Below are positions 1 through 39,951 of a stretch of 39,951 nt of DNA, one piece after another. Numbering within the stretch: the first letter of the stretch is position 1; the number at the start of each line of letters is the position of its first letter. The stretch is taken from contig MU271197.1 in assembly GCA_021432655.1 (NCBI GenBank), positions 1-39,951 on the forward strand, given 5' to 3'. The notes under the pieces were generated by a model. That model did not search any database and was not told where the DNA came from. It worked only from the letters and a program-made list of their open reading frames with translations. This DNA is from Atractiella rhizophila (lineage: Eukaryota). The translations under genes were made by a program, and so were the position numbers.

Positions 1-1807
1 CAAGGAGATAGTACGGTGGAGGGGTACGTCAGAGCCCTGCAGCAGGGATGTAGGACAGTGGAGCGTGCGTCCTCTCCTTCTCCATTTCACCAAACATCAC
101 AAATTTGGTTCAGTCGATTGTTGGGACGGACCTGATGAGCCTGTCGTCTACCACGGTCGGACTATGACATCAAAGATCCTGGCGCGCGACGCCTTCACCG
201 CAATCGACAAATACGCCTTCGTCGCCTCTCCCTACCCAGTTATCCTCAGCATAGAGGTGCACTGCAACATGGCCCAGCAGGACAAGCTGGCAGATATCAT
301 GAAGGAGTGTTTTGGAGAAAAGCTCGTACATAGAAGCATTGATGAGCGCGAGCAGGACATTCAGGTCCTTCCCAGCCCGGAAGAACTCAAGTATCGTATA
401 TTGGTCAAGGTTCGTCTTCCAACATGAAGACAGGGTGGGGAAAGAGAACTGATGGATTGATGGACGCATACAGGCGAAGAACAAGTTTATCTCCCCTCCC
501 AAAGCCGAAGAACCTGAACAAGAGGAAGTGATGAGCGACCCCTCCTCTCCGACGAGCGACAGTTCGTCTGACTCCGACTTTAAGCGCGTTGTCTCTGGCT
601 TCTACCGCCGCGTTCGAAAGGGTCGTTCTCCCTCCGAAACCGGCAAGCCTGAACGTCCACACTCTCCTCCCTCCCAGCTATCCATAGCCGACGCCGCTAA
701 TGCAAAGTTGGAAGAGAAGGGCCGTCGGCCTTCAGTACCCACTTCTCCCACCTCACCTTCCGCTTTTGTGGCCCCACCAATCTCACCCACCAATACTAGC
801 AAGGAGAAGGGATCGAAACCAGTCATGTCGTTCGCTCTTGCCGCTCTCATCGTATATACCGTTGGAGTCAAGGGAAGAGGCTTTAATAAGAAGGAATATT
901 ACGCGCCGACGCATGTCATTTCGATCGGAGAGCGGAAACTCTTGAAGATTGTGAAAGAGACGAAGATGGACCTGATCAGTCATACAAGGAATCACGTCGT
1001 CAGAGCTTACCCAGCTGGGAGGAGGTTCACCAGCAGCAATTACGTCCCGGTCAACTTCTGGTCAGCTGGAATGCAGATGGTCGCACTGAACTGGCAGACT
1101 TTCGGTTTGCCCTTCATGTCTTCCTCATCCTTGAACTCAAGGAGAGCGCAGACCTCGGAATGGAGATCAACACTGCACTCTTCGCTCGAAATGGAAAATG
1201 TGGATATGTTCTCAAGCCTGAAATCCTCAGGGTAAAGGGCAAAGACAAAGCAGCTCTGACCACGAACGTTAAATACGAGCTTGACCTCACGGTATGTCAC
1301 CCTCAATCTGCCTTTTATCTTGGCTTAATGCGACCCCTAGCTACTCTCCGCTCAACAACTTCCTCGAATCACAAAAGAGAAGAAAGATGACGACGGTCCC
1401 ACCGTCAGTCCATACGTTGAGATCACCGTGTATGCTCCAGGCATGACGAGTGTCCCCTCCCGCAAGACAAGGGTCATTCGCGGCAATGGCTTCAATCCAT
1501 GCTGGAACGAGAACTTCAAGATCCGTTTCGAAGTCCAGGCTGGGATGCTCGACCTTACTTTCATCCGATTCGAGGTTTTCGAGGCTGAAACGGCCGCGAG
1601 CGACAAGACCTTGGGCCGCTATTGTATCTGTGCCCAGTCACTTCTCCCAGGTGCGTCTCAACCTGCACTATCACGTTCACGCGTGCTAATAGTTTACTTC
1701 CAGGATACCGTCATCTCCCCCTTTACGATCAGTTTGGCGATGAATACCTGTTTTCTTCCCTATTTATCAAGTCGCAAATCAAAAGTCTGTCTTCGAAAGT
1801 CGAATGA
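1..1807 (+). CDS. PLC1: Phosphoinositide-specific phospholipase C (X box end, Y box, C2 domain), 5'-truncated by window edge
   Basis: Spliced exons 1-64, 114-409, 474-1104, 1152-1291, 1341-1650, 1704-1807 give ALQQGCRTVELDCWDG, VYHGRTMTSKI, SPYPVILSIEVHC (X box), RAYPAGRRFTSSNY, GMQMVALNWQTFD, GYVLKP (Y box) and NGFNPCWNE...PGYRHLPL (C2). All introns are GT-AG. Confidence 0.95.
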
Positions 1808-1945
1808 GTATCTACACATTGGGCATGATTCATGTACATATACCATGGACGTTATTCGTTGATCTTGTTACAATGAGGAAAGAAGAATGGAATCAAGAAA
1901 AGGATATCAAAACACAACTAGTAATGCACTTCCTTAACACTTCCT

Positions 1946-4900
1946 TTATTTTGCACTGCGACTTCCGGGTTCAAAAGAGCTTTTGGCCCGTCGGTGAGCT
2001 GAAGAAAGATCGCGGGAAACCTTTCGTTTCGTGGATGGGTCTGGCACTTCGGGCGATAGCAATCTCGTCCTGCATAATATAGCACAGCGCTAAGTAAAAT
2101 TACCTAGATACTTTAAATGGCTTTACATACCGACTGGTCTCGACCACATTACCATCTTTGAGCCGCTGAAGGTCGACTTCAATATTCGAGGGTCGTCGCA
2201 CAAGCGCCTCAGAAACAGGTGGTTGTGGAAGAAGGCGTCCCGGAGAATGTGGCGTCACTATAAACTGGCCATCTTTGCCGCTGGAAGAAGAAGCCAGTGA
2301 TTGGGTAGAGAAAGAATGAGAAAGGGATGTTGATAGCGCGCGAGAGCGGGATTTTGAAGGCGGCGAATTTGTGGGCAATTCACTGAGACCAGCCGATGTA
2401 GCTGATGCGACCAAAGATCGACCAATGCGTTGAATATCCTTCTTGTCTCTCTCCTGATCCCGATTGAGTCGCTCGAGCTTGGAGATGGCATCGCCATTAA
2501 CAGCTACCTGCTGCAAAAGGAGTCAGCAACTGCCGTTTAGCCGTACTGTAACACCTACATTGCGCCACTTGGAGAGGTCTTTCTGCATTTCTTCATAATC
2601 TTCCTTCAATGATTCGTGCTCCGAACGAAGCCTCTCGTACTCAGCTAAATCGACAACCTGCCCTCTGGATGATCGGCTCCGTGATCTCTGAGCATCATGG
2701 ACCTGGCTCTCTAACTCCCTGATTCGAGCCTTCTGGCGTTCAATTTCGGCTTGAAGATCAGACTGCTGTTCAGTTGAAGAACCTGCTCTTGATTTGGGAC
2801 GGGCAGGGGCGGTCGACTGCAATACGGTAGGGCTCGCGGTGCCTTGGATGGCCAGGATTTTGTTCTTTAGACTCTCAAAGCCAGCTTTGCTCGATCCAGA
2901 GGAGGATGGAAACTGGTTGAAACCTAGTCTCAAGTTAAGACCGCTAACTTCGTCTTCAAGTCGTGCGATCTTGAAATCCTTTGACTTGACTTGGTGTTTG
3001 AGACGCTTCTCCTCCTCGCTTGCTGCCATAAGATCCGCTTCAAAGGTAGCAATCCTGTCCTGGAGAAGTGCTAGTTGACATTCCTGGCTTGTTAGTTCTT
3101 TCTTCAAGCGAACTTCAGTTGATCTCAGTGTCTCCATGAGCGTTAACTTCTCCTTCTCCAAAGTCGACGAATGCCTGGATTCGAGCTCCTGCACCCGCAT
3201 CGTCATGTCACTCTCCGTCTGACGAAGGCGCGCTTCTTTTACTTCTGCAAATTCCTTCATTGAGGAAATTTCCGAGTTGAGCATGTCGATTTCCCCTTGA
3301 AGACGCTTCGACTCCCTTGTTTTGATGGAGATCGTATCCTCACAGGTCGTAACCTGACTTTCAAGTTTCCGGACCTTTGCTTTGAGCTCCTTCACGTCCG
3401 CGACAGATTGTTCAGCTAGGAGCTCAGCCTTGTCGACATCACCTTGAAGAGTGAGACGCTCTTCCTCGAAAGACTTTGATTGAGTAACCGCATCCTCAAG
3501 TCGCGATTGCAACGACGCTTGCAAGGTACGACTCTCTTCTAACTCTTTAGACAGCTCGTACGCTTCAGATGACTTTGAGGTAGCTTCGTCTTCGAGATTC
3601 TTGATTGTAGTTTCTGCTGCACCAATTCGAGTCTCGAGCTCTTTGCAACGAATCCGTAGCTCAGAACTAGATTTCAATGCATCCTCAAGCTCTTCTTTCG
3701 CTTTCTGAAGGCCCGCCGAGCTCTCCGCCTTCTGGCGTTCGTGTTCTACTAGTTCGCTCTGCAGCTTCTCGTTGTCGGTTCGGAAGGTTTCAAGTTCAGT
3801 TTCAAGTTGCTCGTGTTGTGACCTCCATTCGTCGATGTCGTACGTTGCCATATCGAGCTTCGTCTTCACGTCTTCCAAGTTCGTACGAAGTTCTGCCTCT
3901 GTTGACTGGGCCGATTCCAGTTCAACCTTGAGCTGGTTGATGGCAGCATCTAGATCAGTCTTGAGGTGTTCGTTGTTCGCAACCGATGAGAGTAGATCTC
4001 TATTGATTCGTTCAACCTCAGCTCTGAGCGAAATCGCCTCATCCTTTTGTTTGGCGCCTTCGACTTTCAAGTCAGTCTTTTCTGCTTCCAGTTGAGCGAC
4101 AACCTGCTGAACTTGGACTATCGCCGTTTTATCTCTATCAATCTGATCCTCCAAGGATCGGTTGAAGAACTTCAACTCTTCCAGTTCTTTTGCAATCACG
4201 TCCTTCTGCTCCACCTCGTGGCGCATCAATTCTTGTGTAGCCTCGAGCTCCTTCTTTTCTACTTCCAACCTAGAAATGATGGCTTGCAGCTCAGCGAGTG
4301 ACGCCTTGGCAGCCGTGAGCTCGTCCTCGAGGATGTGACGGGAGTCGACCATGCGTTCCACATCCGCTGTCAACGCTTCCTTCTCTCTCATGAGCTCAGC
4401 CCTCTCAGCTACCAGACCGTCCTTTTCCGACTGCAGCTGTGTGACTACCGCTTCAACTTCGACGAGAGCCGCCTTGTCTTTTTCTATCTGTTCTTCCACT
4501 TTGCCATTGAGAAGTTTTGACGCATCCAGCTCCCTTTGCAAAGCTTCCTTCTCTTCGGAATGACTAGCTTGAGTGACTTGGAGTTCTTCCCGGATGGCGT
4601 CAAGAGAGACTTGCAGCTCGCTAGCGAGCGTCTTTGAGGAGAAAAGAGCTGCTCGAAAATCCTCCAACTCTGCCAGAAGGCGCTGCTCGGTCTCTTCCTT
4701 CTCAGTGACAACGAGCGATCCTTGAGATTGCATGCGTTCCAACTCTGCGCTGATGGAGGTAAGTGAAACCTTTACCGCTTCGTACTCGTCCTCCTTGGCA
4801 GCAATTTGCGACTTCAGGTCAGCTTGGACGGATTCAGCGCTGGCGAGTTCGTCTTTCAAGCGTTTGGCTTCGTCGTTGACGTTATCCAGTGACTGTTGCA

Positions 4901-7900
4901 GAGACGCGATAGTTTCGATCTTCACGGTCAAATCGGCTTGCAGATCGGCAGAAGCTGCTTTTGTGACTTCAGCTTCTGCCGACGTGGATGTTAAGACTGC
5001 TTGAATGCGTTCTCGTTCTGCCTTGACCTCAATGATTTCCGCATTGAGTCCATCGAGCTGCACCTTCAGGTCCTCAAGCATAGCGAGACTGGATGAGTTT
5101 TGTTCTTGCAACTCGTGACGCTCGCGTTCGAAGGTGGACAACAGATCATTTTTAGACGCTTCGAGCTCGTCGTGTAGTTGCTGGAGATCCTTCTTCTCCC
5201 GAAGAAGTGTTTCTGTCTCTTGTCGAAGAGAGTCTTGCTCCTTCGTGACACTATCGAAGCTGACACGAAGGGAATCGGCGTCTGCGAGCTGTTTCCTGAG
5301 GTCCTCCAACTCCTCATGAGCTTCCTGGAGCGTCTTGCTAACGGTGTCCTTGGCCGCCTTCTCGGCCTCAAGATCACTCGTCAAGCTGGCGACAGATAGC
5401 TGAACCTCGGCAAGATTCTCCTCCCACTGCTTGACTGTCTCCGCCTGATCCCCTTCGATCTTGGTGAGCTTCTCGCATAAGTCGACCCTTTCTGTTTCCA
5501 GAGAAGCAACCTTCTTCATAAGCTCCTCTCTTTCCCCTTCGGTGCTCTTTTCCAGCTGCTCGATGAGGTCTCTGTACTCTTCTGCCTTGGCTGCAAGAGA
5601 GTCAAGATCCATCTTCGCAGACTCAAGCGTTCCTTGGACTTCGACCAGCTCCTTCCTAGCGACGTCGAGCTCTCCGATGGCAGCATCCTTCGCAGCCTTC
5701 TCCTCGTCGAGATCGCTCGTCAACGTCGTCAGAGAGAGCTGAGCTTGGGCAAAGCTCTCCTCCAACCGCTGGACTATCTCAGCCTGACCACCTTCAACCT
5801 TCGCGAATTTGTCGCTTAACTCGTCTCTCTCCGTCTCTAGAGAAAGAACCTTATTCGTGAGCTGATCTCTTTCCTCTTCAGACTTCCTCGTCAACTCATC
5901 AATTTGTGCCTGATACTCCTCGCCCTTCACGGCAAGGGAAGCAAGATCCGCCTGCACAGATTCAAAGGTTTCCTGGACCTGGGTTAGCTCCTTTCTCGTA
6001 GCTTCGAGCTCTTCGATGGTGGCTGTCTTGGAATCCTTTTCTGCCGCAAGGTCGTCTTGCACACTCGTGAGAGAAAGTTGAGATTCGGCGTAGGACTCCT
6101 GCAAGCGCTCGACTGTCTCTTCGTAAACCTTTTCCATTCGAGACATGTCCGAGTGCAGGCGCTCCCTTTCTTCCTCGAGAGTTGCCACCTTTTTCGCAAG
6201 CTCCTCCTTCTCTTCCTCAGCCTCCCTTTCCAACTCAACAACTCGAGTCTCATGTGCCTCTGCCTTCGATGCAGCTGCTTGGAGATCTGCCTTGACTGAA
6301 TCAAAGGATGCCTGGAGTTCGCCCAGAGTCTGCTCCATAACTTGTCGAGCGTTCTGCATTCGAGCAATCTCCGCTCTAAGATCGTCGGCAACTTTCTCCA
6401 GTTCTGCTCTGTCGCCCGCTTCGGTTTCCAGACGCTCTTTCAGGCTGCTCACCTCCTCGCCCAGTCTGCTGGATTCTTCCCGGATCATTTCCAGACTAGA
6501 CGCGAGCTCATTGCTGCTGCTCTTGAGGTCTTCCCGTTCCGTCTTCATTTGCTCCAGTTCTTCGTCCAGAGCTGCCTTCTCGGTGGAAATGGTGTCTTTG
6601 TCGGCTTTTGCGCCTTCAAGCTGTCTGGAAATGTTGTCAAGCATGTCCATGAGCTCTTGAATCCGCTGCTCGCGCTCTTTGAGTCGATCCTCCCCTTCAC
6701 GTCGAATCTCATCGATCTCCTACTTGGCCGTGAGAACATAGTGTGAAGACAGGAAATGTTACGAACCTTCCTCCGGTCCCTTGACGTATCCTCCAAAGCT
6801 CCGTCAACATCGCTCGCCGCCCTCCTCTCTCTCAACAACATCCTCCCAGCTGGGCTGCCCAGTCCAACACCCATCTCTTTAAACCTGTCCTCCACCTCTT
6901 TTCCCAGTGTACCTCTTTCCCTCGCAGGACTAATAATGAAGCTACGGGCTTCCATGCTGACTCGTCTGGCATTGGCGGATACCGTTGGACCTGTGAGGAT
7001 ATGGCGATTGAGGTGCTCAATTTGCTCCTTGAGAGCAATTCTCTCGAGTTGCATCTTCTGCAGATCCTCTTCCGCCTTTCGTCTTTCGCTCTGAATCTCA
7101 TTCAGCCGATGAATTTCGGGGTTAAGAGAGTCCTCGTCATCAGAGGGATCATCTGGATCGTTGTTTCGCATGTAGTCGCTGTTCTTTTGAAGCTGTTCTT
7201 TCAACGCTTCAATTTCAGCCATGTACTTCTGTATGAGGGTCTTCTCTTGCATAATCTGTACCTTCTGATCAGCAACAGACAACAAAGGAGGAGAAGGACA
7301 TACAATTCCACGCTCCGCGTTAGTAACGATCATCTTTGCTCGTTGAGCGAACTTCAAAGTGCTGAGAGTTTCGACCCCATGCTGGAATTCAGGAGAGATG
7401 GCGCAGACAATAGCAACGCGTGCATTTCCTGAAAGGGAGGTTTGGAGGAGTCGGGTAAGTTTAGAATCGCGGAATGGGACGTGTGTTGTTCTGCCGTACA
7501 ATAAGATGCTTTGTGGAAGCAATGCAAGATAAGACATACCCTTTGCCCTCCGTTAACTTGGCAATAACAGTCCCAAGAGCCAGCAAGCTCTTGTTGATGA
7601 AAGCTCCCTCCTTCCTTCTCTCCTCAGCAGCAGCAGCTCGCTCACTTCCTGCTAGATCAATGAGGTTGAGTTGACTCTTCCGCACTTCTTCATCACCGCT
7701 CTCTTTCCCATGGCTTTCGATAGTCTATAGTAACAAAAGGGCATGTCAACAACGCCAGAAAAGAGAATCGTGCATAACATACCATTGTGAAAACAGCGTG
7801 ACTTCGAGAACTCCTCTCATTCCATTCCGTCTCTCCCACCTTCCTCTCATCTCCACCTCTCCTCAAAATATCCATGACCTGTCCATGATGCAGCACAATC

Positions 7901-9035
7901 TCCTCCTTCAAGTTTCCAACATATATCCTCCCCTTCTTATCTTCGTGAATTTTGAGCTGGGGGAGTTCTACTTGCGAAGAGGGGGACATTTGAAGAAGGT
8001 CGCGCAAGTTTTCTTTGTAGATTTCAAGGAAAGAGACGCGGATTAGAAATTCACGAGAAGGGCTGGAAGAGATGAGGTCGAAAATTTCGGTGACAGCGAG
8101 AGGGATAATTCCAGGTTGATCCTCAGTACCCATCCTACATCAATGTCAGTCGAGAATCGTCGGCATGGAAGAGCGCACATGGTATGAGTCTTTCCTGAAG
8201 CCGTTTGACCGTATCTATCAATCTGAGTGTCAAAAGACATGCTCTACCGTGAGTCAATCTAGTAGAAGACGAACGCGAAGACAGTCCCGTTGAAGCCTTC
8301 CATCGCAGCTTTCACGACTGCACTAATGCGGCTCTCATACAGAGAAAAGGTTGTCTCTTCTGGTCCCACGAGCGCATCTGTGTGTTGCCCGTCAACCCCG
8401 CTCCCAAGTTACGAAGGAAGGAAAGACATACCAAAAGCAAAATCCATTTCCAGTCCTTTAATCGTCGCAGGATGAGCATTCGTCAACGCGATCGTCTTCT
8501 CTGTAGTTTTGTAGATGGGCGGGTCCGGCTCGTCCCTACAGGGTCTCATCCTCACACAGACTACTATATTCTCAGCTTCCTTCTCCTTCTTCCCTCCAGA
8601 ACTTCCAACCTCATCAGCACGCGACAGCCCCAACATGCTTTCGCTCCTCTTCTTCCTTTTCCTCCCCTCCTCGATCCCTCCTCCTCCAGCAATTGATGAC
8701 ATAGGAGCAATAGAAAGCGCTCGCTTGTGGCCCCTCATCGAATGATGTACTCTCTTGATAGGTGACGCGCTCCCAGACCGTGGGAAGATGATCGGTTGAG
8801 ACTCGTCCTCATTGGGTAAATCGACCTCCATATCCCTAAAGCTCTTCGTTTTCTTCAATTCCTTCGCAATTCCAACCTCATCTCCGTCCCCAAACGCAAA
8901 AGTAGGCTTCTTCTTCGGACTCTCATTAAGGGCGTTGATCGAAGGGAAAGAGACAGATGAGGCAGTCGTGTGTTGTTTCCGCGTAGTTCTTCGTGGCGGT
9001 GGCATTGGCGAGGGTGGTGAGGAGCCCCCTGACAT
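1946..9035 (-). CDS. Kinesin-7 family (CENP-E/KipA-like) motor with very long coiled-coil stalk
   Basis: Motifs [12 protein letters not shown]-loop [11 protein letters not shown], switch [45 protein letters not shown] and ETLSTLKFA, followed by an exon of more than 1,300 aa of E/K/L coiled coil. ATG at 9035 (MSGGSSPP). Last exon ends ...GSRSAK-TAA at 1946. Confidence 0.9.
5300..6330 (-). repeat. Three degenerate in-frame 113-aa (339-bp) repeats in the kinesin stalk
   Basis: SFDSVKADL / TFESVQADL / TLESAKMDL and [15 protein letters not shown] / [15 protein letters not shown] / [15 protein letters not shown] recur with 113-aa spacing. DNA anchors at 6301, 5962 and 5623. Confidence 0.8.
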
Positions 9036-9862
9036 TCTGTAGAGAGGCAATGGCTGGGGAAGGGACTCGTTCGAGAGCGCGAAGTGGTGGTTTGTTTGGG
9101 AAAACAAGATGCAAGTGACGCGTAGATACTCATTAAACATCACGTGATGAACGACGATTGTCCTGGATGGATGAAACGAAGGTCTTGGAGGAGGAGTTGA
9201 TGAGATGGAGTTGTAGTCGACCAATTCTTGGGTGTCGGGTTAAAGGTGTGTGTTCTTGTGGTGGAAGAAAGAGCAGAGACTGTCCATCAGATTCTACCCA
9301 GTTTTGAGGCTGACCATCCATTGTGCTCCTCCTCAAATGCTTTGAAATGTCGAACAACGAAACTAAGAAGTGGGGTGGGTTCCTGGGAATGTGATGCGCC
9401 ATTTCTGCCTATCATTTCTCTTTTAATGGAAATGGACATGTTTGAAGAACTTGTCGAAGAATGAAAAGGCAAAGAGTTGGCAGCAGAACGTCCATTCATG
9501 ACTTGAGACTAATCGGCTCTGGGTACTCTCAGGAGTGTAGTCTGCGTTTAGAATCTTTAGACCATAGTCTTTAGACGCTAGAGCGTATCCTTGTTTTGTG
9601 TGTCCTGGTCCTTCTGTACTTTTACATTCTTGTGCTTAGTTGATCCTTCATGATTCACTGTGGCGATACCCGCTCTGCAACGCACAAACATTTGTGGCGA
9701 CGAAGCCCTTCCATGCCGAACAGAAAGTCACTGGGGAATAGTTCGGCCACAAACGGTTGATATCTGACTGGGTCCGCAATTGAATGTTGACTGTTCACGA
9801 CATTCACATCAAAACCTAAGTTCAGCAGTATTGTTTCTCTAACTAACGTCGCCGCACTTGGG

Positions 9863-9870
9863 TATAAAAG
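9863..9870 (+). promoter_or_regulatory. TATA box of hemerythrin-like copy A
   Basis: TATAAAAG about 48 nt upstream of ATG 9911. The paralog has TATAAAGG near 11315, about 35 nt upstream of its ATG. Confidence 0.5.
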
Positions 9871-9910
9871 CAGGACGCTGACTGCAACTTGGCAATAAGA
9901 ATCCACAGAC

Positions 9911-10862
9911 ATGGCATCATCGTCTTATCCTACTCATGCTGTCTCCATGGAGGGTGAAGTGGACGAAGCAATTCGCCATGGGTTTTCAACTGCACAAGCT
10001 GATGTTTCAAAGCTTGATGCCGCCAGCACCATCAAGTTCGACATGATTCGTGCTCATGTGATCCTCAAAAATGGGTATACATCAATTCTGAAGCAAGTCG
10101 ATGAGGATCATTACAAAGATTTGCCCAATTGGATCGGATACGTGGAGGCATGGTGCGTGACTGTCGCCCATCGTGAGTTGTTTGTTGTCCATAAATCAGA
10201 CCAAATTGTCGAAATGGGGGCTCAACCCTCCATCCTAGATCATGACGCTGAGGAGCTGCATTTGTTCCCATACCTAAGCACAAAGATGAATGTTCACGAG
10301 GAGCTCGAGGATCACAAGATTATTCATGACGGCATTGAAGACCTACTGAAGTGGATTGTCGCAGCCAAAAGTGATCGTTCAAAGTATTCTGCTCAGCTAC
10401 TCAAGTCCGTCTTCTTCTTCTCTCTGCTCAATTTCGTCCATCAAACCGCGCTACAGGGAAAAGCTGTCCCGCATGGGACCGACATTCCTTAAGCATTTGG
10501 ACGAAGAAGTGGAGCACTTGTCGTGTGTACTTTGACCTCCATGCTTAGCAGTATCCTCAGTTTACTTCAAAACAGTCACGAAAACTTACTGCAGTTCCCT
10601 GAGGACGAGCTGGGCAGCGCATGGAAAGGGTTCTTGAACTATGCGAAGACACACAGCAACCCTTTCATCGCGCTTCCGTTTATCAAGTCTCACACGCCAC
10701 CTGAATACAAGTGGTGGCCCGCAGGTGTTCCTTGGATCATCAACAAACTTATGGTTCGTGTTAGTTTTTCGAGTAACTTTTCATATTGATAAGAATTAGG
10801 TGCCACTTCTCCCATTAAAACATTCGGGATACTGGAAATATGCACCCTATCCTACTTCTTGA
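9911..10862 (+). CDS. Hemerythrin-like (HHE cation-binding) protein, copy A
   Basis: Five spliced exons give MIRAHVILKNGY, AHHHDAEELHLFP, LEDHKIIH, KHLDEEVEHL and C-terminal GYWKYAPYP. The H/HxxxE spacing is typical of HHE domains. Confidence 0.8.
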
Positions 10863-11348
10863 GCGCCGCTGTTTAGCTCTTGGTTATCATATACTCATCT
10901 TTGCAAGCACAGCTGAGTTAAAGCTGATTTCTTCAATCGGAGAACTAAACTCAAGCCACAATGTGTCTGTATCCCTGTTGAGTTTCCTTGTAGGAAAAGG
11001 CGTATCCCGCTCAATACCAATGACCGCACAACTAACTTACCAAGCGCCAGCCCGGATGACACAGCACGGACACCTCACATCTGCATATATCTACGGAGCA
11101 TAATTCTTCATGATAGCTTTGCGCTTGGAAAGCCCTTTACATTCACAATTGTTCGGCGGTTCGTAGGCTCCGGCATGCCTGAGGAGAACGGGAGAACAAC
11201 AGGTCAACGAGAGCTTGTACCTTTGTCGAGCTTCCGAGCTACAGACAATGGCAAACGACGAAAGAATATGACAGATACCTTTCGAAAACCTGATGGTATG
11301 CTTCCAGGTTCCATATAAAGGCGCGCAGGTCAATCAAATTGCTGAAGA

Positions 11349-12347
11349 ATGTCGCGAACTACTGCTACTCAGCCTCAGGCTGCTCCTGCCCCAATTTTTG
11401 AAGGTGAAGCAGATGAAGCAGTCCGCAATGGCTTTTCAACAAATGAGGCAGAAGCCTTAAAGCTCGATCCTGCTGGCCAGATCAAATTCCACATGATTCG
11501 TGCTCATGTTATGATCAAGAATGGGTACAACTCGATCGTAAAACAGGTCAACGACAACCACTCTAACGATTTAGATAACTGGATTGGGTATTTGTTCTCT
11601 CCTCGCAGATTTGAACAAGTGTTTACTGGCTACTCCTCGTGCTTTAAGCTATGTGCAAACATGGCTTACAATTGTAGCACACCGTAAGTGATTTGACACG
11701 TCTGACATTGATGGACGCACAGTTCACCTCGGGATAGACCACGACGCGGAAGAGAGACACCTTTTTCCATATCTGGCCACGAAATTGGATTTGCAAGAAG
11801 AGCTACAGGATCACAAAGTAATACATGGCGGCATAGATGACATGTTGGAGTGGGTTACAGAAGTGAAGAAAGACCACTCGAAGTACTCTTCTGAGACCTT
11901 GAAGTCGGTTCTTCCTTTTTCTCACGGCCTTGTTTGATCCAGACCAGGGGGAAGCTGTCCCGCATCGGACCAACACTCTTCAAACATCTAACAGAAGAAG
12001 TAGAGCATCTTTCGTTCGTCCTTTGTTGAGTTATTTGAGAGTTTTCTGATCCCAGAAGGCACGAGAATCTGTCCCAATTCCCTCCAGAGGGCTTGGAAGC
12101 GGCTTGGGGCGAGGTAGAAAACTATGCGAAGAAGCATGCGGACCCTTTCATGGGGCTACCTTTTGCCAAATCGCATACACCTCCAGAGTACAAATGGTGG
12201 CCATCCCTGGGTTGGTTCCTGACCAAAGTCCTTGTAAGATTCTCGCCCTCCATTTTGAGATTTGCTGAGAGCACGGCCTGTCAGCCGCCTCTTTTCTCTT
12301 GGAAATATTCAGGATATTGGAAGTACTCACCATATCCGACCCGATGA
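11349..12347 (+). CDS. Hemerythrin-like (HHE cation-binding) protein, copy B (tandem paralog)
   Basis: Six exons give MIRAHVMIKNGY, AHHHDAEERHLFP, LQDHKVIH, KHLTEEVEHL and GYWKYSPYPTR. Colinear with copy A. Confidence 0.8.
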
Positions 12348-12622
12348 TGTGGCTATCTCTATCTGAATGCTCCCATCTGCATATCTCCAGCCACGCGACT
12401 GCAGCCCCATCGCTACTTGAATAACATCTACAAGAATATGACAGACTGTGTATGCTTGGACTTTCTGGTATTGCGGGTCTTTGCTAAGCCAAAAAAACAT
12501 CATGATTACTATAACAGGAGGCAATGCTGGAGTAATACTAAGACCGATGGCTAAGATCGGTGAAAACATGATGAAGGGGGAGGAATTGAAGGCAAATGTT
12601 GCAAATTCGTAGGGCATCAGGT

Positions 12623-15079
12623 TCACCAGTAGTCTTTCGCTCGTGGCTTCACCAGTAGGCCGGGTTTTCTGCCCTCCCCAGCTTCGATCAGCCTCTTTCT
12701 TTCCGCTTTCCATCTCTCGAACCACTTCTTCATCTCGCTTCGACTCTTTTCACTTCCCACGTTCACGGTGGGGATGATCCTGGTGCAGTTGGCTGAGACA
12801 ATAAAACAGCTGAGTTCAAAAAACGACGAATGTTCAGAATAAGGTACTCCAAAGAGCTGACACTTGTCCGTAGAACCACGTTGTGGGTAAAAAAAGGTCG
12901 GTGGAACGGTGCGTTTGCTTTCGCGTTGTAGAACATCTTTAACTGTCGGGACGGAAGTTGAGATGCCTTCAGCTTTGAATGTCCAACCCGTAGGTCTTAG
13001 GCCGATCTACCCCATAAAGATGAGATTAGGGGTTTGAAGGAAGAGTTCAAGACGAACAATGCTGGTAAAATAACCCTTGAATGACTCCAAATACTCTTCT
13101 AAGGTTTCTCGACTGATCCCAAATAAGTTTGTGACGTGCACTTGAGCTTCAAGAGGATCCTTGGTTAGCATGGAATGAAGCTCGGCGTCATCAATGCAAG
13201 CAAACGTCTTGGCTTTCGTATCATTGCAGTAAATCTTGCTGTCGATTGCCTTCGCAATACCTACATCTCTCCCTGAGTAAGCGACTAAAACGTGGATAAA
13301 ACAAACCTTTCACAACTCGTTCCTTACCAATGCTATAAGTTCCTACAAGAATGAGAATGTTCGTCCGAGTGTTTTTGGAGACCGGAACCTCCTCTTCCTC
13401 TTCATCCTTGCTGGCTGAAAGCCAGCCCTTCATGAGCGCTTCCTCCTTAATCTGGTTCTGGCCATCTTTTGTTCCACGTCGTATAGCAGACTCGTCGCCG
13501 CCTACGGTCTATTATCCATCACCAACAAGATTCAGACATGAAGCAGAATGCTGACCTGACTAATAAGCTCAGAAACAGCTTGAATAACCTGTGGCTGAGA
13601 TGGAAAGACATATTTCGGGTTGCAGTACGTAGTATCGAGATAGACTAGATCGATCTTCTTCCCTTTGATAGCTTCATGCTCCAAATGCTCAGGAGACGCT
13701 CGAAAATCCCCACAGTGTAAGTAGCGAAATATACGATTGGGTTGCTTGCTCCAGGGAGAAGAAGGATTGGTGTGAGGACCCTCAAAAAGAAAGAGAACGG
13801 AGCCGGGGCAATGATTCGCGTCCAGTAAAGTGACCTTTATACCCTCTACTGTAACGGTTTCATTCATTGGAAGTGCCTTTACCCAGCGATCTTTCACACC
13901 CAAGTTGTGTTTGATGAGATTTGCTGTTGTGACGGAGCAGTAGATAGGGCCGTGATTCCAGTTCGCTGAGAGGTTGGTATAATGATCTGAATGTGCATGG
14001 GTCAGAAAGTACCCTTTGACGCCTTCAATCTTGCCGTACCTGACCAAGATCTGATTAGTTATCTGCGCGAGATTCAGGAAGCTAGCCAGTGATGACAAAC
14101 CGAAAGGCATCAACAGAAATTTCCATTCCATCCATTACTTTATAGAAAGGAACATCTCTCTTGTCTCCTCGTACGCCCCTGACTGCTTCTGAAGCTGCTG
14201 CAGACTTCCAGGCCTTATCCTCCGCATGTCCCTGCATGAGAGAATGAAAGGCGTTCGGACCAGTTGACAAAGATGACAGGTCAGAAGTTGACAGAGAGTG
14301 GGGAGCTGGTAGTGCGCGTAGCTTCCTCTTTGTATTAGAGGGAGGGGGAGGTGCAGATGGCGATCTTTCTGGCTTGGCAGGCGTTGGAGACGGCGAACGT
14401 TGTTGTTTCGAGGTCACAACCGCCTCCTCTATTGGCGCTGATAAAGCATCGAGGCAGGCATTGACGTGCAATTGAGCGTCCTGAATAATGTCGTCAGTCA
14501 CGCGCGTTAACCAAAATAAGAGCGATGTACCGTTGGCTTCTTTTTTCCCAGAGAAAGATTGCAAATGGGGCATATCAGAATGCCCTCATCTTCCATTTCT
14601 TCAATCTCAAAATCCTCAATTCTAACCGCTACCTCGCCCTCTTCCTCGTCCAAGTCCCATGCTACTGCTTCTTCATTTTCTAATTCTTCCGCCAAACCCT
14701 GGGCTCCACTCTCAAACTCGTCATCCGATTCAGGCAGAAAGAGCTTCGGTTCCTCCTTTACAGCACTAGAGAAATCATCTTCTGCGAGCTCATCTGCACT
14801 GAATAGAGAGCTTTTCTCTGGTTCCGAATCCGAAGAAAGAGAAATAACGACTTTCCCTTCGTTAGACTTCCGTCTTTTCTTGTTTCCCATCTCTTTCTCG
14901 CTCTTGCCGGTCAACTTTCGCTTCTTGGACGATTTCGGAGGCTCCAAAGATGAAACTTTGGAGAAGAAGGAGAGAATGCTGGTGTTCCCTTGAACAGCTT
15001 TTTGTGATTTGGGCGGCTTGAGTTTAGATGACTTTGAAGCGGAAGTGCTGGATGATTGAGGTGCAGACTTTTTGCCCAT
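12623..15079 (-). CDS. PSO2: DNA interstrand cross-link repair nuclease Pso2/Snm1 (UBZ4 zinc finger, metallo-beta-lactamase, beta-CASP)
   Basis: CPIC...HVNACLD, ISVDAF, FLTHAHSDHY, DANHCPGS, LHCGDFRAS, YLDTTYCNP, VGTYSIGKE, RPTGW and VPYSEHSSF...IIPTVN. Stop TGA at 12623-12625. Confidence 0.93.
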
Positions 15080-15353
15080 TTTGCTTGAAGCGCTTCCTAG
15101 GCTTGCTACGGCTCAACCACTGGGATCTGAGATAATGTCAATGAGCACCAAATGCAACGCAAATGTAAGTCATTCTGTGCGCTGCGCATGAACCCGTGCG
15201 CGATCGCGCGCCAATTCACGACGGTCAGTACTCCAATGATTGAACTGTGAGCTGCAAAGGAAAAAACATATTCAGATATAGTAAATGTACAATCGTCAAT
15301 AACACAATCAGCGCTGGGTATGGCCGGGAAGAAATGTCAAATAATACCACCAC

Positions 15354-18300
15354 TCAATTCCGAACAGGGATAGCTTCAAGCTCCGCCCTTCGCCTCTTCC
15401 ACTCCCGTTTTGTCTCTTCCTTGAAAGCTGCAATAAGTTCTTCCTGCTGTTTCAAGCTTTCCTGGACGCATTTGATATACCAATCCATGGCAGACATTTG
15501 CATTTCGTCCTCCTTGGGTGGAGCGAAGGACGGTTGATCTGGTGGCGCTTCGTAAAGGGACGACGCAAGGTCAACTTTGAACGGTAGGATGTTCTTAGGG
15601 AAGACAGTAATGTTGACGCCGTCAGTCGACGGTGGTAGTTTCGTAATGGGCGAGTCAGTTTTCGTCTTCTTCACTGTGCTCTGTCCTGTTGGGGAAAAGA
15701 CGCCTTGCTTAAGGGGAGTGAGAGGTTCAGCCTCTGAATTAATGCCGCTTCTCAACTTGAGCTGCTTTCTTATAGTGCGCGGGTCATCTTCAGACTGAGT
15801 CGTGGAAGATGGCGGGTCAAAGCCTCGTCGCTTAGCTGACAGAACTTCGAAGCCGGTACTCGCAGTGGTAGCTTGATTTGGCGGGGCGAATTTGGAGCCC
15901 TAGATGCAGGAGTTAGGCAAAGCAAGGAAGATAGGATAGAATAGACCTTCGAAGATTTTCGCTTCTGCTTCATCAAGACTTTGGCGACGTCGACATTCTC
16001 TTGGCTCTGACTCCTATTTTAGCAAGAGAAGGAAGTGCAATACCGGAACGAACCGATGACACCTCATCCTCTGACAAGTCTAGGTCCCATTGTGGCGCTA
16101 CATGTTTGATGGTAGAGTTGGTGGTTGTGAATTCCTTTTTCGAGTTCTGTTTTGCTTGCTAGACCGGACTTCAGACAGCTTTTCCCGTAAGATCAACAAG
16201 ACACTCACAGTTGCGGCATTCTCAGGCTCAGACCGCTTCATTTTTGGTCCCTTTGATAGTTCGTCCTCCATCTCCATATCATCGGTAGCCTGCTCTTGCT
16301 GTCAGCGCATAACAAATAGAGAGAGGATCAGGTACTGAGGCTTGATCTAGATCAGAGTCAACAGGCATGTCTGATATTACATTAGTGGTATGACGATGAG
16401 GAGCATGTGGCATTGTTCGAGCGACCTGTCATTTACATTCAGGTCGCTCAAAATGAGGATCGAACGACGTACATTGGAAGCCTGCCTACTTCGCCCATTG
16501 GTCGTGCGCTCTGGAGGAGCAGAAGCGTCGCTAACCTCAGTAAGCGCCTTACTCCTTGTCGTCCGCTCTGGGACAACGGAAGCATCCGACATCTCCCTCT
16601 CTGCCTGAGCCTTGCTCCTCGTCTGTCTCATCGGCCGCTCGTCCTTCGTATCCAGCTCGCTTTCCGTGACAGAGGACATCGCTGTATGTTCTGGGGACAC
16701 GGCAAGTTGAGCTGCTTTCTTGCTCCTCGTTTTCTTCTGCGGAACAGCCTCCTCCTCCGTCTCAGCCACGCTATCAGGGTGGACGTTCAGACGTGATTCC
16801 TTTTTGGTCTTCCCCTTCGTGATGGGATGAACGGCAGATGTGTCCGAATCGACCTCTCTGGCGCGGGTGGATCGAGTTTGTCGCGTCGGTGGTTCATCAA
16901 AGTCACTTGCTGGGGCTGGTTGGGCTTTTTTCTTCCCTTTCTGCTTCACAGCAACTTGAACGGGGGCTGATACCATCTCTTCATCCTGTTCTTCCCTAGC
17001 GAGGACCGCTTTCTTCCCCTTTGTTGAAGCTTTGGTGACGCCAGTCGGCCGCACTTCCTCTTCTTCCTCCGTCGGAGCACGATCAGCTGGTTTAGAAGAC
17101 TTCCTTACAGACCGTTTAACCACGACAACTTCCTGTTCCTCGCTTTCATCTGAGACATCCTTCTTCCTCGATGATGACGGGAGATTACTTTGCCTCTTCT
17201 TCGAAGCAACGGACGACTTGCGACTGAGGGGCTTCTTCTTGAATTCTTCCTCCCTCTCCTCTTCCACACCATCATCGACGGTAGGCTTCTTTTTCGATGA
17301 GGGCAACGAGCTTTGTCTGCTGTGCTTCGAAGCGACAGACGACTTCCGACTCCCTGGCTTTCTGATCTCTTCCTCAAAGTCTGTCTCGTAGTCCGTCAGG
17401 ACTCCGTTCCGTTTTGAAGAAGATTTTCTGCTCTTTTTCGAAGAGGAGGCCGCCAAGCTCCTTGATCTCGATTGGGCATCATCAGGGCCGCTCTTCGAAC
17501 TCATGGAGCTCTTTCTGCTTCTCGTCACCCTTGTCGAGGCACCCAAGTCCTCCTGATCTCCATCTCCATCATAGTCCTTCACGGCCACCTCCATATCTTC
17601 GTACTGTGTTTCAATTGCTGTCTTCTTCTTCGCTTTCGCTTTCGGCGGGGTTGCGAACGGAACGCGAGAAATAGCGGGAAAGAGGCCCTGTTCTCCATCG
17701 GTATCTTGTTGGGTGGAACGACGGTGCTTCTCTTTGCTCTGGTGGCCCGCTTTTTTGGCTGAGCAGGTAATGGCAGCACGTCTTGTGCCTCGTCCTCTTC
17801 GTTGATCGCTGCTTTCGTCTTCTTGGTTCCTTTCTTGACAACAACTGCACTTTCCTGCATTTCTTCCACAGCGGCAGAAGCAGTTGCCCTCGTTTGTCTC
17901 CTCGTTTTCTGCGGCGGTTGAGGTGGTTCCGTTCTCATTTCAGTACCGTCGTCGTAAGCCTCTTCATCCGTTTGTGGAGGAGGAGAGAGCGGTGGCGCCT
18001 TCTTTCTCCCCGCAGTTTTCGGTGGTGGAGGCGGGGGTCGAAGCTCGTCATCAGTGGGTACGGGAGTGACTTTGTTCGCGCGGGTTTGACGTTTTGCTTT
18101 CGCGGGAGGAGGGGGAGCCAAAGCAAGCGAATCTTCCTCCTCCTCTTCTGTTGGCTCAGGCGCCACTTTCTTTCGTGTGCGCGTTGCTTTCGCAGGTGCG
18201 AGAGAGTCGCGAGAGACGGCGGAATCGAGATTGTTTGCCTGTTTCGAAGGAGGCTTCGGCTTTGAAGTAACGACCGTGGCTGAAGAAGGGGACGGAGATG

Positions 18301-18925
18301 TGAAGAAGTAACAGTTGGGGAAACGACGGCGGTGCTCTTCCAAAGGGTCGTCTGATGGCTCCCATCCTCCAAGTGCAGCCTCGCAAAAGAGGCACGAAGC
18401 TGTGTCATCGCCCTTCTCCAGAGGGTTAAAATAAAACCCAGCCGCAGCCATCTTCACGTCGCAACATACCCTTAAGCCACCACTTTACGCAAACAATGTA
18501 AGGAAACGCACCTGTCGCGCACAAATCATTTCTGACCCCTTGACCATGTCATGCTCCCATGCACCCTCGAACGTCCTCTCCCTGCACATAATCATAATTC
18601 GGCTTCTTGGAAGCATCTCTTCGTTCCTCTTCTTCCTCCCTTTCTCATCCACACTCCTCAAAAGCGCTACCCATGGACACCCACTCTCCTTATCCATATG
18701 AGACTCATGCTCCTCCAATGGTACCTCATCTCCATCCCATCCATCCAGAGACTTGTTGCATAGAAAACAAGTGACAGAATCGGGCGACTCCTGCGTCCCG
18801 GAGTAGTAGAAGCCTGCACTCGCCAGGGATGAGACTGAGATCCCGCGATGAGGCCAGGCAGGACGTGACTTTGACGCCCTTTTTGGAAAAGAGGCGACGC
18901 GAGCATCGAGCGCGTGATAAGACAT
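15354..18925 (-). CDS. BIR1: BIR-domain chromosomal passenger protein Bir1/Cut17 (survivin-like); apparent 1-nt frameshift near 17710
   Basis: Two BIR repeats (LASAGFYY...VTCFLCNKSLDGWD...PLEEH...CPW and MAAAGFYF...SCLFCEAALGGWEPSDDPLEEHRRRFPNCYF), a long K/R/S/E low-complexity middle, and C-terminal helix MSAMDWYIK...LEAIP. Confidence 0.85.
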
Positions 18926-19100
18926 CGTAAGGAGGTTGCGTTGGCTGAGCTGCCGTCGAATGGGCGTGTTCGTCGTCGAAATGGGGAACAACAACGGCGC
19001 GCTCTCGTCTTCACAAATCACGTGTTCGGTCGGATTTCCAACTTCTGGCTGAAACGACAAAACAACGAATTTCGAGTCTTTTGACACTAACAGACCGGAA

Positions 19101-19480
19101 ATGAGCACCCCAGCACGCCCACCGAGCGAAGAAGTATTGTCGGCTAAGGTATGTCCTCTGTTACTCCTGCAATCAACAGTCAGCTGACGCTGTGTGGTCA
19201 GACCGACGTATGTATCTCCAACATGCTTGTTCAAACATCCATGGGTCTAGGAGTAGGGGTGGTACTCTCAGCAGTACTTTTCAAACGTGCGTTCGCCCTT
19301 TATCGGTTAAATTGCGGGTTGGAATTGTGTTTGTCTGGTTGCGCAGGTCGAGCATGGCCGGTTTGGATATCGACAGGTTTTGGAGCTGGAAGCGCGTATT
19401 CGGATTGTAACAGGCTTTTCAATCCTGCTGCTATTCCTGGGTATAAGATTGTTGGACAGGAGGAAAAGAAACCGTTATAG
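19101..19480 (+). CDS. MIC10: MICOS complex subunit Mic10
   Basis: Exons 19101-19148, 19202-19286 and 19347-19480 give SEEVLSAKTDVCISN...GLGVGVVLSAVLFKRRAWPVWISTGFGAGSAYSDC, with GxGxG motifs flanking FKRR. Confidence 0.93.
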
Positions 19481-20405
19481 TCTGGTGTTGCATTTGGTAT
19501 TGCTCATTTATCTCAAAATGTGCATTTTGCAGCACAGTTGATGTTGCAGGCAATTAGATTTTTGTTCTTGCTATCGACATGAGGTCACTTATCTACAATG
19601 CGCGAGACATTTTGACTCGCTCATACACCTTTTTTCTCTTGCTGTTCATCACTTATGCTTGAGCTCTCATCTTTACCAATGTGCAGGTCAAACAGCGCCT
19701 GCGATGCTTATGGCGTCTAGGCAAGTTCGTAAAGAATGCACGGAGAATGGAAAATTGCGAGAGCATCTCCTAGCTTTCCGCCAATTATCCAAAATTATCA
19801 AGGTCACATTTGACCAAGTTATTTGGTGTATTGACTGTGAACAGATGCACTAAGGTCCTTGTTTACTGACTACCATCATAGCGATGCCGTTGAGAAAAAT
19901 TTTGGGTGCCATACATTATAATTTTGCCCACCGAAACCGTCCTCCCACGTCATGAATAATTCTGCGTTCTATTTCTTGTAATCTGCCATCGAAATCACCT
20001 CCGAAACCTCACCCAAATACACCAAATAAGCGCGAAGCGTATTAAGCAGGTTGATTGTTTTCTTTCTGAAATGCAGGGGACCGAAGAAGGAGCCATGGAG
20101 TGAGAATTCAACGAGGTCAATGCACAGGAGACTTCACGCCACCGCGATATCCGGGAGTCTCTCGGGACATATCTAGCACTTGATTCCTACAATCAAGTGC
20201 AGCTTGACGAATTATTAGGAATTTATTACTTGCTGCTCCACTAGCTCTCAAAATTAATTTGCAAGCAAGCGGGCCATGTGCGCCAATGTGCTAAACATGA
20301 ACAAACAAAGCACAGCCACTTCCCCTTCTGCTCTTGGGATTGGATTGGAGCAGGGATTGGAGGAGCAATTTCGTAGACGGACCCAATTTTTCAAATCCCA
20401 AAGCC

Positions 20406-21321
20406 ATGGTTATGCGCCGCTCTTCGCGCACTCGCAAAGCACGCACCTTTCCCGACCATGTGATGGGTGCTCAAGACACAGATGAAGAAATAGTCCTACC
20501 ACCGGAAGAGTTTGAGTCGACTGAACATTCCGCGAGAAAACGAAGGAAGAGTTCTGCTGCCGTTCAGGGTGAGGGGCCCGATAGCCAAAAGAAACAGAAG
20601 GTGCACGACGAGAAGGCCGAAAATGCGGCTCCAGTTTCTCAACCAACTGTGGCCGTAAGCAATGGTCAAGCTGCCAGACTAACAGAAATAGACGTGAGTG
20701 TTTGATTAAACTCCAGCTGACCTTTGTTGATGTTTTCTTGGGTAGCCGCAACTGCTCGACATACTTGACGGAGACAGGAGCATTGACCCTGTTGACTACT
20801 CTACCGCTCCAACTGTCTTTCCTCCACACAACGAGACAAACGCTCCCGTGTCCAATTATGTCTCAGATCTATCCCAACTCCCTTCGAGCAGTCCACAAAC
20901 CAACATTTCACTCGCCGAACCTGAATCAGAGGCCCCAGAAACATCATTGCCGAGCTTGGACAGGGACGCATGGCTCATTCCTCGCGCTCAACACCCTTGG
21001 CTGTTTGACATTTGCTTCTCTGCTCTTCAATCCAACCCCTCTCAAACCCTTTCATCTTTCTCATCCGAACAAATGCGGTCCCTTAACAAGGCTCCAGCTG
21101 CTCTGAATGTGGAAAAGTATCCGAAGAAACCGAGAGACATGAGCCGAAGGATGAAAACTGTGTTCGAGAGAAAGATTGGAGACCCAATCAGAGAAATTTG
21201 GGACAAGGAGTTTTTGGAGAAGGTGTTTAAAGGGCTAAGCGTTGTTGTGGAGGAAGAAGGAAGGACCGGTTGGGAGAAAGCTAGATGGGAAGTTTATGAT
21301 GCTGTGCGGCTCCCTCTCTAA
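20406..21321 (+). CDS. Hypothetical protein (basic NLS-like motif RKRRK, helical C-terminal region)
   Basis: Two ORFs are joined in frame by intron GTGAGT...GCTGAC...TAG (20694-20745). No family recognised. Confidence 0.55.
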
Positions 21322-21976
21322 GCTACGAGCAGGAAGCTAAAGCTAGCAACAGCATTCCAAACTACCACTGGGAGGCATCCGATATCTCAAGGAGAACGAT
21401 GAATGGGAAGACCGCTCTTTCTTTTGGTTGGTGGACAATTGGGACGGGCACACAGAAACCGACGAAATCAGGAATCTCGAGCCTTACCAACAGTTCAAGG
21501 GGTTATTGGCAAACAAATAGGGTTTATGTGGTTTATGATATGTGTTGCCTATAAAATTCCAAGATCCATCCTGTATTTACTTATCTAGGCAACAGTCATG
21601 ACTGTGTTGGGGGTTGTTGTGTCAAGTGAGCTTTCTCGTTGTCGTACACCTTCGTTCGGCACTTCCTTCAAGTTAAGCTTCCTTACACTCCCGATGCCGT
21701 TCAGGTGTCACTCGTGCCTATCCTCATCTGCGCGAGACTTCCGTGTCGTGTCGGCAACCAACCCACCACCGAAACAGCAACGCGACGACTAAAGGCAGAG
21801 TGACGCGCTTTGTGGGCAATAGTCTGGCACTCCGGCATATGTTTGGGTAGGCTCCGCGATTGTACCAGCAAATATATAACGTGCTTGAGCCTGTAAGCTT
21901 CACTCTCACCACACCTGAAGAATTGAAGAATTGGAACCATTGACTATCTCCTTACCAAAGCATCATTGCAAGAGGA

Positions 21977-22426
21977 ATGTTTCGCTCCCTGACTCAGTCT
22001 GTTTTCAACGGCTCTTTTCGCTCACATGGCCCTTTGAACCGGCGACATTTCACGTCAGAAGGAATGCCAACAAATAAAAAAGGTGCGACAACTTTCTTCG
22101 AGCCGAGTGGAGCGGAGCTGACTTGGAAGAACAAGGATTTCTTGGATTCAAGATACCGAGATGGCTAGCCTGGACTATAGCGATTGCAGGAACGATTGAA
22201 TCAGGTTAGACATTTCGTTGTGTCATGAGAGTATGTTACTGATCCACCGGAGTAGCCTTCTGTAAGCAGTAAAGTTTTAACATGCCCCCGTCCATCTGAT
22301 TTTGGTTATTGGATCCTCTACAAAGGGCTTAAAGTTTATCTCATGAAGCAAGGATCGGATGAGAGGAAGCGGTTAGAAAACGAAGGCGCAATGCAGGGTA
22401 CTACGGGTGCAGGAGATCCAAAGTGA
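21977..22426 (+). CDS. Hypothetical 95-aa protein, putative mitochondrial single-pass membrane protein
   Basis: Exons 21977-22082, 22130-22204, 22256-22261 and 22326-22426 splice to an open frame. The N-terminus is R/S-rich and acid-free, followed by hydrophobic WLAWTIAIAGTIESAFWLKVYLM. Confidence 0.6.
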
Positions 22427-22915
22427 AACGCTATTTGCTCAACCTGGACGATTATTAGGAAGACTAATTAGTAGAAAGTCTTTTAACAGTCCGTCCTCCA
22501 ATTAACATACATAATTTCCTGGTCGCGTACCTTTCGCATCCACTGTCTTTCGGACGATTATCACCTTTCTGAGCTTTATACCGCGTGAATTTTGGTGTTT
22601 AGGTCTGCCATTTGCTGCCATCTTGTCATCATCTGCGTTGGTGCAGGCCTAGGAAAGGTTATTACACAAAACTACCTTTCCTGCACCGGCATCATTGTTA
22701 CGTTAACACATCTCGAGTGTTTTATTTAAGCAGCACTCCCACAGGCGTTACGGTCTTCAGGCCCCTTTTTGATCCTTCTGGCTGTAGAAACGAGCGAGCC
22801 TTGCTCCACATGAGGTTGCTCAATGCCGTATGGACAAATAAAAGACGGCGCGAGAGTGAGAACGACGCAAACTGCACAGTTCACCTCTATTCGCCCTTCT
22901 AACTTCTTCTAAAGT

Positions 22916-24494
22916 ATGTTGTTTTCCCTGACGACTGTTTTTGTCGCTTCTCTCGCGACTGGTGCTCTAAGCAAGCCCGTTCAGAGCTATAAACCGGCAT
23001 CATGCAACTCAGTAAGTCAGTTCATATTGAAGGTTTACATTGTGACGGTATGCTGATGATGGGTGAATGCGTGTGCGTATCAGTTCTACTTTGACGTCGA
23101 AGCCACATATGAACGCCTCAACTTCAATTTCACTCTCCCTACAACGAAAGTAGAGATGCAAGCGCTTGTCGGTGGAATCTTTGCTGGGACAATCAATCCC
23201 GTCTCGGTATGAACATTTATAGAGGGGGTTGAAGCGTTTGAGCCATTTGAGCTTGGACAGGGATCCGAAAACATAACCGATACATACAGACATTTCGGGA
23301 AACTCTGTTATCCTCTCAGCCACGTCAAATCGAAGCACCCGAATGCAATTCAAGTGTTGGTTCATGCAGGTTGGGAAGTGGAAGCTGAGTATGAAGTGTC
23401 ATATCAGCCGGAGAAATACAGCTATATCGACTATGCCACCTCTCAAGGTAAGCTCATTGGAGAATGAGCATGAGGAGCTAATTTCATGATCGAAGGGTAC
23501 ACCATTTTTGCTTACGATCGATTGGGCCTTGGGAGGAGCGAGAAAATCGATGGAAGAAATATTCAACTGGCGCTAAATGTCGAGATTGTCCGACAAATCA
23601 TCACCAAATTAAGGAGTGGAACTTTTGGCCATGGACAACGCTGCAAATATGACCAGGTGAGTATTCCTATCTGTGGAGCCAAGGAAGGAATGCGACCAAA
23701 TGCATATCCAACTTTTCACACACAGGTTGCTCTCATGGGTCATTCAGCTGGATCGGCCATTGTGAATAGTGTCCTCGCGCACAGTCCTGAACTCATAGAT
23801 GCGGCAATCATGCTCGGTGAGCTATCACTCTGATATTTAGGAGAGGTACTGACAATAAGATAGGTTATGGACACAACGTGAACCCAGACTTCATTACCGC
23901 CGCAGATATTGACGTGCCTTCTCGTAAGTCACGCCGACGTGATTCGAAGGCAGAGCTGAGAAAACTATGCAGTTGCATCACCTCCGCTCAACTATCCTGC
24001 TTCTTTCGTTGCGATTTCGGGTATCGACGCCAAATTGGCTGCCTTCTACGCAAAAGAGGGGACATACGATCCCAAGGTCGCTAAGTTGACGTTCGATATC
24101 CCAGCACCTGCCGGCCTGGGAGAGCTCATCACTCTTCTCCAAGGACAAGTGGTTGCAGAGAACTACAAAGGGCATGCTGCCATCTTGATTGGGTATGTAC
24201 TTCTTTTCCCTGAAGGGGAAGGAAAAGCTCACTGCTGCTGGAACAGTGCTAATGACTTGGCATTCTGTCCTAATGGTTTCTGTGACGGGTTAGTGGTCAC
24301 CATTCGCCCCCTTTGAGCTATTCTGAATACGCCTGTACAGTGACGACAGTCTGGCTGGAGAGGCCGCTTACTTTCCCGCCGTCGCTTCCTTCAAAGTCAA
24401 AACGTTCAACAATACCGGACATGGCATTTTGAATCATTATTCATCGAAGGAAGTCCAGAAAGCTATCATCCAGTACTTTGACGGCGTTTTGTAG
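22916..24494 (+). CDS. Secreted alpha/beta-hydrolase fold protein
   Basis: Signal peptide MLFSLTTVFVASLATGALS, then IQVLVHAG, GYTIFAYDRLGLGRS, nucleophile elbow GHSAG, D in NDLAFC and H in NTGHGILNH. Multiple short GT-AG introns. Confidence 0.85.
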
Positions 24495-24697
24495 ACTCCG
24501 TTAGTCAATATAAGGGTTTGAAAAGGTATCCCTAATGTTAGTTACATTTGAAGTAATACCGCGTGAGCGGTGAACTGCTCTGGGGATTTGAGGGATCGTT
24601 CCATCATAAAATACCAACAGGACGTTGAGAGGTTTGATTCCGAGTTCGAAATTAGGCGGGAGTATAAAACATAAAATACAGGACCCATGCTTCATCA

Positions 24698-25803
24698 TTA
24701 CTCCTCCTTCTTCACCTTCTTCCTGTCGGGACATTCAGATCTGCGCATGCGTGTCCCTAGAATTGCCTGCAAACACTCTTAAGACAGCCCAATGGAGAAC
24801 ACGAGGAAGGATACTGACGTCCCAATGAGTGAACCATGGTTGGGCAAAATTCTTCTTGATTCCGAAAGTCTGATGGTGGATATCATGATAGTCCGCATTG
24901 TTTCCACACATTAATTGGAAGGGGTCGAAAGGCAAAGCGTATCCGCAATGATCGTCCACGGTTTTGGCGGTGCAAATGCCAAAGAGGACGACAGCTTGAC
25001 GGACGGACATGAATGACAATTGGTGAGCGACGACTCCTCCCAGACTGTCAAACAGGAAACCTTCGAGAGGATGATTGTACAGGGCCCCATAAGAGTAAGG
25101 AACGTAGAGGCGATGGTGCCAGGAATGAATGTGGCGATAAAGAAACTTGTTGGTGTGGAAGTATCGATGTAGAAAGTATTGCCATGTGTCCAAAACAAAG
25201 CTAAATGTTTTGAGGTCAGCACCGAGAGACAAATGGCAAGGTTACAACTCACAATGCCCAAAGATATTGTGCAACTGGTACTCCCCACCAATACGTCCAC
25301 CAGGTCAAGTTCTCTCCTTGACTGGTCCAAACGGATTTTGCAGTCCCTTCACCTAGAAGAGCAAAGACAATGCGACTGATCCACTTCGAATATGTGCTCA
25401 TCTCGGCTGCATGGTTACGCGCTAACGCCTCCTCGTCGATGTACCACAGCCCGAGCATGGTCTGGAATACTTGCTGGAGCAGGACAGCTTTGACTACTCC
25501 CCAACGCGTGACCGTATTTCGAGACTTGACTTCTTCGGACTCGTGAATTCTGTACTTCTCAAAGAAAGGCAGTTCGAGGGCGTCAATGATTGAAAATATC
25601 CCTGAAACGATCCAGTAGGCAACGAATGGCGATATCACAGACATGTACTCGTCCGGGATTCCTGGTATGAGCGAAGGACGCTGGATATGATAGGAAGGAT
25701 AGACCATCTCGGAGTTCGAGAAGACGAGCTCGTGCGTCGAGATATTCGAATAAGGCAGAACGCCTGGCATGGCACTTTTGAAGTCGACCGTAGCTTTTGA
25801 CAT
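24698..25803 (-). CDS. SUR2: Sphinganine C4-hydroxylase (fatty acid hydroxylase superfamily)
   Basis: FEKYRIHESEEVKSRN, DTWQYFLHRYFH, HSWHHRLYVPYSYGALYNHPLEG, KTVDDHCGY, NNADYHDIHHQ and NFAQPWFTHWD. Confidence 0.95.
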
Positions 25804-26204
25804 TGATGATGAAGGAAGGGAGCGAGGTGTATTAGTAAATGAGTGCCAGTCTTCGGTGGCAAGACTTTGGATTGGTGTTCCCCTTCGCTCTCCGTTCGGA
25901 TGTTGGCGGGTACAAACTCGTGTGCTTCACATGACCAATTTGAATCTCAATCCAGAGAAGCAGCATCGACCATCTCCAGAGTGTCCTTTACTTAACGATT
26001 AACGAACGATTATCCAGTTTCCCGACTGAAAATCCCACCCGAGGTCCTTTCTTTCGAGTCAAGCAAGGTCCGACCCCTATTGCGCGACGTTCACCGCTCT
26101 CTCCTCGTAATTTCTTTCAGCGACGACATATAACGACACTTCTTCTTGCGGCTACATTTCAACTAATATTCGCGCTTTCGTACTTAGCAATTCACAAGTT
26201 CAGT

Positions 26205-27618
26205 ATGGGTCTATTCTCCTGCCAGTCACCAAACGCACACGATTCCTTGCCGAGGAGGAAGAGACCAGCAAAGTACAACATCTCCGACGATAAAGACGGT
26301 GTCTTCTCCCCTAAGCAGCTGCTGGAGAAGCCCAACTTCCCCTCCGAACATCAAGCGTCCGTCGAGGACTTCTCCCTACCACGTCCCCGCGATCCCGGAG
26401 CATTTGCAGCAGATTCGATCGGGAGATCGAAGAAATATGAAATCGACTTCTCGCCCACAGGAGGGATAGGCACAATTCGCAGGCAAGCCGGTAGAGCGCC
26501 AGGTCCAAGAGCTGCTACTGCTGGAAGAATTAGACCTGCTGGACCGAGACCTAGACCAGCGAGTAAGAATCTGGGAAGAAGTGGGACCGCGAAGAGGATT
26601 AGGGAGATGATTGGCAAACCTAAGGATTTTGTGCATAAGGCGCATGTGGGAGTTGGAGATCTGAAAGGCGTTAAGACACTCGATGTAAGTCTTTCTTTCA
26701 TGATTGGCTGAGGACTGTGAGTGACCGTGGGCCCGTGGGATGAAGCCGGAGAGTTTTGTCGCTCATTATCATGAGATGCAAAGAGCGAAGGCTCCCTCCG
26801 CATCTACTTCCTCCGACGAGCCTGCTCATCCTTCCTCTCCTCAGCGCATCGCATCGCCCCCACCAGCCGCACGCACACCATCTCCAGTTCCGGCCCGTAT
26901 CCCGTCTCCATCTGTTTCCCCCGCTGCAGTACTCCAACAAGCGACGCCACCAGCTTCACGCCCAATCACTCCTGATCCGACACCTGTCAAGTCCTCCCCC
27001 TCTCGTCCTACTTCTCCTGTCACCCCGTCCGACGCCTCTCTTCCTTCCATGAACCAATTTCAGTCGTCTACTCCGCCGCCTGCTCCGTTGAACCGCACGA
27101 AGACGGCCGGCGGAGGAGCAGGGAAGCGTAAGGCTGCTCCACCCGTCACCGCTTCAATCATCCGTCAAGTGGGCGAAGCCGCGGCCTTCGGTCCTGCATA
27201 CAGAGGCAACAGTCCTCCTCCTGTCCACACCTCTCAACCCATGACGCCCACGTCGAACTCGCCCGGCTTCGATCCTCAATCTGCACCAGTTGAAGCTGCA
27301 GAGGAATCCCAGCCACCAACTCTACCGACCAAGCCGTCGACACCTCCTCACCGCTCTCCGCGGCGCGCGGACACCCTCTTCCCGCCTGAAGATCCCCAAG
27401 CACCACAGAAGACTGTACAGTACGATGCGCAGGGAAGACCGGTGGTTGCGGTGGTGGGAGATGTCGAGATGTCGAAGACAGTGAAGAAGGAGTGGGATGG
27501 AGCGTTGGAGTTTATCCAAAATGCATTGAAGATGGATATCGGGAAGGAGGAGAGAGGACCGGATGGAGAAGAGCTGAGTGTGGAGGAACTGTTGAGAAGG
27601 AGAGAAGCGGCGGTATGA
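26205..27618 (+). CDS. Proline-rich CRIB (PBD) motif protein, putative Cdc42/Rac effector
   Basis: MIGKPKDFVHKAHVG fits the CRIB consensus ISxPxxFxHxxHVG. Intron 26685-26745 joins the two ORFs in frame. No kinase domain is present. Confidence 0.7.
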
Positions 27619-27870
27619 GCCTGAAGCACGGACTGATTGCGATCTTCGAATATTGTGTATGGTTGGTTTCTGACTGATTGTTGCGTCCCGAGCGTTTTTA
27701 TTCACTTGTTAACAATTTTTCAAGGAAATTTGCAATATCCGGTTACCCTTTACCGTCCCTGTTTAATGTTTACAAATGTTGCACACGCTGCATTTATCAT
27801 ATTATTCCATTTCCAGAGATAACAGATCAAGTTGTGCATAAATTCAAGTTACACTACCATTCACGCTTAG

Positions 27871-30800
27871 CTATTCGTCGGGCTTTAAATCACTAGCGAT
27901 TTTGCACCATGTCCTAATGAGCTGTGCCGCAGAAATGAACTCTGTGAGCTCGTTGTACACCTGGGAGAACGATTCGCTTGAGTCAACAAGAAAGAGAAAA
28001 CCGGCAGCAAGATGCTGACCTGTGCAGATATCCTCAGCCACCAGCGGTCACCGTGCACAAAAGCGGGAATGTAGAAGTTGTGATTGAACATCTGTTCCTT
28101 CAAGAAATCGAACTGCTTGGCTCGGAGCTTAGGATCGTCTGAGACAACGAGAGGAAGGGAGACGTTGACCTAATTTTTCTACGTTAGCTTTATGACGTAG
28201 TAGAAGAAGAGAGCACCGTACCATAGACGCTACCAACGTCTTTTCCTCATTTTGCATTACGACACTTCCTTCGCCAAGTATTCTCGCCATCGCCTCCCCA
28301 CCTTCTTTCGCCAGCTTGTTGCACCACTTCATGATCCTCTCCTCTCCACCACAGATCTTCTCTCTGAATTCAAGAGCAGCAGGGATGGACAGAAGCGGTG
28401 ACCAATCCTGTGTGCCCATCCACAAATATTCAGAGATCCATTGACTTTTGTCGAGTGGAGGGATCCTGGTCGGGTGTTCGGGTGAGGAATATCCTTGAGA
28501 GATAGGCATGGAATGTGTGTTCCACTGATGTGATCTCTTGCAATAAAACATCGCCACTCCTCGATGAGCGTAAGCCCATTTGTGCATGTTGGAGACAAAC
28601 CAATCAGGATTGGCATTCTTCATATCGAGAGGGATTTGCCCAATAGCATGCGCTCCATCGATGAGGGAAAGGACGTTATAGCGTTTCAGGAGAGCCACGA
28701 TGCGCTCCCATGGGAGAACGACGCCGGGATTGGATGAAATTGCGTCGATGAGCGCTACCCGCACTTTGCTCTCTGGATTGGTTGTCTCGTACTCTACAAT
28801 AGCCGATTCTATCTTATCAAGCAGCCCTTGGTCCGAGATTGGATAAGTGACTCGAACAGGAAGAGTGCGAAGCTTGAGGTCAGGTTTGGAGTCGAGGATG
28901 TATTCGATGGAGGTTCTGCAAGCATCGTACACGGTCGTCTCGATGTAGAGAATAGCGTCGTTGGGTTGATATTCGACAGATCGAAGAGCTATGTTCACTC
29001 CTGTGGTAGCGTTGGCCACACTGCAACAGCAGGTCAGCGCAAATTACAACGGAAAGGGGAGGATGAACAAAACTAAATCCTCCGTTTCGCAGTTCACCAG
29101 CTTCGAGACGCGTTTTCGGACCTCATTGATGAGACTTATATATTCTCGCTTGATAAATCGATCAGGAAAAGATTCAGCCTGGTCTTGCATCTTCCGGAAA
29201 GCCTCGAGCGTCGGTCGTGGGCATGACCCGTAAGAACCTGCTCAATTATTCAGCGAAGCGCGAAAAGGTCGTCGTCCAATACCATGGTTTAGATTCATCA
29301 CCCCATCCTCCAGTAAGAAATACTTTCGCCCAAACTCCTTCCCAAAAGACTCAAGCATTTCCTTTTGCACCAACGTCGAATCAGACAGAAGTGGCCTAGG
29401 GCTCATTTCCTCAACAAGACCTTGCCCAGCCTGGAAATCTGAAGCGACCCGGCACCATGCTTTGAGCAAATGGGCAACAGAAATGAACATATACAGCTCG
29501 TTGTACACCTGCAAGAAACAGCTCGGTTACAGTGGACACTAAGAATCAATGATTACCTGTGCAGACACCCTCAACCACCATTTATCCCCATGCACAAACA
29601 TGGGAATGTGGAACTTGTGCCGAAACATTTGTTCTACGATGAACGCGCTTTGCTTTGCTCGCACACCAGCATCCGGAGAGACTGCGAGAGGAAGAGACAC
29701 GTTGACCTGTTGATAGTAAATAAGAAAACATTGCTCCATATGCCGACAAGACAAAGGGTAGAGAAGAGTTAAAGACAAACCATCGAGGCGATGAGCGTGC
29801 ATTCTCCATTCTCCATCACCACACTTCCCCCACCAAGGATCTTCACCATTGCCTTCCCTCCTTCATTAGCAAGCTGGTTACACCAGGTCATGATCCGTTC
29901 TTCCCCTCCGCACACCCTCTCCCGAAACTCTAATGCAGCCTCAACGGAAAGTATTGAGCTCCAATCCTGTGTCCCGATCCATTCGTATTCCGATACCCAG
30001 CGACTTTTATCTCCCAGCGGGAGATGCGAAGGATGTTCGGGGGAATTATAGCCATGAGAAATTGGCATCGAATGGGTGTTCCACTGGTGCTCTCGTTTAC
30101 AGTAAAACATCGCAACTCCTCTGTGACGCACACCAGCATCCGGAGAGACTGCGAGAGGGAGAGACACGTTGACCTGTTGATAGTAAATGAGAAAACATTG
30201 CTCCATATGCCGACAAGACAAAGGGTAGAGAAGAGTTGAAGACGAACCATCGAGGCGATGAGCGTGCCTTCTCCATTCTCCATCACCACACTTCCGCCAC
30301 CAAGGATCTTCACCATTGCTTTCCCTCCTTCATTAGCAAGCTGGTTGCACCAGGTCATGATCCGTTCTTCCCCCCCGCACACATTTTCTCTAAATTCTAA
30401 AGCAGCCTCAACGGAAAGTATTGAGCTCCAATCCTGTGTCCCCATCCATTCGTATTCCGACACCCAACGACTCTTATCTCCCAGCGGGAGATGCGAAGGA
30501 TGTTCGGGGGAATTATAGCCATGAGAAATTGGCATCGAATGGGTGTTCCACTGGCGCTCTCGTTTACAGTAAAACATCGCAACTCCTCTGTGGGCGAAAG
30601 CCCACTTGTGCAAATTTGAAACAAACCAATCCGGATCTGCTCTTTTCATGTCCAAAGAGATTTGCCCAATCGCGTGTGCGCCGTCGACGATGGAGAAGAC
30701 GTCATGGTTCCTCAGAAGGGCCACAATGCGCTCCCAAGGAACAACAACCCCTGGGTTTGAGGAGATAGCGTCCAAGAGCATCACTCGCACCTTGCTCTCC

Positions 30801-31933
30801 GGATTTGTGGACTCGTATCCCACAATCGCATCTTCGATTTTCTTGAGAAGGTCCTTGTCTGAAATTGGATAAGTTACAGGGACAGGAACGGTTCGGAGTT
30901 TGAGCGATGGCTTCGAGTCGAGAATGTATAGGATAGAGTTCTCGCATGATCCATAGACTGTGGTGTCGATGTAGAGAATTGCGTCGTTCAATTTGTACTC
31001 GACCGAACGGAGAGCAATGTTCACCCCGGTCGTAGCGTTGGGTACACTTTCTCACAAATATCAGAATAATGGACCTTCTAGGGGGAAACAAACAAGACTA
31101 AGTCTTCTGTGTCACAGTTCACCAACTTTGAGACTCGGGCTCGTGCCTTGTCGAGAAGTGGGACATATTGCCTCCTCATGAATCGATCAGGGAACGACTC
31201 TGCTTGTTCCTGAAATTTGCGAAAGACTTCCATTGTAGGTTTGGGGCAACATCCATAAGAACCTGGCGGTCTCTCAGGTTTAACTTCAGTAATAGCGGAG
31301 AAGGACTTGCCATGGTTCAGATTTGTCCACCCGTCTTCCATCAAGAAATATTTCTCTCCAAACTCCTTACCAAAAGGTTCAAGCTCTTTCTTAGAGTTTT
31401 CGGCATAGGAAAGTGCCTGTCTCATCCACCGAGCGCGATGGACGTCGACTTCTCGATATTCTTCCTCTCCACCGGGGCCGACCCACTGGGTGAGCTTCTC
31501 CCTGACAAAGTCATCGTAGTTCCACTCTGCATTTTCAAGGTGACTCCTTGGGGAAATCCAGATATAGATCTGTGCGACAAGCGATTCCTCTGTGTCTGTG
31601 AGTTCGACGGTAACAACCTGCCGCTCGTATTCGGAGCCTTCGAAGATATCCAGATATTCCACTTCGCGAGCATCGAGCCCTTCGACAACGACACCAAGGA
31701 CAGACGATTCCTTCTCAGTGCCGGGGATGACAGCGGGATAATCGCAGCCGTACACCTTTGCGGCCGCATCAAAACATTTTATTATTACAAGTCGGAGCAC
31801 ATACCTTATGCCGCGTGTATCCCTTGAGAATTGCTTGCTTGGATGGCCGCGATTCTTTGCTTTTGAGCACCCGATTAAGGATGCGAGTGTTCATCAGCGT
31901 TCCGTAAAAGAAAAAGGCGGAAGTGGCCGTCAT
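27871..31933 (-). CDS. Tri-domain fusion: AIG2/GGACT gamma-glutamylcyclotransferase + two Egt2-like PLP-dependent cysteine-sulfoxide C-S lyase (aminotransferase class V) domains
   Basis: Exons 31933-31805, 31755-31311, 31262-31094, 31046-30248, 30173-29781, 29706-29557, 29508-29283, 29237-29069, 29020-28222, 28169-28020 and 27960-27871 total 3519 nt in one frame. GGCT motifs are FFYGTL, DYPAV and LDIFEGSEYER. Each lyase has NLNHGSYG, NATTGVN, DGAHAIGQ, SN(L/M)HKW, GTQDWS and R(V/I)SAQVYNE. Confidence 0.85.
29660..30592. repeat. Near-identical 466-bp tandem duplication (period 467) inside lyase domain 1
   Basis: 29660-30125 matches 30127-30592 with scattered substitutions. One extra base at 30126. 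Confidence 0.95.
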
Positions 31934-32398
31934 TTTCCTCTGCAATAATTTGGATCGCTGACTTTGAAAGATGCTCCACGAAAGGAATCAGGGACTTCTT
32001 GGGGAATTTCAAAACATCTTCAAATACCTGCAGCTAAATCAGATAGAGTTCATCAGATCCGACCGCTTTGCTGCGTGAGGAACAATGAGGCTTCTTGATA
32101 AAATTTGTGGCAGAAACAACTTGACCTGACCTGACCTTACTTTCCTGTATTGCTCCACGCTTATGAGATACAAAGACGGCCACATGTAGATACTGGAGCA
32201 GTCCAACAATGGCTTAAAACTTTTCACAACTGGCTGGACGCAAAACGGAAAGGTTTTATTAGGGGTGTTGATGGGTTCATACAAATCGATCCAATAATTT
32301 ATTGCCTTGGTGGCAATTTTTTCTCTCTTCTGTATTCGAATAAGAAGCCCGAACCTCCACGACCATAAGGAGCAGAAAACGAACCATTCTGGCCGTCG

Positions 32399-33166
32399 TC
32401 ATGGATTCAGCCTCTCGATCTTCCATCCCTCCTTCCCCTCCAGCTTGGTATACCTGAATCTATCATGGAGTCTGTTGGGCTGCCCAACCCAAAACTCCAC
32501 TTCTGTGGGAACGACTCTATAACCTCCCCAAAAGTCTGGAACGGGGATCTTCGTTTCTCCGTCCTTCACACCGAACTTGTTCTCCATCAGTTCGACTTGC
32601 TTCTGCAGCTCATCCCTCTCCCCACTTTCGATGACCGCACTTTGCCTACTAGCCCACGCCCCAACCCGACTTCCAATGGGCCTAGTGTCGAAGTAAGCCT
32701 GACTCTCTTCCCGAGCCACCTTCTCCGCCTTCCCCACTACCCGCACCTGGCGGTTTTGGGCATACCAATACCAATTCATGGATACCCATCCATCATTCTC
32801 CGCTATCTCCCGGCCCTTCCTAGATCCATAATTCGTAAAGAACACGAATCCCTTCTCATCCACAGCCCGCAAAAGCACAACCCGTGAGCTCGGCACTCCA
32901 TTAGCGTTCGCTGTCCCCAAAACCAATGTCTCTGGCTCGGGGATGTTGGGATCGTTGCGAGCGGTTTCGAACCAGTTGGAGAACTGATGCAAAGGGGAAG
33001 GCGAAAGATCCTTCATTGACGCTTGGAGCGAGGCTTTAGGCATGTATTGCGGATGGGTCGAGATCTGGGACAGGGTCAGAGTGGACACGGGAGACATCAG
33101 GCGAGGGAGAGTGCTGGTCCGAATTCTAGGAAGGAGGAGAGAAAGGCGCTGACAGAAATACTGCAT
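32399..33166 (-). CDS. PDX3: Pyridoxamine/pyridoxine 5'-phosphate oxidase
   Basis: PSSRVVLLR, GFVFFTNYGSRKG, RQVRVVG, YFDTRPIGSRVGAWASRQS, PDFWGGYRVVP, EFWVGQPNRLHDRFRY and WKIERLNP. Intronless ORF. Confidence 0.96.
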   Translation of the reverse strand: MQYFCQRLSLLLPRIRTSTLPRLMSPVSTLTLSQISTHPQYMPKASLQASMKDLSPSPLHQFSNWFETARNDPNIPEPETLVLGTANANGVPSSRVVLLRAVDEKGFVFFTNYGSRKGREIAENDGWVSMNWYWYAQNRQVRVVGKAEKVAREESQAYFDTRPIGSRVGAWASRQSAVIESGERDELQKQVELMENKFGVKDGETKIPVPDFWGGYRVVPTEVEFWVGQPNRLHDRFRYTKLEGKEGWKIERLNP

Positions 33167-33615
33167 CCGCCGAGCAGTTGTTTTTATTTGAAAGATCGGG
33201 GAGGAAGATGGCGACGGAGTCAGCCTGGTTCAGACGACGTCACGGTCGGTGATCGGGAATTTTTGCGCATTCTACGGATAGAGCAGGGAAGCGCTTTTGA
33301 ATCAGTTTGAATTCGAGTGCTCATAGAAGTTTACAATTCCAAAGCCAGAGTCCACTCTAGCTCAATGGATTATCCTTGATTCGAGGGTTCAGGCTGCTTC
33401 AAGAGTCGACATGTCAAGGGAACATGGAAGATGATAGACATCCCAACATCCGCCAGGCTGAAGCAAATTTACCGCCGTCGACAACATGAAGCATTCTCAA
33501 AACAATCGAAAATCACAATGGGAGCTGAATATCTGACGAGTACTTGAGAACAAACGAAGATCATCCCATTCTATTGTAAAATCAGAACGGATGTCAAAGA
33601 AACGAGAGGAGCAAC

Positions 33616-34823
33616 TTACAATTGGCTCATATCTTCTGGTGGATACTTGGTCTGGGCGAATGTTAGAACCCGCTTCAGGCTCTGGATATACTTTCTGGAT
33701 ACCTCATCATTCAACACATGTGCGACTTGATTGCTGAAAATCTTCTCTCGTGCAGAACGCTCGTGAATTCCCACCATGGTTACACCAATAGGCCACGGTG
33801 CGTTTCCTACCCAACAGGATCCATCAGTCAAGCCTTTGAACATAGCAGGAAACGGAAGGCAAATTAAACTAACCTATTGATAAGCGCAGATATGCATCAT
33901 TAGCCTTCAAGTATTCTCGTAATTGCATGTGGTGGCAAATCTCAGCGATCGCCTGCAAGACGTCGGGTGCAAGGTCCTGCAGTCAATTTTCTTCAGAATC
34001 CAATGGTTTATTGAATCGAGAGAGCACGTACTCGATCCTTCAGCTGCTTGAAGAGCGGTTTAAGGTAGTCTGCCGATTGTTTCTGAATAGCAGCTACTTT
34101 CTTTCCTTGCATCGACGCCTGCACGTCGTCCGGACGCTCGTTCATCGCTTGCTCCCACTCTTTCAACATCCTCTGTGTACCCAAGAAGCCGTCGATGAAT
34201 TCTACGCATAGAACAGCATAAAAAACGACGTACCTTTAGGCACTTATAAATTTGTGGATAAATCTTGTACGGATCCTTCTTCACCAAAGACACGTCCACG
34301 AGTTTCTCACCGTCAGGTAGCCCCTTTTGACCGACAGTAATCCCTTCCCTCTCCCTCTTCTCTTTCTCTTCCCGTTCCAAGACCTTCTACGCTCTTTCTC
34401 CTCTGCATTCCCAACCTGCTCCATAGCCTTCATAAGATCATTCCTCCCCATCTCTTCCTCAGTTAATTCCTTCTCCTCCAAGAGCTCCAAAGCTCGCAAT
34501 CGTAGTCTCCTTTCCTTGTCCGACTCACCAAACAGGCGTATGGGTTGTCCTTTCGCTCGTAGGCGTCGAATAGCTTCCTCGTTGGAGATATTGAATACCT
34601 CGCTTACTACTGCAGGGTTCGATGTTGCCGCAGCTTGTTCGCTGTTGCTGACAGCTGCTGTGGACGGCGTCCCTTCCTTCGATGAGCTGGCCTTCTGAGG
34701 TTCTGGTTCGCTTGGGACTTTTACATCTCCCCGTCGGACGTACTTCTTCTGAGGCTCAGAGGTCGTCGAATCAGAGGGAACTGGGCGCTTCTTGGATGCT
34801 ATAGCGGCTTTGAGAGCGTCCAT
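33616..34823 (-). CDS. PRP18: Pre-mRNA splicing factor Prp18; apparent 1-nt frameshift near 34385
   Basis: PRP4-like motif [19 protein letters not shown], then [11 protein letters not shown] and [33 protein letters not shown]...[16 protein letters not shown]. Confidence 0.93.
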
Positions 34824-34955
34824 GCTTGCTTGCCTTGGTCGTGCATTGTAGTCATTGCGTGCCAAACCACTAAGGTTGATGTTGTCTTCTTCCCAACCAC
34901 TTTCGGATCCGCTGAAATAGGAAACTAAAGAATTACCATTTCTCACTCATTCAAA

Positions 34956-35823
34956 ATGTCGGTAAGTACCTGTCTAGCTCATCTCCTGACAAAAAGTATT
35001 GATGGATTGATGAGCAGGAAGATAGCGAGCACAAAGTTGTATGTTTTTGCGACTCCCCTCTTGTCGTCGCCGATGATCGTTCTGACGTTGCCTTTTGTCA
35101 ACAGTACGTCCTTCAAACTGCCGGTATGTCTTTTCCATCTTTCTTTCAGCCTTGGCACTTATTAGCGCTATTCAGGATTTGATGCACGGTATGTTTGACT
35201 TCTCTGCTTTGACGAGAGAAGCGGTGGTGACGGAATGCGTCGGGTATAATTACTGTGACACAGCTTCCCTAACACTAACGTGAGCACCTCCTTATCCAAT
35301 TCTTAAGGAAACAGGGTTGTTGAGGTTGTTTTTATGTAGCAAACGAAGCATTGCGTGAGCTGCTTTCTTCTTGCTTCGGATATCACCATGCTGTCCCGCT
35401 CACCCTGCATTGTGTGAATAGTGGCAAAACTATGTCGACTACTACCGTATGTCCCCCGATAATCTGTTTAGAGTTTTTGCGTGACGCTCTGTGGGTACAG
35501 GCTGCATAAACGCCAAGGGTGAGGAATTCAAGCCCTGCAAACAAGTGCGCTTCTTTCTCCCCTTACGGTCCATCCACCCAGTCCTGACGAGCAAATTAGT
35601 TCTTCCGAGCCTTTCACTCCCTGTGTCCCAGTGCGCACTTTTCCTCCCTCTTCTGCGGTGTGTCCAACGCTAACCGGGACCTCGCCGGTGACCAGACGGA
35701 TGGATTGCGAAATGGGACGAGCAGAGGGAAGCGGGGAGGTTCCCGGCTAATTTGGGTATGCGTACTTCCTTTCAGTTTAGGATGAGATATCATGTTCATG
35801 ACAATGGTTGGATAGAAAAATAA
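34956..35823 (+). CDS. COX12: Cytochrome c oxidase subunit VIb, 11 coding exons
   Basis: Exons of 6, 21, 19, 13, 16, 15, 25, 44, 31, 60 and 8 nt (34956, 35018, 35105, 35176, 35264, 35340, 35422, 35501, 35600, 35696, 35816) splice to MSEDSEHKVYVLQTAGFDARFPNTNQTKHCWQNYVDYYRCINAKGEEFKPCKQFFRAFHSLCPNGWIAKWDEQREAGRFPANLEK. Confidence 0.95.
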
Positions 35824-36388
35824 GCGATAGATGTAGAGGGAACCTGCCTTGATCGATTAAATTTGGAATGAACGATTTTCGCCTTTCCTAACTCTATTGC
35901 TTTCCCGTACTGCACACATGAATTATCGAACTTGACGGAGGCGCAAGTGGTCAAGCGATGAGCCGAAGGACCCCGTTAGTTAAGTGATGCTAATGTGCAT
36001 CTCAGAAGCAGTTCTCAGTTCGACGCCTGCATAATTAATGAATGGTTGACCCTCGGAGTCAACTGCCATCACAGAAGGAGAGCAATGAAACAGTGATTCA
36101 GATTGAGAAATGGAGCGATTGTAACGGATTGGAAGTAAAGTACATTGTGTGCAATGAAACTGCATGCTATTGTAACATGCGAGTCACTGGAAGGGTGTGG
36201 GTGTATTCCCTAAGTGAGAGACGAGACGAGCAGGTTGAAAGTGAGTGACGTAGAGCAAAGATCAGAGAAAGAAAAGAGAGAGATTTGAGCGACAAATCAA
36301 CTGGGCACAACGGAAATGAGACGAAATTAAACAGCCATAGATGTCCCTGTGGATGCGAGCACGAATGAGGACCATGAGTAGGGCGAAA

Positions 36389-37121
36389 TCAGTAAACGGA
36401 GTACTCGCTCCCTGTACCGTCTTCTTCTTCTGTCGCCGGTAGTGGAAGGTTGCATGGTTCAACGGAGTCGGAGCTGGAGAAAGAGGCTTTGGAATCGAGA
36501 GCGGGAGTGGGTATGTCGAAGTTAGACCATTTGAGAAGATCGCTCAACGAGTCTTCAATTTCCGACATTCGTACGGAAGTGTTATCCACTATTTAGAACA
36601 TGCATCAGAATAGACGAGCTAGCAATGATGTAACGCACTCGTATCCTTTAGAGACATAGTCATATCATCCAAAGTCTTTTCCAAATTGGAAAGTAGACTA
36701 TCAGCCTATCCCCGATAAGTTAGTTTAATGTGACGTGACAACAACTCAGACAAACCCATTTATTGAGCTCTCCCATGTCCCTCTCCCTCTCCTCATTAGC
36801 TGGTGCACAAATCTCCAATATCTCCTCCGTCCCATCCTCCCTCTTCATCCTCACGCTTCCATCGCTCTTCCTCAAGCTCCCGTACTTATTCTTCACAAAT
36901 TTCGAGTTCCTAGGGGTCGAAGGTGTTCCCACCCCGACTCCGACTCCCGCAACAGGCACAGCGCTGGGAGGTGCAGGTGTGAATTTGGCGATCAGTTTGG
37001 AAACTGTTGGGAAAGAGATCTTGGACTTGGCCATTTCGGCAGCGTATGGAGAGGAAGAAGTGAGCACAGCTCGCGGCCTGGGTCTAGGTGTCTGAAAAGC
37101 TGTGGTAGTCGAAGCCAACAT
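36389..37121 (-). CDS. Hypothetical protein with HSBP1-like coiled-coil segment
   Basis: Three exons splice to ELNKWADSLLSNLEKTLDDMTMSLKDTMDNTSVRMSEIEDSLSDLL, whose hydrophobic periodicity resembles heat shock factor binding protein 1. The N-terminus is long and disordered. Confidence 0.55.
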
Positions 37122-37280
37122 TGCAACGGGAACGAAAATTCGACTCTGGGAAGAAGGAAGGCAATGTGGGAACGGAACCGAAAGAACAATGCATTTGGCT
37201 TCTTTGGCTTCTTGCAAACCTTAAATTGGTGCAAGTAGTGCCAAATATCAACAACTGAGCACACTTACCACGAAACAAAA

Positions 37281-37806
37281 ATGTCCTGCAACAGAATTCG
37301 TGAAGGTGCGACTCTATCTCCTCCCGCTAGCCTGTTCTCATGAAAGTGCAGACCTTGGAAACTGTCTCTTACGCTCAAATTGTGTGCTTCGCGACGGAAA
37401 CACACCTCAAGACTGCATACGAAACCACATGGACGAGCTGCCAGAGGAGTGCAAACTCTTACGGCAGGCCTTGTACGATTGCAAAAGAGGAATGGTACGT
37501 AGCAACTTCAACAAAACCACATGGACGAGCTGCCAGAGGAGTGCAAACTCTTACGGCAGGCCTTGTACGATTGCAAAAGAGGAATGGTACGTAGCAACTT
37601 CAACTTGTACTTTTGTCGCACTGAGCCTCCACCAGCTCGACATGCGAAAACGTTTCCGAGGTTCGTCCGATCCACTCATTTGTTTTTTGAAGTCATGCTC
37701 AAATAAAGGAACAGGGAACGATCCTGGTCAATATAAGCAGGATATAGAGAAACAGATTCAGAGGAATACGATTGAACAGCCGTCCAGCGCTGCTCCGACA
37801 GGTTGA
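37281..37806 (+). CDS. PET191: Cytochrome c oxidase assembly factor Pet191/COA5 (twin CX9C)
   Basis: MSCNRIREDLGNCLLRSNCV...TPQDCI...LPEECKLLRQALYDCKRGMLDMRKRFRGN, from exons 37281-37305, 37352-37494, 37636-37660 and 37715-37806. Confidence 0.93.
37422..37604. repeat. Perfect 91-bp tandem duplication (period 92) in PET191
   Basis: 37422-37512 is identical to 37514-37604, separated by one A at 37513. Confidence 0.95.
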
Positions 37807-38005
37807 AGCGGTGGTGTAAATCTCGTCTGCGCAGTGCTTTCCTTTGCTTGTAATTTATACCCTCTTTCCACTCATCTAACAAACAAAAGGCGTCGTGGAT
37901 TAGATTGGGGATTGACAACGAAATGCGTGCAAACAACGTGGGTATGAACAAATTGTGACTGTCAAATACTGCTACAACAACTCCTCGTTTCCCCAGTCCC
38001 ACACA

Positions 38006-39067
38006 TCATCCTATGGGGACAGGATCAGGAGGCAACCCTAGGTTTTCGATTGCTAGTGCCTGAGCTTCATTTTGAGCATCTCTCTCTGCGAGTCGATCAG
38101 GTCCATCAAAGATCTGTATACTGTTCCAGCGAAGGCACACAACGCGTTAGCCTGTAACTATTCATCGAGGAGGCGGGAAAAGAGACGAACAATATGCGTG
38201 GTGTCTCTAACCAATTCCTCCCTCCACTCCCTCGCTCCCTCTTCCATATCTCAGTCCAGAAATACCACCAGTGTCCTACTACAATTCCCATGAAATCTCC
38301 AGCTACGTTTCCCCATCCAGAATTGGGAGAAACCATCCATGTGAACGCAATGAGAGCGTAGGGAAGGTTGGGGGCTGTGATATTAAAGAGTCCAAAAAGC
38401 GACAAGCGGACGGAGGGGTTTAGTCGAGACCAGAGATATACGAGGGTGAAGGAAAGGGGAGAAGAGAGGAAGGGAGTAGGTGAGAGTGGTGAGAGGAGCT
38501 GCGCTGAAGTCAGGAGGTAGACTGTGTAATGGAAATGACGAACGAGAAGAAGGGAAGAGGAGATGACGAGTAGCCACACGTAGTCACCGCGGCGACCGCC
38601 GAAGGAATTTTCTTCCAACATTCGCGAATACCGCATGCTGCGACCAGACAGTGTCAGCAGGTTGAACTCAACACAAGATTTGAACGCCTCACAAAAAGAA
38701 AAGGTGAAAGACGAAATCAAGACTCGGCGGTCCCCAGTATAGGAAACTTGTGACGAGTCTCCATAACTAATATACCAGGCTTTATCCACCATTTCTGCAG
38801 AGATTTGAAGAAGAGCGCACCTGCAAGTTCTCAAACGTGGCTCGATACGTAAAATAGAGCTGGTACGGTGTAACCAGATTACATTGCTTCGCATCTTTCA
38901 GTAAACCTTCCCCCATCATCTCCAAAGGCGAAGCAACCTACGATGGCGAGAGAAATTCCGACTGCAGCTCTAAAATGACAGATGGTGTGTCAGCGACGTG
39001 TGCCAGCCGAAGTGCAGGAACCTCACATTAGATATGCACGCGTCACAGGTGGCGTTCCTAAATCCAT
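38006..39067 (-). CDS. DER1: Derlin (Der1/Derlin-2-like) ERAD membrane protein
   Basis: MDLGTPPVTRAY, MRYSRMLEENSF..RRGDYVWLL, LVYLWSRLNPSVRLSLFG, APNLPYAL, DFMGIVVGHWWYF and LETP. Stop TGA at 38006-38008. Confidence 0.9.
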
Positions 39068-39951
39068 TATCGCCTCCTTCCAGCTTCTGCGCGTGTCTGT
39101 GTACTGATCCCTTCTCTATATATCTCGCCTGGATATCTCTTTCTACTTCACCTGTGTTGTGGTAGTTTGGGAGTACACACTACATCCCGCAGGGCGCAGC
39201 AAAACGACAAAAGCAACAATTTGTGCTGCTCACTTGCATTCCTTCGGCAAAGATGGGACAAGGAGAATCTCGTGAATCTTTTTCTACGCCAGGCAGCGGG
39301 CTTGCATTCCACGTGTTGCGTGTGGCAGAAAATGTATGTCCAACCAATCCTTGTGCACCTCTGCTGAGCACAACACGTAGTCCCCCGCTGCAGAAGCTGG
39401 CCTCGATCCTTTTTTTGACTTCCTATGTGGTGTGAACGGTAGACCTCTAGTAAGTTGTTCTAGTTGTTGTCAAACGGGAGAGGTTAAAGGACGAAAAGGG
39501 GAGTGATGTGGATGCTCTCACCTCCGTCTTGGAGGCATCAGAGAACGTACCTTTAATACTCCAAGTATGGTCAACGAAACGACAAGAGATGCGTGGTGCG
39601 TCTCCACCTCTCTTCTTGCACCCTCAGAGCTAAAGGCAAGGCAGACGTGCGCGTGATCCCTTCACGCTCCTGGTCAGCAGGCTCGACTTCGCACACTCCC
39701 TCCAACTCGCACTCACACCATCACCACGACCACTCCTCACACTCCCACTCCCACGCACACACTTCCTCCCTCACCTCTGAACCCGAGCTCCCCTCCCTTC
39801 TCGGCCTTTCCCTCCGCCTCTGCCACCCCCAACACGCGCTCGAGAACGTCTGGCACGTCCTAGAGATCCTGGAAGGTTCACCGGCGGAGAGCGCAGGGCT
39901 CGTACCTTTTGGTGACTGGATTCTAGGATATGCCGGAGGAGTGTTACGGAC

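What the first reader, a model, noticed from the sequence alone, without database searches (positions are those of the whole stretch)
29238..29556. Lyase 1 reads through in frame into lyase 2: covalent pseudo-dimer of a fold-type I PLP enzyme
Seen: exon 29508-29283 encodes the C-terminal helix of lyase 1 (VYNELYMFISVAHLLKAWCRVASDF), a roughly 25-aa linker (QAGQGLVEEMSPRPLLSDSTLVQKE) and the N-terminus of lyase 2 (FGKEFGRKYF…NLNH). The equivalent position in lyase 2 ends …ASDLKPDE-TAG. Both domains share intron positions and exon sizes (169, 799 and 150 nt), are clearly diverged in sequence, and keep the PLP lysine (SNLHKW, SNMHKW). Known: class V aminotransferases work as dimers with active sites built from both subunits. 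Inference: an old intragenic duplication created a tethered heterodimer with two potentially specialised active sites. Met at 29406 could also start a stand-alone lyase.
Basis: partly seen in the sequence, partly recalled or inferred. Interest (0 to 1): 0.8.

Follow-up and report, generated by a model that had tools for sequence, protein, structure and literature searches.

The report
Three-part fungal sulfur-cleaving enzyme gene
One spliced gene of the root fungus Atractiella joins a glutamate-clipping domain to two working copies of a vitamin-B6 sulfur-cleaving enzyme; the doubling has known precedents, but the clipping domain is shared with many basidiomycete fungi and hints at an unrecognised step in how they make or recycle the antioxidant ergothioneine.

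Summary
The read-through is real. The minus-strand gene (31933-27871) encodes GGACT (AIG2-like gamma-glutamyl cyclotransferase) + Egt2-like lyase 1 + 27-aa linker + lyase 2, 1041 aa. Spliced contigs from two public runs cross the linker exon. Met29406 is ATC in two of three DNA haplotypes, so it is no conserved start; one DNA haplotype has a +1 insertion at 29343 that would kill lyase 2. Both lyases keep the Egt2 catalytic set, and the model packs them like the single-chain glycine decarboxylase P-protein. A tethered fold-type I dimer is therefore not new in kind, and tandem Egt2-like lyases recur in a scallop and in Diplonema. Site specialisation is unshown. Best reading: it strips gamma-glutamate from S-substituted gamma-glutamyl-cysteine, then cleaves the C-S bond. 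Untested biochemically.

The parts
31805..31933 (-). Exon 1, start codon at 31933; first part of GGACT/AIG2-like domain (FFYGTL motif)
   Evidence: intron 31804-31756 skipped in X3, X4, X11 contigs
31311..31755 (-). Exon 2: rest of GGACT domain (Pfam PF06094, aa 7-121; Glu82 codon 31641-31639), connecting helix, start of lyase 1 (aa 169); followed by a GC-AG intron
   Evidence: X3 record 19 (915 nt) joins exons 1-4
31094..31262 (-). Exon 3 (169 nt), lyase 1
   Evidence: joints in X3
30248..31046 (-). Exon 4 (799 nt), lyase 1 large domain; PLP Lys395 codon 30607-30605
29661..30592 (-). 467-nt-period tandem repeat (30592-30128 / 30125-29661, 95.5% identical); creates an apparent in-frame extra exon 30173-29781 of 131 codons; probably two haplotypes stitched in tandem by the assembly
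29557..29706 (-). Exon (150 nt), lyase 1 small domain
   Evidence: joints in X3 and X4
29283..29508 (-). Fusion exon (226 nt): C-terminal helix of lyase 1, linker, N-terminus of lyase 2
   Evidence: X4 record 23 and X3 record 17
29353..29433 (-). Linker, aa 590-616; predicted disordered; polymorphic between haplotypes, no stop among the listed differences; Met codon 29406-29404 is ATC in other haplotypes
29343..29347 (+). Run of 4 A; one X1 DNA contig (depth 126.8 of three about equal haplotypes) has an extra A: frameshift at the start of lyase 2, stop after about 41 codons; not in X3 or X4 contigs
   Evidence: table 4
29069..29237 (-). Exon (169 nt), lyase 2
   Evidence: joints in X3 and X4
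28222..29020 (-). Exon (799 nt), lyase 2 large domain; PLP Lys843 codon 28581-28579
28020..28169 (-). Exon (150 nt), lyase 2 small domain
   Evidence: joints in X3, X4, X11
27871..27960 (-). Last exon, ends ASDLKPDE-TAG
   Evidence: joint in X3 and X4

Best explanation
One expressed gene encodes a three-domain enzyme: GGACT - Egt2-like C-S lyase 1 - linker - lyase 2. Shown: the gene structure, the read-through in spliced RNA contigs, intact catalytic residues, and lineage-specific origin of lyase 2. Inferred: the ancestral basidiomycete protein is GGACT + one lyase; in Atractiella the lyase part was duplicated in frame, and the two halves pair within one chain (one GGACT, two PLP sites, each completed by the other half). 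Inferred mechanism: a gamma-glutamyl-cysteine S-adduct, most likely gamma-glutamyl-hercynylcysteine sulfoxide made by Egt1, cannot form the PLP aldimine because its alpha-amino group is acylated; GGACT removes the glutamyl group as 5-oxoproline using Glu82, and the lyase then beta-eliminates to give the thiol (ergothioneine after reduction), pyruvate and ammonia. This would be a one-protein analogue of bacterial EgtC + EgtE, acting either as a salvage of mis-made intermediate or as a main route. The doubling itself need not bring a new function.
For: Read-through: X4 record 23 (575 nt, no gaps) runs 29704-29555 | 29506-29281 | 29235-29081, X3 record 17 crosses 29506-29314 with the upstream joints, X3 record 19 joins GGACT to lyase 1; the DNA run X1 shows none of these intron joints. 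Lyase 1 has no stop of its own before lyase 2 unless intron 29282-29238 is kept. Closest solved structure is Neurospora Egt2 (E 1.8e-80; Z 44.7-45.6, rmsd 1.7-2.0 A over 406-410 residues, tied with LolT). NcEgt2 Lys247, Tyr134, Asp221, His246, Asn244, Thr307, Ser196, Arg438 (residue list from PMC10805701 passages) have counterparts in both halves. GGACT+lyase in 25 of 25 hits of 572-1822 aa, plus Mixia, Wallemia and Auriculariales; Glu82 invariant in 19 of 19 aligned. The Rhodotorula member P0025 is EMS19535.1, two accessions from EMS19537.1 = RHTO_04311, so by numbering RHTO_04309, called RtEGT2 in PMC11089744. The genome has Egt1. NcEgt1 accepts gamma-glutamylcysteine, 62-fold less well than Cys (PMC13547098 passage). 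A cyclotransferase step before thiol release is known from gliotoxin GliK (PMC6923255 passages). Model pTM 0.65 exceeds the 0.57 that GGACT + lyase 1 alone could give (my arithmetic), and it matches full-length P-protein at TM 0.50-0.53 against 0.37-0.38 for one Egt2 chain.
Against: No activity was measured for either domain. Reviews state that fungal Egt1 uses Cys and that fungi need no deglutamylation step (PMC6923255, PMC11993508 passages); ascomycete Egt2 proteins work without GGACT. Egt2-family membership does not fix the substrate: LolT, a Mannich cyclase, scores as high. NcEgt2 Cys156 is absent and Gln224 is His in both halves; His276 is Gln in lyase 2. The nearest GGACT structures are plant AIG2-like proteins, and the catalytic role of Glu82 is recalled from the family, not shown by a call. 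Contigs are graph paths and do not prove one full-length transcript. One DNA haplotype would truncate lyase 2, so the second copy may be dispensable. The P-protein match has rmsd about 13 A, so the dimer geometry is approximate, and an intermolecular pairing (lyase 1 with lyase 1) is not excluded.
Confidence: 0.5

Rival explanations
1. Same gene and fold, but the pair serves general gamma-glutamyl/glutathione-conjugate turnover (gamma-Glu-Cys or its S-conjugates to 5-oxoproline, then cysteine desulfhydrase or conjugate beta-lyase activity giving H2S or thiols), not ergothioneine.
For: The Egt2-like family holds other chemistries (LolT; a Diplonema member annotated as L-cysteine desulfhydrase); lyase 2 lacks the His276 counterpart that binds the histidine part in NcEgt2; this is the only PF06094 match found in the genome, so it may be the cell's general GGACT.
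Against: Closest characterised relative is Egt2; lyase 1 keeps Arg75, His276 and an aromatic Phe304 counterpart; Egt1 is present; the Rhodotorula member is used as RtEGT2.
Confidence: 0.22
2. The lyases are ordinary Egt2 enzymes acting on hercynylcysteine sulfoxide made from Cys; the GGACT domain is a passenger with an unrelated substrate (for example gamma-glutamyl amines), kept in fusion without channelling.
For: Textbook fungal route needs no deglutamylation; stand-alone lyases without GGACT sit beside fused ones in Meredithblackwellia and Rhodosporidiobolus.
Against: The fusion is kept from Pucciniomycotina to Tremellomycetes, Wallemia and Rhizoctonia, with Glu82 invariant, and the two chemistries fit in sequence.
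Confidence: 0.2
3. Lyase 2 is mostly made from its own transcript starting inside the linker (Met29358), the fused form being minor; two tandem genes merged by loss of a stop.
For: An ATG at 29358 sits just before the lyase 2 homology starts, with G at -3; one haplotype inactivates lyase 2 without touching lyase 1.
Against: No intergenic DNA exists; Met29406 is not conserved; spliced contigs cross the linker in two runs. This rival can coexist with the fused product.
Confidence: 0.06
4. The fusion is an assembly artefact.
For: The assembly stitches haplotypes nearby (467-nt repeat; Egt1 three times at 98%); the NCBI protein P0004 comes from a contig of the same length, 180225, so it is not independent.
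Against: Three DNA contigs with different letters and two spliced runs all run through the linker; the halves are 73% identical with saturated dS, far beyond allelic distance.
Confidence: 0.02

Closest known systems
Neurospora crassa Egt2, hercynylcysteine sulfoxide lyase (PDB 5UTS, 5V12, 5V1X)
   Same: Fold (Z about 45, rmsd about 2 A), 34-37% identity, PLP lysine and catalytic/PLP-binding residues in both halves.
   Different: Single lyase domain, non-covalent dimer, no GGACT; Cys156 and Gln224 not kept here; Arg75 is Lys and His276 is Gln in lyase 2.
Glycine decarboxylase P-protein (PDB 4LHD, 6I34, 9UZ6)
   Same: Two fold-type I units in one chain; full-length match to the model, TM 0.50-0.53 over 949-990 columns; described as a single polypeptide equal to an alpha-beta heterodimer (PMC7259800 passages).
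   Different: Ancient duplication, only the C-terminal half has the PLP lysine; 11% identity; other chemistry. Here both halves keep the lysine and are 73% identical.
Coccolithovirus single-chain serine palmitoyltransferase
   Same: Natural fusion of the two subunits LCB1 and LCB2 into one gene (PMC5371807 passage); that SPT is fold-type I is my own knowledge.
   Different: Fusion of two long-diverged subunits, not a recent duplication; different reaction.
Tandem Egt2/LCD-like lyases of Argopecten irradians (XP_069131369.1, 806 aa) and Diplonema papillatum (KAJ9437477.1, 1071 aa)
   Same: Two full lyase domains in one chain; the scallop model also matches full-length P-protein (TM 0.62-0.65 against 0.45).
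   Different: No GGACT; each pair groups within its own lineage, so independent origins; uncharacterised.
Basidiomycete GGACT-lyase proteins (Rhodotorula toruloides EMS19535.1, by numbering RtEGT2; Cryptococcus neoformans CNAG_06036; Mixia, Wallemia, Rhizoctonia)
   Same: GGACT + Egt2-like lyase in the same order, 32-44% identity over aa 1-600.
   Different: One lyase domain only; no function reported for the GGACT part in the papers found.
Mycobacterial EgtC + EgtE, and gliotoxin GliK before thiol release
   Same: Logic: remove gamma-glutamyl, then cleave C-S with a PLP enzyme.
   Different: Separate proteins; EgtC is a glutamine amidotransferase-type hydrolase, not a cyclotransferase.

Membership tests
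Egt2-like class V PLP lyase | Fold-type I, Pfam Aminotran_5, closest structure Egt2 | tested here: met
   Two PF00266 stretches; Egt2 best by sequence and tied best by fold with LolT
Egt2-like class V PLP lyase | PLP-binding and catalytic residues (Nc Lys247, Tyr134, Asp221, His246, Asn244, Thr307, Ser196, Arg438) | tested here: met
   K395/K843, Y279/Y727, D369/D817, H394/H842, N392/N840, T451/T899, S344/S792, R560/R1008
Hercynylcysteine sulfoxide lyase (Egt2 proper) | Hercynine-pocket residues (Nc Phe48, Arg75, His276, Phe304) and Cys156, Gln224 | tested here: inconclusive
   Lyase 1: Tyr, Arg221, His423, Trp; lyase 2: Tyr, Lys669, Gln871, Trp; Cys156 absent and Gln224 is His in both
Hercynylcysteine sulfoxide lyase (Egt2 proper) | Cleaves hercynylcysteine sulfoxide; Egt1 partner in the organism | not testable with these tools
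   Activity untested; Egt1-like genes are present
GGACT / AIG2-like cyclotransferase | PF06094 above cut-off, YGTL motif | tested here: met
   67.4 bits against cut-off 22.8, aa 7-121; closest solved chains 2G0Q and 2JQV
GGACT / AIG2-like cyclotransferase | Conserved catalytic glutamate in the LDxxEG motif | tested here: met
   Glu82 invariant in 19 of 19 and aligned to Glu in 2G0Q and 2JQV; that it is catalytic is recalled, not from a call
GGACT / AIG2-like cyclotransferase | Releases 5-oxoproline from a gamma-glutamyl substrate | not testable with these tools
   needs an assay
Single-chain fold-type I pseudo-dimer | Two fold-type I units in one translated chain | tested here: met
Single-chain fold-type I pseudo-dimer | The two units pair within the chain | tested here: inconclusive
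   Predicted only: pTM 0.65, linker pLDDT under 50; TM 0.50-0.53 to P-protein, rmsd 12-14 A
Glycine decarboxylase P-protein | Only the C-terminal half carries the PLP lysine; P-protein sequence family | tested here: not met
   Both halves have the lysine; 11% identity. It resembles P-protein in architecture only

The most novel reading that the evidence does not exclude
Many basidiomycetes (Rhodotorula, Sporobolomyces, Cryptococcus, Wallemia, Atractiella) make ergothioneine at least partly through a gamma-glutamylcysteine route, using a cyclotransferase fused to Egt2 in place of bacterial EgtC, which contradicts the two-enzyme, cysteine-only fungal pathway; Atractiella has further doubled the lyase into a one-chain dimer whose two sites differ in the hercynine pocket.
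Probability: 0.3. Interest if true: 0.75.

Novelty: new variant of a known kind. Interest (0 to 1): 0.55.

Why it matters
The doubling is a clean natural case of a young single-chain fold-type I dimer with two intact sites, a stage before the one-site P-protein, and it lets each site be mutated alone; its recurrence in a fungus, a scallop and a diplonemid suggests that this family tolerates tethering. More important is the GGACT-Egt2 fusion: it sits in the gene apparently overexpressed as RtEGT2 in an industrial ergothioneine yeast, yet the paper's main text never mentions a domain. If it deglutamylates the Egt1 product, it rewrites the fungal pathway for a large part of Basidiomycota, ties ergothioneine to glutathione precursors, and offers a one-protein EgtC+EgtE part for engineering. 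One mutant (the GGACT glutamate) tests it.

Tried and rejected
Extra 131-codon exon (30173-29781) as a real cassette exon: open and in frame but rejected as probable artefact: the depth in bins 29935-30083 and 30084-30232 of DNA run X1 is fully explained by a paralogue contig and one other contig, so no laid contig crosses the repeat junction; X3 has no cover there; holes in contigs prove nothing alone, but X1 record 6 and X3 record 18 join the unique upstream part to copy-2 letters, the NCBI model does the same, and no GT/GC-AG intron of 467 nt gives that model (0 of 39 possible cuts). RNA contig depth (X3 about 258 on lyase 2 against 67-82 on lyase 1) cannot rank parts of a gene and was not used. 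Search for Egt1 in Cryptococcus or other Tremellomycetes: 7 hits, none from them, weak search, no conclusion; a metabolomics paper mentions ergothioneine in C. neoformans (PMC12515567 passage). Full-length P-protein is not among the 50 rows of the two VIA-align lists (only the alpha chain 1WYT_A), which favour single domains. NCBIfam gave no family over its cut-off. No complex prediction was run: a pass would follow from likeness to 5UTS and could not tell intra- from intermolecular pairing. Literature: no paper held ergothioneine+Egt2+gamma-glutamylcyclotransferase or AIG2+aminotransferase class V+Cryptococcus; locus-tag search gave 2 papers, neither on function; one search listed 15 of 25 papers, none on such a fusion by title or abstract; two searches were uninformative; PMC10858013 had none of my six terms; a recalled AIG2 paper is not held; the RtEGT2 supplement could not be read and would settle its identity. 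Earlier-finding look-ups by sequence and words were empty. The tree is the quick one (SH-aLRT only), without test_one_clade; deep branches were not interpreted.
Full report
Observation. On the minus strand an 11-segment frame runs from ATG 31933 to TAG 27871 without a stop: 1172 aa if every GT/GC-AG intron is removed, 1041 aa if the segment 30173-29781 is skipped. Both halves have exons of 169, 799 and 150 nt, are 73% identical (312 of 425 columns), with dN 0.19 and saturated dS.

First, the frame starts 168 codons before lyase 1 with a gamma-glutamyl cyclotransferase, AIG2-like domain (PF06094, 67.4 bits, aa 7-121). Second, lyase 1 contains a tandem repeat with a period of 467 nt at 95.5% identity; over 115 codons the copies differ by 12 synonymous and 5 non-synonymous changes, which is how alleles differ.

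Organism and independence. The best database hit is KAH8929276.1 of Atractiella rhizophila, 1041 aa, with the same three domains. It differs from my model at 4 of 1041 positions, all four being the copy-2 residues of the repeat. Its contig has the length of the window's contig, 180225, so it is an annotation of this assembly and no independent support. None of the 39 cuts of 467 nt that give this protein has GT/GC-AG ends, which suggests that the model followed a transcript without the repeat (inference).

Reads. Of 24 listed runs I laid four, all as contigs. X3 and X4 are labelled '?' and 'RNA?', but their contigs skip the predicted introns while the DNA run X1 skips none, so they behave as RNA. 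All nine introns of the 1041-aa model are seen in X3 (the one at 29068-29021 with a few replaced letters beside it). X4 record 23 (575 nt, depth 4, no gaps) runs from lyase 1 exon 29704-29555 through the whole fusion exon into lyase 2 exon 29235-29081; X3 record 17 crosses the linker with the upstream joints; X3 record 19 joins the GGACT exons to lyase 1. A contig is a graph path and not a molecule, but lyase 1 has no stop before lyase 2 unless intron 29282-29238 is retained, so a translatable lyase 1 message has to include the linker. X1 shows three linker types at about equal depth (126, 128.8, 126.8). The 13 listed differences in the fusion exon touch 11 codons: eight change the residue, three are silent, none makes a stop; 80 further differences over the whole stretch were not shown, so 1 of 14 letters in X3 record 17 and 5 of 16 in the X4 piece are unseen. 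Against a vital role of lyase 2: one X1 contig has an extra A behind 29343, a frameshift that stops after about 41 codons; X3 and X4 do not show it. It rests on one contig in a 4-base run.

The internal repeat. Summed depth of the two copies where both are covered (208 + 126 = 334) equals that of single-copy flanks (297-332), no laid contig crosses the junction, and DNA and RNA contigs join the unique upstream part straight to copy-2 letters. The assembly does this elsewhere: the Egt1 locus appears three times at about 98% identity, twice in tandem on one contig, and other short 96-99% tandem repeats occur. I rate it about 80% an artefact. If real, splicing from the first donor to the second acceptor would still give a normal lyase.

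Catalytic anatomy. The nearest solved enzyme is Neurospora Egt2 (fold, tied with LolT). With the residue list of PMC10805701 (passages), both halves keep the counterparts of Lys247, Tyr134, Asp221, His246, Asn244, Thr307, Ser196 and Arg438. Both lack Cys156 and have His for Gln224. They differ at two pocket positions: Arg75 (Arg221 / Lys669) and His276 (His423 / Gln871). Both lie on elements that this paper places at the dimer interface, so in an intramolecular pair the two sites would be unequal; Lys at the first position also occurs in 3 of the 18 aligned single-lyase relatives, so this is a hint and no more.

Geometry. AlphaFold2 on the 1041-aa chain (19-row alignment covering GGACT and lyase 1 only) gave mean pLDDT 76.7, pTM 0.65, with 593-617 below 50. 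GGACT plus lyase 1 make up 0.57 of the chain, so 0.65 needs lyase 2 placed against them (my inference). Foldseek matches the model to whole glycine decarboxylase P-proteins at TM 0.50-0.53 over 949-990 columns, rmsd 12-14 A, against 0.37-0.38 for one Egt2 chain. P-protein is the known single-chain fold-type I pseudo-dimer, with a lysine in its second half only (PMC7259800 passages); the viral single-chain SPT is another fusion (PMC5371807 passage). So the linker permits intramolecular pairing in a model, and the kind of architecture is known.

Distribution. With aa 1-600 as query among proteins of 572-1822 aa, 25 of 25 hits carry PF06094 and PF00266 (7997 candidates scored, and the query favours such hits): Microbotryomycetes, Tremellomycetes and Rhizoctonia; the representative search adds Mixia, Wallemia and Auriculariales. 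Glu82 is invariant in 19 of 19 aligned proteins. Among the best 150 of 9156 representatives, 12 have GGACT and 3 have two lyase domains: this protein, a scallop protein (806 aa, with four unnamed members of about the same length on 2.6-3.2 kb contigs) and a Diplonema protein. In a quick tree of 32 rows, Atractiella lyase 1, lyase 2 and a third paralogue fragment (G000:C172) form a clade (SH-aLRT 100), and the scallop and Diplonema halves each pair with their own partner (99; long branches). The doubling is thus lineage-specific and convergent; the GGACT fusion is old. The scallop model also matches whole P-protein (TM 0.62-0.65 against 0.45).

Mechanism. A gamma-glutamylated cysteine adduct has no free alpha-amine for PLP (established chemistry). 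Mycobacteria solve this with EgtC before EgtE, and gliotoxin synthesis uses the cyclotransferase GliK (passages of PMC10805701 and PMC6923255). A cyclotransferase fused in front of an Egt2-like lyase fits the same order. Fungal Egt1 prefers Cys, but the Neurospora enzyme accepts gamma-Glu-Cys 62-fold less well (PMC13547098 passage), so the intermediate can arise. Atractiella has Egt1. The Rhodotorula toruloides fusion protein EMS19535.1 is, by accession order, RHTO_04309, named RtEGT2 and overexpressed in PMC11089744, whose main text has no occurrence of 'domain'; the supplement, which could confirm the identity, was unreadable. Reviews say that fungi use Cys and lack EgtC, which speaks against a main route and is what makes the fusion worth testing. 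I give the ergothioneine-linked deglutamylation reading 0.5, general gamma-glutamyl conjugate turnover 0.22, an unrelated passenger domain 0.2, separate lyase 2 expression as the main form 0.06 and artefact 0.02. Confidence in the read-through itself is about 0.9.

Papers seen: passages found by term search in PMC11089744, PMC12363409, PMC10805701, PMC6923255, PMC5371807, PMC7259800, PMC11993508, PMC12515567 and PMC13547098; a term search without hits in PMC10858013; search listings only for the rest. I found no description of the GGACT-Egt2 fusion in the searches; the library lacks most subscription papers, and the two domains are visible in automatic annotation.

Verdict. Real, expressed, three-domain gene. 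The tethered dimer is a new member of a known architecture with convergent parallels; the overlooked, widely conserved cyclotransferase fusion is the part that could change a pathway. New variant of a known kind, interest 0.55.

Noticed in passing
window 33160-32399 (-): Pyridoxamine 5'-phosphate oxidase (PLP salvage) gene ends 465 nt upstream of the GGACT-lyase start on the same strand. The Rhodotorula neighbour by accession order is an aldehyde dehydrogenase, so probably not conserved.
   Followed up: partly
G000:C31:124400-127800 and G000:C138:78000-94945 (L013, L014, L006, L010): Egt1-like gene present three times at about 98% DNA identity, twice in tandem on one contig; fits three haplotypes, as do the three linker types in run X1.
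   Followed up: partly
G000:C172:1-812 (L004): Third Egt2-like paralogue, cut by the contig start, about 68% identical to either lyase, ending ...IAADFQVELDESDS-stop; whether it has a GGACT domain is unknown.
   Followed up: partly
window 37419-37604: 94-nt tandem repeat at 98.9% identity inside a Pet191-like gene; possibly another assembly stitch.
   Followed up: no
window 9899-10800 and 11346-12400 (+): Two tandem paralogous genes, 66-70% identical at DNA level; the pieces tested had no Pfam match.
   Followed up: no
window 31310-31263 (-): GC-AG intron in lyase 1, where the matching lyase 2 intron (29282-29238) is GT-AG; skipped in X3.
   Followed up: yes
P0046 (Argopecten irradians XP_069131369.1): Scallop protein with two Egt2/LCD-like lyase domains joined by about 12 residues; second half keeps the lysine but has NNAARG for NHGSYG and Asn for the His of DGAH; a candidate for real site divergence.
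   Followed up: partly
P0040, P0043, P0071: Rhizoctonia models and one unnamed representative carry GGACT-lyase at the end of 1400-1600-aa proteins; the two Rhizoctonia ones list PF00533 and PF12738 as well; possibly merged gene models.
   Followed up: no
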